Program-made: the position numbers and the translations under genes
Shown: one piece after another, positions 1 through 64,000 of the stretch
How the letters are laid out: the number at the start of each line of letters is the position of its first letter
How positions within the stretch are numbered: the first letter of the stretch is position 1
Notes under the pieces: model-generated
The model's database searches: none
What the model was told of the DNA's origin: nothing
What the model saw: the letters and a program-made list of their open reading frames with translations, nothing else
IMG/VR virus record: IMGVR_UViG_3300045988_006728
DNA from: a virus
Taxonomy: Duplodnaviria; Heunggongvirae; Uroviricota; Caudoviricetes
Reading direction: 5' to 3' (one strand)
DNA length: 64,000 nt

Positions 1-190
1 TTAAAAAAGTTGTTGACAAAGTACTTGACAAGGTGTAGGCTTCTAAATACTTAGAAGATAACTTAAAAGGTTCCTCTAAAAAGGCTATTTAAACAGATAT
101 CTTTCTGGATATCTATCTTTTATCTTAAAAGCCTTTTAAGAGGTCTTATAAGAGGCATACCAATGAAAAACAGAACAAACAAAGGCCAGT
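1..190. repeat. Tandem direct repeat, copy 1 (190-bp unit)
   Basis: Positions 1-190 are identical to 191-380; the unit carries two TTGACA hexamers, palindromes CTTCTAA-ATAC-TTAGAAG and AGATATC-N6-GATATCT, and the first 12 codons of the ORF at 353. Confidence 0.9.
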
Positions 191-389
191 TTAAAAAAGT
201 TGTTGACAAAGTACTTGACAAGGTGTAGGCTTCTAAATACTTAGAAGATAACTTAAAAGGTTCCTCTAAAAAGGCTATTTAAACAGATATCTTTCTGGAT
301 ATCTATCTTTTATCTTAAAAGCCTTTTAAGAGGTCTTATAAGAGGCATACCAATGAAAAACAGAACAAACAAAGGCCAGTTTAAAAAAG
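191..389. repeat. Tandem direct repeat, copy 2 plus 9-nt start of a third copy
   Basis: Exact repetition of 1-190; sequence diverges after ttaaaaaag at 381-389. Confidence 0.9.
203..243 (+). promoter_or_regulatory. Sigma70-like promoter with duplicated -35 (TTGACA-N6-TTGACA); identical copy at 13-53
   Basis: TTGACA at 203-208 and 215-220 inside the conserved 12-mer CTTGACAAGGTG; the -10 region is weak (TAGGCT/TACTTA). Confidence 0.4.
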
Positions 390-724
390 GCCAATCTGGA
401 AACCCATCTGGAAGACCAAAAGGCTCTCGTAACAAAAGCTCACTTGTAAAAGCTCAACTGACCATTGATAATTCTGCTGAGTTTGCTGCAAAACTGTTTG
501 AGGCGATTGTTACAAGAGATGCTGCTAAGCTTGCAGAGTTCGGGTTAAACACAGACGACGTAACCATCAAGAGCATGATTGAGGTCGGTAAAACTATCAT
601 GACTCACTCAGCAGGTGAGATGAAAGCGATTGCAGCAGACACTAAGAAGACACCTGATAATGGTGGTCAGTCTCAGACAGATAACAAACCAACGTTCTCT
701 GCTGTAGCGATTCTCAAAAAATAA
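353..724 (+). CDS. Hypothetical basic protein with N-terminal Gly/Pro/Arg-rich motif (GNPSGRPKGSRN)
   Basis: 123-aa ORF; its start codon and first 12 codons lie inside the tandem repeat. Confidence 0.5.
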   Translation: MKNRTNKGQFKKGQSGNPSGRPKGSRNKSSLVKAQLTIDNSAEFAAKLFEAIVTRDAAKLAEFGLNTDDVTIKSMIEVGKTIMTHSAGEMKAIAADTKKTPDNGGQSQTDNKPTFSAVAILKK

Positions 725-736
725 TTTTAAAAGGTG

Positions 737-771
737 TTGACAGACTCTACAAAGTTGCTCTAAAGTCTGTC
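737..771 (+). promoter_or_regulatory. Promoter overlapped by an 8-bp inverted repeat (GACAGACT-N17-AGTCTGTC)
   Basis: TTGACA at 737-742; perfect inverted repeat 739-746/764-771 spans the spacer and -10 region upstream of the ORF at 807. Confidence 0.45.
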
Positions 772-806
772 ACATCAACAAACAAAATGAGAGAAGAGAG
801 TAAAAT

Positions 807-2222
807 ATGAGCGAATTATTCAAACATGCGCACCTTCATGCAGGTCGAACTGAAAATGGTGCTGTAAACCATACTTCATCAATGTCTGCTCTTGTAGACT
901 TTTACAAAGCTGCTGGTTCAAGCCGTAGCAACGTAGAAATCTTACCAGACCTGTTCTACAAAGCTTTGCGTGAGGATGTTGATGTTGCAGTTCGTATTTT
1001 GCTTCATATGCGAGATGTACGAGAAGGTATGGGTGAGCGTAAAGCCTTCAGAACTGTTTTACTTCAAGCGATTGAAGACAAAGTTTTAGAGCCTACGCAG
1101 GTTCTTCGCATTATGGATAAGATTGCAGAACTTGGTCGTTTTGATGACTTCAAAATCTTCGTAGGTACTCGTTTCGAGACAGATGCCTTCAAACATCTAG
1201 AAGCAGCATTACTAGACCCTGCAACAGCAGGTTTGGCGGCTAAGTGGTTACCACGAGTCAAACCACGTCATAAGCAGTTTGTAAAACGTTTCTGCAAGTT
1301 TGCCAACTTGAGTGAGAAAGAGTACCGCACACTGTTGTCTGCACTATCTGATACAGTTGAGCAAAAAATCTCTGCTAATGAGTTTGGTAAGATTGACTAC
1401 AGTAAGATTCCTTCACTTGCTGCTGCACGTTACCAAAAACTGTTTAACCGCAAAGATGGAGAACGCTACAAAGCTTACATCGAGTCCTTATCAAAGGGTG
1501 AGGCTAAGATTAATGCTGGTGCTGTTTACCCATACGATGTAATTAAATCTGTTAAGCATGGTAATGCAGATGTTGCTAATGAGCAGTGGAAAGCACTACC
1601 AAACTGGATGGCAGAGGGTGAAAACATCTTGTGTATGTCTGATGTTTCAAGCTCAATGTCTTGGGTGAATTTTGGTTCAATTACTGCTCTTGATATTGGT
1701 GTTTCACTTGCATTGTATGTAGCAGAACGTAATACAGGTTGCTTTAAGAATGAGTTGATGGTTTATTCAACAAACCCTCACTTCATCGAACTGAGTGGTG
1801 ATTTACGAAACCGTAATCGTCAGGTGATGCGACACGTTGAATATGGCTCAACTAACTTACAAGCAGCTTTTGACCGCATTCTTGAGATAGGTAAGAGAAA
1901 CAACTTGACTCAGAAAGATATGCCAAGTAAGCTTATCATCTTCTCCGATATGGAGTTCAATCAGGTTGATGGGGCTAACGGTCGTACAAACTTTGAAGCA
2001 ATTCAGAGTAAGTACAAAAAAGCTGGATACGAAATGCCTCAACTGGTATTCTGGTACTTAGCAAACCGTAATGGTACTTGCGAAGTGTCTGTTAAGGATA
2101 ACGGTGTAGCAATGGTATCTGGTTTTTCTCCAGCTACTTTAAAAGCTCTGCTTGGTGGTGAGAAGTTTGACCCAATCAGCGTAATGCTCAAAGCAGTAAT
2201 GATTGACCGTTATATCTGGTAA
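807..2222 (+). CDS. vWA-domain protein with MIDAS motif (D-V-S-S-S); possible TROVE/Ro60-like RNA-binding protein
   Basis: 471-aa ORF; DxSxS at ILCMSDVSSSMS about residue 276 with hydrophobic beta-strand context; helical N-terminal domain beginning TENGAV...LVDFYKAAGS, loosely like the Ro60 N-terminus as recalled. Confidence 0.45.
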   Translation: MSELFKHAHLHAGRTENGAVNHTSSMSALVDFYKAAGSSRSNVEILPDLFYKALREDVDVAVRILLHMRDVREGMGERKAFRTVLLQAIEDKVLEPTQVLRIMDKIAELGRFDDFKIFVGTRFETDAFKHLEAALLDPATAGLAAKWLPRVKPRHKQFVKRFCKFANLSEKEYRTLLSALSDTVEQKISANEFGKIDYSKIPSLAAARYQKLFNRKDGERYKAYIESLSKGEAKINAGAVYPYDVIKSVKHGNADVANEQWKALPNWMAEGENILCMSDVSSSMSWVNFGSITALDIGVSLALYVAERNTGCFKNELMVYSTNPHFIELSGDLRNRNRQVMRHVEYGSTNLQAAFDRILEIGKRNNLTQKDMPSKLIIFSDMEFNQVDGANGRTNFEAIQSKYKKAGYEMPQLVFWYLANRNGTCEVSVKDNGVAMVSGFSPATLKALLGGEKFDPISVMLKAVMIDRYIW

Positions 2223-2237
2223 AAAGTTTTAAAAAGG

Positions 2238-2275
2238 GTATTGACAATGTGTTTGATACCCTTTAATATGTTCTA
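2238..2275 (+). promoter_or_regulatory. Sigma70-like promoter (TTGACA-17-TAATAT)
   Basis: Good -35/-10 match with 17-bp spacer upstream of the tRNA array. Confidence 0.5.
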
Positions 2276-2330
2276 CATAGAAACGAAACGAGAGCTTTTC
2301 TAAGATACTGAAAAATATTTTAAAAAAGTT

Positions 2331-2368
2331 CTTGACAATCACTAAAAAATAATGTTAAAGTGGTTACA
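2331..2368 (+). promoter_or_regulatory. Sigma70-like promoter (TTGACA-17-TTAAAG)
   Basis: Second promoter in tandem directly upstream of the first tRNA. Confidence 0.4.
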
Positions 2369-2387
2369 TAGAGTTTGAAAAGTTTAT

Positions 2388-2464
2388 CTCTGTTTAGCTC
2401 AGCTTGGTAGAGCGTTCCGTTTGGGGCGGTAAGGCCGGAGGTTCAAGTCCTCCAACAGAGACCA
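2388..2464 (+). tRNA. tRNA-Pro (anticodon TGG)
   Basis: Acceptor ctctgtt/aacagag, D-arm gctc-agcttggta-gagc, T-arm ggagg-ttcaagt-cctcc, anticodon loop tttgggg, encoded CCA. Confidence 0.7.
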
Positions 2465-2471
2465 AATTAAT

Positions 2472-2549
2472 GTTCCAGTAGACAAAATGGTAAAGTCACC
2501 ACTCTTTCAAAGTGGATATCTGAGGGTTCAAATCCCTTCTGGAACGCCA
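2472..2549 (+). tRNA. tRNA-Glu (anticodon TTC)
   Basis: Acceptor gttccag/ctggaac, anticodon stem ccact/agtgg with loop ctttcaa, T-loop ttcaaat, CCA. Confidence 0.7.
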
Positions 2550-2556
2550 GTTTTGA

Positions 2557-2628
2557 CAGAAGACCAATTACAGCAAACTTAATCTACTCATCTGACACGA
2601 AATCGGACAAAGAAGATATTTGGTCTGG
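2557..2628 (+). ncRNA. Structured inter-tRNA element, unit 1 (A box CAGAAGACC ... B box GGTCTGG); candidate Y RNA-like stem-loop
   Basis: AGACC of the A box pairs with GGTCT of the B box; conserved TaCAGCAA follows the A box; same framing repeated at three other sites. Confidence 0.35.
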
Positions 2629-2639
2629 TCATTGAGAAT

Positions 2640-2716
2640 TGCGGGTATAGAGAAAGGGCGTCTCACATGTCTCATTAGCATGGTATCGGCAGGTTCGACT
2701 CCTGCACCCGCCTCCA
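2640..2716 (+). tRNA. tRNA-Met (anticodon CAT)
   Basis: Anticodon stem catgt/gcatg with loop ctcatta, T-arm gcagg-ttcgact-cctgc, CCA; first acceptor pair mismatched and position 37 is T. Confidence 0.55.
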
Positions 2717-2722
2717 ATTTTG

Positions 2723-2782
2723 CAGAAGACCGTATTCAGCAACAAAATACTTTTTGCGGATAAAAGAAAAAACACGGTCTGG
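2723..2782 (+). ncRNA. Structured inter-tRNA element, unit 2 (A/B box framed)
   Basis: CAGAAGACCgtaTtCAGCAA at 2723 and GGTCTGG at 2776; the inner helix shows compensatory changes relative to unit 1. Confidence 0.35.
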
Positions 2783-2793
2783 CAATGTATTAA

Positions 2794-2870
2794 GGTTAGG
2801 AAGCACATAAGGTATGTGCGGTCGCCTGTTAAGCGAATGGCACAGGGTTCGAATCCCTGACTAACCGCCA
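2794..2870 (+). tRNA. tRNA-Asn (anticodon GTT)
   Basis: Anticodon loop ctgttaa, T-arm caggg-ttcgaat-ccctg, acceptor 3' strand actaacc, CCA. Confidence 0.65.
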
Positions 2871-2879
2871 AATTTAAAT

Positions 2880-2967
2880 GTGTCGTTATCCCGTAGATGG
2901 TAGCGGTGGGGACTGTAAATCCCTTGTCATTGAGACTCGGTAGGTTCGACTCCTACACGGCACACCA
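2880..2967 (+). tRNA. tRNA-Tyr (anticodon GTA), class II with long variable arm
   Basis: 88 nt; anticodon stem gggga/tccct with loop ctgtaaa; T-arm gtagg-ttcgact-cctac; CCA. Confidence 0.65.
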
Positions 2968-2972
2968 ATAAA

Positions 2973-3050
2973 GGTTATGTAGTTTAATTTGGTTAAAATA
3001 CTCCCCTGTCACGGGAGATGATGAGGGTTCAAATCCCTTCGTAACCGCCA
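2973..3050 (+). tRNA. tRNA-Asp (anticodon GTC)
   Basis: Anticodon stem ctccc/gggag with loop ctgtcac; T-loop ttcaaat; CCA. Confidence 0.65.
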
Positions 3051-3111
3051 ATTTTGAGAGGGCTATTTAGCCCCTCCCTTAAAGGGTTCTTACGAGTATC
3101 CTTTAAAGGAG

Positions 3112-3184
3112 CAGAAGACCAAATACAGCAAGAACGTATGAAATTTCAAGCCAATTTAATTTTGAAAATTTAAACTTGGTCTGG
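3112..3184 (+). ncRNA. Structured inter-tRNA element, unit 3a (A/B box framed)
   Basis: CAGAAGACCaaaTaCAGCAA at 3112 and GGTCTGG at 3178. Confidence 0.35.
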
Positions 3185-3197
3185 CTCAACAAATTTA

Positions 3198-3329
3198 CAG
3201 AAGACCGTTTACAGCAAAACTTAAACAATCTATTTCTCCGGTAAAGAAAAGGCGAAGGTTCGATTCCTTCACTCGGCAGATGTCGAGTTGGTGTAATGGT
3301 AGCACTTAAGATGATAAACAACGGTCTGG
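3198..3329 (+). ncRNA. Structured element, unit 3b, with internal tRNA-mimic domain; candidate YrlA-like Y RNA
   Basis: A box at 3198 and B box at 3323 frame a T-arm (gaagg-ttcgatt-ccttc, 3254-3270), a 7-bp acceptor-like helix closed by a 4-nt loop (actcggc-agat-gtcgagt, 3271-3288) and a D-arm (gtg-taatggtag-cac); there is no anticodon arm. Confidence 0.4.
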
Positions 3330-3330
3330 T

Positions 3331-3474
3331 AATTATCTTTGTAGATAAGTTATTAAGCTTACCTGTGAGTATGCGACCACAAAGGGTGAAAGGGTAAATT
3401 CTAGATTTAAACCCAAAAAGGCACATCGCTACAGACCTTAAGCAAGTCTGGGTAGCTTATCTACAAAGATAATT
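3331..3474 (+). repeat. Perfect 19-bp inverted repeat (AATTATCTTTGTAGATAAG) flanking a 106-bp structured segment
   Basis: 3331-3349 is the exact reverse complement of 3456-3474; the interior holds further hairpins (cagac-N8-gtctg); ends 4 nt before tRNA-Lys. Confidence 0.6.
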
Positions 3475-3478
3475 TAAT

Positions 3479-3554
3479 GGAAGTGTAGCAGAATGGTGAT
3501 GCGGCAGACTTTTAATCTGACAGGCGATGGGTTCGAATCCCTCCACTTCTACCA
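3479..3554 (+). tRNA. tRNA-Lys (anticodon TTT)
   Basis: Anticodon loop cttttaa, D-loop aatggtga, T-loop ttcgaat, acceptor ggaagtg/cacttct, CCA; paralog of the tRNA at 5201. Confidence 0.7.
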
Positions 3555-3558
3555 ATAT

Positions 3559-3635
3559 GGTTCAGTCGCAGATAAGGTAATGCAGGGGTCTCATAAGCCC
3601 TATGAATGTGGGTTCGATTCCCATCTGAACCTCCA
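3559..3635 (+). tRNA. tRNA with anticodon CAT (Met, fMet or Ile2)
   Basis: Perfect acceptor ggttcag/ctgaacc, anticodon loop ctcataa, T-loop ttcgatt, CCA. Confidence 0.7.
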
Positions 3636-3636
3636 A

Positions 3637-3712
3637 GCTGGTATAGTTAAGAAGGTTATAACACTCCCCTGATAAGGGAACATCGGTGGTTCGATTCCAC
3701 CTACCAGTACCA
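3637..3712 (+). tRNA. tRNA-Ile (anticodon GAT)
   Basis: Anticodon loop ctgataa, T-arm ggtgg-ttcgatt-ccacc, CCA. Confidence 0.7.
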
Positions 3713-3723
3713 ATTTCAATAAA

Positions 3724-3759
3724 GTTGTTGACATTGAGATGTGACTACTTTATAGTAAC
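3724..3759 (+). promoter_or_regulatory. Sigma70-like promoter (TTGACA-17-TATAGT)
   Basis: Strong -35/-10 match; followed by about 230 nt of structured non-coding sequence before tRNA-Arg. Confidence 0.5.
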
Positions 3760-3987
3760 CTTAGTTTTCGTTGCGTAGCGTCTATTTTGCAAATTTAAAA
3801 TAAATGCAAACGACAATGTTTTTCTGGCAGTAGCTTGATAGGCTAAACACCAGTGAGGTCTTCCAATCCCTCATCAAAGAATTTGGCGTACTCGCCCACG
3901 GTATGATTAATAATGTGGGCAACACTCTAAAGGGTATCCCTTATGGGTCTTGGCTTAAATGCAATAAGTACCCTTTAAAATGTTAAT

Positions 3988-4064
3988 GCACCCTTAGTTC
4001 AATTGGATAGAGCAACGGTCTTCTAAATCGTTAGTTACAGGTTCGAATCCTGTAGGGTGTGCCA
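3988..4064 (+). tRNA. tRNA-Arg (anticodon TCT)
   Basis: Anticodon stem acggt/atcgt with loop cttctaa; T-loop ttcgaat; acceptor gcaccct/agggtgt; CCA. Confidence 0.7.
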
Positions 4065-4207
4065 ATTTAGTTAGCAGATTGCTTAGACGACCTTATCGGG
4101 TCTCCGTGTAAGGAGGTGGTCTGTATCTCATGTTTTCCAGAACATGTAAATAATCTGAGAAGGTGCTTTACAGTGTTGAGATAATACGGTAAGCTTCGAA
4201 TTATAGT

Positions 4208-4290
4208 GTGGGACGATGTTAAGACTCTAAGGCATGAGCAACGGCCTCCAAAACCGTTTCAAAGTGGTTCAACTCCTCCGTCCCATGCCA
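4208..4290 (+). tRNA. Atypical tRNA-like gene, anticodon loop ctCCAaa (Trp?), 8-bp acceptor helix
   Basis: 8-bp helix gtgggacg/cgtcccat, discriminator G, CCA and T-loop ttcaact are present, but the D-region is about 8 nt too long for a canonical fold. Confidence 0.35.
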
Positions 4291-4303
4291 AAGTCTTATT
4301 AGG

Positions 4304-4393
4304 GGTAGGTAGCGGCTAATGGTAGCCAAACTGTCTTGAAAACAGTTGCCACTGTAGAGATACGGTGAGGGTTCGACTCCTTTACTTACCGCC
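4304..4393 (+). tRNA. tRNA-Ser (anticodon TGA), class II
   Basis: 90 nt; anticodon stem actgt/acagt with loop cttgaaa; long variable arm; T-loop ttcgact; discriminator G; only CC of CCA encoded. Confidence 0.65.
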
Positions 4394-4662
4394 TAATAAG
4401 ATTTAAAGCCAAGCTTCATTCGGATGTTGCTTTGGTATCCCTCGTGTATTGTCGTACACGCACAGTAAAGCACCTAGTAGGTGTCACGGAGAAGAGATAA
4501 TATCAAGCTCTCCAAAGGTTCTAGTCACCGGATTAAACAAGACTATGCAAAGACCTTTTTAGGTCTTTTTAGAGGGCTTCTAAGGTTATTACAGCTTGTT
4601 GTGGAACCTTGTTGCTTAGGTTCTTAGAAGTTCTCTAAAAAGATTTAATGGGAGATTGACAT

Positions 4663-5115
4663 ATGGCACGTAGCAGTTTGACTAAAGATATTCTTGAACC
4701 TTTAGTAAAGGGTTCAGTATCATTCAGAGAAGTGCTTATAAAGCTTGGGAGAAAACCATCAGGTGGTTCTCAGTCACATCTAAAGCGTGTTATAGAGAAG
4801 TTTGAAATAGACACTTCTCATTTCCTCGGACAAAAGGCTGGTAAGATTAAAACTGTACCAAAAAGAAAGCCTGAAGAAATCTTAATTCTACGTGAATCTG
4901 GTGAAAGAGCAAGGTCTTCACAACTAAGAAGAGCTTTAATAGCATCTGGTATCGAATACAAATGCTCTAAATGCGGTCAGTTACCGGAGTGGTTGGGCAA
5001 CCCTCTAACTCTTGATGTTGACCACATTAATGAGAACTGGTTAGATGATAGAAAAGAGAATCTTCGGTTCTTATGTCCAAATTGCCACAGTCAATTCTCA
5101 AGGCATTTGATTTAA
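4663..5115 (+). CDS. HNH homing endonuclease inside the tRNA array
   Basis: 150-aa ORF with C-terminal HNH signature DVDHINENW...RFLCPNCHSQ; stop codon lies 2 nt before the next tRNA. Confidence 0.7.
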   Translation: MARSSLTKDILEPLVKGSVSFREVLIKLGRKPSGGSQSHLKRVIEKFEIDTSHFLGQKAGKIKTVPKRKPEEILILRESGERARSSQLRRALIASGIEYKCSKCGQLPEWLGNPLTLDVDHINENWLDDRKENLRFLCPNCHSQFSRHLI

Positions 5116-5116
5116 T

Positions 5117-5193
5117 GCACCTATAGCCCAACTGGTAGAGGCAGCAGACTTAGAATCTGCTCAGTGTGAGTTCGAATCTCTCTAGGTGTACCA
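5117..5193 (+). tRNA. tRNA with anticodon TAG (decodes Leu CUA) but class I, short-variable-arm fold
   Basis: Acceptor gcaccta/taggtgt, anticodon stem gcaga/tctgc with loop cttagaa, T-loop ttcgaat, CCA; variable arm only 5 nt. Confidence 0.55.
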
Positions 5194-5200
5194 AATTAAT

Positions 5201-5276
5201 GCAGGTGTAGCAAAATGGTTATGCGGCTGACTCTTAATCAGTAAGACGATGGGTTCAATTCCCTCCACCTGTACCA
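5201..5276 (+). tRNA. tRNA-Lys (anticodon CTT)
   Basis: Paralog of tRNA-Lys(TTT) at 3479 with a compensatory change in the anticodon stem; loop ctcttaa; CCA. Confidence 0.65.
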
Positions 5277-5282
5277 GACATT

Positions 5283-5358
5283 GGGGATGTAGTTTACATG
5301 GTTAAAACATAAGTTTTGCAAACTTAAGTACAGGGTTCAATTCCCTGCTTCTCCACCA
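5283..5358 (+). tRNA. tRNA-Ala (anticodon TGC)
   Basis: G3-U70 wobble pair in the acceptor stem (ggggatg/cttctcc), anticodon loop tttgcaa, T-arm caggg-ttcaatt-ccctg, CCA. Confidence 0.7.
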
Positions 5359-5364
5359 ATTAGT

Positions 5365-5439
5365 GCATCCATAGTTTAAACGGGAAAATTACAGTCTTCC
5401 AAACTGAGGTTGAGGGTTCGAGTCCCTTCGGATTCTCCA
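5365..5439 (+). tRNA. tRNA-Gly (anticodon TCC), acceptor stem imperfect
   Basis: Anticodon loop cttccaa, T-arm gaggg-ttcgagt-ccctt, CCA; two mismatches in the acceptor helix. Confidence 0.5.
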
Positions 5440-5477
5440 AGTTATTTTACTCTCTCTCAATTAAAATAATAATAATG

Positions 5478-5528
5478 CCCTGCTATAAGTATTCTTCCTT
5501 TCGCTACCGAAGAGTATTTTTAGACAGG
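5478..5528 (+). terminator. Hairpin plus T-run at the end of the tRNA array
   Basis: gccctg...cagggc followed by tttttt. Confidence 0.35.
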
Positions 5529-5661
5529 GCTTTTTTACAGAGTTATACTTTATAGGAAGACTTATACAGTATGTCTCTGACGTACATTGTGGTTTCTCCT
5601 TGACGGTCTCTGTGCCGTCTTTTTTAAGGGGAAACATGGTTAATTATTTGGAGAAAACATA

Positions 5662-5862
5662 ATGAGTGAGACCGTTTACAAAGAACTTTATGAAGCTAAT
5701 AAAAAGCTAGAATTTATGCAGAACACTATCATGGCAATTGCAGATAGATTATCTGTAGCAACAGGTATTGATATTAAAGAAGCATCTATGGATGCACTTC
5801 TTGATGCTGTTGATGCAAAGTTCGAAGTTAAGAAAGAAGAGACTGCTACAGACTCTGAATAA
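5662..5862 (+). CDS. Hypothetical small protein upstream of the large terminase (small terminase role unproven)
   Basis: 66-aa ORF tightly coupled to the terminase gene. Confidence 0.35.
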   Translation: MSETVYKELYEANKKLEFMQNTIMAIADRLSVATGIDIKEASMDALLDAVDAKFEVKKEETATDSE

Positions 5863-5883
5863 TTCTATTTGCGGAGGCGCTTA

Positions 5884-7485
5884 ATGGACTTAAATGCTGT
5901 TAAGCAGAAGCGAGTGGAAGATGTTAGGAAAGTCCTAGCTGGAGAGTTGGGGCTTTCTGATGAAGTAAAAGAAATTATTAAATCATTCGGTAAAGACCCC
6001 TCTAAATTCCTTCCAACTCAAATTCTGACTTTATTAAGATACACACCAGACCAAGTTCGCCTTATCTTTAAATTGATGACTGATAAGAACTATGTAGCCC
6101 CTCAGCCGGGTTCTCAAGAGGTCTTTTTAAATACTAATGCTGACTTGGTTCTCTATGGTGGTGCTGCTGGTGCTGGTAAGACTGCCGCATTGTTAATGGA
6201 CTCTTTAAGATTTATTGAAGACCCTAACTATAATGCTGTATATTTCCGTCGAAATACAACACAGTTACAAGGTGGTTTATGGCCTGCTGCAAAGAAACTA
6301 TTTGGTAAGTTTGGTGGGATTCCTCACGAGCAGAAAATGACTATCACATTCCCTTCTGGGGCAACTATCAAGTTTACCTACCTAGAACTTGAAAAGCACG
6401 CTGAAGGTCATCAGGGTATTGAATACTCAGCTATTTACTTTGACGAAGGTACACACTTCTCTGCTTCACAGATTTCATACCTACAAACCCGTCTACGTTC
6501 TGGTGCTGAAGGCGATTCATACATGAAGATTTCCATGAACCCAGACAGAGACCACTTTATTTACGATTGGGTAGAGCCATTCTTAGATGAAGAAGGCTAC
6601 CCAGACCCTGAAAAATGTGGTCGTATTCGTTGGTATGTAATGAACGATGGCGTGATGGTTTCTGATTGGGAGAGAGACAAGATTCTTGAAATGTTCCCCC
6701 TTGAGATTCCTCAAACATACACCTTTATTTCTGGTACGATTGATGATAACCCAATCCTTGACTTCTTAGAGCCTAAGTACCGTGGTAAGCTGGAAAACAA
6801 CACTCCTTTAAACGTTGCAAGACTTCGTTTCGGTAACTGGAAGGCTCGTGCAGAAGGTTCAAACTATTGGCAAAGACAATGGTGTGAAATTGTTGATTCA
6901 CTCCCAGAAGATGTATTTGATGTTAGAGCATGGGACTTAGCAGCAACTTTACCATCTGAGATTAACCCTAATCCAGACTGGACAGCAGGTGTTAAGATGG
7001 GTAAATCTAAAAAAGACGGTTGCTATTATATCATTGATGTAGTAAGATTTAGAGATAGACCCTCTGGAGTCGAAACACAAATTAATTTGACTGCTGAAAG
7101 TGACGGTAAGCGAACTGGTATTTTTATCCCTCAAGACCCAGGCGCTGCTGGTAAATCCTACGCAACATCCCTCATCAGGAAACTTGCCGAGAAAGGTTAT
7201 CGAGCAAGAGCCAAACCAACAAATAAAGATAAAGTTACCCGCTTTGCGGGATTTTCTGCTGCTTCTGAAGCTGGACTTGTAAAAGTCTTGAGAGGTAGTT
7301 GGAATGAAGCTTACTTTCAAGAGCTTGAAGGCTTTTGTGGTGATGGCAAAACTAAAGATGACCAAGTGGATGCTACCAGTGATGCTTTCAACAGTCTTAA
7401 CGAAGTTAAATTATTCAAGCCACCATCAATGGGCGCTCACACAGACTTAGTGAGGGGAAACCCATATGAGGGGCTTAGACGTTGA
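5884..7485 (+). CDS. Terminase large subunit
   Basis: Walker A LYGGAAGAGKT and a C-terminal nuclease-like region; GGAGG RBS before ATG at 5884 (the track ORF begins at 5869). Confidence 0.8.
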   Translation: MDLNAVKQKRVEDVRKVLAGELGLSDEVKEIIKSFGKDPSKFLPTQILTLLRYTPDQVRLIFKLMTDKNYVAPQPGSQEVFLNTNADLVLYGGAAGAGKTAALLMDSLRFIEDPNYNAVYFRRNTTQLQGGLWPAAKKLFGKFGGIPHEQKMTITFPSGATIKFTYLELEKHAEGHQGIEYSAIYFDEGTHFSASQISYLQTRLRSGAEGDSYMKISMNPDRDHFIYDWVEPFLDEEGYPDPEKCGRIRWYVMNDGVMVSDWERDKILEMFPLEIPQTYTFISGTIDDNPILDFLEPKYRGKLENNTPLNVARLRFGNWKARAEGSNYWQRQWCEIVDSLPEDVFDVRAWDLAATLPSEINPNPDWTAGVKMGKSKKDGCYYIIDVVRFRDRPSGVETQINLTAESDGKRTGIFIPQDPGAAGKSYATSLIRKLAEKGYRARAKPTNKDKVTRFAGFSAASEAGLVKVLRGSWNEAYFQELEGFCGDGKTKDDQVDATSDAFNSLNEVKLFKPPSMGAHTDLVRGNPYEGLRR

Positions 7486-7492
7486 TAGCTAG

Positions 7493-8968
7493 GTGAGAAG
7501 AATGGCAGATATTACAGAAACACAAGAAAGCTTACCACCATTTAGGATGGGTGAAGTAGGTTCTTTGGGTCTGAAGGTTAAGAATGGAAGAATCTATGAA
7601 GAACCTCGTCAGGCACTAAGGTTCCCTGAAAGTATTAAAACTTTCCAATTAATGATGCGTGACCCCGCTGTAGCAGCATCTGTAAATATTATTAAGATGT
7701 TTGTCAGAAAAGTCAACTGGAGATTCGTACCTCCAAAGGGAAAAGAGCAAGACCCTAAAATGCTTGAAAGAGCAGACTTCTTTAATTCTTTAATGGATGA
7801 CATGGAGCATGATTGGGCAGATTTTATTAACTCTGTAATGTCATTCTGCACTTATGGGTTCTGTGTTAATGAAAAGGTTTATAAGAAGCGTCAGGGTAAG
7901 AAAGGAAAGTACCAGTCTAAATTTGATGATGGTCTAATTGGATGGGCTAAATTACCAATCAGAAACCAATCAACACTTGATAAGTGGTATTTTGACGAAG
8001 ACTTTAGAAAAGTTACTGGTGTTAGACAGAATCTGAGAAATGTTTCACATATTGCTGGAGCAATTAATCTTGGAGAAAGACCACTAACAAGAAAACTCCC
8101 ACGAGCTAAATTCATGCTGTTTAAGTATGACGATGAATATGGAAACCCAGAAGGTCGTTCACCATTACTTAATGCCTATGTGCCGTGGAAGTATAAAGTT
8201 CAGATTGAAGAGTACGAAGCAGTCGGTGTTTCAAGAGACTTGGTAGGTATGCCAAAAATTGGTTTACCACCAGATTATCTGGATGAAAATGCAGAACCTG
8301 AAAAGAAAGCTTTCGTACAATACTGCAAAACTGTTGTTAACGATATGATTGCTAATGATAGAGCAGGTTTAATCTGGCCTAGATATATCGACCCAGATAC
8401 TAAAGAGGATATTTTTGAGTTCTCATTAGTTTCTAGACAGGGTGCTAAAGCATACGATACAGGTTCTATTATTGACAGATATTCCAAGCAGATTATGATG
8501 GCATTTATGTCAGATGTTCTTGCTATGGGTCAGTCAAAATATGGTTCATTCTCTCTTGCAGATTCTAAGACAAGCTTACTAGCAATGTCAGTAGATATTC
8601 TGCTGAAGCAAATTAAGAACGTAATTAACCGTGATTTAGTTGCACAGACTTATGCTCTTAATATGTGGGACGATGAAGAACATGTGCAAATCACATATGA
8701 TGATATCGAAACCCCAGACCTTGAAGTAATTGGTTCTTATATCCAGAAGACTGTTGCAGTAGGTGCTTTGGAAGTTGACAAAGAGCTATCTAACAAGCTT
8801 AGAGAGCATATTGGTCTTCCTCCTGCTGATGAGTCTCAGCCAGTATCTGAAAAGCTTTCTCCAAATAGCCAAAGCCGTTCAGGAGATGGTTATAAGACCG
8901 CTGGAGAAGGTACTGCAAAGACACCTTCAGCGAAAGACCCAAGCACAGCAAATAAGGCAAATAAATAA
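7493..8968 (+). CDS. Portal protein
   Basis: 491-aa ORF immediately after the terminase, acidic/Gly-rich C-terminus; call rests on position and size. Confidence 0.6.
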   Translation: MRRMADITETQESLPPFRMGEVGSLGLKVKNGRIYEEPRQALRFPESIKTFQLMMRDPAVAASVNIIKMFVRKVNWRFVPPKGKEQDPKMLERADFFNSLMDDMEHDWADFINSVMSFCTYGFCVNEKVYKKRQGKKGKYQSKFDDGLIGWAKLPIRNQSTLDKWYFDEDFRKVTGVRQNLRNVSHIAGAINLGERPLTRKLPRAKFMLFKYDDEYGNPEGRSPLLNAYVPWKYKVQIEEYEAVGVSRDLVGMPKIGLPPDYLDENAEPEKKAFVQYCKTVVNDMIANDRAGLIWPRYIDPDTKEDIFEFSLVSRQGAKAYDTGSIIDRYSKQIMMAFMSDVLAMGQSKYGSFSLADSKTSLLAMSVDILLKQIKNVINRDLVAQTYALNMWDDEEHVQITYDDIETPDLEVIGSYIQKTVAVGALEVDKELSNKLREHIGLPPADESQPVSEKLSPNSQSRSGDGYKTAGEGTAKTPSAKDPSTANKANK

Positions 8969-9468
8969 TGGCTGAAGTTATCTCTATTTCAAATGCTACA
9001 CGAGTGCATTCGTATAGAGGTGTTCTTATTATCACTGACAAATTATCTGTAGAGGCTGGCTCAAGGGTCAGCCTTTCAGGTTATGTAAGTGATGGTGGAA
9101 CCTCTGACGTTTTCACTATTTGCAGGTTACTTGATGCACCAATGAGTGGAAAACCGTTTATTTTAGGAAATTGTAGTGAAATTGTTAAAATTCCATTTGA
9201 CAGTTCATGCCTTTTGGGTGTAAAGTTATATAACTGCGAGAATAAACGTATCAATGTTAATAGCATTGAAGCCGCTTTCATTACCCTCGACACTGCATTT
9301 CAATCTCCAATGACAGTTAATAAAGAAACAAACAGACTTGAATACATTTTTTCACAAAATGATTACAAAGTACTTGTCAAAGGCAAAGTATATGATATGA
9401 TTGTAAATGTGGTAGATGAATCTGGTAACCATTCAACAGTCCTTAAACAAAAAGTAAGGTTTAATTAA
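8968..9468 (+). CDS. Hypothetical head-module protein
   Basis: 166-aa ORF, start overlaps portal stop. Confidence 0.4.
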   Translation: MAEVISISNATRVHSYRGVLIITDKLSVEAGSRVSLSGYVSDGGTSDVFTICRLLDAPMSGKPFILGNCSEIVKIPFDSSCLLGVKLYNCENKRINVNSIEAAFITLDTAFQSPMTVNKETNRLEYIFSQNDYKVLVKGKVYDMIVNVVDESGNHSTVLKQKVRFN

Positions 9469-9800
9469 TGGGAACATTAACTATTGATGGTAAGAATAAA
9501 ATCCTCGCCACGCTAACCCCAACGACTATTATTTTACACAATGTAGACCCAACGGCAGACCCTACAGCAAATAAGGTTACTCAGCCAGTGGCTATTTATT
9601 TTTCTGAACCGGATAATGGCTTAATTGCCTCAGAAGATACAGTTAATATTACTGTTCCAGCTTCTGCAACGGTCTCACACTATAGCTTGTGGGATGCTAA
9701 CGATAAATGCGTGGCAACTGGTGCTCTTAGCAAACCTCAATTCTTCGCTGAAGAAGGTATCTATGTTATCTCTTCAGTCTCTGTAGATTTAAACAAATAG
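9468..9800 (+). CDS. Hypothetical head-module protein
   Basis: 110-aa ORF, start overlaps previous stop. Confidence 0.4.
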   Translation: MGTLTIDGKNKILATLTPTTIILHNVDPTADPTANKVTQPVAIYFSEPDNGLIASEDTVNITVPASATVSHYSLWDANDKCVATGALSKPQFFAEEGIYVISSVSVDLNK

Positions 9801-9811
9801 GGTGAGTAAAA

Positions 9812-11158
9812 ATGAGTTCGAATATCTTCAGACTTGCTGATAGATTATTCAACCAACCTTTACTAGCCACTGAATCATTAGCTCACTCAGCAGCAACTTA
9901 TGTGAATAACAGATTGCTGGGTGATGTCCAAGCAGCAGTAAACTTTGATAAACCCAAAGGTGAAGCAAGAAGTCTTTTAAAAGTGAAAGATGACATTGCT
10001 ATTATCCCTATTATGGGTGGTTTAACCCATCGTATGACATTCATTGATGCAATGTGTACAGGTGGATTAAGCTCTTATGAAGGTTTGCGTAGAGGCTTTG
10101 ACGAAGCTTTAGCAGATGAGTCAATCAAGACTATTGTTCTGCACATCGATTCTGGTGGTGGTGAAGCTTCAGGTTGCTTTGAATTAGCACGTCACATTAT
10201 GGCTTCAAGAGGCCAAAAGAAAATTATTGCTTATGTAGATGAGTTCGCTTGTTCCGCTGCATACGCTCTTGCATCTTCTGCTGAAGAAATTATTGCATCA
10301 CCAGATGCAGATGTTGGTTCTATCGGTGTAATCATGGTTCATCAGGAATTAACTAAGGCATTTGAAAAGAATGGCGTAACAATTAACGTCATCAAAGCTG
10401 GTGAGTTTAAAGGTATGGGTTCACCATTCCAAGCACTCTCAGAAGAAAGCAAAGAAAGACTTCAAAAGAGAATTAATGATACCTACGCAACCTTTACAGG
10501 TTTTGTAGCTGAATCTCGTAATCTCTCTGAAGAAGCTGTAAAGAATACTGAGGCGAATGTTTATTCTGCTCAGGAAGCTCTTGAACTTGGTTTAATTAAC
10601 TCAATCATGTCTCAAGATGATTTCTTAAATTACTTACAAGGTTCTGAAGAGGCTCCTGTAAGTTTAAACGTTAACAATTCAGGTGAAGAAATGACTGAAC
10701 AAGAAAAGCAAGAACTAGAAGCTTTGCGTCTTCAGGTTGCTCAAATGAAAGCTAAAGAACAGGAAGCTGCTTTGTCAGATTTGACTAATAAGATTTCTGC
10801 TTCTGCTGAAGCTTTTGGATTTGATGCAAAAGAAGCTGCAACGACTATTTTAGGTGCTGGTCTTGATAACCCTCTGAGTGTTCTGTTTATGAATGCTATG
10901 GAAGGTGCTAACCAGAAACTTAATGAAACTATCGCGTCCCATGCTTCTGCAATGGAAGAAAAAGAATCAGAAATTACCAAGCTGAAAGAAACTGCTGGTG
11001 CTGTTCTTGAACATTCTAATGCTATGGAAGAAATGGGTAATGACGGCGAAGCTGATTTGGTTGAAGAAGAAAAAGAACCAGCTAAGAATGCTTCCGAAGA
11101 CACCGCTGAACAACGCAAACTGGCTCTCCAGAATGCTCTAAAATCTCTTATCAAATAA
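9812..11158 (+). CDS. Prohead serine protease (S49/ClpP-like) fused to a scaffold-like C-terminal domain
   Basis: IVLHIDSGGGEASG motif in the N-terminal half; C-terminal 150 aa are Ala/Glu/Lys-rich and coiled-coil-like. Confidence 0.6.
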   Translation: MSSNIFRLADRLFNQPLLATESLAHSAATYVNNRLLGDVQAAVNFDKPKGEARSLLKVKDDIAIIPIMGGLTHRMTFIDAMCTGGLSSYEGLRRGFDEALADESIKTIVLHIDSGGGEASGCFELARHIMASRGQKKIIAYVDEFACSAAYALASSAEEIIASPDADVGSIGVIMVHQELTKAFEKNGVTINVIKAGEFKGMGSPFQALSEESKERLQKRINDTYATFTGFVAESRNLSEEAVKNTEANVYSAQEALELGLINSIMSQDDFLNYLQGSEEAPVSLNVNNSGEEMTEQEKQELEALRLQVAQMKAKEQEAALSDLTNKISASAEAFGFDAKEAATTILGAGLDNPLSVLFMNAMEGANQKLNETIASHASAMEEKESEITKLKETAGAVLEHSNAMEEMGNDGEADLVEEEKEPAKNASEDTAEQRKLALQNALKSLIK

Positions 11159-11169
11159 GGAACACAATA

Positions 11170-11547
11170 ATGGCATATCAAGGTTTTACTAAGTTAGGTA
11201 ACAGAGAACCTCTGAATGATATCATTCTTTGGGAACAGATTACCCCAACAGGCCACTCTCGTAAAGAGTACACTCCACAGGCATCTACAGAGTATCGTGT
11301 AGGTGAAGTTCTGAAAGCAGATGGTACTAAGGTACAAGCTGGAGAAGAAGCCCAAGCAGACTCTGTATGTATCGTTAATTTCTACGCAGACCTGCAACTG
11401 TCTTATCATGGTCAGTTGAAAGTAGTAGGTATCCACCGTGATGCAGAACTGAAAGACCTGCTAACTCTTGAATCAAGAGTTGATGCTACTAAAGTCAAGA
11501 AAGCTCTGGCTGCTAAAGGTATTGATTTCGTACCAACTGGCCTGTAA
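11170..11547 (+). CDS. Hypothetical head protein (decoration-like position)
   Basis: 125-aa ORF between protease and capsid genes. Confidence 0.4.
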   Translation: MAYQGFTKLGNREPLNDIILWEQITPTGHSRKEYTPQASTEYRVGEVLKADGTKVQAGEEAQADSVCIVNFYADLQLSYHGQLKVVGIHRDAELKDLLTLESRVDATKVKKALAAKGIDFVPTGL

Positions 11548-11580
11548 TAACAATAATAAGACATTCTGGAGAATTTTACA

Positions 11581-12687
11581 ATGTTGACTAATTCTGAAAA
11601 AAGCAGATTTTTCCTTGCTGACCTGACTGGTGAAGTCCAGTCTATCCCAAATACTTATGGGTATATTTCCAACTTAGGTCTGTTCCGTTCAGCACCAATC
11701 ACCCAAACTACTTTCCTTATGGACTTGACTGATTGGGATGTTAGCTTGCTTGATGCGGTAGACCGTGATAGCCGTAAAGCAGAGACTAGCGCACCTGAGC
11801 GTGTTCGTCAAATCAGCTTCCCAATGATGTACTTCAAAGAAGTTGAAAGCATCACTCCTGATGAAATTCAGGGTGTACGTCAGCCAGGCACTGCAAACGA
11901 ACTGACTACTGAAGCTGTAGTACGTGCTAAGAAGCTGATGAAGATTCGTACCAAGTTCGATATTACTCGTGAGTTCCTGTTTATGCAAGCTCTGAAGGGT
12001 AAAGTTGTTGATGCTCGTGGTACTCTGTACGCTGACCTGTACAAGCAGTTCGACGTTGAGAAGAAGACTATTTACTTCGACCTTGACAATCCTAATGCTG
12101 ATATCGACGCTTCTATTGAAGAACTGCGTATGCACATGGAAGATGAAGCTAAGACTGGCACTGTAATCAACGGTGAAGAGATTCACGTAGTTGTTGACCG
12201 TGTATTCTTCAGCAAACTGGTTAAGCATCCTAAGATTCGTGACGCTTATCTTGCACAGCAGACTCCACTGGCTTGGCAACAGATTACTGGTTCTCTGAGA
12301 ACTGGTGGTGCTGACGGCGTTCAGGCTCATATGAATACTTTCTACTACGGTGGTGTTAAGTTTGTCCAGTACAACGGTAAGTTCAAAGACAAGCGTGGTA
12401 AGGTTCACACTCTGGTTAGCATTGACAGCGTAGCAGACACTGTTGGTGTTGGTCATGCTTTCCCTAACGTAGCTATGCTGGGTGAAGCTAACAACATCTT
12501 CGAAGTTGCATATGGTCCATGTCCTAAGATGGGTTACGCAAATACACTTGGTCAGGAACTGTACGTATTCGAATACGAAAAAGACCGTGACGAAGGTATT
12601 GACTTCGAAGCTCACTCTTACATGCTGCCATACTGTACTCGTCCTCAGTTGCTGGTAGATGTTCGCGCTGACGCTAAAGGCGAATGA
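11581..12687 (+). CDS. Major capsid protein
   Basis: 368-aa ORF following the protease/scaffold gene; identified by order and size. Confidence 0.6.
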   Translation: MLTNSEKSRFFLADLTGEVQSIPNTYGYISNLGLFRSAPITQTTFLMDLTDWDVSLLDAVDRDSRKAETSAPERVRQISFPMMYFKEVESITPDEIQGVRQPGTANELTTEAVVRAKKLMKIRTKFDITREFLFMQALKGKVVDARGTLYADLYKQFDVEKKTIYFDLDNPNADIDASIEELRMHMEDEAKTGTVINGEEIHVVVDRVFFSKLVKHPKIRDAYLAQQTPLAWQQITGSLRTGGADGVQAHMNTFYYGGVKFVQYNGKFKDKRGKVHTLVSIDSVADTVGVGHAFPNVAMLGEANNIFEVAYGPCPKMGYANTLGQELYVFEYEKDRDEGIDFEAHSYMLPYCTRPQLLVDVRADAKGE

Positions 12688-12708
12688 TATTCTTAAGGAG
12701 GGTTATGA

Positions 12709-13158
12709 ATGTGTTATACAGGCGCCCCAGCCAATAACCCTCTTGATAGAGTAAGAATCCTCTGCACAGACACCAATAATGATGAAATTCTTATTGAACA
12801 GTCTGTGCTAGAGTGGTTCTATCTAGAATCTGGAAAGGATGAAAAGAAAGCAGCCATCAAAGCTCTTAAATATTTACTCTTTCAAGTAGCCAAGATGGGA
12901 GATGAGAAGGTTGGTGGTGTTTATTTACGTAATTCTTCCAGATTCAAATCTCTGAAAGCTGTTTATGACGACCTTGTTAAAAGCTCTGTTTCAGGACTAC
13001 CCTATGCAGGTGGTATTAATCAGTGTGATATTGACATGCGTCGTCAGAATCCTTGCTCTGTCAAGAAATACACAGAATATGGTGATGCTGCCAGATACGA
13101 AGGCAGAGATTACTGCAACCGTGTTAATGGCGTATTTATTATCGAGCGAGATGAATAA
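12709..13158 (+). CDS. Head-tail connector/neck protein (hypothetical)
   Basis: 149-aa ORF in the morphogenesis operon. Confidence 0.4.
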   Translation: MCYTGAPANNPLDRVRILCTDTNNDEILIEQSVLEWFYLESGKDEKKAAIKALKYLLFQVAKMGDEKVGGVYLRNSSRFKSLKAVYDDLVKSSVSGLPYAGGINQCDIDMRRQNPCSVKKYTEYGDAARYEGRDYCNRVNGVFIIERDE

Positions 13159-13640
13159 TGGTTAAAAGGGTTATTCACCCCGCGAGAGCAAAATTAGTCG
13201 GGGCTATGAAGAACTTGCAAACGGCTAATGCTCAAGTTGGGTATTTTCAAGAACAAGGTCAACATAGCTCTGGTTTTTCTTATCCTGCTTTAATGTATTT
13301 ACAAGAAGTTATTGGGGTTCCTTCAGCTTCTGGTAAAGTATATCGTAGGTTGTTTGAAATCACTATGATGCTAAACAAACAGACCTTGTTAGAGCAGACT
13401 AAGAAGAATCTATATAAGCAACTTAGCAGTCTCAACACAGACCCTTCAAATACCTTAGAAGCATTTGCAAAGAATGCTCAAAAGGCAATTAAAAGAGGTT
13501 TTGGTAATTCTGCTATCCTCCCTCCTAACGCACCTTCCACAGTCAAGAAAAAAGGCTTTAACGCACCTCTTGTTGAGACAGGTGACTTAAGAGATAACCT
13601 TGCTTATAAAATTTCTACTAAGAAGGGTATTAAAAAATGA
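13158..13640 (+). CDS. Head-tail joining protein (hypothetical)
   Basis: 160-aa ORF, translationally coupled. Confidence 0.4.
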   Translation: MVKRVIHPARAKLVGAMKNLQTANAQVGYFQEQGQHSSGFSYPALMYLQEVIGVPSASGKVYRRLFEITMMLNKQTLLEQTKKNLYKQLSSLNTDPSNTLEAFAKNAQKAIKRGFGNSAILPPNAPSTVKKKGFNAPLVETGDLRDNLAYKISTKKGIKK

Positions 13641-14038
13641 GACTCTTAAACAGACACAGCTTTGTAGTAAAGCGTAAAGTCTCTGAAGATGGTTATTATA
13701 ATGCTGATGGTGATTGGGTAGCTTCACAAGATATTGTAGAGGTTAACTGTAAAGGTAATATTCAGCCATATATCAAAGGTTCTGTAAAGAATGGTACACA
13801 GATTGCTTTACCGGAAGGTATTAGGCTTACCGATACAAGAATCCTGTATACCACATATAAACTTAGAACTTCAGATGATGTAGAGTGGAATGAGTCTGAT
13901 ATTGTTATGATTGATGGTCATGAGTATGAAGTATTTATGACTATGGATTGGTCACAGCAATTAGCCCATACGTCCCATTATGAATATATCATTATTAGAA
14001 GGGATAAAATGAATGCAGTTAGAAACAGCAGAACTTGA
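13637..14038 (+). CDS. Neck/tail completion protein (hypothetical)
   Basis: 133-aa ORF, overlapping stop/start. Confidence 0.4.
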   Translation: MRLLNRHSFVVKRKVSEDGYYNADGDWVASQDIVEVNCKGNIQPYIKGSVKNGTQIALPEGIRLTDTRILYTTYKLRTSDDVEWNESDIVMIDGHEYEVFMTMDWSQQLAHTSHYEYIIIRRDKMNAVRNSRT

Positions 14039-14612
14039 AAAAGGTCTAGTTAGAACCTTAGTGGATGTTATTGGTCACAGACTAGCTCGTGATAAAAATA
14101 ATAGACCAAATGTAATTAGAGCTTACCCTTCTGATAACTCAAATGACAAAGGTTTAAAACCTGACCAGCCATTTATTACCGTATATTGTCAAGATGCTGC
14201 AACACCTTATGGTTGGGTTCTTGATAAGTTTGTTGAGGATGATGTAGTTTGCTACAGAATTGCTTTTCAGATTCCAGTATTAATTACGGTGAATGGTAAA
14301 GGTGCTCACAGTATTATGCTTGAGCTTAAACAACGATTAGAGATGAGTTCAGTCAGGGATTTAATTCTTGAAGAGACAGGAGCTACAGTACTAGACACTG
14401 GAGCCATCCCAAATGACTACACTTATCTCAATACAGATTTCGAAAATTCTGCGCCTCTTGTTGTAACTCTTGTAAAAAATTCAGTCCTGAAAGATGAACG
14501 TGGAAGTATTATTGAGCGTGTCATTGTTGATGGTGAGTTGGTTTATGAAGAAGGACAAGAGCCACCAGAATATACTATCCATCTAGATGTAGACTCCAAA
14601 GGGGTAAAATAA
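14013..14612 (+). CDS. Tail completion protein (hypothetical)
   Basis: 199-aa ORF. Confidence 0.4.
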   Translation: MQLETAELEKGLVRTLVDVIGHRLARDKNNRPNVIRAYPSDNSNDKGLKPDQPFITVYCQDAATPYGWVLDKFVEDDVVCYRIAFQIPVLITVNGKGAHSIMLELKQRLEMSSVRDLILEETGATVLDTGAIPNDYTYLNTDFENSAPLVVTLVKNSVLKDERGSIIERVIVDGELVYEEGQEPPEYTIHLDVDSKGVK

Positions 14613-15965
14613 ATGTGGAATCCAATTGTTAATGTAGATATTACATTGAACACCGCAGGAACTACAAGAGAAGGTTTTGGTTTGCCACTATTCTTAGCTT
14701 CAACAGATAACTTTGAAGAAAGAGTCCGTGGTTACACTTCCTTAACTGAAGTTGCTGAAGATTTCGATGAAAACTCTGCTGCATATAAGGCTGCTAAACA
14801 ACTTTGGAGTCAGACTCCTAAAGTAACTCAGCTTTATATTGGTAGACGTGCTATGCAGTACACTGTATCAATTCCTAATGCCGTTGCTGAAAGTACAGAC
14901 TACTCAATTACTGTAGCTGCTGGCGGTGGAATTTCTCAACCATATCAGTATACAGCGCAAGCTGAAGACACTGCTGAAAACGTGTTGCAACAGTTTAAAA
15001 CACAGATTGAAGCTGACCCAACAATCAAAGATAAGGTTTCTGTGAACGTAACTGGTAGCAATGGCTCTGCCACAATGATTATTACCAAAGCTGGTGATAA
15101 TGACTTTGTGAAAGTAACAACTACAGCACAGACTGTGTATATTGCAAGTACAACTGCCGATACAGCATCAACTGCTCTGGCAGCTATCGAAGCTTACTCT
15201 ACTGACTGGTATTTCATTGCAGCAGAAGACAGAACTCAACAGTTTGTCTTAGCAATGGCTTCTGAGATTCAGGCTCGCAAGAAAATCTTCTTTACAGCTA
15301 ACTCCGATGTAACAGCCCTGCAAGGTACAGAATTAGCCAGTGCAAATGATGTTCCAGCACAGCTTGCTAAGAGTATGTACACTCGTACAGTTTGCTTGTG
15401 GCATCACGCAGCAGCAGAAGACTACCCAGAGATGGCATACATTGCTTATGGTGCTCCATATGATGCAGGTTCAATTGCTTGGGGTAATGCTCAGCTAACT
15501 GGTGTAGCAGCTTCTCTACAACCATCTAATCAGAGACCTCTGACAAGTATTCAGAAGTCTGCTTTAGATGTACGTCACTGTAACTTTATTGACCTTGATG
15601 GTGGTGTTCCAGTGGTTCGTAGAGGGATTACTTCTGGTGGGGAATGGATTGATATCGTCCGTGGCGTTGACTGGTTAGAATCAGACCTGAAAACTTCTCT
15701 GAGAGACTTGCTAATTAACCAGAAGGGTGGTAAGATTACTTATGATGATACTGGTATTACCCGTATTCGTCAAGTCATTGAAACCTCTCTACAAAGAGCA
15801 GTCAACAGAAACTTCCTGTCATCTTACACAGTTAATGTTCCTAAAGCCTCTCAAGTTGCTTTGGCAGACAAGAAAGCTCGTATCCTGAAAGATGTTACCT
15901 TCGCAGGTATCTTAGCAGGGGCTATCTTGGATGTTGACTTGAAAGGTACAGTGGCTTACGAATAA
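14613..15965 (+). CDS. Tail sheath protein (putative)
   Basis: 450-aa ORF directly before a 148-aa tube-sized gene; a P2-like baseplate set downstream supports a contractile tail. Confidence 0.5.
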   Translation: MWNPIVNVDITLNTAGTTREGFGLPLFLASTDNFEERVRGYTSLTEVAEDFDENSAAYKAAKQLWSQTPKVTQLYIGRRAMQYTVSIPNAVAESTDYSITVAAGGGISQPYQYTAQAEDTAENVLQQFKTQIEADPTIKDKVSVNVTGSNGSATMIITKAGDNDFVKVTTTAQTVYIASTTADTASTALAAIEAYSTDWYFIAAEDRTQQFVLAMASEIQARKKIFFTANSDVTALQGTELASANDVPAQLAKSMYTRTVCLWHHAAAEDYPEMAYIAYGAPYDAGSIAWGNAQLTGVAASLQPSNQRPLTSIQKSALDVRHCNFIDLDGGVPVVRRGITSGGEWIDIVRGVDWLESDLKTSLRDLLINQKGGKITYDDTGITRIRQVIETSLQRAVNRNFLSSYTVNVPKASQVALADKKARILKDVTFAGILAGAILDVDLKGTVAYE

Positions 15966-15980
15966 TAGAGGTAAATTGGA

Positions 15981-16427
15981 ATGGCTATGTATCAGCAATA
16001 TTCCCCTAAAGACGTTGTATGTAGCTGGAATGGTATTGCCATTGAAGGCTTTGCCCCAGATTCATTCTTGCGTCTACAGAGAACATCACCGCTTGTGACA
16101 CCAGTTGTTGGTGCAGGTGGTCAAGTTGCTCTGACAAGAAATGCAGACAAGACAGGTACTATTGAGATTGAGTTAATGCAGACTTCTCTCTCTAACCAGA
16201 TGCTTTCTGCAATTCAAGCTAAACAAGACAATATGGAACTTGAAGAAGATATCTCTTCTAACTTCGTAATCTACGACCCATCAGGCTCTGTTCTGGCAAC
16301 TGGTATTAATGCTTGGTTGCAGGAATTACCACAGATTGAACTTGGTCGTGACCAGAACTCTAAAACTTGGATTTTTGGTTGTGAGAAGCTAGACTACACT
16401 TCTACAATTCCAGCGTCAAGTGTTTAA
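15981..16427 (+). CDS. Tail tube protein (putative)
   Basis: 148-aa ORF followed by a rho-independent terminator. Confidence 0.5.
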   Translation: MAMYQQYSPKDVVCSWNGIAIEGFAPDSFLRLQRTSPLVTPVVGAGGQVALTRNADKTGTIEIELMQTSLSNQMLSAIQAKQDNMELEEDISSNFVIYDPSGSVLATGINAWLQELPQIELGRDQNSKTWIFGCEKLDYTSTIPASSV

Positions 16428-16438
16428 TAAATCCTATA

Positions 16439-16476
16439 AGGGGGAGACTTTAAAAGGTCTTCCCCTTTTTTGTTTC
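16439..16476 (+). terminator. Rho-independent terminator
   Basis: ggggagac-tttaaaag-gtcttcccc hairpin followed by tttttt. Confidence 0.6.
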
Positions 16477-16500
16477 TTTTAAAAGTATTAAGGAATCACA

Positions 16501-16899
16501 ATGAAAACAGAATCTAGAGTAATTAATGGTAAGAAAGTAAATATCGTTCTGCTTGGGGCAAGAGATGGTATTAAGATGTCTATGAAGTTGGGTAAAATTG
16601 TTGTTCCAACTTTTGCACAGATGCTGTCAAGTCTGACTGACAAGGGTAAGAAAGAAGCTCCAATGGTTCCATTTAAAGAACTTGTTGAAGCTTGTTTTGA
16701 CAGAATTGAAGAAATTAACCTTGAAGAAATGGCTACCCTGTTATTTCAAGGAGCAACTGTTGATGACTTCCCACTTAATATTGATACATACTTCCAAGCA
16801 AACTATGGTGAATTTATTGATTACTTAGCATTTGCGCTGGAGGCAAACTTCGGAAGTTTTTTCGAAGCAAGCATTTTCAAAAGCCTAACTTCTCAGTAA
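16501..16899 (+). CDS. Tail assembly chaperone (G-like), upstream frame
   Basis: 132-aa ORF immediately before the tape measure gene; contains the slippery heptamer near its 3' end. Confidence 0.6.
   Translation: MKTESRVINGKKVNIVLLGARDGIKMSMKLGKIVVPTFAQMLSSLTDKGKKEAPMVPFKELVEACFDRIEEINLEEMATLLFQGATVDDFPLNIDTYFQANYGEFIDYLAFALEANFGSFFEASIFKSLTSQ
16857..16863 (+). promoter_or_regulatory. Programmed -1 ribosomal frameshift slippery site T_TTT_TTC
   Basis: Heptamer sits in the zero frame (agt ttt ttc) 12 codons before the stop; a -1 shift reads into the 16902-17141 ORF. Confidence 0.6.
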
Positions 16900-16901
16900 A
16901 C

Positions 16902-17140
16902 ATGGGTAACACTCTACAGACACCACTGACTGATGCTGCTGTAGAGGCAACCTATGAAGAAGCAGACGAGATGAAATTTGTGCTTGCTATTTATGGTATG
17001 GAAGGGTGTAAAGAAACACTTGACCAACTCTTTGCTATGACATTCTCTGATTTATTATCATTGAGACAATTTCTTGAAATTCAGAGGTCGTATAAAGAGG
17101 AAATTGCTTACAACGAACTTAGAAGAGCAGGAAAAATGTA

Positions 17141-17141
<1 letters not shown>
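16902..17141 (+). CDS. Tail assembly chaperone extension (GT-like), reached by -1 frameshift
   Basis: 79-aa ORF in the -1 frame relative to 16501-16899; ends at the tape measure start. Confidence 0.55.
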
Positions 17142-25157
<8,016 letters not shown>

Positions 25158-25159
25158 TA

Positions 25160-26347
25160 ATGGCGGTAGGTGAAATTCAAATTAGTGCCTTGCCTCAAGC
25201 AGCCTTACCAATTGACCTTAGTGATATCTTCCATCTTAAGCAGGGTATTGAGGATAAGAGATGTACTCTTGAGCAATTACTTGCTCCACACTCAAGCCTA
25301 AGAAATAACCCTCATGGTGTTACTAAAACACAAATTGGTTTAGATAACGTTATCAATGCTCTTCAGTTAGTTGCTGCAAATAACTTATCAGACGTTACTA
25401 ATGTAGCTCAGGCAAGAGCAAATCTACAGATTATGTCTTCAGAAGAGGTTAATAATCTTGTTCAACAGCATATTCAGGACAAGAGCAACCCACATAATAC
25501 AACTAAGGTACAGGTAGGATTGAGTAATGTTCAGAACTGGACAACATCTAACCTTTATAACGAAGATGCAGATAAGTATGCTACAGCAAGAGCAGTAAAT
25601 AACTTGTACAAGGCTGTTCAGGCTTCCTATCCAGTAGGTACTATCCATCTTTCCATGAACTCTGCAAACCCTTCTACATATTTAATTTGTGGAGGAACTT
25701 GGGAGTTAGTTTCAAAAGGTAGAGCATTGGTTGGTTATGACTCTGATACAAGACCAACAGGCTCTGTATTTGGTGCTTCAACTGTCACTTTGTCAGTTAA
25801 TAACATGCCACAACACTCACACTCTGTGTCTCTTAGTGGTGGTGGTCACACCCATAATGCAACGGTGTCAATTTCAGCTTTTGATTATGGAACTAAGACT
25901 ACCAACTCTTTTGACTATGGAACAAAGACCACTAACACGACTGGTAACCACAACCATGTGGGCAGTGGGTCAACAAATGCGGCTGGTGCTCACAACCATA
26001 GATTGACCTATGAAGCAGGTGGTGGTTTATCGGAAAGACCTGCAATGGTTTGGTCTACAAGGAATGACCAATCATGGTACTCAGCAGATGCTGTCTGTGA
26101 AGTCGCTGGTTCACACACTCACTCTTTCAGTGTTACCACTAACACGACTGGTAACCACAGCCACACGGTTGGTATTGGTGCTCACAGCCACACGGTTGGT
26201 ATTGGTTCACATACACACAATGGTACTGTAACAGTTTCTTCTTCTGAGCATACGCATAGCGGGAACACTAACAGTATTGGTGGTGGACAAGCTTTTAACA
26301 TTGAGCAGCCATCCTTCGTACTGTATGTATGGCAGAGAACAGCTTAA
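25160..26347 (+). CDS. Tail fiber protein with His-X-His repeat tip domain
   Basis: 395 aa; repeated HTHS/HSHT motifs and in-frame tandem DNA repeats; C-terminal motif shared with the next gene. Confidence 0.65.
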   Translation: MAVGEIQISALPQAALPIDLSDIFHLKQGIEDKRCTLEQLLAPHSSLRNNPHGVTKTQIGLDNVINALQLVAANNLSDVTNVAQARANLQIMSSEEVNNLVQQHIQDKSNPHNTTKVQVGLSNVQNWTTSNLYNEDADKYATARAVNNLYKAVQASYPVGTIHLSMNSANPSTYLICGGTWELVSKGRALVGYDSDTRPTGSVFGASTVTLSVNNMPQHSHSVSLSGGGHTHNATVSISAFDYGTKTTNSFDYGTKTTNTTGNHNHVGSGSTNAAGAHNHRLTYEAGGGLSERPAMVWSTRNDQSWYSADAVCEVAGSHTHSFSVTTNTTGNHSHTVGIGAHSHTVGIGSHTHNGTVTVSSSEHTHSGNTNSIGGGQAFNIEQPSFVLYVWQRTA

Positions 26348-26393
26348 TTTCTTTACAGGGGCTTGATAGCCCCTTTTAAGAGGAAAATTTATA

Positions 26394-28781
26394 ATGGCAG
26401 ATTACAAGTTGAGTGAATTAAACTCAATCAATACAATCCGTTCAGATGACCTTCTTCATGTCAGAGTTAAAAAGAGACCTGAAATGCTGGGTGATGAAGA
26501 CCGTCGAATGACCTATCAAGACTTCTTAGCATCTTTTAAACTTGAAAGGTTTGTTCAGATTGCTGGTAGCACTATGACGGGTGACTTAGGAATTGTTAAG
26601 TTACTTTATGGTGGTAAGGTAGTATTTAACCCAACAGGCTCTTCTGAGATTACTATTGGGGATGTTTTAAAGACTTTTAAAATCAACGCAAACGGCCTTA
26701 GATTAACTATTGCAGATGCTTCAAGGTCGGCAACTGTTTATCATACTCTGAATAAGCCAAGCCCTAATGAGCTTGGGATGAGAACTAATGAAGAGAATGA
26801 TGCAAGATATGCAAGGTTGGCTGTAAATAACACCTTTAGAGGCACTCAAGCTATTCTCTCTGACAATGAAGCTCTTATTGCTAAGAATATTACACAAGGG
26901 ATGCCACTCTATATTCGTGGTCAAGATGCAGATGGTACTAACAGGTGGTATCTAGGTAATGATAACAAGGGTACAGACAATCTTGTTTTAAAAAACGTTA
27001 AATCTGGTGCATATGTAGCTATTTTAGCTAACCTAATCTCCGTGAACAAATCAATCCAAATCACTGGGCAAGTTCAACCTTCTGATTGGACTAACTTAGA
27101 TGCTAGGTATTTTACTCAGACAGCAGCTAATCAGAGGTTTGCACAGTTAGCTGGTAATAATACCTTTAGAGGCGTGAATACATTTAATCAAATCCTATCA
27201 ATTAAGACGAATAGTGCAGCCTTAAGGTTAAAAAACACTGTAGCTAATGGTGCACTGTACATTAAAGCCGAAGCTAATGATGGCTCTGGTAAGTGGTATG
27301 TAGGTAATGGTGATAATACACCTGCTGTATTAATCCACAACTATACGTATGGTTCTAATCTTAGACTCGACAATGGTTATGTTGAGGTTAATAAGCAACT
27401 TAAAGTCGTTGGTCAAGTTCAACCTTCTGATTGGACTAACATTGACTCTAGATATATTCCGGCAGGAACTTTGAGTAATCTTGCCAAGCTGAGTGATGCA
27501 AACACTTTCAGGTCTACACAGGTTATCAATCTGAATGGCTCATTGTTACAGCTAAAGAACACTACACAAGACAGAGAGCTTTACTTTGCTGGCCATAATG
27601 CTGATGGTGTTAGAAGGTGGTACATCGGTAATGGGGAACCATCCAACCCAACAAGATTTACTATCCGCAACGACAGAACTGCAACTACGCTTTATATGCA
27701 AGACGATTTCTTGTTGGATAAAACTGTCAGAATTACTGGTCAAGTTCAACCTTCAGATTTCTCTAACTTAGATGCTAGATATTTCTTAAAAACAAAACTG
27801 TTAAACCAATCTTTAATGACAAGGACAGCTAATAGACTGGATGACCCATCATCATTCAACAAAGATTGTTCAGGGTTTGTAAGAAACAACGCTATTGAGC
27901 AGGGTCTGAAAGATTTAGCCATCCATGTAGCACATTCTGCTGGTATTGCTCATGCCAGAGGTATTGCTTTTACATATGGGTCTAAAGGTCTTGATGTCTT
28001 CACATACGCTTATGGGTCAGATGGAGCATATGTTGGAGAGGCACAGTTGTATTCAACGGCATTTAAACCAACCCCTTCAGGTATTGGTGCATATACTAAA
28101 GCTGAAACTGACCAGAAGATTGCACAGGCAGTAAGTGACTCTACAGACCTTAATAAAATCTATCCAGTAGGTATTGTGACATGGTTTAACAGCAATGTTG
28201 ACCCTAATACAGCACTTCCTGGTCTAACTTGGACGTACCTGAACAATGGTGTTGGTAGAACTATCAGAATTGCAGCAGCAAACGGTTCAGATGTTGCTAC
28301 AACTGGTGGTTCAGATTCTGTAACGTTATCTGTTGGCAACTTACCATCACACACCCATAGTTTCTCTGCTACCACTTCATCTTTTGATTATGGTACGAAG
28401 AACACTAATAGCACTGGTGGTCATACTCACTCTGTAAGTGGCACAACAAGTGCTGCTGGTAAACACGCTCACCACTTAGGTCTGCTATTGGTTAATGGTG
28501 GTGATGCTCAGTACGGTTATACAACTGTTAGCAATAACAAGACGAGAACTCTTGACTGGCTTGACAGAACTGATAACAAGTTCCCTAACACTAACACAAC
28601 TGGTAACCATACACACACATGGTCTGGTACTACAAGTAACACTGGTGCTCACACCCACTCTGTAGGTATTGGTGCTCACACCCATACAGTTAGGGGTAAC
28701 ACTGGTGGTACAGGTTCTGGTTCAGCATTTAGTGTCACTAACCAGTTCTACAAGTTGATGGCTTGGGTGAGAACTGCTTAA
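26394..28781 (+). CDS. Long tail fiber protein with three internal repeats and His-X-His tip domain
   Basis: 795 aa; three roughly 100-aa repeats each containing NTFR...DG..RWY.GN...QVQPSDW(F)...LD(A/S)RY; C-terminal HTHS repeats. Confidence 0.7.
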
Positions 28782-28792
28782 TCCTTGTTGAC

Positions 28793-28830
28793 TGATTGTT
28801 AAGATGGTGTTAATATTCTTTATGGGTATT
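28793..28830 (+). promoter_or_regulatory. Sigma70-like promoter (TTGACT-17-TAATAT) overlapping a 9-bp inverted repeat
   Basis: aagatggtg ... caccatctt flank the -10 region upstream of the gene at 28860. Confidence 0.45.
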
Positions 28831-28859
28831 CTCACCATCTTGGCTGATGAGGTGATTAA

Positions 28860-29057
28860 ATGCCTACAATCCTAGCAATTCTTCTAAAAAATCTAGGTAG
28901 CTTCTTCTGGAAACTCATTTTATCCCTTCTAAGTGAATACATGATTGAGAAAGTGTTCTTTAGGCTTGCAAGATACCTTGCGAGTAAAACAGACACACCT
29001 ATTGATGATGAGTTCGTAGATAACTTAGAAAAAGCTTTTAAGGGGGAGAATAAATGA
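28860..29057 (+). CDS. Small hydrophobic protein (holin-like candidate)
   Basis: 65-aa ORF with a hydrophobic N-terminal segment at the end of the late operon. Confidence 0.35.
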   Translation: MPTILAILLKNLGSFFWKLILSLLSEYMIEKVFFRLARYLASKTDTPIDDEFVDNLEKAFKGENK

Positions 29058-29425
29058 AGTGGCTAGAGGAAGCTTTTAAAAATAATATTGGTGCAATTGT
29101 AGTTGGTATTTTTAGTGTTATTGGGATGTTTACCACGATGCAAGTTTCAAGTGGTAAACAAGAAGTGTCTGTCACAACAAAGTTACAGCAGCTAGATAAT
29201 TATTCCAAAAGTAACTATTCAGCTATTCGTGATTTACAGTCTGACATGAGACTGATTCAGCTAGGGATGGAGAACCAGAAAGTTCAGTTAGAGAATGTTA
29301 AGGGTGAAAACGCAAAACTTACCAAAACTCTTGATAAATTCTCTGACAGTGTGAATAATCTGGCTCAATCAGTATCAGCCCTCCAAGCTATTACTGAAAA
29401 GAACACAAAGAATACTGAAAAATAA
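29054..29425 (+). CDS. Membrane-anchored coiled-coil protein (spanin- or holin-like candidate)
   Basis: 123-aa ORF with one N-terminal TM helix (IGAIVVGIFSVIGMFTT) and a helical C-terminus. Confidence 0.35.
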   Translation: MKWLEEAFKNNIGAIVVGIFSVIGMFTTMQVSSGKQEVSVTTKLQQLDNYSKSNYSAIRDLQSDMRLIQLGMENQKVQLENVKGENAKLTKTLDKFSDSVNNLAQSVSALQAITEKNTKNTEK

Positions 29426-29430
29426 AGTTT

Positions 29431-29461
29431 AAGGCTCCTTTTTACGGGAGCCTTTTTTGTT
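29431..29461. terminator. Bidirectional rho-independent terminator
   Basis: aggctcc-tttttacg-ggagcct with T-runs on both sides, between convergent operons. Confidence 0.6.
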
Positions 29462-29462
29462 T

Positions 29463-30362
29463 TTACTTGCCTACTGACAGAGGTGCTTCAATCTTTCCTG
29501 CATGTTGGTAGTTGTTAATGCCACCAATAAAATCACTTGCAGTAAGATGTTTCAGGTCACTTAAAGTATTAAGTGGTAGACCAATCTCAAAAGTTGGTGC
29601 ATGGAACTCTTCATTGTTCAGTAGTTCATAAACCTGTTTCATGTGGTTCTGATAAATCTGAGTATCTCCAAAGACACCTATCAAGTACCGTGGAGTGTAT
29701 CCAGTCATCTTACAAAGAACTTCCAGAATAAAACCATAAGATGCAATATTAAACGGGAGTCCTAAAAAGGTGTCTACTGAACGCTGATACCATTGTAAGT
29801 CAACTTCACCCTCGTTAGTGATATAAATCTGAAACAGAACATGACAAGGTGCTAAAGCCATTGAGTTTGCTGCAATATCTGCTGCATTCCAAGCATTAAC
29901 AAGCATGTAACGGTCTGTGATATCACCCTTCATCTTCGTTACTAAGGTCTCTAGTTGGTCTACAACACAGCCATTATGACCTTCAAAGTTTCTCCACTGA
30001 ACCCCATAGATTCTTCCACCTGCATCCTCTAACCAATCTTGTTCAGAAGAATAATTAGAGCTTAACCAGCGTTTAAAATCATCTGACCAGATAGTCCAGC
30101 GTTCTCCGTCATTTTCACCCCAAGTACGGTAACGAAGTTCACCAAGCTTATTCTCGCCATTCAGGAACCATAAAGCTTCCCCAATAACTTGCCGTGTAAA
30201 CACCTGTTTAGATGTTAAGAGCGGGAAACCAGTTCGCATATCAAAACGAAACTGAGGTGGAGCAAATGCAGATATAACATCTCCAGTTCGTGTAGTACGC
30301 AGTTCACCAACGGATAAAACATGGTTCAGGATATTTTTGTAACTTGTATCTGCTTGTGACAT
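29463..30362 (-). CDS. thyA: Thymidylate synthase
   Basis: 299 aa; N-terminal TRTGDV...FDMRTGFPLLTSK and active-site LAPCH motif. Confidence 0.85.
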   Translation of the reverse strand: MSQADTSYKNILNHVLSVGELRTTRTGDVISAFAPPQFRFDMRTGFPLLTSKQVFTRQVIGEALWFLNGENKLGELRYRTWGENDGERWTIWSDDFKRWLSSNYSSEQDWLEDAGGRIYGVQWRNFEGHNGCVVDQLETLVTKMKGDITDRYMLVNAWNAADIAANSMALAPCHVLFQIYITNEGEVDLQWYQRSVDTFLGLPFNIASYGFILEVLCKMTGYTPRYLIGVFGDTQIYQNHMKQVYELLNNEEFHAPTFEIGLPLNTLSDLKHLTASDFIGGINNYQHAGKIEAPLSVGK

Positions 30363-30363
30363 A

Positions 30364-30909
30364 TCAAAAGTGTCCTTTCACTTGTGGAACATAAATTTCA
30401 AAAGTTGCTTTACCATCCTCTGATGGTTTTGACTGTACCTTTGTAAATACACGGTTATCATACAGCTTCTCAAAGAAGTTTTCAAAAGGTAAATGCACAG
30501 TGGCCTCTTCAGTAACTTTATGGAAAACTGTATGGAAAACTACACCAGCATACGGTAAAGCATTGACAAGGACACCTGCACCACCAATTACAAAGACATC
30601 TTCATCAATAGAGCTATCAAGATAGTTCAAAAATGCTCCAAATGACTCTTTACTGGCTTTAGCATACATTACATCATCTTTGCCAAAGTCTATACCTAAG
30701 TATGGTACAGAATTTGTTAAGATGAGGTTTGCACGTTCTGGTAGAGGTTTACTACCCAGAGTCTTAAAAGTCTCATTACCCATGACTACTAAGTTATTTT
30801 TAGTGAGTCTCTTAAACTCTTGCATGTCCTGTTTATGTCGAGGCCACGGCATACCAGTTGGAGTACCAAACTCCCCATTTTCACCACTTGCAAAGATTAA
30901 TTTAATCAT
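30364..30909 (-). CDS. frd: Dihydrofolate reductase
   Basis: 181 aa; IFASGENGEFG...MPW...VVMGNETFKTL pattern; adjacent to thyA. Confidence 0.75.
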   Translation of the reverse strand: MIKLIFASGENGEFGTPTGMPWPRHKQDMQEFKRLTKNNLVVMGNETFKTLGSKPLPERANLILTNSVPYLGIDFGKDDVMYAKASKESFGAFLNYLDSSIDEDVFVIGGAGVLVNALPYAGVVFHTVFHKVTEEATVHLPFENFFEKLYDNRVFTKVQSKPSEDGKATFEIYVPQVKGHF

Positions 30910-31166
30910 TTTGTAAATCCTTTCTTAATGAACCAGTTGATAACATTCTTCACAGCTTTATTGCTATGGTAGATTAAGTGTGGTGTAGGTTGGTATGAAC
31001 CATAAGCCCAGAAAGCAATGATTTCATTACATCCTGTACACCTTGTACTCTCTTCAGCAATATGACCGTTGACTATTTCACTTACCTCGCCTTGTAAGTC
31101 TGTACACCCACAATGTGGACATCGGATAGGTGTTCCATCAGACTCATAGCAGTGTTCAATTTTCAT
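30906..31166 (-). CDS. Zinc-ribbon protein (CxxC...CxxC)
   Basis: 86-aa ORF with CPHCGC and CTGC pairs. Confidence 0.45.
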   Translation of the reverse strand: MKIEHCYESDGTPIRCPHCGCTDLQGEVSEIVNGHIAEESTRCTGCNEIIAFWAYGSYQPTPHLIYHSNKAVKNVINWFIKKGFTK

Positions 31167-31682
31167 CTATTTAACCTCAAAAACTGGCTCAAGAACCAAT
31201 ATAAAGTCTACACAGTCATCTTCTTCATCCAGAATACCATCAAAGTTCTTAGGAACGAAGTCGAAGAGGCTCATCACAAAGCAGTCAGAAGTGACCTTGA
31301 TAGTTCCTCCCATGTTCTCTACAGTTAACACTGTACGACTTTCTTTTACCTCCCTCAGAAGATTACCCACAAAGTCATCTAAGAAGTACTTCATCAGTGA
31401 CTTAAAACCTTTAGGATAATCTGTACCAGAGTATGTTTCAATCTGAGGCACAAGCTTAACATTTATACTAGTCTTTGTTAAGAACGTGTTAGAGAACATA
31501 CTATCAGGTAACTTACAAACACTCTTTCCAGTACCTTCATGTTCAATCTCAACAAAACCAGCTTCGTCGCCACATGTAACTATTTTAAAAGATGCTTCAT
31601 TCTCATACTGTGAAGCCATAAACTTTTTAAGCATCTCTTTAAGGAAATCTGCATGAGCATCTTGTAAGTAGATATCAATCAT
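31167..31682 (-). CDS. Hypothetical protein
   Basis: 171-aa ORF in the minus-strand operon. Confidence 0.4.
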   Translation of the reverse strand: MIDIYLQDAHADFLKEMLKKFMASQYENEASFKIVTCGDEAGFVEIEHEGTGKSVCKLPDSMFSNTFLTKTSINVKLVPQIETYSGTDYPKGFKSLMKYFLDDFVGNLLREVKESRTVLTVENMGGTIKVTSDCFVMSLFDFVPKNFDGILDEEDDCVDFILVLEPVFEVK

Positions 31683-31695
31683 AGTTAATCACCTA

Positions 31696-32055
31696 TTATG
31701 GGAACAAACACTTAATGTCATCGTTTTTGAAAACGAAACTTGTGTAGTTATGACCATCAACATCCAACCAAACAGCCTGAACATCTACACCATCAAGATT
31801 CTGGTAAAGCTCTTTGATGAAGTGGTCTTTCACAATCTGGCTACTAGTGGTTTCCAGCTTGATGTTTGAGATTGCTGAACCTACAGCCATATAGCCCATG
31901 ACACGTTTCTTCTCAGTATGCTTAATCTTACCATCTTTGTAAGCCATAATGAGATTGGAAAGAATCTTTACACCATAATACTTTTCAAGGTGAGTAGGTA
32001 CACCATAAAAGCCTAATGCGAAGTTTTCAGAGTGGATAATGTTTTCACGTTTCAT
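31696..32055 (-). CDS. Hypothetical protein
   Basis: 119-aa ORF. Confidence 0.4.
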   Translation of the reverse strand: MKRENIIHSENFALGFYGVPTHLEKYYGVKILSNLIMAYKDGKIKHTEKKRVMGYMAVGSAISNIKLETTSSQIVKDHFIKELYQNLDGVDVQAVWLDVDGHNYTSFVFKNDDIKCLFP

Positions 32056-32056
32056 A

Positions 32057-32386
32057 TTAGTCTGCCAACCTTAAATTGAAATTAACACCAAATTTTTCAC
32101 ATACTTCCAACATATACTCAAGGGAAACATTACCAGTGAGGTGGATTATGTTGGATACACGAGCCTGAGAGATACCACAAATTTTAGCAACTTGCTCTTG
32201 AGAAAGACCTCTGGATTTAATCTCTCTCTTAAAACGATGTGCAACGAAGTCTCTCATTTCGTCTACATCCATTGGACAAATATAACTCTCCATTTCAGCC
32301 TCTCTATCAGCCTCCCAATCATCTTGTGGGGCATAAGGGTCAAAAACCTCATTCATCTTTCTTCTTCCGTTTGCGTGAAGTGTCAA
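32057..32386 (-). CDS. Helix-turn-helix DNA-binding protein (XRE-like)
   Basis: 109-aa ORF with LSQEQVAKICGISQARVSNI. Confidence 0.45.
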   Translation of the reverse strand: MTLHANGRRKMNEVFDPYAPQDDWEADREAEMESYICPMDVDEMRDFVAHRFKREIKSRGLSQEQVAKICGISQARVSNIIHLTGNVSLEYMLEVCEKFGVNFNLRLAD

Positions 32387-32562
32387 TCAATGAATCTATG
32401 TTTGTAGCCCTAACCTTTTCACGTTCATCATTAAGATAATCATCAAGAGCCTTTTCAATCTGTGAATCATCTTGACAGATAACTGTAAAGACTGTAAATC
32501 CGTCTGTATCGTCAATTATCTTACCATAACCGCTTCTGGGATGTAACTTTTTAAGAGCCATA

Positions 32563-32946
32563 TCAAATACCTGTGCAGCTTCTGTTTTCTAAGAAATACT
32601 CCACACCATACATAGCTTTTTGCATCAAATCTTCTTTAAACTGGATACGGTGGTTGAGCATCGCCTGTACATCAATATCGTCATGGTGTTTCTCTTTAAT
32701 GTTTGCAGATTGCAGGAAATACTCTGCAAGAACACGATACTGGTAGTCAGTCACCTTATCAGTCATCTCTGTCAAAGACTCTTCAGAGATGGGTTTCAGT
32801 AGCTCACCATTAGCTAGAGCAACACCTTTTACAATCTGGCAAGTATCTTCTGGAACACCTGACAAGTCCACATTTGGGAGTTCTGTTGCATTGACTGGTA
32901 AATTCATTGCCATAACCATTGCAGCAGCTAATAAAATCTTTTTCAT
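32563..32946 (-). CDS. Secreted protein with N-terminal signal peptide
   Basis: 127-aa ORF; MKKILLAAAMVMAMNLPVNA followed by an acidic mature region. Confidence 0.5.
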   Translation of the reverse strand: MKKILLAAAMVMAMNLPVNATELPNVDLSGVPEDTCQIVKGVALANGELLKPISEESLTEMTDKVTDYQYRVLAEYFLQSANIKEKHHDDIDVQAMLNHRIQFKEDLMQKAMYGVEYFLENRSCTGI

Positions 32947-33039
32947 AATGACCTCAAAGTTATATTAAATTTTGTATTACATTGAGTATAAAAATAAGCT
33001 ATAACACCTGACTTGTCAACAGATTTTATAGCTTATTTG

Positions 33040-33300
33040 GCAGATTTTTTATAAGGCTACTGCCATCCTTCCATACCAAACCTCACCTGACCTCGCCTAA
33101 CCCTACCTTACCCCACCATACAGCACCTTATTAAAACACCCTGTTTAAAGACCTTTTAAAAAGGTAAGTCTCATTTTAATGTAGCTGAGACTAACTACCC
33201 ATACCGAACCTCACCGCACCATACTACACCTGACACCACCTTACACCACCGCACCATACCTGACCGAGCTACACATCACTTAAAAACCCTTTTCAAAGAC
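33040..33300. repeat. G-depleted, CA-rich non-coding region with two similar blocks of about 60 bp
   Basis: Plus strand 33061-33120 and 33191-33270 are almost G-free; blocks begin ccataccaaacctcacc and cccataccgaacctcacc. Confidence 0.6.
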
Positions 33301-33554
33301 TCTTAAGTGATGCTGGTGAGTACCCGTTGGTTTATGCTGCTCAGCATACTCACCAAATTTTCTATGTCAACAACTTTCTAATAAAGTTTTATGAAGATTT
33401 TGCTTAACAACCCGCCTCACATGCCTGTGCTCTTTCTTAATAAAGAGTGACCTCTTCTTGATAGAGCGCCTATTCTTGTAAGTATTACTAGGATACTTAT
33501 CATGAACCGGACAACAGCTACCCGGATTGGTAAACTTGATAATCTCTCTTTTCA

Positions 33555-34655
33555 CTATTCATAATCCCTAATAACTAACCCGACAGGGAACTGTAAAGAA
33601 CCCTTACGAGTCATCTTCTGAAACTGAACCGTTAAAGGCTTCCCGATAAACTCTTCAGGATGTTCAGCAAGATACTGTTTCTTCTCGTGTGTAGTCTTCC
33701 ATGAGACATCTACAAAGACGTTAGGAAGCGTCTCTACAACGAACTTACCATGACCACGTTTATCGGTCTTGACACCAGTAACTTTAAACTCTTCAGTGTG
33801 CATCTTCTTGTGCTTAATCAAGAAGTATGAACGGTGACTACACTCGTAGAAAGATTCTTCAGAGATTGAACGGTACATTGCACCTTCAAACTTAGCTTCA
33901 ACCCACTTATCATGGGCTTCATCAAACTCTTCCCAAGAATTTACACGGATAGTCTGTACAGGAACAACTCTACAGGTATCCCCAAGCTCAACAATTGGTG
34001 AATTATCAATAACTTCACGACGCTCAGGCCAAGTTTTTGAATTGTCGCAGATATCATACCAGTAGAATTTAAGAAGGTGACGGTCTGGATTGTCAGCATT
34101 CTTAATCATAGATACAATATCTTCTAAGTCCCAACCATGAGCATAAATCTCTCCATCAAAGTCTTCCACTTGCGGATGTAATTTAAGCAACAAAAGCAAA
34201 TCTGGGATTAGTTCTGTTGGAACGTTGTAAACAGTATTCTCACGAGAATAGGCTGTGAAACTAACTGAATCAGCATCTCTTGAAATCCTACAACGTACAC
34301 CATCAAGTTTTGGTTGAGCATCAGCAGGGAACTTCAGATACTTTGCATGGCTAACCTTTGCAGCATCATGAGCAAGCTGTACACCTACCTTCTCAGTATT
34401 CTGTGCAGATTCTTTTGTATAAGCATAACCTTTACGGTCAACTTGCTTTTTATACTTAGCAGCAACTTCAAAGAGAGCTTGCTGTTCAGCGTTACGCTCA
34501 TTCTTTTTACCGATGTTCTTAGGCTCTGCTGTATACTCTTCAAACATCATCTTGCCATTCTCTTTACCGTAGGTTGTAATAACTTTGTCACCTACAGCAA
34601 CACATGACCAGACGTTAAAAGAGCCGTCTTTATTTTGTTTGTACAGAATTGTCAT
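33555..34655 (-). CDS. ATP-dependent DNA ligase
   Basis: 366 aa; adenylation motif I PKLDGVRC (KxDG). Confidence 0.7.
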   Translation of the reverse strand: MTILYKQNKDGSFNVWSCVAVGDKVITTYGKENGKMMFEEYTAEPKNIGKKNERNAEQQALFEVAAKYKKQVDRKGYAYTKESAQNTEKVGVQLAHDAAKVSHAKYLKFPADAQPKLDGVRCRISRDADSVSFTAYSRENTVYNVPTELIPDLLLLLKLHPQVEDFDGEIYAHGWDLEDIVSMIKNADNPDRHLLKFYWYDICDNSKTWPERREVIDNSPIVELGDTCRVVPVQTIRVNSWEEFDEAHDKWVEAKFEGAMYRSISEESFYECSHRSYFLIKHKKMHTEEFKVTGVKTDKRGHGKFVVETLPNVFVDVSWKTTHEKKQYLAEHPEEFIGKPLTVQFQKMTRKGSLQFPVGLVIRDYE

Positions 34656-34957
34656 TTTCTCTTACCACCAATCTCTACGTCGATAACTTGAACATCGCCA
34701 GCAACATCAAACTTATGTATGATGCTTTCCACAGTATAAGTCCAACCATCAATGCGAACCATCTCACCTTCTCGTGGAACTATTGGATTACGTTGAGCTA
34801 CAGTTGTAGTGGAGTGAACAACATCATAACGATAGATATAGTTTACTAGGACTTCCATCGTGAAAACCTCACTCAATAACCGTAGTATGTGATTGTCCAT
34901 TTTTGCCATAGCTGTAAGATGTTGTTGTTTGAGAGTTTGGACATCTGACAACAACAA
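34652..34957 (-). CDS. Hypothetical protein
   Basis: 101-aa ORF, start overlaps the next gene. Confidence 0.35.
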   Translation of the reverse strand: MLLSDVQTLKQQHLTAMAKMDNHILRLLSEVFTMEVLVNYIYRYDVVHSTTTVAQRNPIVPREGEMVRIDGWTYTVESIIHKFDVAGDVQVIDVEIGGKRK

Positions 34958-35105
34958 TATCTCTGCTTATAGCATCACCATGTAACTTGTATACTCTGCA
35001 ATCTTGCATCTCTGGTGGGAGGCTATAAGAAGCATTTTTATCTTCATAAGAAGGGTTGCAGCCAGATAGAAAAATAACACCAAGCGCAATTACCACTTTC
35101 CACAT
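34869..35105 (-). CDS. Small lipoprotein (signal peptide plus lipobox LSGC); candidate superinfection-exclusion protein
   Basis: 78 aa from the internal ATG preceded by an AGGAG RBS; MWKVVIALGVIFLSGCNP. Confidence 0.5.
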   Translation of the reverse strand: MWKVVIALGVIFLSGCNPSYEDKNASYSLPPEMQDCRVYKLHGDAISRDIVVVRCPNSQTTTSYSYGKNGQSHTTVIE

Positions 35106-35760
35106 AACACTACTCCTATTACTGTTCACGATGTTCTACTTCTCTGTACGTTCGTCGATAGTATATAATAAGCTGTGCTAACTCGTTGCTTTTAACATCT
35201 GAACGTAGCAGTTGCCAATCAAAACCTTTACCGACTCTTCCATATAAACTAAACAGTTTTACTTTGCGTTTCATTTTGGTATACCAATACTCAGAAGTCA
35301 ATATTAATACGTTCGCCCTTAAGGACTCCAGTACGGTCTCTTGCAATCTTGCCGTCAACAATAAGGATATGTGCAGCCCTTAAAGAGTCACTATTAAAAG
35401 CTTTTACGAACTTACTAGGCATCACTACAATGGGCATCTCCTGAATCAACTCTGGAGTATAGCAATTGTCGTGAAGTTGCTGAATAACGTCTGCAAGTGT
35501 CATTTTTGATGTCTCCAATACTCAATGTCAATAAGTTCTTGTGCAATGCTTTTAAGGTTACCTTTCAAGAAAACCTTCTCAGAACCTGAAAGAGATGAAT
35601 TGTCAATTAACCTGTTCATTCTCTCAAACAACTTCTGCTTACGATTTTTGATAGTCTCCTTTGAAGCACCTTTCATCATTGCTGCATGGGTTCTTCCACG
35701 ATGGCTCATAATCCCTCCTATACAAGATGTAGTATAAGGTACTCTTCCCTGAGCACCTTG

Positions 35761-36324
35761 TCAACTTAGTTTTGCAAACTCTCCGTGGAGTTTAATAGCA
35801 GCTTCACAGTAAGCTTTATGGGCTTCTTCTGGTGTGTCAAACATACCAAGATGATAGTTTTTACCTTGTAAACGTATCATTGCTCGAAACCTTTTACTTA
35901 TCTTCTGTACACCTTTTGGCAACCCAGATGGGGACTTTCTTGACCGATTGCAAGAGTTTTGTGAAGCTGTACAAACCCTTAAATTCAAGTACCTATTGTC
36001 CCAACCGTCCCCATTCTTATGGTCAACCTGTAAGTTTTTATCAGGCAGGTATCCATCCACATATAGTATTGCTAGACGGTTAGCTTGGTAGCCTTTACCA
36101 TCAAGCAATAACTGAACAGACTTGTGACCATCTGTGTTTATCCTATAATTTCCTGCCTTTTTACCTCCAAAACGAGAGTTGAAGTTCTTATTGCCTCGTG
36201 ATACCGGCTCTCTAAACTTCCAAGTAAAGACCCCTGTTTCGGGGTCGTAGTCCAATAGCTCCTTAAGACGAATTTCTGTAATCATTTCAACACCATCAAT
36301 GTACTTCCAACCAGCTCTTACCAA
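35761..36324 (-). CDS. HNH homing endonuclease with AP2-type DNA-binding domain
   Basis: 187 aa; HNH region QVDHKNGDGWDNRYLNLRVC...N.CN; overlaps the 3' end of the polymerase gene by 29 nt; paralog of 45864-46388. Confidence 0.7.
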   Translation of the reverse strand: MVRAGWKYIDGVEMITEIRLKELLDYDPETGVFTWKFREPVSRGNKNFNSRFGGKKAGNYRINTDGHKSVQLLLDGKGYQANRLAILYVDGYLPDKNLQVDHKNGDGWDNRYLNLRVCTASQNSCNRSRKSPSGLPKGVQKISKRFRAMIRLQGKNYHLGMFDTPEEAHKAYCEAAIKLHGEFAKLS

Positions 36325-38995
36325 CCTTACCTGTGCCAGTTACAAGCGTCTCACTCTTCAAACCTAAATTCTTAGATGCCTGACCATACATCCAGTCAGT
36401 TATGGCTTTCACTTCTTGAGTCATACTTTCTGGACATTCCCAACTGTTTTCATCGTGGTATGCCAGCAAAAGCCTAGCACCAATTGCTGGTTTTCGTCCA
36501 TTTAATTTTGTCAACCCTTCTTCACATGCTCTTCTACAAGCAAGGTTAATTGCCTCATTTTGAATCTGAGCCTCCGAACCCATGAGCAAATAATTCAATA
36601 ACTTATGTGGAGATTTACACCACAACCAAGCTCCAGCAACCTTTACAAAACCCCCTTTAGAGATTGCAGCAGTCTTACCAAACACCTCTTCAAGTGCCTT
36701 TTTAGTTGCTTTGTAGTCAGCTTCCAAGTCATCTAACAGCTTCTTAATTTTAGGCAAACGGATAAAGTAAGTCTGTTTAGTCAGCGCACCTTCCTGAGTA
36801 GTTGCAGCCTTAATCGTCTTAGCAAACTTCTCATCACCTGCACCGAACAGCAGTGCATAGATACCATTCTTAGCTTTCTTACGGCCTTTGCTAATCTCAT
36901 GAAGAAGATTCTCATCCTGAGTAGCTCGACAAGTCAAGATATCCTGCTCATCATTCAAGCTAAAGTAAATACTGTTCAATGTATGTGCATCAGTCCCTGA
37001 ATAGACAACGTACAGGTCATTCTCAGAGTCATAGCGAAGGTACTTATCAATCTCTGGGTTGAGGTACTCATCAAAATGTTTGCAGTAATAGCGTCCATCT
37101 TCTTGACGAATGAACTCAATTTCTTCTTTACCTTGCGTTACCGCTTTGGTGAAGTCTTTATCACCCATAAAGTTACAAAGAAGAACTAGCTGGGCTGAGT
37201 TCATATCTACAGAGACAACGTTAGTACCTTCCTCACAAATCCATACTGCCCTCATTGGTTCTCCATAGACAGCAGCACCAGACGGTACGTTTACAATACC
37301 ATACTGTGTCATACGTCCAGTTGAAGTACCAAACACCATTGCACCAGCACTAAGGCGACCATCAGGACGAATCTGGTTAAGCCAACCTTTTTCATCATCC
37401 TTTGAGTTCTCAATAGTTCTGCGTCGGTGCATCAAAGTATAGTACTTAGCAATCTTCTGTCCAAGCTCACCTTCAATCGTATCATAAGATGATTCAGTAA
37501 GTTTTGGTGAAGTACGGATTAAGCAAGGTTCAAGCAAATCTGTGTATTTCTTCACAGACCAGTTATGCTCGATGTACTGTACACCTTCATGTTCAACATA
37601 ACTCAAACCACACCGCTCAACCATTTCCTGCCACTTAGGATGCTTTGTAATCATCTTTTTATTGTCTTTGAAACGACAAACTTTGACAGGGCGACCATCT
37701 GAGTCTTTCTTGTAATTCCAGTCATCTGGAACCCAACCAACTGATTTCAAGTAGTCTTTAACAACTGCTACCTGAGTCATACGAGAAACTTCAAACTCAA
37801 TTGGTGTATATGGCGCATCAATCAAACCTGTGTAGCGACTTGACTCAAGTTCAAAGTGGTTAACAACGTGGCTGTTATAGTACTTCACAGTTTTGACTGT
37901 TTTTACTGGTTTCCAGTCTTTGCATTTCTTACCAATCTTTGCGTTCAACTCATTGCAAATTGCACGAGCATCCTTCATTGCTACAAAACCCTCCTTGTAC
38001 TCTTCACCAGTTACAGAGTTGGTTGGTGTATAGCAATTTCTCTTTTCAATGTTAAAAATCTTTGTAGTTGGCTTACCAAATGGTTTGATTTCATAAGTCT
38101 GCATCTCACCATTACGCACCTGCTGACGATACTTCGTCTTAGGGTACTTGGTAATTCTTTTCAGTCCATCTGCATGACCAAATGCTTCAACATACTCATT
38201 CCAAGCTTTTGCAAACTCTTCTCCAGTGACTTTACCTTTGGTCTTAATAGTTGGAGGTAGATGCGGTTCAACTTCTGAAGCAAGCTCATTAGTCAACTTG
38301 TCAAGTTCCTTTACATGGAACTCCATAAGCTCTTTATCAGCTTTCCAGCCATTGATAGCTTGTTGACTCATCCAGAAAGATGTTTCTTTAGCTCGCATGT
38401 AGGTTTCATAAGTGTCTATGCCACACTTCTTAAGCTTGAGATATTCATTATCAAGTGCCCGTTTAGTTTTGGCGTTAATACGGATATCTTCTACAACACG
38501 AGTGAAGATTTCTGCATTCCACACACCCCAATGTTCAATCTCTGGTTTACGAACACCAACACGAGCACCCCATGCAGCCAAACCATGAGCACCTTTATAG
38601 CCCTTTGGAGTTGGTCTATCCATCCACTGAACACGAGACTGGATAAGAGAATCCTGAAAGAAATTACTCCACGGTTTACACTTTGGATTATCAAAGTTCC
38701 ATAAATCAGGTGCAATGTGATTGAAAACCCACCAGTCATAACCGAGACCATTATGGATGCAAAGACGTTTTGCCTTTAACGCAAACTCAATGCCTTCACG
38801 TAAGCCACCCTTAATGTACTTGGTATACTTGTGACCGAGGATAGGCTCATCTGTAAAGACCCATACAGGCGGCTCTTCATCGTCAGATTTATAGTCTGCG
38901 AAAGCCATTACGTGCACTTTAGTGAACTCAAGGAGTAAACCATCAGTTTCTGTATCACCAACTAAATGTAAGTTTTTAAAATCTACGTTTTCCAT
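36296..38995 (-). CDS. DNA polymerase, family A, with 3'-5' exonuclease domain
   Basis: C-terminal motifs VVSVDMNSAQL (A), KKAKNGIYALLFGAG (B) and LLAYHDE (C); likely start at 38995 with a GAGGGAG RBS (track ORF extends to 39025). Confidence 0.8.
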   Translation of the reverse strand: MENVDFKNLHLVGDTETDGLLLEFTKVHVMAFADYKSDDEEPPVWVFTDEPILGHKYTKYIKGGLREGIEFALKAKRLCIHNGLGYDWWVFNHIAPDLWNFDNPKCKPWSNFFQDSLIQSRVQWMDRPTPKGYKGAHGLAAWGARVGVRKPEIEHWGVWNAEIFTRVVEDIRINAKTKRALDNEYLKLKKCGIDTYETYMRAKETSFWMSQQAINGWKADKELMEFHVKELDKLTNELASEVEPHLPPTIKTKGKVTGEEFAKAWNEYVEAFGHADGLKRITKYPKTKYRQQVRNGEMQTYEIKPFGKPTTKIFNIEKRNCYTPTNSVTGEEYKEGFVAMKDARAICNELNAKIGKKCKDWKPVKTVKTVKYYNSHVVNHFELESSRYTGLIDAPYTPIEFEVSRMTQVAVVKDYLKSVGWVPDDWNYKKDSDGRPVKVCRFKDNKKMITKHPKWQEMVERCGLSYVEHEGVQYIEHNWSVKKYTDLLEPCLIRTSPKLTESSYDTIEGELGQKIAKYYTLMHRRRTIENSKDDEKGWLNQIRPDGRLSAGAMVFGTSTGRMTQYGIVNVPSGAAVYGEPMRAVWICEEGTNVVSVDMNSAQLVLLCNFMGDKDFTKAVTQGKEEIEFIRQEDGRYYCKHFDEYLNPEIDKYLRYDSENDLYVVYSGTDAHTLNSIYFSLNDEQDILTCRATQDENLLHEISKGRKKAKNGIYALLFGAGDEKFAKTIKAATTQEGALTKQTYFIRLPKIKKLLDDLEADYKATKKALEEVFGKTAAISKGGFVKVAGAWLWCKSPHKLLNYLLMGSEAQIQNEAINLACRRACEEGLTKLNGRKPAIGARLLLAYHDENSWECPESMTQEVKAITDWMYGQASKNLGLKSETLVTGTGKVGKSWLEVH

Positions 38996-39054
38996 TTTTA
39001 CTCCCTCTAAAATCATTAACCTCATACATTACTGCAAAAAATTATAAAAAGCAA

Positions 39055-39095
39055 GTTGACAATGCACTTGACAAGGTGTTAATCTTTGCGAAGTG
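39055..39095 (+). promoter_or_regulatory. Promoter with duplicated TTGACA and conserved CTTGACAAGGTG 12-mer in a divergent AT-rich control region
   Basis: Same TTGACA-N6-TTGACA architecture as in the terminal repeat; ACTTAAAAGGTT motif follows at 39106. Confidence 0.45.
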
Positions 39096-39252
39096 GGTTT
39101 TTACTTAAAAGGTTACTTAACAGTTTAACTATACAGATACTTTAAAACTCTTAAAAGATTATTTAATAGCTTTTAAAAAGCTTTAAAGTATAACGTATAG
39201 AATACGTTAAGATAAAAGATTAAAACTTAATAGTTACTTAAAAGAGGCTTAC

Positions 39253-39675
39253 ATGCAGAAAATGTTTGTTCACCCAGACATAGCTGACTTTGTTAGAGCT
39301 TTGCAGAAGTTGGAAGAACTTGACATTGCTGCTCAACGGGAATATGCTCACCATCACAGGAGAATGGTTGATATACAACATGAAATAGAGTTGTCTGAAA
39401 ACTATGAAGATGACTTAAAATGCTCTGTATTTGAGCATATGAAAGATGTTGCTACAGCTAGACGTAAAGCTAAAGACACAGTTGCTTTACTAGATTCTCT
39501 TAAAAAGAGGTTGCAAAGTGGTACAGACTTGTGTAATCTAGCGTCACTGATTAACGATGTTGAAACTTCTTGGGATAGGCACTATTATCCACGTTCTGAA
39601 AAGACACTTGACTTTTCTTCATCAGAAAACTTAAAATGTTCTAGAAAGAAACTTAACCAACTGAGAGAGAAATAA
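39253..39675 (+). CDS. Hypothetical protein
   Basis: 140-aa ORF. Confidence 0.4.
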   Translation: MQKMFVHPDIADFVRALQKLEELDIAAQREYAHHHRRMVDIQHEIELSENYEDDLKCSVFEHMKDVATARRKAKDTVALLDSLKKRLQSGTDLCNLASLINDVETSWDRHYYPRSEKTLDFSSSENLKCSRKKLNQLREK

Positions 39676-39676
39676 T

Positions 39677-40477
39677 ATGAATATCAATGTAGAAAAGATG
39701 CTTGAAGAAAAAGGTATTAACGAAGCATTTTTAATCAATGCCGTAGAAAGCATGGCTATGATTCTTCGTGGGAACAACTACACAGAACAGTTTATGCCTG
39801 CAAGCTACAACTTGCCTGAAGACAAGTCTGATAACGGTGCTTTTGCAGAACAGGTCAACATGATGCTTTGTGACAAAAAACTTGCTTTAGCATCTATTGT
39901 TGTAGGTGTCGATGCTCTTGCAGAGTTCATTTTTTATGAGATGCAGAAAAATGACTATATTGCCATGACCTCTGAAGAAAAAGACTCACTACTGCTCTTA
40001 GATAATAATGAGCTAATTGACCTGTTAATTTCGTCAACGAGTGCTGTTATGGCTGCGCTTGAGAAGCGCATGGAAGAGAAACTTTCACGATATGAAAAAC
40101 TTGATTGGGGCGTAGAAGAATTAAACCCACGAATCAAAGAGATTATACAGCAAACTAAAGAGTCTTTGGAAGAAGCTGTTGAAAATGACTCTGTAGCTGA
40201 TATAGAACCACTTCAGGTGAAAGTTACACTGATGATTCCAGCTATCTCCACGATGATGAAAATCGTTGCACTAATCCAACTTTCACAGATGATGGGTGTG
40301 AGTATTGAGTTAATTGAGGAGATGACTGGTGGCGTTAGTATGCAAGCAATCAATGATGTTTTGGTGAACATTGGTGCTTCAATCATTGAAGAGAAACTAC
40401 GCATTAACTTCGGTGATGATTTTGTGAAGCAAATCTCAGCTATGGCTGAAAAAGAGTCTGCTGAGCAACTGCACTAA
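39677..40477 (+). CDS. Hypothetical protein
   Basis: 266-aa ORF followed by a terminator hairpin. Confidence 0.4.
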   Translation: MNINVEKMLEEKGINEAFLINAVESMAMILRGNNYTEQFMPASYNLPEDKSDNGAFAEQVNMMLCDKKLALASIVVGVDALAEFIFYEMQKNDYIAMTSEEKDSLLLLDNNELIDLLISSTSAVMAALEKRMEEKLSRYEKLDWGVEELNPRIKEIIQQTKESLEEAVENDSVADIEPLQVKVTLMIPAISTMMKIVALIQLSQMMGVSIELIEEMTGGVSMQAINDVLVNIGASIIEEKLRINFGDDFVKQISAMAEKESAEQLH

Positions 40478-40538
40478 GTCTTTATAAATCTTACAAGCCT
40501 CCTTAGTTGGGGGCTTTTTAGTAATTAAGGGAGATAAA

Positions 40539-41282
40539 ATGAGTAATATTATCGCATTTACTGGAAAGGCACGTTCTGGAAAAGACACCTCATGTTCTAT
40601 TGTGAAGAACATCTTAGAGGATGAGTATGGCTACAATGTTGCTGTAATGGCCTTTGCAGACAACCTTAAACTATCTGCATCAAAGATATTTGACTTGACT
40701 TGGAATGACCTGTACGGTGAAACTAAAGAGACTCCACAGGTTTTTGACTTATCATACTCTGAACTGATGTTTAAAGTTACGGAAGCTATGGAGTTCACCT
40801 TCAGAGATGAACGTTACCATATGGACTTCAAGCTTATGTCAGAGTTAACCGGACGATTAATCATGGAGCTTAAGAAGGTTGCTAAACCGACTCTATTGAC
40901 ACGTCTGGGGTTTAGTAAAAAGTATAAATTCTCATCAAGACAAATTCAACAGATTTGGGGTACTGAAGTTGTCCGTAAAGTAATGGGCGACAAGTTCTGG
41001 TCTAAAGACCTTGAAAAAAGAATGGTTAGATTCCATGAAATGTGCTCACTTAGAAATCAATATGGTTTTGTCTTAATCAGTGATTTAAGATTTGACTCTG
41101 AAGCTGAATGGCTGAGTAGATTTGCACACCAAACTATTGAAGTAAAAAGAGACAATGTGGACAAAGTTTCATCACATGTTTCAGAAAATGGGATTTCTAC
41201 AAAATATGAGCGTGACATTATTCATAATAATGGTACTCTTGCAGACCTTGAGAACAAGCTAAGAGCCATCATTAAAGTTTAA
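40539..41282 (+). CDS. Deoxynucleoside monophosphate kinase
   Basis: 247 aa; N-terminal P-loop AFTGKARSGKDT matches the phage dNMP kinase signature as recalled. Confidence 0.7.
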   Translation: MSNIIAFTGKARSGKDTSCSIVKNILEDEYGYNVAVMAFADNLKLSASKIFDLTWNDLYGETKETPQVFDLSYSELMFKVTEAMEFTFRDERYHMDFKLMSELTGRLIMELKKVAKPTLLTRLGFSKKYKFSSRQIQQIWGTEVVRKVMGDKFWSKDLEKRMVRFHEMCSLRNQYGFVLISDLRFDSEAEWLSRFAHQTIEVKRDNVDKVSSHVSENGISTKYERDIIHNNGTLADLENKLRAIIKV

Positions 41283-41477
41283 AAGAGAGAATGAAGATGA
41301 GAGTAAAAGACAATTTTAAAGTTATTGACCACCGTTTAGTGGAACTCTCATCTCTTTCCAATGAGGTAATGATTGAACGTCTTAAGAGAGTTGAATCACG
41401 AAGGAAAGAGATTGCAGATGAAATTCATGAACTGGACAAGATTGAAAATGGATTGAAGGCAGAACTACAACGAAGAG

Positions 41478-43469
41478 GTGCTAATGTCTAAAGGTCGTAA
41501 ATTGAAAGAGGCTGGTCAGTTTGTTGGTCATTGCGCATGTCCACGTTGTGGTTCATCAGATGCTGGTTCAATCTATCATCATGACGATGATTCTTATTCA
41601 ATGACTTGCTTTAGTTGTAACAAAGGTTTCCCAGAGTGGGATTTTGATAAAGGACAAATCGTGAGCACTTATTCTACTGGTTCAGACAATAAAAACCGTA
41701 CTTTCCGTGGAATGGATTTAGACGATGTGAAAGAAAACCTTGAAGCAATGGACTTAAAGGATAGGAAGATTCCTGCAAAAGTCCTTGAACGCTTAGGTAT
41801 CAAGGTTGACATTGACAGTGACGGTGAAATTGATGCGCACTTCTATCCAACTTACAAACGTAATGAAGATGGTAAGCTAGAACATGTTGGCTACCGTGTT
41901 CGTCACCGTTACCCAGAAGACCATCCAAAAGAGCACCTACGTGGTAAGTTAAAAGACTTTTCTGGTGGTGTTGGAGACATTAAAGGTGAACTAGCAATGT
42001 TCGGTTCATGGATTGCTCCAGAAGGTGGTAACCGTCTATTCATCTGGGAAGGTGAGATGGAATGTGCGACAGCAATCTATATGACTTCTCTTGCGATTAA
42101 GGACAAGTCTCGTCGTAAGAATTACTGTCACGTATCTGTTCCATCAGGTGCAAACATTAAGTCTATCAAAGACAACTATCAGTACATCACATCATTTGAT
42201 GAGATTTACTTGTGCTTTGATAACGATGAAGCAGGTGCTAAAGCTACCAAAGAGGCTGCTGGTATCCTACCTATTGAGAAGGTTCGCTTATTCCAGTATC
42301 CAGAAGGTGTAAAAGACCTTAACGAGTGGTGGACAAAGTTCTATAAAGAGAAAGATACAGTTCTGGAAGGATTTAAGCAGCGTATCTACAATGCACCTCG
42401 TTACTGTCCTGCTGGTATCAAGAACTTTGCAGACGGTTTTGAGGCAATGAAGAATCGTGGTCAGATTCCATTGATTCCTTTCCCAGAATCTTTCGGGGAT
42501 TTGAACAGGCTGACTTATGGTGGTTACGGTTTAGGTGAGATTACAACTCTGGCAGCACCATCTTCAGTGGGTAAATCTGCATACACTCGTGAAATGATTT
42601 ATACTGCTTGGAAGGAAACCGATTACAATATTGGTGTAATTCCAGTTGAAGATACCTATGAAGAGTTGATGGAGATGCTCTGTGCAATTCACCTGAGCAA
42701 GCAGATTTCTGAGATTCCTTATGACGAACGTGATTGGGATGAATTGAAGGAAGCACACGCAGAACTATCTAAAGGTCGTCGTATCCACATCGTAGACCAT
42801 CAAGGGGCAATTGACCAAGATAACTTGCTGGAGTTTGTTGACTATCTTGTTAATAGTTTAGACTGTAAGATTATTATTCTTGACCCTATTACATTGGCCC
42901 TGTCACGTTCAGATACGGATGAAGAGGAAGTTTTATCTGAGCTATTGCGTCGTTGCAAACGCTACCAGTACGCACAGGTGAACGTCTGTCACGTTCGTAA
43001 GAGTGCAGGTGGTCAGAAGGCTAACTCCGAAGGTGGAGATATCTCTGAAGAGGATATTAAAGGTTCTGGTGCGTATTTCCAGATTTCTATGAACAACATT
43101 CTGTTAATGCGTAACAAGGTTGACCCAGACCCTGTTAAGAAAAACTTGACAAAAATCAAGTTAACTAAGTGTCGTCGTCATGGTAAGTCAACAGGTATTG
43201 CTGGTCATACTTGGTACAATCCAGATACAGGACGTCTTATCAAAGCTTCTGGATGTGGTGTTGATATTGATGGTGCAGCAGAAAATATTCGCCAGCAGTT
43301 TGGTATTGGTGAAGCTGAAGACCATTACGATGACTCTTTGCCACATTATGAGGACGAAGTGTTTGACCGTGAGACTGGTGAAGTCTATACTGAAGAGCAG
43401 CGTCAAAGCTCAACGATTCCACCTGTATTAAGTGAGGATGCAGATGACTGCCCGTTCGAAACTGAGTGA
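41478..43469 (+). CDS. Bifunctional DNA primase-helicase (T7 gp4-like)
   Basis: Zn-binding CACPRCG...CFSCN, TOPRIM region (FIWEGEMECATAI, CFDNDEAGAKA), helicase Walker A APSSVGKS and Walker B IIILD. Confidence 0.8.
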   Translation: MLMSKGRKLKEAGQFVGHCACPRCGSSDAGSIYHHDDDSYSMTCFSCNKGFPEWDFDKGQIVSTYSTGSDNKNRTFRGMDLDDVKENLEAMDLKDRKIPAKVLERLGIKVDIDSDGEIDAHFYPTYKRNEDGKLEHVGYRVRHRYPEDHPKEHLRGKLKDFSGGVGDIKGELAMFGSWIAPEGGNRLFIWEGEMECATAIYMTSLAIKDKSRRKNYCHVSVPSGANIKSIKDNYQYITSFDEIYLCFDNDEAGAKATKEAAGILPIEKVRLFQYPEGVKDLNEWWTKFYKEKDTVLEGFKQRIYNAPRYCPAGIKNFADGFEAMKNRGQIPLIPFPESFGDLNRLTYGGYGLGEITTLAAPSSVGKSAYTREMIYTAWKETDYNIGVIPVEDTYEELMEMLCAIHLSKQISEIPYDERDWDELKEAHAELSKGRRIHIVDHQGAIDQDNLLEFVDYLVNSLDCKIIILDPITLALSRSDTDEEEVLSELLRRCKRYQYAQVNVCHVRKSAGGQKANSEGGDISEEDIKGSGAYFQISMNNILLMRNKVDPDPVKKNLTKIKLTKCRRHGKSTGIAGHTWYNPDTGRLIKASGCGVDIDGAAENIRQQFGIGEAEDHYDDSLPHYEDEVFDRETGEVYTEEQRQSSTIPPVLSEDADDCPFETE

Positions 43470-43943
43470 TAGCTATAAAAGAGAGGGGTTCACACCCTTC
43501 TTTGAAGAAAAAAGTTTAAATAAATTTCATGAAGAGTGTTTGACAAAGATTGATAGGTTCTATAGAATGCTCCACATGAAATGCGATGGAGAAGTTGAAA
43601 TAGAACAACAGTTCCATCAAAGTATGATTACAGTCATCATTACACTGCCTCAGCATAATATTGGTTGGCTGTTTATAATGAAAGAAAATGTGTTTGAATA
43701 TCAAGTATATCGGAGAATATCATGAAACACTCTAAAGCATTTGAAAAAGTTTTTGGGGATTCCTTAAAAGCCACTGCTGGAAAACCAGCAAAATACTATG
43801 AAGAAAAACGTGTAAGAACTGGAAAAACTGCACGTAAAGCAGCTTCTAAAGATAAGCACAACTTCCAGTAATTAGTATTTGACAATAGAGTATCAACAAA
43901 TTAGAATTGGTACTCTTCATAAATTGAGATAGAGGTTTAAATA

Positions 43944-44801
43944 ATGTCTAAAGTTGTTAAAATGAAAGCTCCGGTAGAGAAGTACAACGGTACTGAACGT
44001 CAAACTCTGCGTTACCTGCTGAAAGATGTCTGGTTTTATTACCTGAACACTTCACCACGTCCGGGTAAAGGTAAATCTATTGACAAGAAATTCCCAGGAA
44101 AAGATTGTAACTACAGCGTATCAATTCTGGCAGAAGACGGTAACAAACTCTTTAAAGAGTTTACTAAGTCTAAGAAGAACCCAGAAGGTTGGGATAAAGT
44201 TACTACTGAAGCAGTTGATGCAGATGACTTCGAAGAGAAGTTTGGTTGCAAACCACCTTTTGAAGCAGACACTTACTACATCTTGAAAGTAAGTCGTGCA
44301 GCAGCTTATAAAGATGGTGCTGTATGGACAGCTAAACAGTCATTCCCTGTTATGCTTATTGAAGAAGTAAATGGTAAGCGTGTAGCTGTTAAACAGCCGA
44401 TGAAGAAAATTAAAGCTCAAGCATCTGATAAACACGAAGATGACAAGAACTATGATGTAATTCATCCAGATATTGCAGTTGGTAACGGTTCTTTTGGTAG
44501 TGTGATTCTTTCTACTCACTTCTACACTTTTGAGAACAATGTTCTGACAAAACCTATTCAGGAACAGTTTATCATTGATACTCTTGTACCTTACACTGGT
44601 GGTAACGGTGCTAATGGTGAACCTGAACTGGATGAAGATGAACTGGCTATGCTTGGTCTTGATGGTGTTGAAGATAACGGTGAAATCACTGAAGAAGACG
44701 CAACAGACCATAAATCTTCGAATGATTCTGATGATGGTGATGATGAAGACTTGCCAGACCCAGATGACGAAGAAGATGAAGACTTCGATACAGAAGACTA
44801 A
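43944..44801 (+). CDS. Single-stranded DNA-binding protein (putative) with acidic C-terminal tail
   Basis: 285 aa; C-terminus DDGDDEDLPDPDDEEDEDFDTED; preceded by a strong promoter (TTGACA-17-TAGAAT). Confidence 0.45.
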   Translation: MSKVVKMKAPVEKYNGTERQTLRYLLKDVWFYYLNTSPRPGKGKSIDKKFPGKDCNYSVSILAEDGNKLFKEFTKSKKNPEGWDKVTTEAVDADDFEEKFGCKPPFEADTYYILKVSRAAAYKDGAVWTAKQSFPVMLIEEVNGKRVAVKQPMKKIKAQASDKHEDDKNYDVIHPDIAVGNGSFGSVILSTHFYTFENNVLTKPIQEQFIIDTLVPYTGGNGANGEPELDEDELAMLGLDGVEDNGEITEEDATDHKSSNDSDDGDDEDLPDPDDEEDEDFDTED

Positions 44802-44863
44802 TCTCTAAAAGTTACTTTAAAGCCCTGTACTTAGTATGGGGCTTTTTCATATGGAGAGCCATA

Positions 44864-45910
44864 ATGGAGAAGTACACATTAACAAAACTTCCCGATTCAG
44901 TTACACATGTTTTTATTGACTCTGACAGTATTGCCTATAAAGGCGCTTGTGTAGTTGAGAAAGCAAAATATAAATATGTCAATAAACTCACAGCAGAAGA
45001 ATCTGAATCATTTGATAATGCAAAAGATGCTGCAAGATGGTTAGCAGACCAGAGAATCCTTGTGGAAGAGCTTGGCCTGACATTTGATGAAGATGAATGG
45101 GAAAGACAGACTTGGAAAGAAGCTAAGAGTGAAAAAGAAGCTATCATGGCTACTCAACAGGTGCTTCAGGAATGGCTTAAGATTGTTGGTAAAGAGAGAA
45201 CTTGGGTAGGTTATTTAACAGAGAAAGGTGTGCATAAACATAAAGACATTAAAGGTCTTGAGCACCAATATCAAGGTAACCGCAAAGATGCTGTCACACC
45301 AACACACTTAGTTGCTTGTCGTGAGTATCTTCTGTCAAGACCAGAGTTTAAATTGATTCTTGATGGATTTGAAGCTGACTCTATCGTTATCGCTAAAGCT
45401 GAAAAGATGGGAAAAAAGGCTGCCTTAATGAGTATTGATAAAGACCTTCGCCAAGCTGAAGGTACTTACTGCATTGATATGACCTATGAAAAATCACCTT
45501 TAATTTTCATTGCTGATAACAACGTTGGTGAAATTTGGGATTGTCCAATAAAATCGACACCAAAAGCTAAGAAGACAGTTGGTGTAGGTTTTAAATTTCT
45601 TTGTTATCAAGCTGTGGCTGGTGATAATGCGGATAATTACTTTGGTTTAAAGGGTGTTGGCAAAGCTGCTGTGATGAAGGCTCTTGAAGGGAAAACAACT
45701 TACAAAGAGTGTCTTGATGCAATTTACGAGCTATATGCTAAGAAAGACTCCTACACTTATGTATCATGGGATGGTCAAACAATTACCAGAACACCTTTAG
45801 AATTAATGCAGCAACACTTTTTCTTAGCTTATCAGGAAAGAAATAAAAAAGACGATTTTACTTTTGATAAGTATGGGTGGACACCAAATGTTAACTCAAC
45901 AAACTCTTAA
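44864..45910 (+). CDS. RNase H / flap endonuclease-like 5'-3' exonuclease
   Basis: 348 aa; segments HVFIDSDSIAYKGA and GFEADSIVIA...MSIDKDL resemble the T4 RNase H acidic clusters as recalled. Confidence 0.5.
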   Translation: MEKYTLTKLPDSVTHVFIDSDSIAYKGACVVEKAKYKYVNKLTAEESESFDNAKDAARWLADQRILVEELGLTFDEDEWERQTWKEAKSEKEAIMATQQVLQEWLKIVGKERTWVGYLTEKGVHKHKDIKGLEHQYQGNRKDAVTPTHLVACREYLLSRPEFKLILDGFEADSIVIAKAEKMGKKAALMSIDKDLRQAEGTYCIDMTYEKSPLIFIADNNVGEIWDCPIKSTPKAKKTVGVGFKFLCYQAVAGDNADNYFGLKGVGKAAVMKALEGKTTYKECLDAIYELYAKKDSYTYVSWDGQTITRTPLELMQQHFFLAYQERNKKDDFTFDKYGWTPNVNSTNS

Positions 45911-46388
45911 AGAATACCTGCACTATGACCCCGAAACAGGGGTCTTTACTTGGTTAGTTGGTAGAAGAGGTAAGGCCAAAGCTGGCTCAGTAGCAGGTCT
46001 TAAACACCATAGTGGTTATATCTATATAAAACTCTTCGGAAAAAGATATGCAGCACACAGACTGGCAGTCTTGTATATGAAAGGCTACCTCCCAAAATTT
46101 GTTGACCACAAGAATGGTATCAGGCACGACAACTGGTTCGACAATTTGAGAGAGTGTAGCAGGTCAGACAACAACTGCAATGCAGTCAAAAGAAAAGATA
46201 ATAAGTCTGGTGTGAAGGGTGTATATTACCACAAGCAAAGAGGTAGATGGGCTGCACAAGTCAAGCATAATAAAGTATGCTACCATCTAGGTTTATTTGA
46301 CTCTATCACTGAGGCTGAATCAGTTGTCAAAAAGAAAAGAGAAGAACTACATAAAGAGTTTTCAAATCACGGAGAAGCTTATGAATGA
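45864..46388 (+). CDS. HNH homing endonuclease with AP2-type domain
   Basis: 174 aa; VDHKNGIRHDNWFDNLRECSRSDNNCN; shares the N-terminal motif YDPETGVFTW with 35761-36324. Confidence 0.7.
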   Translation: MISMGGHQMLTQQTLKEYLHYDPETGVFTWLVGRRGKAKAGSVAGLKHHSGYIYIKLFGKRYAAHRLAVLYMKGYLPKFVDHKNGIRHDNWFDNLRECSRSDNNCNAVKRKDNKSGVKGVYYHKQRGRWAAQVKHNKVCYHLGLFDSITEAESVVKKKREELHKEFSNHGEAYE

Positions 46389-46882
46389 AGATTAAAGGAT
46401 TTGGCAATTGCCCTACCTATGGTCATTGGGTGTCTTTATGTGGGGAAGTTGACCCCACTAAACATTTTGGCTTTGTCTATTTAGTGCACTGTAAGAAGAC
46501 TGGACAATATTATATCGGAAAGAAACAGCTTAACAGTGTGACCAAAAGAAAAGTTGCTGGGAAGACTCGGAAGAAGGTAGTCACTAAGGAAAGTGATTGG
46601 ATGACTTACGAAACCTCTTCTGAGTATATTAAAAAAGATATTGAGAGCTTTGGAAAAGAATTTTTTGACTTTTACATTATCCAAACCTACTACACAAAAG
46701 GTGGCCTAGTCTATGGTGAAGCAAACCTTCAACATAAATTCGATGTAATGACAAAAAGGATTGACTCTAAGCTCAGACTCTTCTACAATGCCAATATTGC
46801 AGCAATTAAGTTTATTACTAAAGAAACTTATGAAGATGCTGAAAAAAGAATCCATAAGGTAATGAAAGCAAATTGTGCTTGA
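46385..46882 (+). CDS. GIY-YIG-like nuclease (putative homing endonuclease)
   Basis: 165 aa; N-terminal FGFVYLVHCKKTGQYYIGKK fits the GIY...YIG pattern. Confidence 0.4.
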   Translation: MKIKGFGNCPTYGHWVSLCGEVDPTKHFGFVYLVHCKKTGQYYIGKKQLNSVTKRKVAGKTRKKVVTKESDWMTYETSSEYIKKDIESFGKEFFDFYIIQTYYTKGGLVYGEANLQHKFDVMTKRIDSKLRLFYNANIAAIKFITKETYEDAEKRIHKVMKANCA

Positions 46883-46888
46883 TAACTA

Positions 46889-47134
46889 TTGAGAGAGAAT
46901 AAAATGTTTAACAAAAGCAAAGCTGTGAGTCATGTAGCAAAAGTTGACAGTAAGATTGAAGAACTTGAGCGCATTCTTGCAAATGCTAGAGAGTCAATAA
47001 TTAAAGAAGTTGAAGCTGTTGAATCACAAATGCAGCATCTAATACTTAAACGCCAAGAGCTACGTGAGCATCTGGAATATATTGAAACACGAGAGCTAAA
47101 GGTTAACAGATTTTTAAGGAGTCCAAATGTTTAA
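46889..47134 (+). CDS. Hypothetical coiled-coil protein
   Basis: 81-aa ORF. Confidence 0.35.
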   Translation: MRENKMFNKSKAVSHVAKVDSKIEELERILANARESIIKEVEAVESQMQHLILKRQELREHLEYIETRELKVNRFLRSPNV

Positions 47135-47882
47135 CTCAAGAGAAGCAGTAAAAAACTGGAATCTTCGTTGTGGAAACACTCAAAAGCAACCTTACAGTGA
47201 TGAGTATTGGGAATCTTTAAAATCCCAGTCTCTGTGTATGCTGGAAGAAGCAAAAGAGCTTGTAAAAGCAATTGAAGAGAAAGACCCCATTGAGACACTG
47301 GATGCTCAGGCAGATTTGCAATATGTTCTTGACGGTTTGATTTACCTGTCACAACATGACCATAACGGTGCTATGAAAGCTGTTTGCCGTAATAATGACC
47401 TGAAGTACACAGATGACTATGAAGAAGCTTTAAAACGTCTTGCAGATATTGAGAAGCGTACTGGTCAAGAGTGTATTATCAGAATGTCAGTAGTTGATGG
47501 TAAAGAGTGGTATGCCATTGTTCGTGCAGCAGATGGGAAGATTATGAAGCAATCGAATCTCCCTAAAGTACAGCTTGGTGAATACATTGTAGAACTTGAA
47601 AGCCAAGAACTTTTTGTGGTAGTATCTGAGACATGCGTTATCTGCAAAGGTATTGTAGATAGTTTAAAGGATTTAGGTGTAGATGGTTTTGTAGAAGTTA
47701 ATCCAATTACCTCTAAAGCAGATAAAGACTTCTGTAAAGAGAATGGACTATGGATTGCAGACATTATCTACTATGATGGTGAGCAGTTCCATGTAACCTC
47801 ATACCCGAAACTGAATTATGATGCTAATAACCTGAAGTGCTGGTTAAAAGGGGTTGGTTATAATGGATTCACAGAACATTAA
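47127..47882 (+). CDS. MazG-like nucleotide pyrophosphohydrolase domain protein (putative)
   Basis: 251 aa; N-terminal helical EE..E...D motif cluster (LEEAKELVKAIEE...DAQADLQYVL). Confidence 0.35.
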   Translation: MFNSREAVKNWNLRCGNTQKQPYSDEYWESLKSQSLCMLEEAKELVKAIEEKDPIETLDAQADLQYVLDGLIYLSQHDHNGAMKAVCRNNDLKYTDDYEEALKRLADIEKRTGQECIIRMSVVDGKEWYAIVRAADGKIMKQSNLPKVQLGEYIVELESQELFVVVSETCVICKGIVDSLKDLGVDGFVEVNPITSKADKDFCKENGLWIADIIYYDGEQFHVTSYPKLNYDANNLKCWLKGVGYNGFTEH

Positions 47883-48186
47883 TAAAGAGGGTGTGGCTCA
47901 GAAGAGCCACTTCTCAAACTACAATATTTCTATGACGGTGTTTATGAATGACCCGTTACTAGAAAAATATGGTGAGACTCCAGATACACTTCTGGACAAT
48001 GAACAAGTTTTAAAAGCAGTCCTGTACAAATACGGGATTGATATTGAGAAAGAATATTCCTTTGAAATCTGCCAACACAGGAATACTTTCGGTAAAGTTG
48101 TGATGGCTCCACTCTTTATGGGTGTAGAAAGGACTGACTATGGTTGGTTGTATCTAAAAAGAAACTTGGAGAAATACCGTGTCTAA
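47854..48186 (+). CDS. Hypothetical protein
   Basis: 110-aa ORF. Confidence 0.35.
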   Translation: MVIMDSQNINKEGVAQKSHFSNYNISMTVFMNDPLLEKYGETPDTLLDNEQVLKAVLYKYGIDIEKEYSFEICQHRNTFGKVVMAPLFMGVERTDYGWLYLKRNLEKYRV

Positions 48187-48517
48187 AGCAAAAAAGCTAT
48201 CTTATGATGATATTGTCTCAGGTGCTAAGTTAGGCGTTGACAGCCTCGGACAAGATGTTAAGCACGGGGACACAGTTATGTACTGTGATGACCGAAGAGG
48301 TAGAAGTGCAATCTTGTTTGGAAGAATTGTTTGCAAGATGCGAGGCAATTACGTTGTTGCAGACATGGATGTGAACGTTACACAAAAACTTGAAACACTT
48401 ATGGATGATAATACATCATCATGGTTCTCCCTGAATTGTATGCACACTTCTTCAGTCACAAAAGTAAGTGATAAGTTTTACGATATGTGGCAGAATGAGC
48501 AAATTTTCAAGATTTAA
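48179..48517 (+). CDS. Hypothetical protein
   Basis: 112-aa ORF followed by a terminator (ggagcctc-ttcg-gaggctc). Confidence 0.4.
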   Translation: MSKAKKLSYDDIVSGAKLGVDSLGQDVKHGDTVMYCDDRRGRSAILFGRIVCKMRGNYVVADMDVNVTQKLETLMDDNTSSWFSLNCMHTSSVTKVSDKFYDMWQNEQIFKI

Positions 48518-48563
48518 ACTAGGGAGCCTCTTCGGAGGCTCTTTTCATCTGTAGGATTCAAAA

Positions 48564-50798
48564 ATGATTAAGACAATTAAAAAATCAAACGGTACAGTAG
48601 TAAGCTTTGACCCAGAAAGACTGAATAAGTGGGCATCATGGGCAGATAAACGTGGAATTATCTGGTCAGAAGTCACTATGGAAGCTATGAAACGTGTCTA
48701 TGAGGGTTGCACTACAAAAGAGATGCACCAAGCCATGATTGATGTTTGTGTTGATAAACAAACTCAAGAGTACTCAGATATGGCTGGACGGCTACTTCTA
48801 GGAATTATCTACAAAGAAGCCTTTGGAGGCTTTACTAAGGTTCCTACGCTGGTTACCTTCGTTAAAAATATGGAGAGAGCAGGACTTTGGGAGAAGATGG
48901 ACTATTCCCAGGAAGAGCTTGAATACCTGCAAGGGTACATTGTGCACTCAAAAGATATCTCTTATGGTTATGCAGTCCTGAAACAGTTCAGAGACAAGTA
49001 TGGTATCCGTGATATTAAAACGGGAAGACTTTTTGAGTCACCACAGTTTATGTTTATGGGTATGGCTATGAAAGCCTTTGAGAAGCAACCAAAGCACCGT
49101 AGACTGCAAGATGTTATCAAGCTGTACACTTACCTATCTGACCTGAAGATTAACGCTCCTACGCCTTATTTAAACGGTTTGAGGGCAACTAAATCAGGTT
49201 ATGCGTCATGCTGCTTGATTAAGGCAAACGATACTGCTGAATCACTTGGTATTGCTGCAAAGGTTGCTTATGATATGACTACAAAGCAAGCTGGTATCGG
49301 TATGCTGATGGAGACTCGCACTATTGGTGATGGTATCCGTCAAAACACTATCGAACACATGGGTAAACTGCCTTATTACAAGCTTGTACGTTCATCTGTA
49401 GAGGCAAACAAACAGAAGAGTCGTGGTGGTTCAGCTAATAACTTCTACACTGCTCTAGACCCGCAGATTGAAGATTTACTGCGTTTGAAGCACCCTACAA
49501 CGGTTCCTTCTAAACGTATTAATGAGATGGACTACTCATTCGGCACAAACGATTATTTCTGGCAGTGTGTTCAGTATGATACAGATTGGTTGCTATTCTC
49601 TTACAAAGATGCACCAAAACTCTATGACATGTTCTACACAGCATCTGCTGATGAGTTTGCTATGGCAGTTGGTCACGCAGTACATTCAGGAGTTAAGCAC
49701 AGACGAGTCAAGGCTCGTGAAATTGCTAAGCTGTTTATTCAACAGCGTTATGCTACAGGTCGTGTGTATCCATTCTTCACTAACAACGCAAACACACATA
49801 CACCATTTAAAGAACCATTGAAGATGTCAAATCTTTGTATGGAAATTGTATTGCCAGTGTATGGTTTTGAGAAAGAGACAGACCTTTACAGAGACGATGC
49901 TGTGAAAGAGGATGGTGAGGTGGCTCTTTGCTTCCTAGCTAGTTTGGTTGCAGGGAGAATTTCAGAAGATGAATACGCTGACGTTGCTTATTATGCTCTT
50001 GCAATGGTTGACTCCGTTATTGACCTTATGGATTATCCGTATCCGTCGATGCGTAACCATGTTCAGAAGCGTCGTTCTGTTGGGATTGGCCTTACAAATG
50101 TGGCTCATTACCTTGCGAAGAACTACGTGAACTACTCTTCACGAGCAGGTAAAACGAAACTCCATGAACTGGCAGAGATGCACTCTTACTACTTACACGA
50201 AGCTTCTTTAAGACTTGCTAAAGAACGTGGTGTACCTGAGTATATGCAGTTCACTAAGTACCCTGAAGGTTGGGTTCCTCCAAAGACAGCCAACAAGAAG
50301 ATTGATGAGAAGCATGATGCAAAACTAAGATATGATTGGGATGACTTAGCACAACGTATCAAAGAAAATGGTGGAATCCGAAACTCTGTATTAGAAGCTT
50401 ACATGCCTAATGAGAGTTCTTCACTAGCAACTAATACGACAAACGGCTTGTACCCAATTCGTGACTTTATTTTAACTAAAAAGTCTGCAACTGGTAACGT
50501 GCTGTTTATTGTTCCAGATTATGAAGAGTTGAAGTATGTATATGAAATTGCTTGGGGTATTGACACCTTTGACCTGATTGATTGTTATGCAATTGTTCAA
50601 AAGTTCACTGGTCAAGCTATCTCTTCAGATTTCTATGTTGACTACGCAAAAGCTAAGAAGGTATCATTGGCTCAAGCTTTGAAGTACATGATTTATGCCA
50701 ACTCGGTAGGTATGAAAACCATGTACTACCTTAACAGTCGCATTGGTGTAGGTAAATCTGCACTGCAAGATGCTTATTGCGAGGGTTGTGGTGTTTAG
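48564..50798 (+). CDS. nrdA: Ribonucleotide reductase class I, alpha subunit
   Basis: 744 aa; N-terminal ATP-cone-like region, NLCMEI active-site segment, C-terminal CEGCGV redox pair. Confidence 0.85.
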   Translation: MIKTIKKSNGTVVSFDPERLNKWASWADKRGIIWSEVTMEAMKRVYEGCTTKEMHQAMIDVCVDKQTQEYSDMAGRLLLGIIYKEAFGGFTKVPTLVTFVKNMERAGLWEKMDYSQEELEYLQGYIVHSKDISYGYAVLKQFRDKYGIRDIKTGRLFESPQFMFMGMAMKAFEKQPKHRRLQDVIKLYTYLSDLKINAPTPYLNGLRATKSGYASCCLIKANDTAESLGIAAKVAYDMTTKQAGIGMLMETRTIGDGIRQNTIEHMGKLPYYKLVRSSVEANKQKSRGGSANNFYTALDPQIEDLLRLKHPTTVPSKRINEMDYSFGTNDYFWQCVQYDTDWLLFSYKDAPKLYDMFYTASADEFAMAVGHAVHSGVKHRRVKAREIAKLFIQQRYATGRVYPFFTNNANTHTPFKEPLKMSNLCMEIVLPVYGFEKETDLYRDDAVKEDGEVALCFLASLVAGRISEDEYADVAYYALAMVDSVIDLMDYPYPSMRNHVQKRRSVGIGLTNVAHYLAKNYVNYSSRAGKTKLHELAEMHSYYLHEASLRLAKERGVPEYMQFTKYPEGWVPPKTANKKIDEKHDAKLRYDWDDLAQRIKENGGIRNSVLEAYMPNESSSLATNTTNGLYPIRDFILTKKSATGNVLFIVPDYEELKYVYEIAWGIDTFDLIDCYAIVQKFTGQAISSDFYVDYAKAKKVSLAQALKYMIYANSVGMKTMYYLNSRIGVGKSALQDAYCEGCGV

Positions 50799-50853
50799 TT
50801 TTAACAATTATGAGGGTCGTAAAAGACCCTCTAAAAATAACTTTGGAGAGACC

Positions 50854-51111
50854 ATGAAAGATTTAATAGAAAAACATGAGCGACCTATATACTTGCTCCA
50901 CAAGCCTCGGAAAACGATGTACTATGTGAGTAGCACAGACATGATGATAAAACAAAATGATGACTCATGGGTTGCTGGTATCTCTTACATCTCTACAGCA
51001 GATGGTAAAATCTACGCAAGACCTTATGAGATGTTTAACAAAGAAAATTGGGAAGTTTTAGACAGAAAACAAGCCTTAGAAATGATAAAGAAAGGAGAAA
51101 TCACGCTATGA
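50854..51111 (+). CDS. Hypothetical small protein between nrdA and nrdB
   Basis: About 85 aa from the ATG at 50854 (track ORF 50770-51111). Confidence 0.35.
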   Translation: MKDLIEKHERPIYLLHKPRKTMYYVSSTDMMIKQNDDSWVAGISYISTADGKIYARPYEMFNKENWEVLDRKQALEMIKKGEITL

Positions 51112-52181
51112 TTAACCAGCACCCAATCTTTTTAGGTGGTGAGAGAAAAACTTTTGACTCACTTAATAAACACTACCCAAAAATCTTTGAACTTTATAAA
51201 CAACAAAAAGCACAAGACTGGTCAGAAGATGAGTTTCCTTTTGAACAATCACGTCTTGATTTTGAGAGTGTTCCAGCATCAATGTCAGGTGTAATGCTTG
51301 AGATTCTTAAGTGGCAATGGGAAGCAGACACTCAAGTTGCTAAGAGCTTGGCATTTGCCTTTGCACCTTTTATCTCTGATGACATTTATGCAACTGCAAT
51401 TATGAAGCAGTCTGAGATTGAAAACCTACATGCTCTTACTTACTCAGAGATTGTAAGACAATGTATTAAAAACCCTGAAACAATCTTAGATGAGATTAAC
51501 CAGAATGTTGCTGTGCAAGACCGATTAAAAACTGTGAATCGTGTTCTTGAAGAATTACTGGATGAAGGGATAAACTACCGACTGAGTTATGTCCGTGATT
51601 CACTTCTGGACAAAGACCCTTTACACTTCCATAAAGTGATTTTAAAAGGTCTATTTGCAGTGACTGCACTTGAAGGTATATCTTTTATGGCATCCTTTGC
51701 ATGTACTTTTGCACTTGATGCTCAAGATAAATTTCAGGGTATTGCTCAAGCTGTCCAGAAAATTATGCTTGACGAAATCCTTCACACTAAAATTGATATT
51801 GAAGTTTTAAAAGAAACTTTAAGAGATGATGAGTGGCAGAAAGCTTTTCAACAAATTCTTCCAGAGATTAAAGTAATCTTAGATGAAGTAGTTGAAAGTG
51901 AAGAGAAATGGTCGTATTATATCTTCTCCGAAGGACGTGCTGTAGTTGGCTTAAATACAAAGCTTCTCCATGAGTGGGTTTACTATAATGCTGCCCCACT
52001 GTATGACATGTTTGGCATTCCCAGAGATTTTGTAGCTCCTAAAGAACCACCTTTGAAGTACATGATTAAGAAGATGGAAATTGATAAAGAGCAGAATGCT
52101 AATCAGGAGCAACAGAACGGTGCGTACCTGTTGAATACTGTTGTAGATGATTTGAATAGTGGATTTTTAGAGGTTCCTTAA
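51108..52181 (+). CDS. nrdB: Ribonucleotide reductase class I, beta subunit
   Basis: Start taken at the ATG after AAAGGAGA RBS (track ORF starts at 51048); ferritin-like helices with E/H-rich metal-site segments. Confidence 0.75.
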   Translation: MINQHPIFLGGERKTFDSLNKHYPKIFELYKQQKAQDWSEDEFPFEQSRLDFESVPASMSGVMLEILKWQWEADTQVAKSLAFAFAPFISDDIYATAIMKQSEIENLHALTYSEIVRQCIKNPETILDEINQNVAVQDRLKTVNRVLEELLDEGINYRLSYVRDSLLDKDPLHFHKVILKGLFAVTALEGISFMASFACTFALDAQDKFQGIAQAVQKIMLDEILHTKIDIEVLKETLRDDEWQKAFQQILPEIKVILDEVVESEEKWSYYIFSEGRAVVGLNTKLLHEWVYYNAAPLYDMFGIPRDFVAPKEPPLKYMIKKMEIDKEQNANQEQQNGAYLLNTVVDDLNSGFLEVP

Positions 52182-52423
52182 TGACTTATGTAATTTACTC
52201 CAAAACTGGATGCCCTCAGTGTGAGACTGCAAAGAATTTTGCAAAAGCTCGTGGTATTGACCATGTTGTGAGAATGTTAGGGCAGGACTATGAACTATCA
52301 GACCTGATGGATATTGCACAGATGCCAGTTCGTCAGATGCCGTTCATCATGAAAACTGATGGACAAAACCTAAAACCTGTTGGGACGCTACAGAATTTTA
52401 TGGCAGAGGTGAATAATGCTTAA
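52181..52423 (+). CDS. Glutaredoxin/NrdH-like redoxin
   Basis: 80 aa; CPQC active site near the N-terminus; immediately downstream of nrdB. Confidence 0.65.
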   Translation: MTYVIYSKTGCPQCETAKNFAKARGIDHVVRMLGQDYELSDLMDIAQMPVRQMPFIMKTDGQNLKPVGTLQNFMAEVNNA

Positions 52424-52670
52424 ACGCATTTGGGAAGGTTTGGTTGTCGATGCACCAGCTATTGTGATTGGTATGCTGATTGTTAACCTATTTACTGATT
52501 TTGAACAAGGTTCATTGTTTGGGGCCATGTTACTATGGGTTATCTTTGAAATATTAGAGATACAGCTAGGCATCACTGAAAAACTGAGAAAACTCGTTTC
52601 TAAGTTTTCTAAAAAGATTTAAAATGAAAGGGTCTCTTCGGAGACCTTTTTAGCATGTAAAGGGGCAATA

Positions 52671-54815
52671 ATGAACAAAGTACAGATTATTAAAAAGAAT
52701 GGCTCACTTGAAGAACCTAATATCAAAAAAGTTTTAGCAGCAGTCACAAAGTCAGCTAACAGAGTTGGTTATAAAGAGCTTCCACCAGATGTTACTCAAG
52801 CTCTTGAGTCAGCATTTATGAGGATTCTGGTAAAGTCCACTAAGCAGAATAATTTGCTAATTTCGGTAAATGATATTCACAGTATTGTTGAGGGTGCTTT
52901 GGCAGAAGTCAATCACGAGATTTATGAGTCTTACTCAACATATAGAAATTACCGTAAAGAGGTTGCTCAAAATTGGGATGAGCTTTACAAAAAGACTAGA
53001 GACACGCTCTTCTTAGGTGACCGTGAAAACGCTAACTTTGACAGCAGTTTAATTTCTACAAAAGGTTCAATTATTCGTGGTTACCTGACTAAAGAAATCT
53101 TTAAGCAGTACCATTTAACACCAGAGGAACTTGAAGCCATTGAAAAAGGGTTTATCTATATCCACGATTTAAGAGACCTGATTTTTGGCGGCATTAACTG
53201 TTGCTTGTTTGACATTGGTAAAGTACTGAAAGGTGGCTTTGAGATGTCTGGCATCGAATACTGTGAACCGAAGTCTGTGCTGTCAGCCTTACAGGTTATT
53301 GGTGATGTAGTTCTTTCAGCAACTGCACAGCAATTTGGTGGATTTACTTTAGCAGAGATTGATAAGGTGCTTGTACCGTATGCTAAAAAGTCTCTACGCT
53401 ACCATGCTGAGAAAGCAGCATCTTACGGTATTCCTAAAGAACATTACCACAATTATGTCATGGAGCAGCTACAGCTTGAATTAACTCAGGGTTTCCAGTC
53501 ACTCGAAATGAAACTGAACACTGTACCTTGTAGCCGTGGTGATTTTGCATTTACAACTTTGACATTTGGATTACTTGACTCAGATATGTCTAATGAAGAC
53601 AACCGACTGCAATACATGATTGCAAACACCATTCTTGATGTTCGCATGAATGGACAAGGTAAGAGTAAGAAGCCTGTTGTATTCCCTAAACTGGTTTATA
53701 TTCATGACCAGAAGAGACACGATGAGAATATCTGTCAAGGCCAACTGTACAGCAAAGCTATTGAGTGTTGCTCTAAAGCGATGTATCCAGATTTCTTAAG
53801 TGTATCTGGTCATGGTGCTGTAGCAGAAGCTTTTGAGCGTTCTGGCAAGGTAATTTCACCGATGGGTTGCAGAGCTTTCTTATCCCCATATCTTAACGAG
53901 AATGGAGAAGAGTTCTACGTTGGTCGTGCTAATATTGGTGCTGTATCTTTGAACTTACCAATGATTTACCAGTATTCTAAAGAGAATGGTTTAGATTTCT
54001 GGAAAGAGCTTGATAAGTACCTAGAAATGATTCGCAGCTTCCATAAGAAACGTTACGAAATGATTGCCAATATGCCAGCAAGTTCTAACCCTCTTGCATT
54101 CACACAAGGTGGTCTGTATAAAGGGACTAAGAAGCCTACTGACAAGGTTGGTTGGGATATTGTGAAGTCCTTCACAGCTTCTTTTGGGGTTACTGCTCTT
54201 GATGAGTTATCTGTTCTTGCTGAAGGTAAACGACTTCATGAAGTTGGAAGTTCCAGTTTTGCATACGATGTTCTGGCATACATTAACATGAAAACTGAAG
54301 AGTTTAAGAATGAAGATGGCTTCCTGTATGCAGTATATGGCACTCCAGCAGAGTCATTGTGTGGAACTCAGCTAAAACAGTTCAGAGATATGTTTGGTGT
54401 TATTAAAGGCGTTTCTGACAAGGAATACTTTACAAACAGTTTCCATATGAATGTTGCAGCAAACATCTCACCATTTGAGAAGCAGGACTTAGAAGAGCCA
54501 TTCTTCCATATCTGTAGAGGTGGCAGAATCCAGTATGTAAGGGTAGCTAACCCAGAAAACTTACCAGCACTTAAAAGTTGTATTACCAGAGGGATGTTGA
54601 AGGGTTTTTATCAGGGGCTTAACTTTGACTTAGCAATCTGTGAACATTGTGGTAACAGACCAAAGGCTGATGTTGAAGAATGTGAGGTTTGTCATTCACA
54701 TGATATCTCTGTGATTAACAGGGTGTGCGGATATCTGGGATGGACTAAGATTAAAGGTGAATCCCGAATGAACGATGCAAAAATCGCTGAGATTCGTGAT
54801 AGAATATCTATGTAA
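52671..54815 (+). CDS. nrdD: Anaerobic ribonucleotide reductase (class III)
   Basis: 714 aa; C-terminal Zn site CEHCG...CEVCH and glycyl-radical motif RVCGYLG. Confidence 0.8.
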   Translation: MNKVQIIKKNGSLEEPNIKKVLAAVTKSANRVGYKELPPDVTQALESAFMRILVKSTKQNNLLISVNDIHSIVEGALAEVNHEIYESYSTYRNYRKEVAQNWDELYKKTRDTLFLGDRENANFDSSLISTKGSIIRGYLTKEIFKQYHLTPEELEAIEKGFIYIHDLRDLIFGGINCCLFDIGKVLKGGFEMSGIEYCEPKSVLSALQVIGDVVLSATAQQFGGFTLAEIDKVLVPYAKKSLRYHAEKAASYGIPKEHYHNYVMEQLQLELTQGFQSLEMKLNTVPCSRGDFAFTTLTFGLLDSDMSNEDNRLQYMIANTILDVRMNGQGKSKKPVVFPKLVYIHDQKRHDENICQGQLYSKAIECCSKAMYPDFLSVSGHGAVAEAFERSGKVISPMGCRAFLSPYLNENGEEFYVGRANIGAVSLNLPMIYQYSKENGLDFWKELDKYLEMIRSFHKKRYEMIANMPASSNPLAFTQGGLYKGTKKPTDKVGWDIVKSFTASFGVTALDELSVLAEGKRLHEVGSSSFAYDVLAYINMKTEEFKNEDGFLYAVYGTPAESLCGTQLKQFRDMFGVIKGVSDKEYFTNSFHMNVAANISPFEKQDLEEPFFHICRGGRIQYVRVANPENLPALKSCITRGMLKGFYQGLNFDLAICEHCGNRPKADVEECEVCHSHDISVINRVCGYLGWTKIKGESRMNDAKIAEIRDRISM

Positions 54816-54816
54816 A

Positions 54817-54862
54817 ACTTGACAAGGTGATGTAGGTCTTGATAGGCTTACATCACCTTTTT
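54817..54862 (+). promoter_or_regulatory. CTTGACAAGGTG promoter-like 12-mer followed by hairpin and T-run
   Basis: ggtgatgtagg ... cttacatcacc inverted repeat then tttttt, immediately after nrdD. Confidence 0.4.
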
Positions 54863-54969
54863 TATTGGATGTTAGATATGGCAGAGAGTATTATTGGATT
54901 GTTCATAGGTTCTGTCTTACTAGGGTTCTTTTTAGGACTCTCTTATTGTGAATTGAAAGGTAAGTTAAA

Positions 54970-55170
54970 ATGTTTAAGATATCAAAAGCGTTGATATACA
55001 TACTCCATATTCTAGTCTTCTTCTTTGGGGTTAGCGTTATGGTATGGGGCTTTTCAGACCCACAATGGGGTTTCTCATATCATGGTCAGATGGATTTATG
55101 GTCATGCTTCAAACCATTTTTAGGGTTAGCTATAGCATTCAGTGCATTACCAACTAAGGTGAAATTATGA
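54970..55170 (+). CDS. Small membrane protein
   Basis: 66-aa ORF with two hydrophobic segments. Confidence 0.4.
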   Translation: MFKISKALIYILHILVFFFGVSVMVWGFSDPQWGFSYHGQMDLWSCFKPFLGLAIAFSALPTKVKL

Positions 55171-55562
55171 TTAAGTTGAGCCAAAAACAGTTAGAGTGGA
55201 TTAAAGATTACGCCTCAGAGTGTGGCTCTTGCGAAAAGAATCACGTAAGATACTCAACATTCCACACGACCTTCACATTGTATATTGGCGACAATGTTCT
55301 AAGTGATTCTGTAGAAGATGGCGTAGCATTGCCTAACGAATTGCTTGACAAATTAGCTGTAGTCACTGGAACTTGGTCTGAAGAAGACGGTCATGAACTA
55401 TCTAATGATATTGTCTTCTACAGTCTTGAAAACATTATGAATCCAGAGTACATTATGCTAATGACTTGTGCACAAGACTGTGTGCCATTACAAAGCTTCA
55501 TTAAAGAGCACTGCGAAGAGTTTATTACTAAACAGGTTCCCTGTCAGGTGGTGTTTGAATGA
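55167..55562 (+). CDS. Hypothetical protein
   Basis: 131-aa ORF. Confidence 0.4.
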   Translation: MIKLSQKQLEWIKDYASECGSCEKNHVRYSTFHTTFTLYIGDNVLSDSVEDGVALPNELLDKLAVVTGTWSEEDGHELSNDIVFYSLENIMNPEYIMLMTCAQDCVPLQSFIKEHCEEFITKQVPCQVVFE

Positions 55563-55858
55563 GTAAAACAATTCGAAGAAAAGGTTTAAAGAACGTTCAT
55601 GGACTCTATGAGTGGAGAAATGAGGTACGTAACAGAGAAAATGCTTCAGATGTCTACTTCCATTCTGATATGATGTCCAGAAAAGGTGGCTCTTACGACT
55701 TCACAAGCCAGCCTTGTAGAGAGATTAAGAAGGCCACTAAACGTCTTACAAGAACACAAATAAGGCAGCTTTCTAAGACATCCTTCTTAGATGAAGACTT
55801 TGATATTGATAGCAAGTCTCCAAAGAAAGCCGCTAAGAACACTTATATGTATTGGTGA
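55559..55858 (+). CDS. Hypothetical basic protein
   Basis: 99-aa ORF. Confidence 0.35.
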   Translation: MSKTIRRKGLKNVHGLYEWRNEVRNRENASDVYFHSDMMSRKGGSYDFTSQPCREIKKATKRLTRTQIRQLSKTSFLDEDFDIDSKSPKKAAKNTYMYW

Positions 55859-55867
55859 GGTAACTAG

Positions 55868-56353
55868 ATGAATTACATGGAGATTAGGCCATTTGACACA
55901 GCTAATGGTGAAGGGGTTCGTGTAAGCCTCTTCGTAGCTGGTTGTAAGCATCACTGTGAAGGCTGCTTTAACAGGGAGTCTTGGAAGTTTAATGCTGGTA
56001 AAGTATTTACTTATGCAAACCTCTACGGCATCATTAAGCTAATGGATGATGAGGCCATCAGTGGGTTGTCAATACTTGGTGGGGAGCCTCTGGATGATAG
56101 AAACATTCAAGAGGTCACCAACATATGCAAGCGTATTAAAACTGTTTATCCAGAAAAGTCTATATGGCTTTGGACAGGTTTTCAACTGCACGAAAAAATC
56201 CACTTAGATGTGATGAAATATGTTGACGTGGTGATTGATGGTAAGTATGATTCATCTAAACCAACAGTTAAACCATATCGTGGTTCTGATAACCAAAACC
56301 TCTGGAGAAAAGAGTATGGGTGGCAAGGTGATTGCCAATGGCGAGCAGAATGA
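55868..56353 (+). CDS. nrdG: Anaerobic ribonucleotide reductase activating protein (radical SAM)
   Basis: 161 aa; CKHHCEGC cluster near the N-terminus. Confidence 0.7.
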   Translation: MNYMEIRPFDTANGEGVRVSLFVAGCKHHCEGCFNRESWKFNAGKVFTYANLYGIIKLMDDEAISGLSILGGEPLDDRNIQEVTNICKRIKTVYPEKSIWLWTGFQLHEKIHLDVMKYVDVVIDGKYDSSKPTVKPYRGSDNQNLWRKEYGWQGDCQWRAE

Positions 56354-56590
56354 TTATTCTGGTAAGTGGACTTATGACATCAACAAGTTAGATGCCTGGA
56401 TGATTTATACGAGAGAAAAATTTGGTGCACGTTCATTATGTGCTCTTGCAACGATGGTGAAGAACGTTACCTTTGAAATTCATGAATCAGATAAGTTTGG
56501 AGACTTCTACAGGATTCAAAACATCAGAGAAGGTATAACTCCAATCGGTATCACTGAAGAAGAACTTCATAAGTTCTGTATTAAACTTTA

Positions 56591-56872
56591 ATGAGAGAGA
56601 CTAAAATGGGAATTTTAGGCAATATTAAAGCTGGCTTTTTGAAGGCACTGGCAAAAGCAGCAGCAATCATTTCTATGACTGGGAAGCAGGTTGGTGTAGA
56701 TGCTTCAGCAATTGCACAGGTTCTTGCAAGCCAAATTGAACAGCAGCCTTACATCCACGTTGGACGTGGTAAAGGTGGTAAAAAACAAGCACATCGACCA
56801 ACTGGTGCAGCAGCAATTAAACGTGCAGCTAAGAAAGCTCGTAACCGTAAACGTAATAAGAAGGCTAAATAA
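56591..56872 (+). CDS. Small protein with highly basic C-terminal tail
   Basis: 93 aa ending RAAKKARNRKRNKKAK. Confidence 0.4.
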   Translation: MRETKMGILGNIKAGFLKALAKAAAIISMTGKQVGVDASAIAQVLASQIEQQPYIHVGRGKGGKKQAHRPTGAAAIKRAAKKARNRKRNKKAK

Positions 56873-56874
56873 TC

Positions 56875-57186
56875 ATGAGCAAAGTTTATAACACTCGTAA
56901 GATTCAGATTGCAGTTCTGTGTCAGTTTATGGTTGAGCAACATAACGCACATTATTGTGGTACGGGATTTCTAACCTTTGGTGGCGAACACATCCCATTT
57001 AAGAAAGCTGTGAAGATGTACAACGAATCTCTTGATGGTAGTAAAGAGCTAGAACAGCTTAAACTAACTTACAATAAGAAAGACAAGAAGATTGTATGTC
57101 TAAACCACTCTATTAAACCTACAAATTACATTATAAGCAACATTGGCGAAGAAGGCTTCCTCAAAGTGTTGAAAATCTCACAGTAA
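56875..57186 (+). CDS. Hypothetical protein
   Basis: 103-aa ORF followed by a terminator (gggaac-tgtaaag-gttccc). Confidence 0.4.
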   Translation: MSKVYNTRKIQIAVLCQFMVEQHNAHYCGTGFLTFGGEHIPFKKAVKMYNESLDGSKELEQLKLTYNKKDKKIVCLNHSIKPTNYIISNIGEEGFLKVLKISQ

Positions 57187-57237
57187 TATTATATGATTAG
57201 GGAACTGTAAAGGTTCCCTTTTTATTTTGGAGATAAC

Positions 57238-57753
57238 ATGTATCTGTCAAACCTGAAACGTTCGGCTGCAATGTCAGTTCTAAGACTCAGCTTTGAGGAA
57301 CGTCAAGAATTTATAGACTCCCACAAATATGACCCTTCAAATTCTAATCACATGGTTCTTTGGAATCGTGATAACTTCCGTGAAAGAGCACTTGTCCGTT
57401 ATTACCCACACTACACAATAGATAACCTGTATGAATGGTGTGTTGTGAAGAACACCATTGCAACACTGAACAATCTTTGCAGGTATACGGGTAAGCAAAC
57501 ATTTACACTAGGCCACCACAAACCTGTTACAAAAGGTGGTGAACATCACTGTGCGAACTGGTTTATCCAAACTAAAGCTGATAACCAGAAGCAAGGAGAT
57601 AGCCTCCTAAGTATCCCTAAGATGACCTATGAAGAGCAAGAGAAATATATCAAAAATAATATGCCAGATGTGCTTGACAACAACTATACAGATTTGGCAA
57701 TATCTCTCCTGTTGAAGTTCGAGACAGTTTATAGGGCAACTTATAATGGCTAA
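57238..57753 (+). CDS. Hypothetical protein with possible HNH-like His/Asn cluster
   Basis: 171 aa; GHHKPVTKGGEHHCANW segment; weak. Confidence 0.3.
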   Translation: MYLSNLKRSAAMSVLRLSFEERQEFIDSHKYDPSNSNHMVLWNRDNFRERALVRYYPHYTIDNLYEWCVVKNTIATLNNLCRYTGKQTFTLGHHKPVTKGGEHHCANWFIQTKADNQKQGDSLLSIPKMTYEEQEKYIKNNMPDVLDNNYTDLAISLLLKFETVYRATYNG

Positions 57754-58020
57754 AGAAAAGTGGGAGATTTTACCATTAGTCAGTGAAGGAGGTAATGGTT
57801 GTGAAATGTACATGATACGTGGTCATGTTCCAGAGCCAATTGCACTTGAGATGGTAAACAACTTTACAGATGGTTCTTACAAAGACTTAGGCGAACCAAC
57901 TGTCAAGCAACAATGGGTTAAACCTGTACCAGACAGCACAGGTAACTGTAGTGTACTTTATCACGTTGTAGACCCTGCAAAATGCAAATCTGCAATGGCA
58001 GTAACAAACGTAACTTTTGA

Positions 58021-58371
58021 TTGAGAGAGAAAACTATGAAAATCAAAGAGATGAACATCAACATTGTCTTAGAAGAACGTTGGGAGAACATCAAGAAGCC
58101 TGAAGATGGCCATAAGTTTCTTAACAAAATTTTAGTAGCAGCTAAAGAAGAACTAACTGGCAAGGTCGCAGCAGCAATTACAATAAAGGTCTGTGTAAAA
58201 GGTCTTCCAGATAATCACCAATTTGCACTTGACGAGTTTAAAGAAAGCTTCTACAATCCAAACAAACAGATGCTTGAAAGTAACTTTGCAGTGTCTACAA
58301 GTATCGTCCATGACAGAAGCTTTATCCTTTACAAGAATATGAGAGGTGAGTCATGCAAGCATATTGGATAG
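58021..58371 (+). CDS. Hypothetical protein
   Basis: 116-aa ORF. Confidence 0.35.
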   Translation: MREKTMKIKEMNINIVLEERWENIKKPEDGHKFLNKILVAAKEELTGKVAAAITIKVCVKGLPDNHQFALDEFKESFYNPNKQMLESNFAVSTSIVHDRSFILYKNMRGESCKHIG

Positions 58372-58557
58372 AAATTTTACTGTCACTTGGTAGTGTAGCA
58401 GTATTTGTCTACCTCCTTTGTAAGTACTTTGCAGAGCACAAAAAATGTGACTACTGTAATGGAGAGGGGTACATAAGGGCAGGTTGTTGCCCTATGTGTG
58501 GTGGTTCTGGTAAAATGTTTAATAAGTAATTTAACAGTAAACTAAGAGGAAAGTATT

Positions 58558-60924
58558 ATGCGCATGGTAAACGACCACGCAGAAGTGATTAAGAGTTCAA
58601 CTTCTTTAGAGACGTCTCAAGCACAGATTACAATGACACCTGAAATGTTCAGCCTTTTGAGTTCCGGTGTATACACATTTAAAGAAAGGGCAGTGATTCG
58701 TGAACTGTCATGTAACGCAGTAGATGCTCAAAAAGAAGCTGGAAAAGAGAACATCCCGTTCCATGTGCATTTACCTACTCGATTTGAGCCTTACTTTGAA
58801 GTCCGTGACTTTGGAACTGGTTTAACCCATGACAAAGTAATGAGTTTGTATCTGAACTATGGGGCTTCTACGAAGAATGACTCTAATGACTACATTGGTG
58901 CAATGGGTATCGGCTCAAAGTCACCGTTTGCGATTGCTCAGTCATTCACAGTGTCTAGCTATGTTGATGGTGTTGTTAATAAGTACTCTGTTTACCTTGA
59001 GAATGGTATTCCTCAAGTAACTAAGCTTACTACTAACCAAACAAATGAACCTAATGGTTTAGCTGTACGTGTGGCAGTTGCTGACCACCGTATTTCAAAG
59101 TTCTTTGAAGAGGCTGGTAATGTATACTCATACTTTGCTGTAAAACCAGAGAGTAATGTGGAGTATAATGATATATTAGCAGATATGGATGTGATTGCTC
59201 GTGAAGAAGGTGTCTATGATGCCATGACTCATAAGCATAGCTGGCGTTCAAGCAGCAATAGAACAGAGTTTAACGTGGTTATGGGTAATATTGCCTACCC
59301 AGTTAATATGGAGGTATTACTTGGTGATGATTTCTTCAAAGTATTACCAGAATTTTTCCGCAGGAGCATAGACCTTGTAAACATCTACATGCCTATTGGT
59401 TCAGTTGCTTTTGCAGCTTCTCGTGAAGCATTGCAGATGAATGACACGACAAAAAATGTTATCATCGAGGCTACTAAAAAGATAACTGAAGCAATTACAA
59501 AGGATGTTATCAAGAAAGTTAATAGTCAACCTACACTCATGGATGCTGCACAGGCTTATGCTGAGTTACGCTTGAACTCACGAGAGATGTTTAATGTTGT
59601 GTGTCCAAAGCTAGAGTGGGGAGGTGTTAAGCTTGATTCTCTGGAAGAAGAATTACTAAACATTCGTTGTGGAATTATCTACGCAGAGGACGGCTCAGTC
59701 ATCTATGAACGTGACGGCAAAGGTAATATTAAGGTTGACAGTAAAGGAAACAACATTCCTAAAGTGGACTACCTATACAATCCAGTTGCTTATGTTAAGT
59801 TCAACTCTTTAGAGAGTAAGATTCGTGCAACAGCACTTTCCTACACTCAAGAGGCGAGCATGTTCAATATCTTTGGTGCAATGCGTAAAAGCCAAATTGA
59901 ACAGTTTTTGTTCGTGATTAATGACCGTCGCAATAAAAACGGTACTGAAAAGACTGTAGGCCGCAATCAGATTCTGCGTGATGCATGTCGAGACTACGCC
60001 AGTGAGTCAAGTCTGTTTCACAGATATAATGGTATTGTGTTTGTATTCTCGACTGAAAAAGAGTTAGACGACCTAATCAATCTACACAAACTTGATAAAA
60101 GCTTGTTAAAGATTGTGAAGATGTCTGATAAGGAACATTACTATCAGCGTAAAGAAGCTGTAAGGGGTGTTGTAAAACTCTGGAAAGCTGTTCCAGCAGA
60201 AGGTGTAGCTTCCTATAAAGAGGTTTCAGAGGACTTCGATACAATTGAAGAACCTCAGCTTTACATTAAGGCAGTTGGTGATACAGTTGATGGCGAATGT
60301 TTTTGCTCATCTCCAGAAGATGTAGCCAAGTCAGTTGCTAATGTTACAGGGAAGACAGTCTATGTTTTCCGAAAAGCAAATTGGAAAAAGATACCAGAAG
60401 ACTGGATTGAAGTAGATGAGAAGCTCTTGAACGACAGCTTAACTGATGTTCACTGGATTAATCATAACAGGTATATGACACGTATCTATATGAATGGTGT
60501 TCTTGACCTTACAAGCAGTTGGATTATCGCCAGAAACTTTACATTCAATAACAGGAAGATTTCTCGTGGTTATTGCTATTCACGAGATACTAACAAAACT
60601 ATCTTCCTAGAAGGCAATGAAGATGCTGTAGAGGCAATGTTCGGTAAAATCCAATACGTTGCTGCACCATTTGCATACACTTATACTGTTAGTGTATTGA
60701 AAACTTTGAAAGACTGTCTTGACAATGATACAAAGCTTTACAAGAAAATTAAGAAAGCTGGTGACCGCATGGTCATTAAGGTGACAAACTACCTTTCAAA
60801 AAGAAAACAAGAAAACTTCTTGCTTTCTCATTTAGATTGGAATAAAGTGTCACCTATCGAAGTGAGTAAGTTCTTAGGCTTTGATGTGAAGTGTGTTCCA
60901 GAAGGGACTACAATTTTCGATTAA
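58558..60924 (+). CDS. rIIA: rIIA-like protein (GHKL ATPase fold)
   Basis: 788 aa; N-terminal block RELSCNAVDA, RDFGTGL, DYIGAMGIGSKSPF...SY closely follows the T4 rIIA N-terminal pattern as recalled. Confidence 0.8.
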   Translation: MRMVNDHAEVIKSSTSLETSQAQITMTPEMFSLLSSGVYTFKERAVIRELSCNAVDAQKEAGKENIPFHVHLPTRFEPYFEVRDFGTGLTHDKVMSLYLNYGASTKNDSNDYIGAMGIGSKSPFAIAQSFTVSSYVDGVVNKYSVYLENGIPQVTKLTTNQTNEPNGLAVRVAVADHRISKFFEEAGNVYSYFAVKPESNVEYNDILADMDVIAREEGVYDAMTHKHSWRSSSNRTEFNVVMGNIAYPVNMEVLLGDDFFKVLPEFFRRSIDLVNIYMPIGSVAFAASREALQMNDTTKNVIIEATKKITEAITKDVIKKVNSQPTLMDAAQAYAELRLNSREMFNVVCPKLEWGGVKLDSLEEELLNIRCGIIYAEDGSVIYERDGKGNIKVDSKGNNIPKVDYLYNPVAYVKFNSLESKIRATALSYTQEASMFNIFGAMRKSQIEQFLFVINDRRNKNGTEKTVGRNQILRDACRDYASESSLFHRYNGIVFVFSTEKELDDLINLHKLDKSLLKIVKMSDKEHYYQRKEAVRGVVKLWKAVPAEGVASYKEVSEDFDTIEEPQLYIKAVGDTVDGECFCSSPEDVAKSVANVTGKTVYVFRKANWKKIPEDWIEVDEKLLNDSLTDVHWINHNRYMTRIYMNGVLDLTSSWIIARNFTFNNRKISRGYCYSRDTNKTIFLEGNEDAVEAMFGKIQYVAAPFAYTYTVSVLKTLKDCLDNDTKLYKKIKKAGDRMVIKVTNYLSKRKQENFLLSHLDWNKVSPIEVSKFLGFDVKCVPEGTTIFD

Positions 60925-61003
60925 AGTGTTTGACAAGGGGCTTCAAAACCCCTTAGAATAGCATCACAAAATGATTTATTAACTAACAAGAGAGAGTAAT
61001 AAG

Positions 61004-62113
61004 ATGACTACCAAAACTAAAGCACAGATTGACGCAGAAATTTACAAACTGGTTAAAGAAGGTAAGTTGACTAAAACAGCTATTGCACAGAAATTTAATA
61101 CTTCAACCCGTTCAGTCGGTCGTGCTGTAGAGCGTCATGAAGCAACCTTAAAAGGGAATAAGAAGGCAACTTCTACACCAGCTACGAAGACTTTGAAGCA
61201 AGTTGCTAAGACCTTTAAAAAGAAAGCTGACAAACCAGTTGAAAAGGTTGTTAAAGATGCTGTACAGAAAGCTCCGGTAAATAAACTGCATGAAGCTATG
61301 CAGAAAGATGACAAGATTGAGTACATGATTACTGGTGACTCTGTAATTATGACTTATGGTTCAGAATCTGAAATTGTTGAGTCTACTCATCCGAACTATC
61401 AAGAGATTGTAGTTCATGTTGTGAAAGGTGAGTTCAAAAAAGCCTTTGAATTGATGAACATTCGTAAGTCTATCGAAAACTTCACTCAGGGCGCTATCAC
61501 AATCAAAGGTGACAAGTTATTCTACGGTGCTGTTGAGATGCGTTCTACTCTGGTTGACCGTATTCTTCACATGATGAAGACTGGAGATAAAGGTTTCGAA
61601 CGCCTTGTGATGTTCTTCGAAAAACTGATGGAAAACCCATCTAAAGACTCTGTAGAGCAACTTTGGGGCTTCGTATCTCACCTTGATGTTGAAATTGATG
61701 AAGAAGGCTACATCATTGGTTGGAAGAAAGTATCTACTCGTGAAGGCAAGCTGGTTGACTCCCACACCTACAGAGTACCTAATGATTTGGGTAACATTGT
61801 AGAAATGCCACGTTGGATGGTTGATAATAACCGTAACGTGACTTGCTCTCAAGGTCTTCATGTTGGTGCTTGGGATTATGTTCGTTGCTTCTCAGGTGAT
61901 ACAATTCTGAAGGTTCGTGTCCATCCACGAGACGTTGTATCCGTACCAACTGATTACAACGATATGAAGATGCGCTCGTCTCGTTATGAAGTTGCAGCAA
62001 TCGTTGATAATCAACGTAAAGTACTGAAAGCATGGGATGGCAAGACTGAAGCTTTGCATGTCATCGTTGGCACTGCTGGGGAACTTATCTCTCAGCGTAA
62101 ACGTGAAATCTAA
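61004..62113 (+). CDS. rIIB: rIIB-like protein
   Basis: 369 aa; blocks LFYGAVEMRSTLVDRIL, FEKLMENPSK, CSQGLHVGAW, KVRVHPRDVVSVPTDYNDMKMR match the T4 rIIB pattern as recalled; directly downstream of rIIA. Confidence 0.8.
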   Translation: MTTKTKAQIDAEIYKLVKEGKLTKTAIAQKFNTSTRSVGRAVERHEATLKGNKKATSTPATKTLKQVAKTFKKKADKPVEKVVKDAVQKAPVNKLHEAMQKDDKIEYMITGDSVIMTYGSESEIVESTHPNYQEIVVHVVKGEFKKAFELMNIRKSIENFTQGAITIKGDKLFYGAVEMRSTLVDRILHMMKTGDKGFERLVMFFEKLMENPSKDSVEQLWGFVSHLDVEIDEEGYIIGWKKVSTREGKLVDSHTYRVPNDLGNIVEMPRWMVDNNRNVTCSQGLHVGAWDYVRCFSGDTILKVRVHPRDVVSVPTDYNDMKMRSSRYEVAAIVDNQRKVLKAWDGKTEALHVIVGTAGELISQRKREI

Positions 62114-62122
62114 TAAGTAATT

Positions 62123-62148
62123 TCTTAAAAGGCTGCTTCGGCGGCCTT
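62123..62148 (+). terminator. Rho-independent terminator
   Basis: aggctgc-ttcg-gcggcct followed by tttttt. Confidence 0.55.
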
Positions 62149-62213
62149 TTTTATTTGTATTTTGTGCAGAGTGCTGTATAATTGTTTTCACGATAAACTA
62201 AACAGGAGAACCA

Positions 62214-62762
62214 ATGAAGAAATTGATTCTAGGTTTGTGCTTAATGTTTACAGCACACTTATCTTATGCAGTTGACTGCCCAGAGCTATCAATTAGCCAA
62301 AAAGTAAACATGTTAAAAGCTTACCAGTATGGTGAGAATAACATGGGTAAAGGTTGGGGTATCACTCTAGCTGCTATAGCCTTACAAGAGTCAGAGTTAG
62401 GTCTGAAGGTAGAGAATAAAAAGACCCATGACTATGGTATCTTCCAGAATCACTTGAAGACTGTTGTAAAGCGTAACAAAATTAGTCCTAATGTGGCTAA
62501 AAAGAAACTCTTAAAAGACTTTGACTATGCTGCGAAGGAAACTCACAAAGAGCTTGAGTTTTGGACAAAGGTGCATGGTCAGCCAAAGTCAAAGAAGACT
62601 TTACAAAAAGTTTTAGCATCATATAATGCTGGGTATTCGTACAGAATCCCTAAAGCTAAGAAATATTCTCAAGATGTCTATAACAACATGAAAGTTATTG
62701 CTCAATGTGAATTTGCAACAAACATTTCTAAGGTAAACCATGAAAAAATTAAAAAAGTCTGA
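62214..62762 (+). CDS. Secreted lytic transglycosylase (SLT-domain muramidase)
   Basis: 182 aa; signal peptide MKKLILGLCLMFTAHLSYA; catalytic E-S (ALQESELG), YGIFQ and SYNAGYS motifs. Confidence 0.5.
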   Translation: MKKLILGLCLMFTAHLSYAVDCPELSISQKVNMLKAYQYGENNMGKGWGITLAAIALQESELGLKVENKKTHDYGIFQNHLKTVVKRNKISPNVAKKKLLKDFDYAAKETHKELEFWTKVHGQPKSKKTLQKVLASYNAGYSYRIPKAKKYSQDVYNNMKVIAQCEFATNISKVNHEKIKKV

Positions 62763-63435
62763 TGAAGTACTGTGTCATGCTTACGACTTACATCCTCATG
62801 AGTTAGGTCTTGATTCCTGTGTATGGACTCCAGAACAGTGTAGGGATTTTGAAGACACTGCAAGAGAAGTTGTATGTTCACTCGAAGAGTTCCACACATC
62901 AGAACCAATTGTGAATGTTGTAGATAAAGAGACTGGACAAACTATAGGTGTAAGTCGTGATAGCTTAGTCATAGTCAATAAAGACCTTGTAGAAAAAGGG
63001 AATCTCATCTTAGCAGATATTGATGGTGTTCTTACAAATTTTAATCACGAAGATTGTTCAACGGAATTGACTGACGGTTCATTCTCGCAGTACACTAATC
63101 TTCTTGACTCTGTAAGAGCAAAACCAACGTATGTTTTCAATATCATTGATGCAATTGCTAATCATGCTGCTGTTGGACTCTTGACAGCGAGAGGTGAATC
63201 TCAGAGAATACCTACTGAGATGTTTTTAAGGCATAACACAGAGCATGACTACATGCTTTTTATGCGTGGTTTTGGGACTAACTCTATAAGCGCAGAAAGT
63301 TTGAAAGTGAGGATGATTCAGTCTTGCATTCTGCCTTACTTTAATATAGTATGTTTTATAGAAGACACAGAGAAGAATGTGCAGAAGGTGAACAGAATCC
63401 TTCCACACATTAAAACCATGTTAGTTAAACATTGA
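62740..63435 (+). CDS. HAD-family hydrolase (putative nucleotidase/phosphatase)
   Basis: 231 aa; HAD motif I LADIDGVL. Confidence 0.4.
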   Translation: MKKLKKSDEVLCHAYDLHPHELGLDSCVWTPEQCRDFEDTAREVVCSLEEFHTSEPIVNVVDKETGQTIGVSRDSLVIVNKDLVEKGNLILADIDGVLTNFNHEDCSTELTDGSFSQYTNLLDSVRAKPTYVFNIIDAIANHAAVGLLTARGESQRIPTEMFLRHNTEHDYMLFMRGFGTNSISAESLKVRMIQSCILPYFNIVCFIEDTEKNVQKVNRILPHIKTMLVKH

Positions 63436-63445
63436 GAGAAAACTT

Positions 63446-63910
63446 ATGAACAATATCATTACGGTAGCACTGGACGATACGGTAAACAAATCTGCAATAG
63501 TTCGTAAAATGATTCAAGGTAACTTTGAAGGTAAAATTTTTCGTGCTGTTAATGTAAAAGCTGATGGCAGCATTCGTGAATATCGTGCATTATTGAATGT
63601 TAAAAAACACGTAAAAGGTGCTGGTTCAACGACTGCACACAAAGAAAACCTGATGACTATCTATGATATGGGTAAGGCTTCAGAGTTAGGTGCTGAAGGT
63701 ATCGTTAAAGAAGGTGCTCCGTATCGCTCTTTCAATCTGGAAACTACTCTTATGCTTTCCTTTACAAGTGGTTCTAAAACAATCACTTATCTCTTTACTG
63801 ATGCTGCAACGGTATCTGCTATTAAGGATAGCACTGTCAAAGCTGGCGTAGTTGCTGCTGCAAAAGCTTCTTCGATGGCTGCGAATATCCTTGCTAAAGT
63901 CCTCGGTTAA
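63446..63910 (+). CDS. Hypothetical protein
   Basis: 154-aa ORF followed by a terminator (ggctcc-ttcg-ggagcc, T-run). Confidence 0.4.
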   Translation: MNNIITVALDDTVNKSAIVRKMIQGNFEGKIFRAVNVKADGSIREYRALLNVKKHVKGAGSTTAHKENLMTIYDMGKASELGAEGIVKEGAPYRSFNLETTLMLSFTSGSKTITYLFTDAATVSAIKDSTVKAGVVAAAKASSMAANILAKVLG

Positions 63911-64000
63911 GGTTAAGATACAGGCTCCTTCGGGAGCCTTTTTCATTTTAGGAGATTGTTAAATGACATTTAAAGAGTTCTGTCAAGCTACTTTCATAAT

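What the first reader, a model, noticed from the sequence alone, without database searches (positions are those of the whole stretch)
3331..3474. Perfect 19-bp inverted repeat enclosing a 106-bp structured segment
AATTATCTTTGTAGATAAG at 3331-3349 is the exact reverse complement of 3456-3474. The enclosed segment has further hairpins, including cagac-N8-gtctg, which resembles the A/B-box pairing. The element ends 4 nt before tRNA-Lys. It could be a small RNA, a processing structure, or a miniature inverted-repeat element.
Basis: seen in the sequence. Interest (0 to 1): 0.5.

Follow-up and report, generated by a model that had tools for sequence, protein, structure and literature searches.

The report
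Conserved long-stem RNA in phage tRNA array
The inverted repeat is the closing stem of a conserved, roughly 144-base structured RNA gene in the tRNA cluster of a Felix O1-type phage, lying beside tRNA-mimicking "Y RNAs" and a Ro60-like protein gene, so it is probably another RNA of that little-understood system and not a mobile element.

Summary
The 19-bp perfect inverted repeat (3331-3349 / 3456-3474) is real. It is the longest local inverted repeat in the window, and as RNA it extends to a 24-bp helix. The window is a Felixounavirus.

The element is single-copy and sits at one fixed locus, ending 4 nt before tRNA-Lys(UUU), in about 250 Ounavirinae genomes. It occurs there in two diverged forms. 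A positional counterpart exists in Yersinia phage P778. Between these forms the stem keeps pairing through double changes and G·U wobbles that work only on the + strand. It is therefore an RNA helix, not the terminal repeats of a MITE.

The context is the main result:
- ORF 807-2222 has the Ro60 fold.
- Four repeats of a Y-RNA-like stem (CAGAAGACC…UNCAGCAA…GGUCUGG) lie among the tRNAs.
- One of them (3198-3330), directly abutting the finding, is a YrlA-type permuted tRNA mimic.

The finding's inner hairpin (3432-3450, loop CUUAAGCAA) looks like a miniature of that stem motif and is the feature best conserved in P778.

Best reading, at moderate confidence: it is a further Y-like RNA ligand of the phage Ro60-like protein, cut out of the tRNA precursor. 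The function is untested. It has no Rfam match, and I found no description of it in the literature I could search.

The parts
3331..3354 (+). 5' strand of the closing helix. It comprises the 19-nt perfect repeat arm 3331-3349 plus 5 further pairs, 3 of them G·U.
   Evidence: Covariation against the DE7-type, SUSP-type and P778 forms.
3451..3474 (+). 3' strand of the closing helix. It ends 4 nt before tRNA-Lys(UUU).
3359..3389 (+). Inner hairpin P2. It is predicted by folding only. Its sequence differs strongly between the two Ounavirinae forms, apart from a shared UGAGU..GC.GA stretch.
3392..3414 (+). Inner hairpin P3. Its apex AUUCUAGAUU (TTCTAGATT at 3399-3407) is invariant in both Ounavirinae forms and contains the palindrome UCUAGA.
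   Evidence: In the DE7-type form the lower stem shows 4 pairs with compensatory changes.
3420..3430 (+). Small 3-bp hairpin, predicted by folding only and weakly supported.
3432..3450 (+). Inner hairpin P4: CAGAC / GUCUG with the 9-nt loop CUUAAGCAA. Its 3' strand runs straight into the closing helix. It resembles a miniature of the neighbouring Y-like stem motif (AGACC…UNCAGCAA…GGUCUG).
   Evidence: The stem covaries: CAGAC/GUCUG, CAAACC/GGUUUG and, in P778, AAAGUC/GACUUU. The loop CYUWAGCAA is conserved.
3198..3330 (+). Context: a YrlA-type Y RNA (permuted tRNA mimic) directly abutting the finding. Order 5' to 3': 5' stem strand, UACAGCAA, CUAU, V arm, T arm, closed 7-bp acceptor-like stem, D arm, 3' stem strand GGUCUGG.
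   Evidence: Architecture as described in PMC4201824 and bioRxiv 10.1101/312249.
3112..3184 (+). Context: a short Y-like module C (CAGAAGACCAAAUACAGCAA … UUGGUCUGG).
2557..2628 (+). Context: a short Y-like module A, between tRNA-Glu and tRNA-Met.
2723..2782 (+). Context: a short Y-like module B, between tRNA-Met and tRNA-Asn.
807..2222 (+). Context: gene for a Ro60-fold protein of 471 aa (helical-repeat ring plus vWA domain; Pfam DUF2828 + DUF7788).
3479..3554 (+). Context: tRNA-Lys(UUU). Cleavage by RNase P at its 5' end would define the 3' end of the element.
   Evidence: The same adjacency is seen in Yersinia phage P778.

Best explanation
The repeat is the closing helix of a ~144-nt structured non-coding RNA on the + strand. 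It is transcribed as part of the phage's first tRNA operon (inferred).

The RNA consists of a 24-bp terminal helix closing a multi-branch loop. That loop carries three main hairpins, P2, P3 and P4, plus a small, weakly supported fourth.

The surrounding RNA-protein system comprises:
- a Ro60-fold protein gene (807-2222);
- four Y-RNA-like modules interleaved with the tRNAs;
- among them a YrlA-type tRNA mimic that ends where this element begins.

Most likely mechanism, all steps inferred:
1. RNase P cuts at the 5' end of tRNA-Lys, 4 nt downstream, and frees the element from the polycistronic precursor.
2. RNase III may also cut within the long duplex.
3. The terminal helix stabilises the released RNA.
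4. The P4 hairpin presents the same 'stem + …AGCAA' signature that closes the neighbouring Y-like RNAs, and so docks the phage Ro60-like protein.
5. The conserved P3 and P2 loops contact a second partner, as the effector modules of known Y RNAs do.

Shown here: the structure, its strand, its conservation, its immobility and its genomic context.
Inferred, not shown: transcription, processing, protein binding and function.
For: Structure and strand:
- The fold has z = -6.2.
- On 12 Ounavirinae sequences, 98.5% of cells pair, against 32-46% when partners are slid. Five pairs change on both sides.
- P3 has 4 compensatory pairs.
- Against the P778 counterpart, 15 of 24 stem positions differ on both sides and still pair. 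Each diverged form has 3-4 G·U pairs, which would be A·C mismatches on the other strand or in DNA.
- No ORF is conserved on either strand.

Fixed locus:
- 190 records carry one form and 60 the other, together 250 of 252 records with the spacer. Each has one copy at the same place.
- In P778 an element with 21-nt arms also ends 4 nt before tRNA-Lys(UUU).

Context:
- The model of ORF 807-2222 has pLDDT 90. Its 11 best PDB matches are all Ro60/Rsr, including phage phiLo Ro60.
- At sequence level it is homologous to mycobacteriophage 'Ro-like RNA binding proteins'.
- A covariance model of 3198-3330 finds full-length matches beside homologous genes, always on the gene's strand. There were 50 matches at E<0.01 across the window and 75 distant loci, two of them in the window itself. 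It also matches the RNA beside the Ro-like gene of mycobacteriophage Snenia at 70.5 bits.
- On that family alignment, 26 of 29 pairs covary.

Link of the finding to that family:
- The pattern AGACC-N0-4-TNNAGCAA occurs 6 times in the window against 0.22 expected. Five occurrences are the four Y-like stems and P4.
- The P4 loop CYUWAGCAA and its position abutting the closing helix are conserved in P778, while its stem covaries.
- Long terminal helices of 21-27 bp also close Y-like RNAs in L038 and P778.

Operon setting:
- Promoter-like sites lie at 2241-2269 and 2332-2361. The next is at 3728-3756. No terminator is predicted at the element.
Against: - The P4 loop has A or U where the Y-like family has an invariant C (UNCAGCAA versus UUAAGCAA / UUUAGCAA). 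The match is a resemblance, not an identity.
- The models of the Y-like family (R1, R3) do not hit 3331-3474.
- The element's own model finds nothing beside Ro60-like genes outside Ounavirinae. The P4 pattern occurs only in Ounavirinae and P778, whereas the protein occurs in 710 phage records.
- In P778 the element is not next to a YrlA-like RNA. Adjacency to tRNA-Lys is the conserved feature.
- Salmonella phage SP116, deposited as a complete genome, lacks the element and half of the YrlA-like RNA. If that record is from a propagated isolate, which I did not check, the element is dispensable in culture.
- The canonical Ro60-binding motifs (GGUCCGA; GNCGAAN0-1G) are absent.
- There are no expression or binding data.
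Confidence: 0.45

Rival explanations
1. It is only a processing or insulating structure. The ~24-bp perfect duplex is an RNase III site, or an exonuclease block, that separates the Y-RNA segment from tRNA-Lys/Met/Ile in the precursor. The enclosed 100 nt have no function of their own.
For: - The duplex is at least 22 bp and uninterrupted. By established knowledge of E. coli RNase III, recalled and not tested here, that is the length class it cleaves.
- It lies between two sets of RNAs that need processing, 4 nt from a tRNA 5' end, in both the window and P778.
- A second long hairpin lies further along the same array, at about 4559-4648.
- SP116 lacks the element.
Against: - The inner loops are conserved more strictly than a spacer needs. 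The P3 apex AUUCUAGAUU and the P4 loop are invariant across both Ounavirinae forms.
- P4 is kept with stem covariation out to P778.
- The P3 stem is maintained by compensatory changes.
Confidence: 0.25
2. It is an independent structured RNA unrelated to the Ro60-like system. Examples would be a trans-acting regulator that uses its conserved loops, a decoy, or a ligand for a host dsRNA-binding or tRNA-binding protein. On this view its resemblance to the Y-like stem motif is coincidental.
For: - No hit from the Y-like models.
- Its distribution is narrower than that of the Ro60-like gene.
- The conserved neighbour is tRNA-Lys(UUU), not the YrlA-like RNA.
- The loops are conserved and partly palindromic.
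Against: - P4 matches AGACC-N0-4-TNNAGCAA, a pattern expected 0.22 times in 64 kb. Five of its six occurrences cluster within 900 nt of the tRNA array.
- Related phages also close Y-like RNAs with helices of 21-27 bp.
- The element always lies in the array downstream of the Ro60-like gene, on the same strand.
Confidence: 0.2
3. It is a miniature inverted-repeat transposable element inserted next to tRNA-Lys.
For: A perfect 19-bp terminal inverted repeat flanks about 106 bp, next to a tRNA gene, which is a common integration target.
Against: - There is one copy in the window and one per genome, always at the same locus, in 250 genomes.
- No empty site was found. The only absence, in SP116, is a larger deletion between two T-arm sequences.
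- There are no direct repeats at the ends.
- In other genera the arms carry G·U-type differences and double compensatory changes.
Confidence: 0.02
4. It is a DNA-level signal, such as a cruciform, a protein-binding palindrome or a replication or packaging site.
For: - The repeat is perfect in the window's form.
- Each arm is itself internally palindromic (TTATCT-N4-AGATAA), by direct reading.
Against: - In the other form and in P778 the arms are imperfect as DNA but pair fully as + strand RNA through G·U.
- The internal palindromes are absent from the DE7-type and P778 arms.
- The covarying inner hairpins have no DNA-level rationale.
Confidence: 0.03

Closest known systems
Bacterial and phage Y RNAs (Ro60/Rsr-associated ncRNAs: D. 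radiodurans Yrn1, S. Typhimurium YrlA/YrlB, Thermus phage phiLo Yrl1/Yrl2). Sources: PMC4201824, bioRxiv 10.1101/312249, PMC12135203.
   Same: - It is encoded on the same strand within about 1.1 kb of a Ro60-fold gene.
- It is about 100-150 nt long.
- Its 5' and 3' ends pair into a long terminal helix that encloses a module of stem-loops.
- Several such RNAs occur per locus.
- Its immediate neighbour (3198-3330) has the YrlA architecture.
   Different: - The published Ro60-binding signatures (GGUCCGA; GNCGAAN0-1G; CGAA in a bulge of the terminal stem) are absent.
- The only candidate binding signature is in an internal hairpin loop (P4), not in the terminal helix.
- The terminal helix is an uninterrupted 24-bp duplex without the usual bulges.
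- Binding has not been tested.
YrlA, the tRNA-like Y RNA
   Same: Applies to the neighbour, not to the finding. Window 3198-3330 has, in order, CUAU, a V arm, a T arm (GAAGG UUCGAUU CCUUC), a closed 7-bp acceptor-like stem, two nucleotides, and a D arm with the loop AAUGGUA. That D loop is identical to the one in S. Typhimurium YrlA.
   Different: The finding itself (3331-3474) has no T arm or D arm and is not hit by the YrlA-like models. The phage family also carries UNCAGCAA where GNCGAAN0-1G is expected.
Small stable RNAs and RNase III sites embedded in phage tRNA clusters (T4 species 1 and 2 RNAs; RNase III processing of the T4 tRNA precursor). Recalled from the classical literature and not checked here.
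   Same: It is a structured non-tRNA RNA transcribed within a phage tRNA array and released by tRNA-processing enzymes.
   Different: No sequence or structural similarity was tested or found, and the function of the T4 RNAs is likewise unknown.
MITEs
   Same: A short element bounded by a perfect terminal inverted repeat.
   Different: It is single-copy and orthologous, has no target duplication, and its arms evolve as an RNA helix.

Membership tests
Y RNA (Ro60-associated ncRNA) | Encoded close to a Ro60 orthologue (within about 4 kb) and on the same strand | tested here: met
   The Ro60-fold ORF 807-2222 (+) ends 1.1 kb upstream of the element, which is also on +.
Y RNA (Ro60-associated ncRNA) | A long helix formed by the 5' and 3' ends, enclosing a second module | tested here: met
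   A 24-bp terminal helix encloses three main hairpins and is supported by covariation.
Y RNA (Ro60-associated ncRNA) | A Ro60-binding sequence in the terminal helix (GGUCCGA, GNCGAAN0-1G or CGAA bulge) | tested here: not met
   No such motif is present in 3331-3474 by direct reading. Only the P4 loop CUUAAGCAA resembles the local family's UNCAGCAA.
Y RNA (Ro60-associated ncRNA) | Physical association with the Ro60 protein | not testable with these tools
   This needs immunoprecipitation or gel-shift assays with the 807-2222 protein.
YrlA (tRNA-like Y RNA) | A T arm, a closed acceptor-like stem and a D arm, in that order, between the strands of the terminal helix | tested here: not met
   Models R1 and R3 give no hit on 3331-3474. 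The feature is met by the adjacent 3198-3330, at 154 and 127 bits.
MITE / mobile element | Multiple copies, or presence/absence polymorphism with precise empty sites | tested here: not met
   There is one copy in the window and one per genome at one locus in 250 of 252 genomes. The only absence is a larger deletion between T arms.
MITE / mobile element | Target-site duplication flanking the terminal repeats | tested here: not met
   The flanks are ...GGTCTGGT | element | TAATGG..., with no direct repeat.
Intrinsic terminator | A short G+C-rich hairpin followed by a run of U | tested here: not met
   No terminator-like site is reported at 3331-3478. The stem is A+U-rich, with 96 nt enclosed between its strands, and three tRNAs follow before the next promoter-like site.
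RNase III processing stem | Roughly two turns (at least about 20 bp) of uninterrupted dsRNA | tested here: met
   24 contiguous pairs in the window and 23 in the other forms.
RNase III processing stem | Cleavage by RNase III in vivo or in vitro | not testable with these tools
   This needs end mapping in rnc+ and rnc- hosts.
Any Rfam 15 family | A match to a curated covariance model | tested here: not met
   There is no hit on 3331-3474 even at E <= 10.

The most novel reading that the evidence does not exclude
The element is a new architectural class of Ro60-partner RNA. In it the protein-docking signature sits in an internal hairpin (P4) stacked on a long perfect duplex. The duplex and the conserved P3 loop act as an effector arm, for example by recruiting or decoying a host dsRNA-directed or tRNA-directed nuclease. 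This would couple the phage Ro60-like ring to maturation or protection of the adjacent tRNA-Lys(UUU), a tRNA known to be targeted by host anticodon nucleases.
Probability: 0.12. Interest if true: 0.75.

Novelty: new variant of a known kind. Interest (0 to 1): 0.5.

Why it matters
Ro60 and Y RNAs are conserved from bacteria to humans, but what they do in bacteria and phages is largely unknown.

This locus shows that Felix O1-type phages carry a Ro60-fold gene followed by an array of Y-like RNAs threaded between tRNAs. These are classical, easily handled phages of Salmonella and E. coli. The array includes a YrlA-type tRNA mimic, which some GenBank records annotate as tRNA-Thr, and this extra long-stem RNA.

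If the long-stem RNA is a further Ro60 ligand, it widens the known range of Y-RNA architectures. It would also provide a genetically tractable system: natural deletion variants already exist, and well-studied hosts are available. That system could be used to ask what a viral Ro60-RNA particle does during infection. Even if the element is only a processing signal, it is a conserved, unannotated RNA feature of about 250 sequenced phage genomes.

Tried and rejected
1. Permuted tRNA gene needing circularisation, or a permuted group I intron-exon arrangement. I considered this when I saw the T arm and acceptor 3' strand (3254-3279) lying upstream of the acceptor 5' strand and D arm (3282-3305). It was dropped because this is exactly the published YrlA layout. 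There was also no group I intron hit, and the 'anticodon' loop varies (CCGGUAA, CUGGUAA, and a 6-nt form).

2. Two-piece tmRNA. ARAGORN finds none, and the acceptor-like stem has no G3·U70 pair.

3. tRNA-Thr(GGT) of 129 nt, as annotated in some records. The proposed 5' acceptor strand pairs at only 5 of 7 positions, whereas the downstream strand pairs at 7 of 7 and covaries.

4. Protein coding. The 107-aa ORF on the - strand (3103-3426) and the small + strand ORFs are not conserved in relatives.

5. MITE.

6. Terminator.

7. Homologues of the element beside Ro60-like genes in 75 distant phages. None was found with model R2. A strict P4 pattern search found it only in Ounavirinae and P778.

8. 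A target for the P3 loop elsewhere in the window. None was found beyond the element itself.

9. Direct sequence similarity of the protein to solved Ro60 structures. None was found by phmmer; the fold search was needed.

10. Two reviews on bacterial Y RNAs could not be read, and the supplementary tables of Chen et al. 2014 are not held. I therefore cannot exclude that Felix O1-like phages were already in their list of 22 phages.

Full report
**1. The observation**

The sequence at 3331-3349 (AATTATCTTTGTAGATAAG) is the exact reverse complement of 3456-3474. The repeat finder extends it to 22 nt at 95%. As RNA the two sides form 24 contiguous pairs, 3331-3354 with 3451-3474, of which 21 are Watson-Crick and 3 are G·U.

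This is not a chance feature:
- It is the longest local inverted repeat in the 64-kb window.
- The arm sequence occurs nowhere else in the window, even with 3 mismatches.
- The 144-nt RNA folds at -47.8 kcal/mol, against -26.6 ± 3.4 for shuffles.

tRNA-Lys(UUU) begins at 3479, 4 nt after the repeat. One detail needs correcting: the inner hairpin is CAGAC-N9-GTCTG (3432-3436 / 3446-3450), not N8.

**2. Where the window comes from, and how the element is distributed**

The window is a Felixounavirus, a Felix O1-like myovirus of Salmonella and E. coli. The 428-nt spacer between tRNA-Asp (ends 3050) and tRNA-Lys is present in 252 phage records.
- The 144-nt element in the window's form is found in 190 records at 94% identity or more, essentially one place per record.
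- A second, strongly diverged form (the 'DE7-type') occupies the same position in 60 further records from Felixounavirus, Suspvirus and Mooglevirus.
- Together that is 250 of the 252 records. I found no extra copies and no precise empty site.

The one absence examined is Salmonella phage SP116. It has a larger deletion whose ends lie in two similar T-arm sequences. The deletion removes half of the upstream RNA, the element and most of tRNA-Lys.

There are no direct repeats at the element's ends. This rules out a MITE.

**3. It is an RNA helix on the + strand**

I aligned 12 distinct Ounavirinae sequences and scored the closing helix plus two inner helices.
- 98.5% of cells pair, against 32-46% when the partners are slid by 1-3 columns.
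- Five pairs change on both sides, four in the closing helix and one in P4. None do so in the slid controls.

Within the DE7-type form, the lower stem of hairpin P3 has four pairs with compensatory changes.

The diverged forms carry 3-4 G·U pairs in the closing helix. These pair only if the + strand is read as RNA. Most single changes within the window's form are also wobble-compatible on that strand, 5 of 7, though that ratio is not significant on its own.

No reading frame on either strand is conserved among relatives. No Rfam family matches, even at E <= 10.

**4. A counterpart in a more distant phage**

Yersinia phage P778 has a Ro60-like protein 53% identical to the window's. It carries an inverted repeat with 21-nt arms enclosing 120 nt. 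This repeat also ends 4 nt before tRNA-Lys(UUU).

Its predicted fold has the same plan:
- a closing helix of about 23 bp;
- inner hairpins;
- a last hairpin, AAAGUC-CCUUAGCAA-GACUUU, whose 3' strand runs directly into the closing helix.

I indexed both closing helices from the base, which is an assumption about register. On that basis 15 of 24 positions differ on both sides between the window and P778 and still pair.

The 9-nt P4 loop is the most conserved feature: CUUAAGCAA in the window, CUUUAGCAA in the DE7-type and CCUUAGCAA in P778.

A covariance model of the element found nothing convincing beside homologous genes in 75 more distant phages.

**5. The surroundings: a Ro60-like gene and Y-RNA-like modules**

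*The protein.* ORF 807-2222 (471 aa) matches Pfam DUF2828 and DUF7788, with a weak vWA match, and PHROG 850 'RNA-binding protein'.
- An AlphaFold model built on 48 homologues has mean pLDDT 90.3.
- Its 11 best matches in the PDB are all Ro60/Rsr, over the full length. They include X. laevis Ro, D. radiodurans Rsr and Thermus phage phiLo Ro60. Isolated vWA domains follow.
- tblastn finds homologues in 710 phage records. These include mycobacteriophage genes annotated 'Ro-like RNA binding protein', at about 34% identity and E around 1e-72.

*The YrlA-like neighbour.* Directly upstream of the finding, 3198-3330 reads, 5' to 3':
- CAGAAGACCGUU-UACAGCAA;
- a spacer ending in CUAU;
- a 5-bp stem-loop;
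- a T arm (GAAGG UUCGAUU CCUUC);
- a closed 7-bp stem (ACUCGGC-AGAU-GUCGAGU);
- UG;
- a D arm (GUGU AAUGGUA GCAC);
- AACGGUCUGG, which pairs with the 5' end.

This is the published architecture of YrlA, the tRNA-mimicking Y RNA. Its order is Ro-binding strand, V, T, closed acceptor-like stem, D, 3' strand. It is found within 4 kb of Ro60 on the same strand (PMC4201824; bioRxiv 10.1101/312249). The latter paper prints the S. Typhimurium sequence, which has the identical D loop AAUGGUA.

The acceptor-like stem covaries among relatives: ACUCGGC/GUCGAGU, ACACGUU/GGCGUGU and ACCCUUC/GAAGGGU.

A covariance model of this module, then an iterated one, gave 50 matches at E<0.01 across the window and 75 distant loci, two of them in the window itself.
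- All are on the gene's strand.
- Most lie within a few hundred nucleotides of the gene.
- 26 of 29 pairs covary, with the caveat that the alignment was fitted to the model.
- The model also hits the RNA 100 nt downstream of the Ro-like gene of mycobacteriophage Snenia, at 70.5 bits.

*The repeated stem motif.* The same stem signature, CAGAAGACC-NNN-U(A/U)CAGCAA … NNN-GGUCUGG with the NNN covarying, occurs four times in the window:
- 2557-2628
- 2723-2782
- 3112-3184
- 3198-3329

Each copy lies in a gap between tRNAs. In the distant phages the stem sequence varies freely, but U-N-C-A/C-G-C-A-A after its 5' strand is conserved. This takes the place of the published GNCGAAN0-1G motif.

**6. How the finding connects to that system**

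The P4 hairpin (3432-3450) reads AGACC-UUAAGCAA-GUCUGG. That is the Y-like stem signature with nothing inserted.
- The pattern AGACC-N0-4-TNNAGCAA has 6 matches in 64 kb against 0.22 expected.
- Five of them are the four Y-like stems and P4.
- The sixth lies inside a coding region and has no partner strand.

Long closing helices also occur in this RNA family. In a 183-kb phage contig (L038), a second tandem YrlA-like RNA is closed by a 21-bp helix. In P778, a 27-bp helix encloses a Y-like stem just after the Ro60-like gene.

On this basis I read the finding as a further RNA of the Ro60-like system, with P4 as the candidate protein-docking site. The limits of this reading are:
- P4 has A or U where the family has an invariant C.
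- The family models do not hit the element.
- In P778 its conserved neighbour is tRNA-Lys, not a YrlA-like RNA.
- Binding is untested.

**7. Expression and processing (inferred)**

Strong promoter-like sites lie at 2241-2269 and 2332-2361, upstream of the first tRNA. The next lies at 3728-3756, after tRNA-Ile. No terminator-like site is reported at the element. The element is therefore most simply part of one precursor running from tRNA-Pro to tRNA-Ile.
- RNase P cleavage at the 5' end of tRNA-Lys would leave the element with a 4-nt 3' tail.
- The YrlA-like stem strand ends at 3329, and the element starts at 3331 with essentially no spacer. The two may persist as one two-domain RNA unless the long duplex is cut.
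- A 24-bp uninterrupted duplex is in the size range that E. coli RNase III cleaves. This is established knowledge and was not tested here.

A pure processing role is the main rival. The strict conservation of the P3 and P4 loops argues against it.

**8. Comparison with what is known, and novelty**

The element works most like a Y RNA, in that it has a terminal helix plus an effector module and lies beside Ro60. It fails one defining feature, a recognised Ro60-binding sequence in the terminal helix. Another defining feature, physical binding, cannot be tested here. I therefore do not file it as a Y RNA. I call it a probable new variant.

The neighbouring 3198-3330 does meet the structural definition of YrlA, except for the motif.

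In the searchable literature, no paper that names Felix O1 or Felixounavirus also mentions Ro60, TROVE or Y RNA. The term DUF2828 appears in five papers, none of which, by title and abstract, concerns phage Ro60 or Y RNAs. The phage Y RNAs named there are from mycobacteriophages, CcrColossus, Bacillus phage G and phiLo. I could not read the supplementary phage list of Chen et al. 2014, so prior listing of Felix O1-like phages cannot be excluded.

**9. Verdict**

The MITE reading is rejected. The element is a conserved, unannotated, structured RNA.
- Confidence that it is an RNA-level structure on the + strand is high, about 0.9.
- Confidence that it is a ligand of the phage Ro60-like protein is moderate to low. 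I give the whole best explanation 0.45.
- Interest is moderate. The single hairpin is not surprising in itself. The system it belongs to, in a classical and tractable phage, is worth a specialist's attention.

Noticed in passing
window 3198-3330: A YrlA-type permuted tRNA mimic: V arm, T arm, closed 7-bp acceptor-like stem and D arm inside a Y-like stem. Some GenBank records annotate part of it (about window 3150-3278) as a 129-nt 'tRNA-Thr-GGT' called by tRNAscan-SE, which appears to be a misannotation. Its 'anticodon-like' loop varies among relatives: CCGGUAA, CUGGUAA, or 6 nt.
   Followed up: yes
window 2557-2628, 2723-2782, 3112-3184, 3198-3329: Four copies of a stem motif, CAGAAGACC-NNN-U(A/U)CAGCAA … NNN-GGUCUGG, with covarying NNN. 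Each fills a gap between tRNAs. They look like short Y-like RNAs comparable to YrlB. GGTCTGG occurs 13 times in the window against 3.7 expected.
   Followed up: partly
window 807-2222 (+): The 471-aa DUF2828/DUF7788 protein has the Ro60 fold (helical-repeat ring plus vWA domain). It has homologues in 710 phage records, from hosts including Mycobacterium, Vibrio, Listeria, Staphylococcus, Campylobacter, Enterococcus, Bacillus and Aeromonas. In most Felix-like records it is annotated only as hypothetical, vWFA or RNA-binding protein.
   Followed up: yes
window 3057-3111: Two hairpins right after tRNA-Asp (GAGAGGGC-UAUUUA-GCCCCUC and CCUUAAAGGGUUCU-UACG-AGUAUCCUUUAAAGG) are almost invariant across three genera. 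One G-C to A-U compensatory change is present (GGG/CC changing to GAG/UC). Their function is unknown.
   Followed up: no
window ~4551-4648: A second long hairpin (about 27 bp, z = -5.4) lies just upstream of the HNH endonuclease ORF (4663-5115). At its start is a small terminator-like hairpin, AAAGACC-UUUUU-AGGUCUUUUU. It gave weak microRNA-precursor hits in Rfam, which simply reflect a long hairpin.
   Followed up: partly
L006 (Salmonella phage SP116) 580-610: A natural deletion joins the T arm of the YrlA-like RNA to the T arm of tRNA-Lys (…GAAGGTTCGATTCCCTCCACTTCTACCA…). It removes the 3' half of the YrlA-like RNA, the whole inverted-repeat element and most of tRNA-Lys. These parts may therefore be dispensable for growth in culture.
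   Followed up: partly
L004 (Citrobacter phage HP1) ~794-921: In this phage the acceptor-like stem of the YrlA-like RNA is replaced by ACCCUUC-GCCAAACA-GAAGGGU. This encodes a discriminator plus CCA directly after the 3' strand. The V arm region also differs. It recalls M. smegmatis YrlA, which is cut by RNase P and receives CCA.
   Followed up: no
L038 6140-6302; L103 6647-6838; L016 9092-9206: Other phages with a Ro60-like gene also have RNAs closed by helices of 21-27 bp in or beside their tRNA / Y-like arrays. In L038 the helix encloses a second YrlA-like RNA. In P778 (L103) it encloses a Y-like stem (GGACUG-AUUACCGCAA … CAGUCC).
   Followed up: partly
window 3333-3348 and 3457-3472: In the window's form only, each arm of the repeat is itself a small palindrome (UUAUCU-N4-AGAUAA). 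Two short hairpins could therefore form as an alternative to the long helix. This is absent from the DE7-type and P778 arms.
   Followed up: no
window 3714-3758: A near-consensus promoter (TTGACA-17-TATAGT, 3728-3756) lies right after tRNA-Ile and is embedded in an imperfect inverted repeat (3714-3728 / 3744-3758). It probably starts the next tRNA transcription unit.
   Followed up: no

What the first reader, a model, noticed from the sequence alone, without database searches (positions are those of the whole stretch)
4208..4290. Atypical tRNA-like gene with 8-bp acceptor helix and CCA anticodon loop
A perfect helix gtgggacg/cgtcccat, discriminator G, encoded CCA, a T-loop and an anticodon loop ctCCAaa are present. 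The segment between acceptor and anticodon arm is about 8 nt longer than a canonical D-arm. An 8-bp acceptor stem is otherwise typical of tRNA-Sec, but the anticodon here is not TCA. It may be a non-canonical Trp tRNA or another tRNA-like regulatory RNA.
Basis: seen in the sequence. Interest (0 to 1): 0.5.

Follow-up and report, generated by a model that had tools for sequence, protein, structure and literature searches.

The report
Hidden non-canonical tryptophan tRNA in Felix O1-like phages
An unannotated 83-base gene in the tRNA cluster of Felix O1-like phages folds into a conserved but oddly built cloverleaf with the tryptophan anticodon, and is most likely the phage's own tryptophan tRNA, which standard tRNA finders miss.

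Summary
Window 4208-4290 (+) lies between tRNA-Arg(tct) and tRNA-Ser(tga) in a Felixounavirus tRNA cluster. It has an 8-bp acceptor helix (first pair G.U), G discriminator, encoded CCA, a T-loop and a CUCCAAA anticodon loop.

ARAGORN and Rfam do not call it, and its single-sequence fold is no better than shuffles. Comparative evidence decides the matter. The element occurs in 236 phage records, including Felix O1 itself. Across 19 distinct variants, 98.9% of cells pair and 9 of 20 pairs show compensatory changes. RNAalifold finds the same fold independently.

The fold has:
- an 8-bp acceptor and a 4-bp T stem (12 bp in all);
- an invariant 9-nt connector, AUGUUAAGA;
- a short D arm with GG;
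- a 5-bp anticodon stem with an unpaired C.A below it;
- a 5-nt variable loop.

Host TrpRS identity elements (CCA anticodon, G73, mostly A1-U72) are present. Phages that carry the element lack a canonical tRNA-Trp. In two lineages the canonical tRNAs cover 19 amino acids, all but Trp. The related phage phiEa21-4 has a canonical tRNA-Trp and no copy of this element.

Best reading: a functional, structurally non-canonical tRNA-Trp, a new variant of the known (8/4) tRNAs. Charging and decoding are inferred, not shown.

The parts
4208..4215 (+). Acceptor stem, 5' strand (GUGGGACG), 8 nt. U at -1 (4207) is conserved in all variants.
   Evidence: Pairs with 4279-4286. Pairs 1 and 2 covary (AU:11, GU:5, GC:3; UA:16, CG:2). 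Pairs 4-8 are invariant.
4216..4224 (+). Connector AUGUUAAGA (9 nt) between the acceptor and D stems. A canonical tRNA has 2 nt here.
   Evidence: Eight of the nine positions are invariant in 19 distinct variants from four or more phage lineages. The second position is U in 18 and C in one (PC79-13). No partner was found for it.
4225..4238 (+). D arm: 3-bp stem CUC/GAG (4225-4227 with 4236-4238) and loop UAAGGCAU with invariant GG (4231-4232).
   Evidence: The middle pair is U-A, A-U or G-C and the third pair is C-G or U-A. RNAalifold predicts the same stem. The canonical-type D stem is broken in 6 of 13 variants and is 4-5 kcal/mol worse.
4239..4239 (+). Single unpaired C between the D stem and the anticodon stem.
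   Evidence: Invariant.
4240..4258 (+). Anticodon arm: 5-bp stem AACGG/CCGUU (4240-4244 with 4254-4258) and 9-nt loop CCUCCAAAA. In other words, a C4245 x A4253 mismatch closes CUCCAAA. Anticodon CCA is at 4248-4250.
   Evidence: Four of 5 stem pairs have compensatory changes (AACGG/CCGUU, GUAAG/CUUAC, GUAGG/CCUAC, ACUUG/CAAGU). U33, CCA and A37 are invariant. The 31-39 position is never a Watson-Crick pair.
4259..4263 (+). Variable loop UCAAA (5 nt).
   Evidence: Invariant. There is no long variable arm.
4264..4278 (+). T arm: 4-bp stem (4264-4267 with 4275-4278) and T-loop UUCAACU (4268-4274).
   Evidence: The outer pair is G-C or U-A. The second pair is G.U in 18 of 19 variants and U x U in the window's own copy.
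4279..4286 (+). Acceptor stem, 3' strand (CGUCCCAU).
   Evidence: See the 5' strand. The Pectobacterium and Yersinia phage variants carry one extra, bulged base here.
4287..4290 (+). Discriminator G (4287) and encoded CCA (4288-4290).
   Evidence: G is invariant. CCA is present in 18 of 19 variants and is CUA in phage Tribble. Conservation between lineages stops right after CCA.

Best explanation
Window 4208-4290 is a functional, structurally non-canonical tRNA-Trp(CCA) gene of Felix O1-like phages.

Inferred steps:
1. It is transcribed with the tRNA cluster.
2. Host RNase P cuts after the conserved U(-1), measuring the 12-bp acceptor/T-stem stack. The 3' end is trimmed back to the encoded CCA.
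3. Host TrpRS charges it, reading C34-C35-A36, G73 and the backbone of the first acceptor pairs. TrpRS does not contact the D region.
4. EF-Tu accepts it because the acceptor branch is still 12 bp long, here split 8/4 instead of 7/5.
5. It decodes UGG and supplements the host's single-copy tRNA-Trp.

Shown here: the conserved cloverleaf, its covariation, its identity elements and its distribution.

Unexplained: why the core is remodelled, with a 9-nt invariant connector, a short D stem and an unpaired 31-39 position.
For: 1. Structure. Across 19 distinct variants, 98.9% of cells are paired and 9 of 20 pairs have changes on both sides. Slid controls give 1-2 such pairs at 36-53% pairing. The MAFFT-only alignment of 13 variants gives 99.6% paired and 8 of 20 pairs. 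RNAalifold predicts the identical structure.

2. Conservation.
- The element is in 236 phage records, including Felix O1 at NC_005282 26533-26615.
- It survives where neighbouring tRNA genes are lost: Felix O1 lacks Arg(tct), SUSP2 has no annotated or alignable Ser(tga), and the window lacks 11 downstream tRNA genes.
- Identity between the window and Arno162 is 73%, within the 53-92% range of canonical tRNA orthologues. The 100 nt upstream are 52% identical.

3. Trp identity.
- U33-CCA-A37 and G73 are invariant. Pair 1-72 is A-U in 11 of 19 variants.
- These are the bacterial TrpRS determinants. E. coli TrpRS contacts only the anticodon, G73 and the acceptor backbone (PMC9976931, PMC12135181).

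4. Complementarity.
- No canonical tRNA-Trp exists in the window or in the sampled tRNA-cluster stretches of carrier phages.
- In Arno162 and in Felixounavirus contig L055, canonical tRNAs cover 19 amino acids, all but Trp.
- Erwinia phage phiEa21-4 has a canonical tRNA-Trp and no orthologue. That tRNA is the best non-family hit of the family model at 35.1 bits.

5. Canonical backbone.
- Positions 26-76 have exactly canonical length.
- ARAGORN calls tRNA-Trp(cca) at 95% of its threshold once 3-7 nt are removed from positions 8-23.

6. Energetics and host supply.
- The 8/4 cloverleaf is the minimum-energy fold for the Sf17 variant and lies within 2 kcal/mol of it for the Felix O1-type sequence.
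- E. coli has one tRNA-Trp gene per genome (median 1).
Against: - No expression, processing or charging data exist. None were found in the literature searched.
- A 9-nt connector and a 3-bp D stem are unprecedented for a decoding tRNA in enterobacteria. The comparable 'E-loop' (8/4) tRNA was not charged by E. coli GlyRS or ThrRS, the two enzymes tested, in vitro (PMC5389517).
- U8, which normally pairs with A14, is replaced, so the tertiary core cannot be canonical.
- The window's own copy has a U x U mismatch in a 4-bp T stem.
- One metagenomic variant (L248) has two mismatches in the acceptor stem.
- Standard detectors score it below threshold.
- A Ro60-like RNA-binding protein is encoded 2 kb upstream, which leaves room for a non-translational role.
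Confidence: 0.68

Rival explanations
1. It is a tRNA-like non-coding RNA whose main role is not decoding. Examples: a ligand or partner of the phage Ro60-like protein encoded just upstream of the cluster, a decoy for a host tRNA-targeting nuclease, or a sink or regulator for TrpRS. In this reading the cloverleaf and CCA end serve stability and recognition, not translation.
For: - ORF 807-2222 is a full-length structural homologue of Ro60. Its model has pLDDT 87 and pTM 0.87. Foldseek gives E 2e-8 to 2e-6 and query-normalised TM 0.39-0.64 to Ro60 structures, including Thermus phage phiLo.
- Bacterial and phage Y RNAs are encoded next to Ro60 genes and mimic tRNAs. One is cut by RNase P and receives CCA (PMC4201824).
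- The invariant extra connector suggests a specific protein contact.
- Other odd (8/4) tRNAs appear not to be used in translation (PMC5389517).
- Related phages carry further long tRNA-like RNAs at this locus.
Against: - The element lacks the Y RNA hallmarks. No Ro-binding helix is formed by the 5' and 3' ends, there is no CGAA motif (it has CGAU), and Rfam gives no Y RNA hit.
- It keeps a complete anticodon arm with invariant U33-CCA-A37, while loop positions 32, 38 and 39 vary. That pattern is expected for decoding or TrpRS recognition.
- Its anticodon is exactly the one missing from otherwise complete tRNA sets.
- The Ro-like family is widespread in tRNA-rich phages that lack this element.
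Confidence: 0.2
2. It is a decaying tRNA-Trp pseudogene, a relic that acquired an insertion in the D region and mismatches in the T and anticodon stems, kept only by linkage.
For: - It falls below threshold for ARAGORN and Rfam.
- It has A x C at position 49-65 and C x A at 31-39.
- The window's copy has U x U in the T stem.
- L248 has acceptor mismatches.
- Phage tRNA clusters do contain pseudo-tRNAs (PMC3185647).
Against: - Nine of 20 pairs have compensatory substitutions and 98.9% of cells pair across lineages only 73% identical.
- The loops, GG, connector, G73 and CCA are invariant (one variant has CUA).
- It is retained while flanking tRNA genes come and go.
- Conservation ends exactly at the RNA's ends.
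- A relic would not keep structure through that much divergence.
Confidence: 0.04
3. The acceptor branch is canonical 7/5, not 8/4. The acceptor is 4208-4214 with 4280-4286, the T stem has 5 pairs with an A4263 x C4279 mismatch, and G4215 is free as 'position 8'.
For: - Positions 26-76 have exactly canonical length.
- ARAGORN's calls on the deletion variants start at the same first nucleotide and run through the CCA, as expected for a standard tRNA layout.
- G4215, A4263 and C4279 are invariant, so covariation cannot decide.
Against: - The G4215-C4279 pair adds about 2.4 kcal/mol and is chosen by RNAalifold.
- A x C is never replaced by a Watson-Crick pair in any variant.
- Position 8 is G rather than the near-universal U8.
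Confidence: 0.25

Closest known systems
(8/4) non-canonical tRNAs of bacteria and phages, including the 'E-loop' tRNAs (Mukai et al., Nucleic Acids Res 2017, PMC5389517; review PMC7609411)
   Same: A 12-bp acceptor branch split into an 8-bp acceptor and a 4-bp T stem. They occur in phage tRNA clusters and are missed by standard tools. One subgroup has an extra loop between the acceptor and D stems.
   Different: Described (8/4) species are Ser, His, Cys, Sec and allo-tRNAs, most with a long variable arm and a long D stem with a tetraloop. None is Trp. This element has a 5-nt variable loop, a 3-bp D stem with an 8-nt GG loop and an invariant 9-nt connector. Its hosts are E. coli, Salmonella, Shigella, Citrobacter, Pectobacterium and Yersinia.
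Canonical bacterial and phage tRNA-Trp(CCA): E. coli trpT and the tRNA-Trp of Erwinia phage phiEa21-4
   Same: Anticodon loop CUCCAAA, G73, A1-U72, G3-G5 paired with C68-C70, and the T-loop. The 15-nt anticodon stem-loop CGGCCUCCAAAACCG is identical to phiEa21-4's, including the C31 x A39 mismatch. Overall identity to E. coli tRNA-Trp is 67%.
   Different: About 6-7 extra nt lie before the D stem. G replaces U8. The 49-65 pair is lost and an eighth acceptor pair is gained. Positions 26-44 form a covarying Watson-Crick pair. The gene sits at a different place in the cluster.
[quoted passage not shown]
   Same: A CCA anticodon with one anticodon-stem pair unpinned. The paper reports 267 bacterial genes unpinned at the bottom, which lengthens the loop by 2 nt, as here.
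   Different: UGA readthrough was shown for top-unpinned variants. Bottom-unpinned ones were not studied. Here an extra 26-44 pair restores five stacked pairs. The phage shows no avoidance of TGA stops.
Bacterial tRNA-Sec (Rfam RF01852)
   Same: An 8-bp acceptor stem, G73, and a six-position anticodon stem counting the mismatch. It is the only Rfam family that matches.
   Different: The anticodon is CCA, not UCA. There is no long variable arm, no 6-bp D stem with a 4-nt loop, and a 4-bp rather than 5-bp T stem. The score is 21.3 bits against a gathering score of 47.
YrlA-type Y RNAs, the tRNA-like partners of bacterial and phage Ro60 (PMC4201824, PMC12135203)
   Same: tRNA-like D and T arms. 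The gene lies near a Ro60-like gene. Some are RNase P and CCA-adding substrates.
   Different: Y RNAs replace the anticodon arm with a Ro-binding helix formed by the RNA's ends and carry a GNCGAA motif. This element has a true anticodon arm, its ends lie in the acceptor stem, and it has no such motif.

Membership tests
Canonical elongator tRNA (Rfam RF00005 / ARAGORN) | Detected above the curated threshold by a tRNA covariance model or by ARAGORN | tested here: not met
   No RF00005 hit at gathering score. ARAGORN finds nothing at default, -ps or -ps90, and only non-Trp alternative folds at -ps80 and -ps70. It calls Trp(cca) only after 3-7 nt are deleted and the threshold is set to 95%.
Canonical elongator tRNA (Rfam RF00005 / ARAGORN) | 7-bp acceptor, 2-nt connector with U8, and a 5-bp T stem | tested here: not met
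   The acceptor has 8 bp, the connector has 9 nt, position 8 is G, and the T stem has 4 bp.
Canonical elongator tRNA (Rfam RF00005 / ARAGORN) | D loop with GG, T-loop UUCRANY, anticodon loop with U33 and purine 37, discriminator plus CCA | tested here: met
   All are present, and all but the CCA (CUA in one variant) are invariant in 19 variants.
Bacterial tRNA-Trp identity | Anticodon C34-C35-A36 | tested here: met
   4248-4250, invariant. Named as a determinant in PMC9976931 and PMC12135181.
Bacterial tRNA-Trp identity | Discriminator G73 | tested here: met
   G4287, invariant.
Bacterial tRNA-Trp identity | A1-U72 first pair and G-C pairs at 3-70 to 5-68 (minor elements) | tested here: inconclusive
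   Pair 1-72 is A-U in 11 of 19 variants, G.U in 5 (including the window) and G-C in 3. Pair 2-71 is U-A rather than G-C. Pair 3-70 is G-C in 16 of 19 (G.U in 2, unpaired in 1). Pairs 4-69 and 5-68 are G-C in all 19.
Bacterial tRNA-Trp identity | Aminoacylation with Trp by host TrpRS and decoding of UGG | not testable with these tools
   Needs biochemistry or tRNA sequencing.
(8/4) non-canonical tRNAs | 8-bp acceptor stem plus 4-bp T stem, 12 bp in all | tested here: met
   Pairs 1 and 2 and the outer T-stem pair covary. The eighth pair, G4215-C4279, is invariant, so it rests on energy (-2.4 kcal/mol) and on the constant A x C at 49-65.
allo-tRNA (subset of 8/4 and 9/3 tRNAs) | Long variable arm, and a long D stem with a tetraloop | tested here: not met
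   The variable loop is 5 nt. The D stem is 3 bp with an 8-nt loop.
tRNA-Sec | UCA anticodon, long variable arm, 6-bp D stem, score at or above 47 bits | tested here: not met
   The anticodon is CCA, there is no variable arm, and the score is 21.3 bits.
Y RNA (YrlA type) | Ro-binding helix formed by the 5' and 3' ends in place of the anticodon arm, and a GNCGAA(N)G motif | tested here: not met
   The ends form an acceptor stem with GCCA, a full anticodon arm is present, and the sequence reads GACGAUG. Rfam gives no Y RNA hit.
Y RNA (YrlA type) | Encoded next to a Ro60 orthologue | tested here: met
   The Ro60-like ORF 807-2222 ends 166 nt before the tRNA cluster and 2 kb before the element.

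The most novel reading that the evidence does not exclude
The remodelled core is adaptive, in one of two ways.
(a) It relaxes decoding, so that this CCA-anticodon tRNA also reads UGA at a low level. The invariant 9-nt connector and altered D arm occupy the region where the Hirsh G24A and A9C mutations act, and the anticodon stem is unpinned at 31-39. This would be a natural, phage-encoded Hirsh-type or 4-bp-stem-type tRNA-Trp.
(b) The connector is a handle for the phage's Ro60-like protein, coupling a phage tRNA to an RNA quality-control or decay machine.
Either way it would be a new functional class of tRNA in a classical, tractable phage.
Probability: 0.12. Interest if true: 0.85.

Novelty: new variant of a known kind. 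Interest (0 to 1): 0.55.

Why it matters
- Felix O1 and its relatives are classical, widely used Salmonella and E. coli typing and therapy phages. Their published tRNA lists contain no Trp: the 22 tRNAscan-SE genes reported for Felix O1, and the annotations of the roughly 100 listed GenBank records.
- If this RNA is the missing tRNA-Trp, several of these phages carry tRNAs for all 20 amino acids. Annotation pipelines would then be systematically missing one gene.
- It would extend the (8/4) architecture to a class I synthetase substrate with a short variable loop, in hosts where every assay is routine: TrpRS, EF-Tu, RNase P, ribosomes and genetics.
- It offers a natural test of how much the tRNA core (position 8, connector, D stem) can change while decoding is kept.
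- Because D-arm and anticodon-stem changes in tRNA-Trp are known to alter UGA reading, it is also a ready-made natural variant for that question.

Tried and rejected
- **ARAGORN, relaxed thresholds and intron mode.** It gave only spurious alternative folds (Ala|Cys, or Leu with a 93-nt 'intron'). The mitochondrial mode gave Trp(cca) with a 7-bp acceptor shifted by one base. That would leave U-GCCA at the 3' end and A/G at -1, so it was rejected.
- **tRNA-Sec.** Rejected: wrong anticodon, no variable arm, sub-threshold score.
- **Canonical-type D stem (G11-C32, U12.G31, U13-A30).** Broken in 6 of 13 variants and 4-5 kcal/mol worse.
- **Protein-coding explanation.** Only ORFs of 37 aa or fewer overlap the element, the longest of which run on into tRNA-Ser. 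The substitutions are pair-compensating.
- **Wider relatives.**
  - The IMG/VR scan with GGGACGAYGTTAAGA returned the same phage group plus chance hits in coding DNA.
  - The metagenome scan added 6 new variants, all from Ounavirinae-like contigs.
  - The scan of 185,579 bacterial and archaeal genomes found nothing.
- **UGA reassignment or avoidance.** Stops of 75 long ORFs in the window are TAA 48, TGA 22 and TAG 5. That share looks ordinary, though no reference genome was compared.
- **Own promoter.** Only weak sigma-70-like matches lie just upstream: TTGAGA-17-AATTAT in the scan, and TTTACA-17-TAAGCT by eye (TTGACA in Mooglevirus and Sl26). Not decisive. The promoter annotated in AYO145A is on the opposite strand.
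- **Y RNA reading.** Hallmarks are absent.
- **Literature.** No paper was found that reports this gene.

Full report
**1. What the window is**

The region matches Felixounavirus genomes (Ounavirinae; Felix O1-like myophages of E. coli, Salmonella and Shigella) at 87-98% identity. Window 2388-5439 is the phage tRNA cluster. ARAGORN finds 15 tRNAs and Rfam finds 13. The finding, 4208-4290 (+), lies between tRNA-Arg(tct) at 3988-4064 and tRNA-Ser(tga) at 4304-4393.

**2. Check of the observation**

- Acceptor: GUGGGACG (4208-4215) pairs with CGUCCCAU (4279-4286). That is 8 bp with a G.U first pair.
- 3' end: G4287, then CCA at 4288-4290.
- T-loop: UUCAACU at 4268-4274.
- Anticodon loop: CUCCAAA at 4246-4252.
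- The stretch between the acceptor and the anticodon stem is 24 nt, about 5-7 more than usual.

On its own the sequence would not pass.
- ARAGORN finds nothing at its default or at the relaxed -ps and -ps90 thresholds. At -ps80 and -ps70 it gives only other, poor folds, none with a Trp anticodon. Only its mitochondrial mode returns Trp(cca).
- Rfam returns only tRNA-Sec at 21.3 bits against a gathering score of 47.
- Its folding energy equals that of shuffled sequences (z = -0.12).

**3. Comparative evidence**

*Distribution.* The 106-nt query matches 236 phage records:
- Felixounavirus, Mooglevirus and Suspvirus at 85-100% identity;
- Pectobacterium phages Arno162 and Wc4 at about 75%.

Yersinia phage P778 carries a copy 90.5% identical to Arno162's. 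Felix O1 itself carries the element at NC_005282 26533-26615, unannotated. None of the roughly 100 listed records annotates a tRNA there. The Felix O1 genome paper lists 22 tRNAs with no Trp (PMC3185647).

*Sampling.* GenBank, IMG/VR and metagenome contigs gave 19 distinct variants.

*Structure.*
- RNAalifold on a plain MAFFT alignment of 13 variants predicts a cloverleaf identical to the one I derived by hand.
- On that alignment 99.6% of cells pair and 8 of 20 pairs have changes on both sides.
- On the 19-variant alignment the figures are 98.9% and 9 of 20, with 18 further pair types. That alignment is fitted to the model, so it leans towards the structure.
- Sliding the partners by 1-3 columns gives 36-53% pairing and 1-2 such pairs.

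*Which arms covary.*
- Anticodon stem: AACGG/CCGUU, GUAAG/CUUAC, GUAGG/CCUAC and ACUUG/CAAGU.
- D stem: CUC/GAG, CAC/GUG and CGU/ACG.
- Acceptor: pair 1 is A-U, G.U or G-C, and pair 2 is U-A or C-G.
- T stem: the outer pair is G-C or U-A.

*Boundaries and rate.* Between lineages, conservation begins at the first acceptor base and ends right after CCA. Divergence between the window and Arno162 is 73% identity. That is typical of canonical tRNA orthologues between the same phages (53-92%). The upstream 100 nt are 52% identical.

*Coding.* Only ORFs of 37 aa or fewer overlap the element.

**4. Anatomy**

| Part | Window coordinates | Note |
|---|---|---|
| Acceptor stem, 8 bp | 4208-4215 with 4279-4286 | first pair G.U here, A-U in most variants |
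| Connector AUGUUAAGA | 4216-4224 | 8 of 9 positions invariant; canonical tRNAs have 2 nt |
| D stem, 3 bp | 4225-4227 with 4236-4238 | loop of 8 nt with invariant GG |
| Single C | 4239 | invariant |
| Anticodon stem, 5 bp | 4240-4244 with 4254-4258 | followed by a C x A (or C x C) non-pair |
| Anticodon loop | 4245-4253 | 9 nt, or 7 nt closed by the mismatch; U33-CCA-A37 invariant |
| Variable loop UCAAA | 4259-4263 | invariant |
| T stem, 4 bp | 4264-4267 with 4275-4278 | canonical T-loop between them |
| G73 and CCA | 4287-4290 | CCA encoded |

*Relation to the canonical layout.* In canonical numbering, positions 26-76 have exactly standard length. The molecule can therefore be read as a tRNA-Trp with three changes:
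- the 49-65 pair has become A x C;
- position 8 is a G that pairs with C65, giving an 8/4 split of the usual 12-bp acceptor branch;
- 6-7 nt have been added before the D stem.

*8/4 versus 7/5.* The eighth pair is invariant, so it rests on energy, not covariation. It is worth -2.4 kcal/mol, and 8/4 is the minimum-energy fold for variant Sf17. The constant A x C points the same way.

*D stem.* The ancestral-type D stem (GUU/AGC, as in E. coli tRNA-Trp) is broken in 6 of 13 variants and is 4-5 kcal/mol worse.

*Deletion test.* Deleting 3-7 nt anywhere in positions 8-23 makes ARAGORN call tRNA-Trp(cca) at 95% of its threshold.

**5. Why tryptophan**

*Identity elements.* The bacterial TrpRS determinants are the CCA anticodon, G73 and, less strongly, the first acceptor pairs. 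The E. coli TrpRS-tRNA structure shows contacts only with the anticodon, G73 and the backbone of acceptor pairs 1-5 (PMC9976931, PMC12135181). All are present. Pair 1-72 is A-U, as in E. coli trpT, in 11 of 19 variants.

*Similarity to known tRNA-Trp.*
- The element is 67% identical to E. coli tRNA-Trp. That sequence was confirmed in 5426 of 5426 genomes at a median of one copy.
- It shares a 15-nt anticodon stem-loop, including C31 x A39, with the canonical tRNA-Trp of Erwinia phage phiEa21-4.
- That tRNA is the best non-family hit of the family covariance model, at 35.1 bits.

*Distribution.* This is the strongest argument.
- Carrier phages have no canonical tRNA-Trp in the tRNA-cluster stretches examined.
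- In Arno162 and in Felixounavirus contig L055, the canonical tRNAs cover 19 amino acids, all but Trp.
- phiEa21-4 has a canonical tRNA-Trp and no orthologue of this element in the first 45 kb of its genome, which include the whole tRNA cluster.

*Retention.* The gene also persists where neighbours are lost:
- Arg(tct) in Felix O1;
- Ser(tga) in SUSP2, which has none annotated or alignable there;
- 11 downstream tRNA genes in this window.

**6. Mechanism and rivals**

*Most likely (0.68).* It is the phage's tRNA-Trp.
1. RNase P processes it after the conserved U(-1).
2. The 3' end is trimmed to the encoded CCA.
3. Host TrpRS charges it.
4. EF-Tu carries it, because the acceptor branch is still 12 bp.
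5. It reads UGG.

The structure, identity elements and distribution are shown. Processing, charging and decoding are inferred.

*Rivals.*
- **A tRNA-like RNA with a non-translational role (0.2).** This is prompted by the Ro60-like protein encoded just upstream and by Y RNAs that mimic tRNAs (PMC4201824). But the Y RNA hallmarks are absent and the anticodon is under selection.
- **A decaying pseudogene (0.04).** This is contradicted by the covariation.
- **A 7/5 rather than 8/4 acceptor branch (0.25).** This is a separate structural question and is compatible with either function.

**7. Comparison with what is known**

*(8/4) tRNAs.* The closest architecture is the (8/4) tRNAs found in bacteria and phages by Mukai et al. 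(PMC5389517). One subgroup has an 'extra loop' between the acceptor and D stems. Those are Ser, His, Cys, Sec or allo-tRNAs, mostly with long variable arms. The paper does not mention Trp. The E-loop example was not charged by the two E. coli enzymes tested, GlyRS and ThrRS.

*4-bp anticodon stems.* A 2026 survey (PMC13092985) reports tRNA-Trp(CCA) genes with 4-bp anticodon stems in bacteria. It shows UGA readthrough for top-unpinned variants. The 267 bottom-unpinned ones, the type seen here, were not studied.

*Stop codons.* The phage uses TGA for 22 of 75 stops, which gives no sign of reassignment.

*Classification.* I file the element as a new variant of a known kind: an (8/4)-type, connector-expanded tRNA-Trp. 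It is not a member of tRNA-Sec, allo-tRNA or the Y RNAs.

**8. Limits**

- No expression or charging data exist.
- The 19 variants come from a handful of lineages, so the covariation counts reflect few independent events.
- The eighth acceptor pair and the connector are invariant, so comparison cannot test them.
- Collections could not be searched with a covariance model, so the family may be wider than the Ounavirinae sampled here.

Noticed in passing
window 807-2222 (+): A 471-aa ORF ends 166 nt before the tRNA cluster. It matches DUF2828 + DUF7788/vWA and PHROG 850 'RNA-binding protein'. Its AlphaFold model (pLDDT 87, pTM 0.87) matches Ro60/TROVE structures over the full length (Foldseek E 2e-8 to 2e-6), including Thermus phage phiLo Ro60. 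The family is in 710 phage records, many of them tRNA-rich phages. No Y RNA partner is known for this family in Felix O1-like phages.
   Followed up: partly
window 4109-4166 (+): A conserved motif UAAGGAGGUGGUCUGUAUCUC (4109-4129) is followed by a hairpin that covaries between phages (4129-4146) and then CUGAGAAGGUG. By my reading, not a tool result, it is complementary to about 12 nt of the 16S rRNA 3' tail. It lies 80-100 nt upstream of the element in Felixounavirus, Mooglevirus, Suspvirus and metagenome contig L248. In phiEa21-4 it lies upstream of tRNA-Gly plus the canonical tRNA-Trp (L129 24413). Function unknown.
   Followed up: partly
window 5413-5444 (junction); compare L055 7105-9534: This phage lacks about 2.4 kb holding 11 tRNA genes (Thr, Val, Leu, Arg, Gln, Leu, Gln, His, Phe, Ser-gct, Cys) that relatives have. 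The 32 nt at the junction match both the 3' end of tRNA-Gly and the 3' end of tRNA-Cys in L055. This suggests deletion by recombination between the two tRNA 3' halves.
   Followed up: partly
L127 23-143 (Citrobacter phage Moogle, KM236239.1, reverse complement): An extra 121-nt tRNA-like RNA sits directly after tRNA-Arg(tct) and is absent from the window. It has a terminal helix GGUCAAG/CUUGACU followed by GCCA, a T arm GUAGG-UUCAACU-CCUAC, and an ACGAAAG motif. From memory, the helix resembles the conserved Ro-binding helix of Y RNAs. Fold z-score is -2.2.
   Followed up: partly
L129 23877-24044 (Erwinia phage phiEa21-4): A 168-nt unannotated RNA-like element sits after tRNA-Arg(tct). It has an 8-bp terminal helix (GGGUGAUU/AAUCACUC), a 4-bp T stem, a UUCGAAU T-loop and GCCA. 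This is a second long tRNA-like RNA at the same locus.
   Followed up: no
L129 24578-24653 (phiEa21-4 tRNA-Trp): The canonical tRNA-Trp of this related phage also has weak anticodon-stem ends, U27 x C43 and C31 x A39, leaving three central pairs. The unpaired 31-39 position is therefore shared by the canonical and non-canonical Trp tRNAs of the subfamily.
   Followed up: no
window 4663-5115 (+): An HNH homing-endonuclease ORF (150 aa) is inserted in the tRNA cluster between tRNA-Ser and tRNA-Leu. Felix O1 has HNH genes at other points of the cluster, one of them where tRNA-Arg(tct) lies in the window.
   Followed up: no
L248 1339-1422 (metagenome contig JACCDR010813160.1): This is the most divergent variant of the element. 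Its D and anticodon stems are fully compensated, but acceptor pairs 2 and 3 are U x U and C x U. It could be a sequencing error, a tolerated defect or a decaying copy.
   Followed up: no
window 3221-3271 (+) and 4555-4654 (+): A partial tRNA-like match (Rfam tRNA 22 bits, model positions 7-64) lies inside a minus-strand ORF (3103-3426). A long hairpin at 4555-4654 scores against plant miRNA precursor models (32.7 bits). Both are below threshold.
   Followed up: no
window 4304-4393 (+): tRNA-Ser(tga), next to the element, scores only 33.2 bits with the Rfam tRNA model. It is unannotated in many GenBank records, including Felix O1, so tRNA counts published for these phages are underestimates.
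   Followed up: no

What the first reader, a model, noticed from the sequence alone, without database searches (positions are those of the whole stretch)
4663..5115. HNH homing endonuclease gene inserted within the tRNA array
A free-standing HNH endonuclease sits between tRNA-Ser and the next tRNA cluster, with its stop codon 2 nt before the tRNA at 5117. Free-standing endonucleases inside tRNA regions are known in T4-like phages and mark recombination hot spots.
Basis: partly seen in the sequence, partly recalled or inferred. Interest (0 to 1): 0.35.

Follow-up and report, generated by a model that had tools for sequence, protein, structure and literature searches.

The report
Homing endonuclease paired with replacement tRNA-Leu
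A small selfish nuclease gene sits in this FelixO1-like phage's tRNA cluster, inserted into the resident tRNA-Leu gene and followed by a different, intact tRNA-Leu copy; this is a new example of a known kind of mobile gene, from a large family that almost always sits next to tRNA-Leu genes.

Summary
ORF 4663-5115 (+) encodes a full-length 150-aa HNH nuclease. Its stop codon ends 1 nt, not 2, before tRNA-Leu(UAG) at 5117.

The window is a Felixounavirus. In GenBank, junction probes find the ORF in only 10 of about 247 related records (about 4%), always at this site and in two genera. It looks functional: the catalytic and zinc residues are intact, and the window and Michonne copies differ by 43 synonymous versus 5 non-synonymous codons.

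It is not a plain intergenic insertion. Compared with ORF-less relatives, the first 11 nt of the common tRNA-Leu(UAG) allele "A" remain at 4650-4660 and supply the ribosome-binding site. The rest of that tRNA is replaced by the ORF plus a different tRNA-Leu(UAG) allele "B". Homology resumes at the tRNA 3' end. Allele B without the ORF (about 75 records) equals this locus minus the 467 bp bounded by a 9-bp direct repeat.

Across 72 diverse viral loci, 55 of 79 tRNAs abutting a homolog are tRNA-Leu (OR 8.5, p≈2e-16). A Pseudomonas phage pair shows the same HNH-plus-tRNA-Leu block swap.

Best reading: a free-standing homing endonuclease that probably targets tRNA-Leu genes and carries its own replacement allele. 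Cleavage and homing are untested. It is a new member of a known kind (T4 SegB, T5 F-Tfl).

The parts
4304..4393 (+). tRNA-Ser(UGA), left neighbour in the array; not part of the variable block
   Evidence: ARAGORN; identical in ekra, which lacks the HNH.
4394..4649 (+). Conserved non-coding spacer upstream of the tRNA-Leu slot, present in all three allele classes; folds stably and ends in a long hairpin (about 4558-4648)
   Evidence: 97% identical to ekra. RNA fold -73.6 kcal/mol, z=-3.85, 0 of 200 shuffles as stable. No convincing sigma-70 promoter here.
4642..4650 (+). Direct repeat copy 1 (GATTTAATG): end of the spacer plus the first base of the tRNA slot
   Evidence: 3 copies in the window against 1.04 expected, two of them bracketing the insertion.
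4650..4660 (+). Remnant of the resident tRNA-Leu(UAG) allele A, nt 1-11 (GGGAGATTGAC). Its GGGAG (4650-4654) lies 8 nt upstream of the ATG and serves as the Shine-Dalgarno sequence
   Evidence: Identical to the first 11 nt of the tRNA-Leu of ekra and Mordin (10 of 11 in FelixO1); homology to A-type genomes stops after nt 11.
4663..5115 (+). Free-standing HNH endonuclease gene, 150 aa
   Evidence: Compared with the Michonne copy, 43 synonymous and 5 non-synonymous codon differences.
4684..4800 (+). N-terminal three-helix module (aa 8-46), a putative DNA-binding domain, followed by a basic, lower-confidence linker (aa 47-84)
   Evidence: AlphaFold model, mean pLDDT 84.9, helices H8-16, H21-28, H34-46. 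Only weak Foldseek matches to HTH DNA-binding domains (NarL/LiaR/LysR). T5-like 'HTH psq' protein in BFVD.
4915..5100 (+). C-terminal HNH domain (aa 85-146): zinc CxxC pairs C101/C104 and C138/C141; catalytic H121, N133, H142
   Evidence: These columns are invariant in alignment A2. Pfam HNH covers aa 101-144. Best PDB fold matches are EcoKMcrA 6ghc, Cas5-HNH, Cap5 and the Gme HNH nickase.
5109..5117 (+). Direct repeat copy 2 (GATTTAATG): last codons of the ORF (L-I-stop), the 1-nt spacer, and the first base of tRNA-Leu B
   Evidence: Removing one repeat and the intervening sequence (467 bp) gives exactly the HNH-less B allele of wV8 and Sf17.
5117..5193 (+). tRNA-Leu(UAG) allele B, 77 nt, with discriminator A73 and encoded CCA. 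It travels with the HNH gene and is about 52% identical to allele A
   Evidence: ARAGORN; Rfam tRNA 57.3 bits; comparison with A. A B-type tRNA also lies 1 nt after the stop codon of the 72%- and 70%-identical homologs P0003 and P0004 in differently ordered arrays.

Best explanation
The ORF encodes an intact free-standing HNH homing endonuclease. It has an N-terminal helical DNA-binding module, a basic linker and a C-terminal zinc-stabilised HNH domain. It belongs to a large phage family specialised on tRNA-Leu genes in tRNA arrays.

In this lineage it occupies the tRNA-Leu(UAG) slot. Nt 12-72 of the resident allele A have been replaced by the endonuclease gene plus a different, intact tRNA-Leu(UAG) allele B. 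Gene and tRNA B therefore form one exchange unit, and the phage keeps a working tRNA-Leu(UAG).

Inferred mechanism: in a mixed infection the enzyme nicks or cuts the tRNA-Leu(UAG) locus of a relative that lacks the gene. Allele A is the most likely target because the insertion splits it. Recombinational repair from the HNH-carrying genome then copies in the HNH and tRNA B. This is intronless homing, or localised marker exclusion. The enzyme's own genome is immune because the site is split or replaced.

Inferred expression: the gene is read through from the co-oriented tRNA array. Its ribosome-binding site is the 5' remnant of tRNA A. The 3' end of its mRNA is set by RNase P processing of tRNA B.

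Loss of the gene by deletion between the 9-bp direct repeats would leave allele B without the HNH.

Shown: the ORF, its domains, family membership, presence/absence polymorphism, exact junctions, the allele swap, the tRNA-Leu bias of the family, and a second independent swap in another genus. Inferred: catalysis, target site, homing, the expression route and the order of events.
For: - **Identity:** HNH domain and family membership. Two-domain model, pLDDT 84.9, with an McrA-like HNH fold.
- **Selection:** 43 synonymous versus 5 non-synonymous codon differences between the window and Michonne copies.
- **Sporadic at a fixed site:** GenBank junction census gives A in 162 records, B in about 75 and H in 10. 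IMG/VR gives A 16, B 5, H 2.
- **Same-species pair:** Michonne (H) and Mordin (A) have flanks 98-100% identical and differ only by [HNH + tRNA B] in place of tRNA A nt 12-72.
- **Junctions at base resolution:**
- **HNH-B linkage elsewhere:** conserved at 70-72% protein identity in differently ordered arrays.
- **Family bias:** in 72 non-identical viral loci, 489 of 492 tRNAs are co-oriented with the ORF. 55 of 79 abutting tRNAs are Leu, against 87 of 410 non-abutting (Fisher OR 8.5, p=1.9e-16).
- **Second natural pair:** in Otagovirus, phiPsa347 and phiPsa374 swap the HNH together with a different tRNA-Leu(UAG) allele, and the block ends exactly at the tRNA 3' ACCA.
- **Decay:** L027 holds a frameshifted copy followed by a truncated tRNA.
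- **Precedents:** SegB cleaves tRNA genes and drives inheritance of the T4 tRNA region (PMC2330249). T5 heg genes lie in the tRNA region and overlap downstream tRNAs.
Against: - No biochemical or genetic data exist for this protein or any member of its family. Its closest studied relative, T5 hegA, shares only the HNH module (34% over 71 aa).
- The target is unknown. Allele B with its native upstream flank could be the target instead of, or as well as, allele A.
- The order of events is not secure. The phage's own tRNA-Leu(CAA) and (UAA) have B-like D-arms, so B may be the native type rather than imported.
- HNH DNA identity between the window and Michonne (88.5%) is close to the regional average (85.5%), so there is no clear sign of recent horizontal transfer.
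- tRNA arrays recombine readily without any nuclease. This window itself has a T-arm-mediated deletion.
- No promoter was found for the gene.
Confidence: 0.65

Rival explanations
1. Passive passenger. The HNH gene is inactive or irrelevant to its own spread. Its patchy distribution and the A/B tRNA swap come from ordinary homologous recombination among repeat-rich, mosaic tRNA arrays.
For: - The arrays are clearly recombinogenic. The window carries a 2.27-kb deletion made by crossover in the T-arms of tRNA-Gly and tRNA-Cys.
- tRNA-Ala is also dimorphic, independently of the HNH.
- A and B exchange without any HNH in about 237 records.
- HNH divergence is similar to that of its flanks.
Against: - Purifying selection (43 synonymous, 5 non-synonymous) and invariant catalytic residues argue for an active protein.
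- Unrelated phage groups place family members right against tRNA-Leu (OR 8.5, p≈2e-16), which random array recombination does not predict.
- The same HNH-plus-tRNA-Leu block swap occurs in Otagovirus.
Confidence: 0.15
2. Domesticated nuclease that benefits the phage. It might exclude co-infecting relatives. It might also promote amplification or exchange of tRNA genes that counter tRNA-cleaving host defences, as reported for SegB. This overlaps mechanistically with homing.
For: - SegB amplifies tRNA-Tyr to escape Septu, and segB homologs co-localise with tRNAs (PMC13096335).
- Phage tRNA alleles differ in anticodon stems. The FelixO1 and ekra A alleles show a fully compensated stem swap.
- The HNH always travels with a particular tRNA-Leu allele.
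Against: - Only about 4% of relatives keep the gene, which fits a selfish element better than a beneficial one.
- Decayed copies exist.
- No tandem amplification of the locus is seen in the window.
- I know of no defence system that targets tRNA-Leu(UAG) in enterobacteria (my own knowledge, not tested).
Confidence: 0.12
3. Packaging-associated HNH. The nuclease would work with the nearby terminase (large subunit at 5869-7485), as in HK97-like cos phages.
For: In this window the ORF is only about 750 bp upstream of the terminase large subunit gene.
Against: - That proximity results from the 2.27-kb deletion. In intact relatives about 3 kb of tRNAs and ORFs lie between them.
- About 96% of relatives package DNA without the gene.
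- Family members track tRNA-Leu, not terminase.
Confidence: 0.02
4. Intron-encoded endonuclease of a tRNA-Leu group I intron, as in cyanobacterial and plastid tRNA-Leu(UAA).
For: Association with tRNA-Leu genes. In some homologs the reading frame runs about 36 nt into the tRNA, up to the anticodon.
Against: - The ORF lies wholly upstream of an uninterrupted 77-nt tRNA.
- A permissive Rfam scan of 1500-6500 finds no intron family.
- The upstream remnant is only 11 nt of a different tRNA allele.
Confidence: 0.01

Closest known systems
T4 SegB (GIY-YIG free-standing homing endonuclease in the T4 tRNA gene cluster; PMC2330249, PMC13096335)
   Same: - It is a free-standing endonuclease gene inside a phage tRNA cluster and is absent from close relatives.
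- It cleaves within tRNA genes of relatives that lack it, and it drives co-inheritance of itself with adjacent tRNA genes.
- Its expression is thought to be limited by processing of the downstream tRNA.
   Different: - It has an unrelated nuclease fold (GIY-YIG, not HNH).
- It recognises the generic T-psi-C motif, and its homologs show no tRNA isotype preference. This family is strongly biased towards tRNA-Leu.
- SegB activity is demonstrated experimentally; this protein's activity is not.
T5 HNH endonucleases of the tRNA gene region (F-TflI/II/IV; hegA, hegC, hegD; Akulenko et al. 2004, as cited in PMC2330249)
   Same: - They are HNH enzymes encoded among phage tRNA genes and co-oriented with them.
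- The hegC and hegD ORF ends overlap the 5' ends of downstream tRNAs, and hegC starts 17 nt after tRNA-Leu(UAG).
- hegA shares the CxxC...HNH...CxxCH module (34% identity over 71 aa, E=5e-12).
   Different: - Their N- and C-terminal domains and lengths differ (195-228 aa).
- Only hegA is detectably related, and only in the catalytic module; hegC, hegD, hegE and hegF are not.
- Which heg gene corresponds to which F-Tfl enzyme I infer from naming order only.
T4 SegF and gene 56 'intronless homing' (Belle, Landthaler and Shub 2002; reference 11 of PMC2330249; details from my own knowledge)
   Same: The concept is the same: a free-standing endonuclease gene lies next to a cleavage-resistant allele of its target gene. 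The endonuclease and resistant allele together replace the sensitive allele in relatives (localised marker exclusion).
   Different: The target there is a protein-coding gene and the nuclease is GIY-YIG. Here the linked gene is a tRNA, and the sensitive or resistant status of alleles A and B is only inferred.
EcoKMcrA-type HNH domain (PDB 6ghc) and small HNH nickases (Gme HNH, 4h9d)
   Same: They are the best structural and sequence matches for the C-terminal domain, sharing the CxxC/CxxC zinc site and the H...N...H motif.
   Different: The matches are weak (Foldseek E=2.7e-3; sequence E=0.18-0.5) and limited to the catalytic domain. McrA is a modification-dependent restriction enzyme with a different N-terminal domain.

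Membership tests
HNH / His-Me finger nucleases (Pfam PF01844) | Sequence match above the curated threshold | tested here: met
   23.2 bits against a gathering score of 21.4, aa 101-144.
HNH / His-Me finger nucleases (Pfam PF01844) | Catalytic His, structural Asn and metal-binding His, plus two CxxC zinc pairs | tested here: met
   H121, N133, H142, C101/C104 and C138/C141 are invariant across 30 family members and align with EcoKMcrA.
HNH / His-Me finger nucleases (Pfam PF01844) | Beta-beta-alpha-metal fold | tested here: met
   The AlphaFold model has strands 118-121 and 134-137 and helix 139-146, with pLDDT above 88 in this region. Top PDB fold matches are HNH nucleases.
PHROG 10822 (phage 'HNH endonuclease' family, about 150 aa) | Full-length profile match | tested here: met
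   E=4.4e-66, aa 2-149. 223 clusters at 50% identity with E<=1e-30.
Free-standing homing endonuclease gene (functional class) | Present or absent at the same locus among otherwise collinear close relatives | tested here: met
   10 of about 247 GenBank records. Michonne versus Mordin within one species.
Free-standing homing endonuclease gene (functional class) | Not embedded in an intron or intein | tested here: met
   No intron family found by Rfam. The ORF has its own start codon and Shine-Dalgarno sequence and is not fused in frame to a host gene.
Free-standing homing endonuclease gene (functional class) | Site-specific cleavage of the allele that lacks the gene | not testable with these tools
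   Needs purified protein and A-type and B-type DNA substrates.
Free-standing homing endonuclease gene (functional class) | Nuclease-dependent, unidirectional inheritance with co-conversion of flanks in mixed infection | not testable with these tools
   Needs phage crosses. The only indirect support is that tRNA B always accompanies the gene.
Free-standing homing endonuclease gene (functional class) | The carrier genome lacks an intact target site | tested here: inconclusive
   Allele A is split after nt 11, and no other A-like sequence exists in the window (0 matches at up to 3 mismatches). However, the true target is unknown.
Terminase-associated HNH (HK97-type packaging factor) | Conserved in all relatives next to the terminase genes | tested here: not met
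   Absent from about 96% of relatives. Its nearness to the terminase here is a deletion artefact.
Intron-encoded endonuclease of tRNA-Leu group I introns | ORF inside a self-splicing intron that interrupts the tRNA anticodon loop | tested here: not met
   The tRNA at 5117-5193 is uninterrupted and there is no intron RNA match.

The most novel reading that the evidence does not exclude
This would be an endonuclease family dedicated to a single tRNA isotype. It would exist as reciprocal 'endonuclease + resistant tRNA-Leu(UAG) allele' units. The B-linked lineage displaces allele A in Ounavirinae, and the A-like-linked lineage displaces a B-like allele in Otagovirus. The family would then act as a tRNA-allele gene drive that shapes phage tRNA repertoires. 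Its expression would be coupled to tRNA maturation: in many members the stop codon is formed by tRNA nt 8-10, so RNase P cleavage would strip the stop codon from the mRNA.
Probability: 0.3. Interest if true: 0.6.

Novelty: new member of a known kind. Interest (0 to 1): 0.4.

Why it matters
Phage tRNA clusters are now seen as anti-defence loci, because phage tRNAs replace host tRNAs that immune nucleases cut. The T4 endonuclease SegB was recently shown to remodel such loci.

This locus is a clean natural example from a different, uncharacterised nuclease family. It has base-resolution junctions and three co-circulating alleles: sensitive-looking A, HNH+B, and B alone. It also comes with a simple, testable prediction: the enzyme cuts tRNA-Leu(UAG) genes of relatives and installs its own allele.

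If confirmed, it would explain part of the allele mosaicism in FelixO1-like tRNA arrays. These phages are used for Salmonella typing and biocontrol. It would also add a tRNA-isotype-specific homing enzyme to the known set.

If not confirmed, this remains an ordinary, already-annotated "HNH endonuclease" in a phage genome.

Tried and rejected
- **PDB sequence searches** with the protein and with the family profile gave only marginal McrA hits (E 0.18-0.5). Fold comparison was needed, and it too matched only the catalytic domain.
- **No Pfam family** covers the N-terminal module. The HTH assignment rests on weak structural matches only.
- **The promoter and terminator scan** found nothing convincing upstream of the ORF. 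Co-transcription with the tRNAs is therefore assumed, not shown.
- **Recent horizontal transfer** was tested by comparing HNH and flank identity between genera. The result was inconclusive (88.5% versus a regional 85.5%).
- **Polarity of the alleles** (A ancestral, B imported) could not be settled. The resident tRNA-Leu(CAA) and (UAA) are B-like, so this stays an open inference.
- **The 245-position PHROG profile** suggested truncation. This is rejected, because most family members are about 150 aa.
- **pSJ21's second HNH** might have been a paralog. It is not (BLASTP E=0.42).
- **Intron, packaging-HNH and simple intergenic-insertion readings** were considered and rejected, as set out under the rival explanations.
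- **Upstream similarity in L091** (ATTTAAT..GGAGA before its start codon) was noted but judged too short to interpret.

Full report
**1.
- Window 4663-5115 (+) is an ATG-initiated ORF of 150 codons.
- ARAGORN finds 15 co-oriented tRNA genes between 2388 and 5439. tRNA-Ser(UGA) lies at 4304-4393, and tRNA-Leu(UAG) at 5117-5193 is followed by Lys, Ala and Gly. Rfam agrees.
- The stop codon TAA is at 5113-5115, so a single nucleotide separates it from the tRNA, not two.
- The protein passes Pfam's HNH threshold (23.2 against 21.4 bits) and matches PHROG 10822 'HNH endonuclease' at E=4.4e-66.
- It has 567 homologs at E<1e-5 in the 90%-clustered protein collection. In the exhaustive 50%-clustered library there are 223 representative clusters at E<=1e-30 and 7,940 at E<=1e-10.
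- Typical family length is about 150 aa, so the protein is complete, although the PHROG profile is 245 positions long.

**2. The protein.**
- An AlphaFold model built on a 30-sequence alignment has mean pLDDT 84.9. It shows an N-terminal three-helix bundle (aa 8-46), a basic, lower-confidence linker (aa 47-84), and a C-terminal beta-beta-alpha domain (aa 85-146).
- C101, C104, C138 and C141 (two CxxC zinc pairs) and H121, N133 and H142 are invariant in the family.
- The best matches among solved structures are HNH nucleases: EcoKMcrA 6ghc, Cas5-HNH, CBASS Cap5 and the Gme HNH nickase. All are weak and confined to the catalytic domain.
- The N-terminal module gives only weak matches to HTH DNA-binding domains. 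It has no Pfam family.
- Predicted viral structures give strong full-length matches to phage 'HNH' and 'NinG'-labelled proteins, and to a T5-like 'HTH psq' protein.

**3. The genome and the gene's distribution.**
- The region is 94-97% identical to many Felixounavirus genomes (FelixO1-like).
- tblastn finds the protein at over 90% identity in only 10 phage records: ECML-1, SP22, pSJ21, mistaenkt, PC79-13, EcSzw-2, EcSzw_1, Maleficent, and Michonne twice.
- A census with 60-nt junction probes, which only the matching allele can cover by 80% or more, gives three classes:

| Allele | GenBank records | IMG/VR exact junctions |
|---|---|---|
| A (no HNH) | 162 | 16 |
| B (no HNH) | about 75 (85 minus up to 10 H records joined across the insertion) | 5 |
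| H (HNH + B) | 10 | 2 |

- The gene is therefore a rare, sporadic allele at one fixed site. It occurs in two genera, Felixounavirus and Mooglevirus.

**4. What the insertion really is.** Alignments with relatives show three alleles in exactly the same slot.
- **Allele A** (ekra, FelixO1, Mordin): ...AAAAAGATTTAAT|GGGAGATTGAC GGTAATTGG... This is a 78-nt tRNA-Leu(UAG).
- **Allele B** (wV8, Sf17)...AAAAAGATTTAAT|GCACCTATAGCCC... This is a 77-nt tRNA-Leu(UAG), only about 52% identical to A.
- **Allele H** (window, pSJ21, Michonne, others): ...AAAAAGATTTAAT|GGGAGATTGAC|ATATG...HNH ORF...TTGATTTAA T|GCACCTATAGCCC...
- H therefore keeps the first 11 nt of tRNA A (window 4650-4660). It then carries the HNH ORF and a complete tRNA B. 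Homology to A-type genomes resumes only at the TACCA 3' end.
- The remnant's GGGAG sits 8 nt upstream of the ATG and is the only Shine-Dalgarno-like sequence.
- A 9-bp direct repeat, GATTTAATG, at 4642-4650 and 5109-5117 brackets the insertion. The window has 3 copies against 1.04 expected. Michonne has 8 of 9 in its right copy and ECML-1 has 8 of 9 in its left copy.
- Removing one repeat and the sequence between them (467 bp) gives precisely allele B.
- The cleanest comparison is within one species, Mooglevirus mordin. Michonne (H) and Mordin (A) are 98.4% identical in the upstream spacer and 100% identical across Lys to Gly. They differ only by this replacement.

**5. Signs of function.** The window and Michonne copies are 88.5% identical in DNA, with 43 synonymous and 5 non-synonymous codon differences. 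That indicates purifying selection. No second A-like sequence exists in the window.

**6. The gene and tRNA B travel together.** All ten H records carry B downstream.
- P0003, the closest relative outside these genera (72% identity), sits in an array of different order (Leu-Met-Ile-Arg-Lys). One nucleotide after its stop codon lies a B-type tRNA-Leu(UAG) with identical acceptor, D and T arms.
- P0004 (70% identity) has the same 1-nt spacing and a B-like tRNA.
- P0005 (66% identity) instead ends inside an A-like tRNA-Leu(UAG).

**7. A family-wide tRNA-Leu habit.** I fetched 80 loci from IMG/VR with a family profile and scanned them with ARAGORN.
- In 72 non-identical loci, 489 of 492 tRNAs are co-oriented with the ORF.
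- A tRNA abuts or overlaps the ORF 3' end in 44 loci, and 30 of those are tRNA-Leu.
- A tRNA lies within 80 nt upstream in 35 loci, and 25 of those are tRNA-Leu.
- Overall, 55 of 79 adjacent tRNAs are Leu, against 87 of 410 non-adjacent tRNAs in the same loci (Fisher OR 8.5, p=1.9e-16).
- In about a dozen loci the ORF overlaps the tRNA by exactly 10 nt and uses tRNA nt 8-10 (TAG or TGA) as its stop codon. Pseudomonas phage phiPsa347 does the same.
- One locus, L027, holds a frameshifted copy followed by only the 3' third of a tRNA. That is the decay stage expected for a selfish endonuclease gene.

**8. A second, independent natural experiment.** In Otagovirus Psa374, phiPsa347 carries a 58%-identical homolog and phiPsa374 does not.
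- Their flanks are about 99.7% identical.
- The variable block ends exactly at the ACCA of tRNA-Leu(UAG), and the tRNA-Leu alleles differ.
- Here the HNH is linked to an A-like allele, and the HNH-less genome has a B-like one. This is the reverse of the Ounavirinae situation.
- A parallel case with an unrelated HNH (BLASTP E=0.42) occurs in pSJ21. It lies directly 5' of a different tRNA-Asp allele, and homology to the HNH-less genomes resumes at that tRNA's 3' end.

**9. Interpretation.**
- The data fit a free-standing homing endonuclease whose exchange unit is 'HNH gene plus the tRNA-Leu immediately downstream'.
- The most economical mechanism is intronless homing. The enzyme cuts the tRNA-Leu(UAG) locus of genomes that lack it, and repair copies in the gene and its linked allele.
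- Allele A is the favoured target because the insertion splits it after nt 11. Allele B with its native upstream flank cannot be excluded, because H shares only 8-9 nt upstream of tRNA B with B-type genomes.
- Deletion between the 9-bp repeats would turn H into B, which may be a resistant footprint.
- This order of events (A to H to B) is an inference. H must have arisen in an A context, and B does travel with the gene elsewhere. But the phages' own tRNA-Leu(CAA) and (UAA) have B-like D-arms, so B could be native.
- No promoter was detected upstream, so read-through from the tRNA array is assumed. RNase P processing of tRNA B would then define the 3' end of the mRNA. The same idea was already proposed for segB and the T5 enzymes (PMC2330249).

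**10. Comparison with what is known.**
- Endonuclease genes in phage tRNA clusters are established. T4 SegB (GIY-YIG) cleaves tRNA genes at the T-psi-C motif and drives inheritance of the T4 tRNA region (PMC2330249). SegB homologs co-localise with tRNAs widely, without isotype preference (PMC13096335).
- T5 encodes HNH enzymes (F-TflI/II/IV) in its tRNA region. In the T5 record, hegC and hegD overlap downstream tRNAs and hegC follows tRNA-Leu(UAG). Only hegA shares the catalytic module with this protein (34% over 71 aa).
- HNH genes in mycobacterial tRNA clusters have also been noted (PMC6582537).
- Relatives' GenBank records already label this ORF 'HNH endonuclease'.
- I found no paper describing a tRNA-Leu-specific HNH family or the A/B/H allele series. 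The library does not cover subscription journals.

**11. Verdict.** It needs one refinement: the gene is embedded in, and paired with, a tRNA-Leu(UAG) gene. It is a new, uncharacterised member of a known kind. The isotype-specific family habit and the reciprocal allele linkage are the parts worth an experiment.

Noticed in passing
window 5365-5439 and the junction at 5439/5440: The 'tRNA-Gly(UCC)' is a chimera. Its 5' part is tRNA-Gly up to GGGTTCGA and its 3' end (GTCCCTTCGGATTCTCCA) is that of tRNA-Cys. Relative to ekra, 2,269 bp are missing: tRNAs Thr, Val, Leu-CAA, Gln, Leu-UAA, Gln, His, Phe, Ser-GCU and Cys, plus two ORFs. This looks like a crossover in the T-arms. The hybrid acceptor stem has two mismatches and the lowest Rfam tRNA score in the array (43.6 bits). 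The closest HNH-carrying relative, ECML-1, has the intact array.
   Followed up: yes
window 4394-4649: The 255-nt spacer between tRNA-Ser and the tRNA-Leu slot is conserved in all three allele classes. It folds unusually stably (z=-3.85) and ends in a long hairpin at about 4558-4648. It may be a stable small RNA or a processing element. Older records annotate short ORFs there.
   Followed up: partly
window 5117-5193; L001 2916-2993, 3494-3571, 4235-4313: All Felixounavirus tRNA-Leu genes (UAG, CAA, UAA) are 77-79 nt and lack the long variable arm typical of bacterial tRNA-Leu. They do have A73 and an encoded CCA. Whether LeuRS charges them is not established here.
   Followed up: no
L005 1212-1289 versus L001 2916-2993: The FelixO1 and ekra versions of tRNA-Leu allele A are nearly identical outside the anticodon stem (one further difference at nt 11, C/T), but the anticodon stem is entirely different and fully compensated (CCATC/GTTGG-type versus TCTCG/CGAGA). 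This suggests selection on that stem.
   Followed up: no
L002 (pSJ21) 1191-1699; compare window 2880-3050: pSJ21 has a second HNH gene, unrelated in sequence, between tRNA-Tyr and tRNA-Asp. The tRNA-Asp downstream of it is a different allele from the one in the window and ekra, and homology resumes at CGCCA. This is the same 'endonuclease + replacement tRNA' layout.
   Followed up: partly
window 5283-5358 (tRNA-Ala) versus L005, L006, L088: tRNA-Ala(UGC) is also dimorphic among these phages. The window, ekra and Sf17 share one type and FelixO1, Michonne and Mordin share the other, independently of the HNH.
   Followed up: no
loci L012, L013, L014, L043, L047, L053, L055, L058, L062, L067, L076 and L003 3438-3447: In many family members the ORF overlaps the downstream tRNA by exactly 10 nt and uses tRNA nt 8-10 (TAG or TGA) as its stop codon. 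RNase P cleavage at the tRNA 5' end would therefore remove the stop codon from the mRNA.
   Followed up: partly
L027 1501-1952 and 1953-2000: This is a frameshifted pseudogene, 77% identical over its C-terminal half. It is followed by only the 3' third of a tRNA (T-arm, acceptor 3' strand and CCA).
   Followed up: partly
window 35761-36324 (-): A second, unrelated homing-type endonuclease gene lies here: HNH_3 (46.9 bits) plus an AP2-like domain, 187 aa.
   Followed up: partly
window 3221-3271 and 4210-4284: Weak tRNA-like Rfam hits (22 and 21 bits, below threshold) fall in the larger gaps of the array. They may be decayed tRNA genes.
   Followed up: no
BFVD matches to model m64d546ae4862: Full-length structural relatives include proteins of giant viruses (Fadolivirus, Yasminevirus, Marseillevirus), at E of 1e-8 to 1e-11. 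I did not examine their genomic context.
   Followed up: no

Follow-up and report, generated by a model that had tools for sequence, protein, structure and literature searches.

A type I tRNALeu(UAG) gene in the tRNA cluster of a Felix O1-like phage

Almost all prokaryotic tRNALeu are stated to be type II (PMC6614811). A described exception is the type I tRNALeu(CAA) of Streptomyces coelicolor, which carries the variable loop ACAGC and is leucylated by ScoLeuRS (Fan et al. 2019, NAR, PMC6614811). Another is implied for Mycobacterium tuberculosis by the MenT3 paper, in which only three of the five tRNALeu have long loops (PMC11541572). The determinants of E. coli LeuRS (EcLeuRS) are A73, A14, the A15-U48 Levitt pair, G18G19 with A20a, and D/T-loop contacts, and the enzyme needs neither the anticodon nor the long variable arm, a tRNALeu truncated of both arms still being a substrate (PMC9976931, PMC6614811). 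At 1 nM, EcLeuRS gave no leucylation of the S. coelicolor type I tRNALeu(CAA), and it is described as an enzyme that "only charges type II", with a leucine-specific domain said to favour large variable loops (PMC6614811). We found no description in the literature of short-armed tRNALeu as a phage or phage-wide feature, and the 2025 paper on the tRNAs of Shigella phage Sf14 (PMC12482277) never mentions the variable arm.

We investigated a tRNA gene in a 64,000-nt viral sequence, IMG/VR record IMGVR_UViG_3300045988_006728 (hereafter the window). The window is a Felix O1-like myovirus (Ounavirinae; hosts E. coli, Salmonella and Shigella), and its region 4300-6000 matched 258 phage records, nearly all of that group. 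The target gene lies at 5117-5193 on the plus strand, and its parts are as follows.

5117 to 5193, plus strand: type I tRNALeu(UAG) gene, 77 nt with encoded CCA (ARAGORN, Rfam RF00005, identity with Ounavirinae genes)
5117 to 5123, plus strand: 5' strand of the acceptor stem, GCACCUA, with its partner UAGGUGU at 5183-5189; the first pair is a G1.U72 wobble (sequence)
Plus strand, U8A9 between the acceptor stem and the D arm, and A26 after the D arm (sequence)
5126 to 5142, plus strand: Leu-type D arm, 3-bp stem GCC/GGC with the 11-nt loop CAACUGGUAGA (layout as in E. coli tRNALeu)
5149 to 5155, plus strand: anticodon loop CUUAGAA with anticodon UAG at 5151-5153 and A37 (ARAGORN, anticodon at gene position 35; Rfam)
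5161 to 5165, plus strand: variable loop UCAGU, 5 nt, ending in U48, the Levitt partner of A15 (sequence)
5166 to 5182, plus strand: T arm GUGAG-UUCGAAU-CUCUC with one U.U mismatch (sequence, Rfam)
5190 to 5193, plus strand: discriminator A73, then encoded CCA (sequence)

ARAGORN called tRNA-Leu(tag) over exactly this span, with the 77 nt including the encoded CCA. The Rfam tRNA model RF00005 matched 5117-5190 over its full length (model positions 1-71) with a score of 57.3 bits against a gathering score of 29 (E ~1e-10 to 1e-12), which places the gene among the tRNAs. The Rfam alignment put the anticodon loop CUUAGAA in register and gave a 5-nt variable region, UCAGU, and the only non-standard pairs that it flagged were C13.A22 and the one T-stem U.U; the anticodon stem is GCAGA/UCUGC. 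A type I (class I) tRNA has a variable region of 4-5 nt and no extra stem, which is what the 74 nt plus CCA of the target show, whereas the class II hallmark is a stem-containing variable arm longer than 10 nt. Because its variable loop is just 5 nt, the gene was filed as a type I tRNALeu and not as a canonical class II tRNALeu. The first-pass annotation, which had described a class I tRNA of 76-77 nt with a 5-nt variable loop and a TAG anticodon, was thus correct in every detail.

The target was 100% identical to genes annotated as tRNA-Leu in phage wV8 and many other Ounavirinae, and it was 95-100% conserved across three Ounavirinae genera (Felixounavirus, Suspvirus and Mooglevirus). Substitutions across these genera were confined to loops or to changes from G-C to G.U, and from this alignment the gene looks to be under purifying selection. 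The folding energy of the single sequence was no better than that of shuffles (z = -0.16), with the cloverleaf as the minimum-energy fold; structural support comes from the covariance-model score and from covariation among homologues (below), not from single-sequence folding energy. The target is confirmed as a real, conserved phage tRNA gene.

Every listed determinant of E. coli LeuRS was found in the target. The discriminator A73 is at 5190, A14 and A15 are at 5130-5131, and U48, which forms the trans-Levitt pair with A15, is at 5165. G18G19 and A20a lie in an 11-nt D loop on a 3-bp stem (GCC-CAACUGGUAGA-GGC, against GCG-AAAUUGGUAGA-CGC in E. coli leuW), and the loop reads C13-A14-A15-C-U-G18-G19-U-A20a-G-A22. 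The anticodon UAG at 5151-5153 is one of the Leu anticodons (NAG or YAA). We compared the D arm with those of 25 different tRNAs of E. coli K-12 that together represent all 20 amino acids, including three tRNALeu (UAG, CAG and UAA; 85-87 nt). The layout of a 3-bp stem with an 11-nt loop occurred only in leuW, leuT and leuZ among the 25. Raw D-arm sequence similarity to the same 25 tRNAs did not separate the isotypes, with Val, Trp and Gly scoring as high as Leu; only the stem and loop architecture discriminates the Leu isotype. The G1.U72 pair of the target is also present in E. coli tRNALeu(UAA) and in 56 of the 212 members of the family described below.

The orthologue in phage Sf14 is identical to the target at 76 of 77 positions, the sole difference being at a D-loop position, and its published tRNAscan-SE 2.0 isotype scores are highest for Leu (67.4), followed by Ile2 (65.7), Lys (63.4) and Arg (60.0), so that it was classed as "consistent" (PMC12482277). 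The margin of Leu over Ile2 and Lys is only 2-4 bits (scores from PMC12482277). The CAA and UAA tRNALeu paralogues of Sf14 also score highest for Leu, and the three short Leu tRNAs are all consistent with their top isotype model in a phage in which 14 of the 26 tRNAs are not (PMC12482277). In the RefSeq record of wV8, Tyr, Trp-like and His tRNAs are marked as "tRNA-OTHER" pseudogenes. The tRNA bodies of Ounavirinae are generally far from bacterial isotype models.

We searched for relatives of the target with a body pattern, CCAAYTGGYAGAG-N26-31-GTTCRANTC, which places no constraint on the anticodon, position 48 or position 73. The D-loop motif is part of the pattern, and its conservation in the family therefore holds by construction. 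The pattern matched at least 131 tRNAs (on at least 120 contigs) in IMG/VR and at least 119 tRNAs in GTDB species genomes. Among the matches listed, viral and bacterial, 206 bodies were in register, i.e., with A14A15 at gene position 14, and 203 of them had Leu anticodons. These comprised UAG, CAG, GAG, AAG, CAA and UAA and thus both Leu codon boxes. A73 and U48, neither of which is imposed by the pattern, were invariant in the Leu-anticodon members listed (212/212), and the variable loop was 5 nt in 195 of the 212. A body that is found with every Leu anticodon and with almost no others is expected to be one that specifies Leu identity. These results, together with the LeuRS determinants and the Leu-first isotype scores of the 76/77-identical orthologue, support the proposal of the first-pass annotation that the gene is a non-canonical Leu tRNA.

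Matches to the pattern with Trp, Phe and Thr anticodons were rejected as out of register: their D arm is one nucleotide longer and has a 4-bp stem, and their discriminator is mostly not A. Two IMG/VR tRNAs combined a Leu-type D arm in register and a U at the end of the variable loop with the anticodon GUG (His), and one bacterial copy of the in-register Leu-type body had the anticodon CUU (Lys); these copies may have arisen from the short tRNALeu body by an anticodon shift. The short tRNALeu(UAG) of Enterococcus phage EFDG1 (L004, 144-217) has G1.U72, G3.U70 and A73; the second of these, the determinant that AlaRS recognises universally, could lead to mischarging of this copy with alanine. G.U at 3:70 was present in 3 of the 212 family members listed.

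Covariation was examined in 60 homologues that were mutually less than 80% identical. In this set 97.9% of the cells were paired, and 454 double-sided changes were counted, which fell in 18 of the 20 cloverleaf pairs and included all seven acceptor pairs and four of the five T-stem pairs. None of the 500 shuffles scored as high, and slid controls were 35-46% paired. The target shares the features of this type I lineage, namely A14A15 at position 14, a 5-nt loop ending in U48, A73 and a covarying cloverleaf. The fold and the anticodon-loop register, on which the first-pass annotation had staked its reading, were both upheld by the Rfam score, the in-register CUUAGAA and this covariation.

Distant blastn against 50,697 phage records returned matches to the target in 318, comprising Ounavirinae and others. 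Near-gapless matches of 74-85% to tRNA-Leu genes were found in phages of Mycobacterium, Streptomyces, Gordonia, Enterococcus, Lactobacillus, Klebsiella, Enterobacter, Pseudomonas, Erwinia and Vibrio. ARAGORN calls on ten such distant relatives gave lengths of 74-78 nt throughout; all ten shared the D arm, a U at the end of the variable loop and A73, and their anticodons were UAG, CAG or CAA. Blastn of the target against 5,426 E. coli genomes gave no similarity, so the gene was not copied recently from a host tRNA. Phages wV8 and Sf14 each carry three short tRNALeu (UAG, CAA and UAA) and no long one, and their Ser and Tyr tRNAs keep long arms. In a sample of viral contigs chosen independently of Leu, tRNAs of 79 nt or less made up 20/58 of the tRNALeu, 0/61 of the tRNASer and 0/18 of the tRNATyr. 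The long arm would be dispensable in Leu, and not in Ser or Tyr, because only LeuRS is independent of it. On viral contigs that had both short and long tRNALeu, the anticodons of the two kinds were nearly always different, the same anticodon being shared on 3 of 22 mixed contigs; such complementarity is what ordinary isoacceptors would show. In Streptomyces phage StarPlatinum (L002), a short tRNALeu of 76 nt (151-226) and a long one of 82 nt (239-320) lie 12 nt apart, both with the anticodon UAG, a rare apparent redundancy of the two architectures.

A scan of GTDB showed that short tRNALeu are also common in Actinobacteria. Short tRNALeu(CAA) genes in Mycobacterium, Rhodococcus, Gordonia and Bifidobacterium adjoined a conserved gene of ~200 aa (55-88% identity). 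This conserved neighbour indicates that the actinobacterial CAA copy is a vertically inherited core gene across the phylum, beyond Streptomyces. For the short UAA copies in Actinobacteria, no conserved neighbours were seen across genera. The premise of the first-pass annotation, that bacterial tRNALeu is class II, therefore holds for E. coli (85-87 nt) but not universally, as S. coelicolor (PMC6614811), other Actinobacteria and phages show. Judged by sequence, the short tRNALeu of many phages and Actinobacteria appear to form a large, little-noticed lineage.

The target belongs to a phage tRNA cluster with the following features.

2388 to 5439, plus strand: phage tRNA cluster of 15 genes including the target, in which Ser (90 nt) and Tyr (88 nt) keep long arms (ARAGORN)
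4663 to 5115, plus strand: HNH endonuclease ORF, 150 aa, ending 1 nt before the target (Pfam HNH, E = 7.6e-5)
5602 to 5619, plus strand: terminator-like hairpin and T run, 3' of the last tRNA (consensus scan only)

The HNH segment looks like a mobile homing-endonuclease insertion in the cluster, since it is missing from many relatives that do match on either side, in the tRNA-Ser and tRNA-Leu regions. The hairpin at 5602-5619 is a possible end of the tRNA transcription unit. Comparison of window 5440-5884 with wV8 (L019, 6976-8631) and Sf14 (L382, 16821-18762) showed that the second half of the cluster is missing here, i.e., the genes for Thr, Val, Leu-CAA, Arg-ACG, Gln, Leu-UAA, Gln, His and Phe, plus Ser-GCU and Cys of Sf14. 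The terminase large subunit gene (5884-7485) follows directly after tRNA-Gly. Because this half is absent, the window phage has one of the three short tRNALeu. Between tRNA-Asp and tRNA-Lys, a partial match to the tRNA model (3221-3271, plus strand; 22 bits, below threshold), overlapped by a minus-strand ORF at 3103-3426, may be a tRNA remnant. Immediately upstream of the cluster, 807-2222 (plus strand) encodes a 471-aa protein with DUF2828, DUF7788 and a weak VWA match, preceded by a DUF5681 ORF (353-724). Its homologue is annotated as "RNA-binding protein" in wV8 and Sf14, and the domain combination recalls Ro60-type RNA-binding proteins.

The window has a GC content of 39%, and its codon use differs from that of an E. 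coli sample: CUA occurs at 8.3 per 1000 codons (10% of Leu) against 3.9 (3.5%), and CUU at 22.5 per 1000 against 10.3. In Sf14, the CTA RSCU is likewise higher than in its host (PMC12482277). E. coli has a single, minor tRNALeu(UAG) gene. CUA was not enriched in the structural module and late genes of the window (8.7 versus 8.1 per 1000), and the late-gene CUA frequency, to which the first-pass annotation had looked for a hint of decoding manipulation, offers none. The anticodon loop CUUAGAA differs from UUUAGGU of the host leuW at three positions, with C32, A37 and A38 in place of U32, G37 and U38. The same three differences are reported in Sf14, where they are the largest number of any tRNA of that phage, and such changes have been linked to resistance to anticodon nucleases (PMC12482277). 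The host G37 is the m1G37/TrmD site, and because the target has A37 instead of the m1G37 of the host CUN-reading tRNALeu, its decoding properties may differ. A37 is about as common as G37 among UAG members of the family.

We consider it highly probable that the target encodes a functional type I leucine tRNA, whose body is that of a tRNALeu but with a 5-nt loop in place of the long arm. The gene would be co-transcribed with the phage tRNAs next to it, host enzymes would process the transcript, the CCA end is already encoded, and the product would be charged with leucine by LeuRS of the host (E. coli, Salmonella or Shigella). The failure of EcLeuRS to charge the S. coelicolor tRNA may not transfer to the target, because that tRNA has C48 and the target has U48, the E. 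coli determinant; with U48 present, charging by an enterobacterial LeuRS would be expected. The charged tRNA would decode CUA, and probably CUG or CUU via U34 wobble, and would supplement leucine codons that the AT-rich phage uses more than its host does. The gene would represent an old short-tRNALeu lineage, native to Actinobacteria and widely spread among phages. The target is a type I tRNALeu(UAG) of a known but little-appreciated kind and is not evidence of recoding.

A different account, which we regard as quite unlikely, accepts a working Leu decoder and proposes that the short arm and the altered anticodon loop were selected as a counter-defence against host tRNA-targeting toxins or nucleases, such that the phage tRNA evades recognition of the long arm or of the host loop and sustains Leu decoding under attack. 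The three anticodon-loop differences from the host, with their published link to nuclease resistance (PMC12482277), fit this account, as do the frequency of short tRNALeu in phages (the 20/58 above) and the adjacent type I and type II tRNALeu(UAG) of StarPlatinum. In its favour, too, MenT3, a nucleotidyltransferase toxin of the AbiEii abortive-infection family, anchors on the long variable loop of tRNASer, but it prefers Ser and not Leu (PMC11541572). The retention of long arms by the Ser and Tyr tRNAs of phages and the rarity of type I/type II pairs with the same anticodon (3/22 mixed contigs) also argue against selection by such toxins. Moreover, Actinobacteria carry this architecture in a core gene with conserved synteny, so that no phage-specific rationale is needed. 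To our knowledge, there is no Leu-specific or long-arm-specific tRNA toxin in Enterobacteria.

It is very improbable that the target is a relic that escapes charging, or that its RNA is shaped like a tRNA but serves outside decoding, for instance as a decoy, primer or processing signal. The reported restriction of EcLeuRS to type II tRNALeu (PMC6614811), the T-stem mismatch and the unremarkable folding energy would be compatible with such an RNA. Against it stand the 95-100% conservation in three genera with only loop or wobble-preserving changes, the encoded CCA, a Leu anticodon kept across hundreds of homologues, and co-resident Leu tRNAs that are complementary in anticodon. In addition, wV8 and Sf14 have three short tRNALeu and no long one.

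The CUN reassignments of yeast mitochondria arose via a class I architecture with a Leu anticodon, and they are a precedent for the least credible explanation, a switch of identity in which the class I body is charged with a non-leucine amino acid and the phage recodes CUA. Although Ile2, Lys and Arg score within 2-8 bits of Leu in the Sf14 orthologue (PMC12482277), a switch is opposed by the A3-U70 pair, which makes the target no AlaRS substrate, by U34-A35-G36, which fits no anticodon-dependent set of ValRS, IleRS, MetRS, LysRS, ArgRS or ThrRS (PMC9976931), by the use of CUA at an ordinary Leu-like frequency, and by the occurrence of the body with the full set of Leu anticodons from both boxes and with hardly any other, which is expected only if the body specifies Leu. 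A tRNAAla-type identity was rejected, the pair at 3:70 being A-U and not G.U, and so was a nonsense suppressor: the anticodon 5'-UAG-3' reads the CUA codon and not the UAG stop codon, and it is none of the stop-reading anticodons CUA, UUA and UCA. The altered identity or manipulation of decoding that the first-pass annotation had entertained was not borne out, there being no G3.U70, no stop-codon anticodon and no match to an anticodon-reading synthetase set.

A broader proposition would be that loss of the long arm is a recurrent, phage-favoured adaptation of tRNALeu and not neutral streamlining, that enterobacterial LeuRS charges type I tRNALeu in vivo, and that the short arm and the remodelled loop resist toxins; as a whole, we think it unlikely. 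If it were true, charging by EcLeuRS of a coliphage type I tRNALeu with A15-U48, A73 and a 5-nt loop would contradict the statement that this enzyme charges type II only. An apparent conflict exists in any case, since EcLeuRS is reported to be type II-only and yet whole coliphage lineages carry only short tRNALeu with E. coli determinants. The short tRNALeu of coliphages would be natural substrates for learning what LeuRS needs from the variable region, and as scaffolds they may be of interest for engineering compact Leu-accepting tRNAs. The textbook simplification that bacterial-type tRNALeu is always class II is corrected, as phages of Proteobacteria, Firmicutes and Actinobacteria widely carry the exception, which is not limited to Streptomyces, and short tRNALeu genes should not be flagged in annotation as pseudogenes or oddities. 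The single gene is ordinary in function; the breadth of the phage lineage and the conflict over EcLeuRS are the noteworthy part.

Among known systems, E. coli leuW tRNALeu(UAG) shares with the target the anticodon, the 3-bp/11-nt D arm (NAAYUGGUAGA), A14, A15, U48 and A73, but it is a class II tRNA of 85 nt with a 13-nt stem-loop variable arm, G1-C72, the anticodon loop UUUAGGU and G37, whereas the target has a 5-nt loop, G1.U72 and CUUAGAA. The tRNALeu of T4 and T5 are, like the target, Leu isoacceptors that coliphages encode in tRNA clusters with HNH genes scattered among them; that of T4 is class II, and T5 tRNALeu(UAG), with 85 nt, is also class II, unlike the target. In Mycobacterium, a short-loop tRNALeu(TAG) has been noted in a horizontally acquired, mobile tRNA cluster with an HNH endonuclease, as for the target; that case is chromosomal and was reported in a single sentence, without an analysis of identity elements or a general link to phages (Behra et al. 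2019, PMC6582537). In animal mitochondrial type I tRNALeu the variable loop is likewise short, and A73 and A14 are determinants (PMC9976931), but these tRNAs form a separate lineage with a dedicated mitochondrial LeuRS and a degenerate structure, and ScoLeuRS does not charge them (PMC6614811). The S. coelicolor tRNALeu(CAA) resembles the target in being of the bacterial type with a 5-nt variable loop (ACAGC there, UCAGU in the target); it coexists with type II tRNAs, and 5 nt is the minimum loop length for its activity (PMC6614811). In ScoLeuRS the leucine-specific domain is adapted, and A73 does not serve as a determinant for this enzyme (PMC6614811). The two tRNAs differ in the anticodon (CAA versus UAG), in position 48 (C48 versus U48) and in setting, the former being chromosomal in a high-GC actinobacterium and the target being phage-borne in Enterobacteria.
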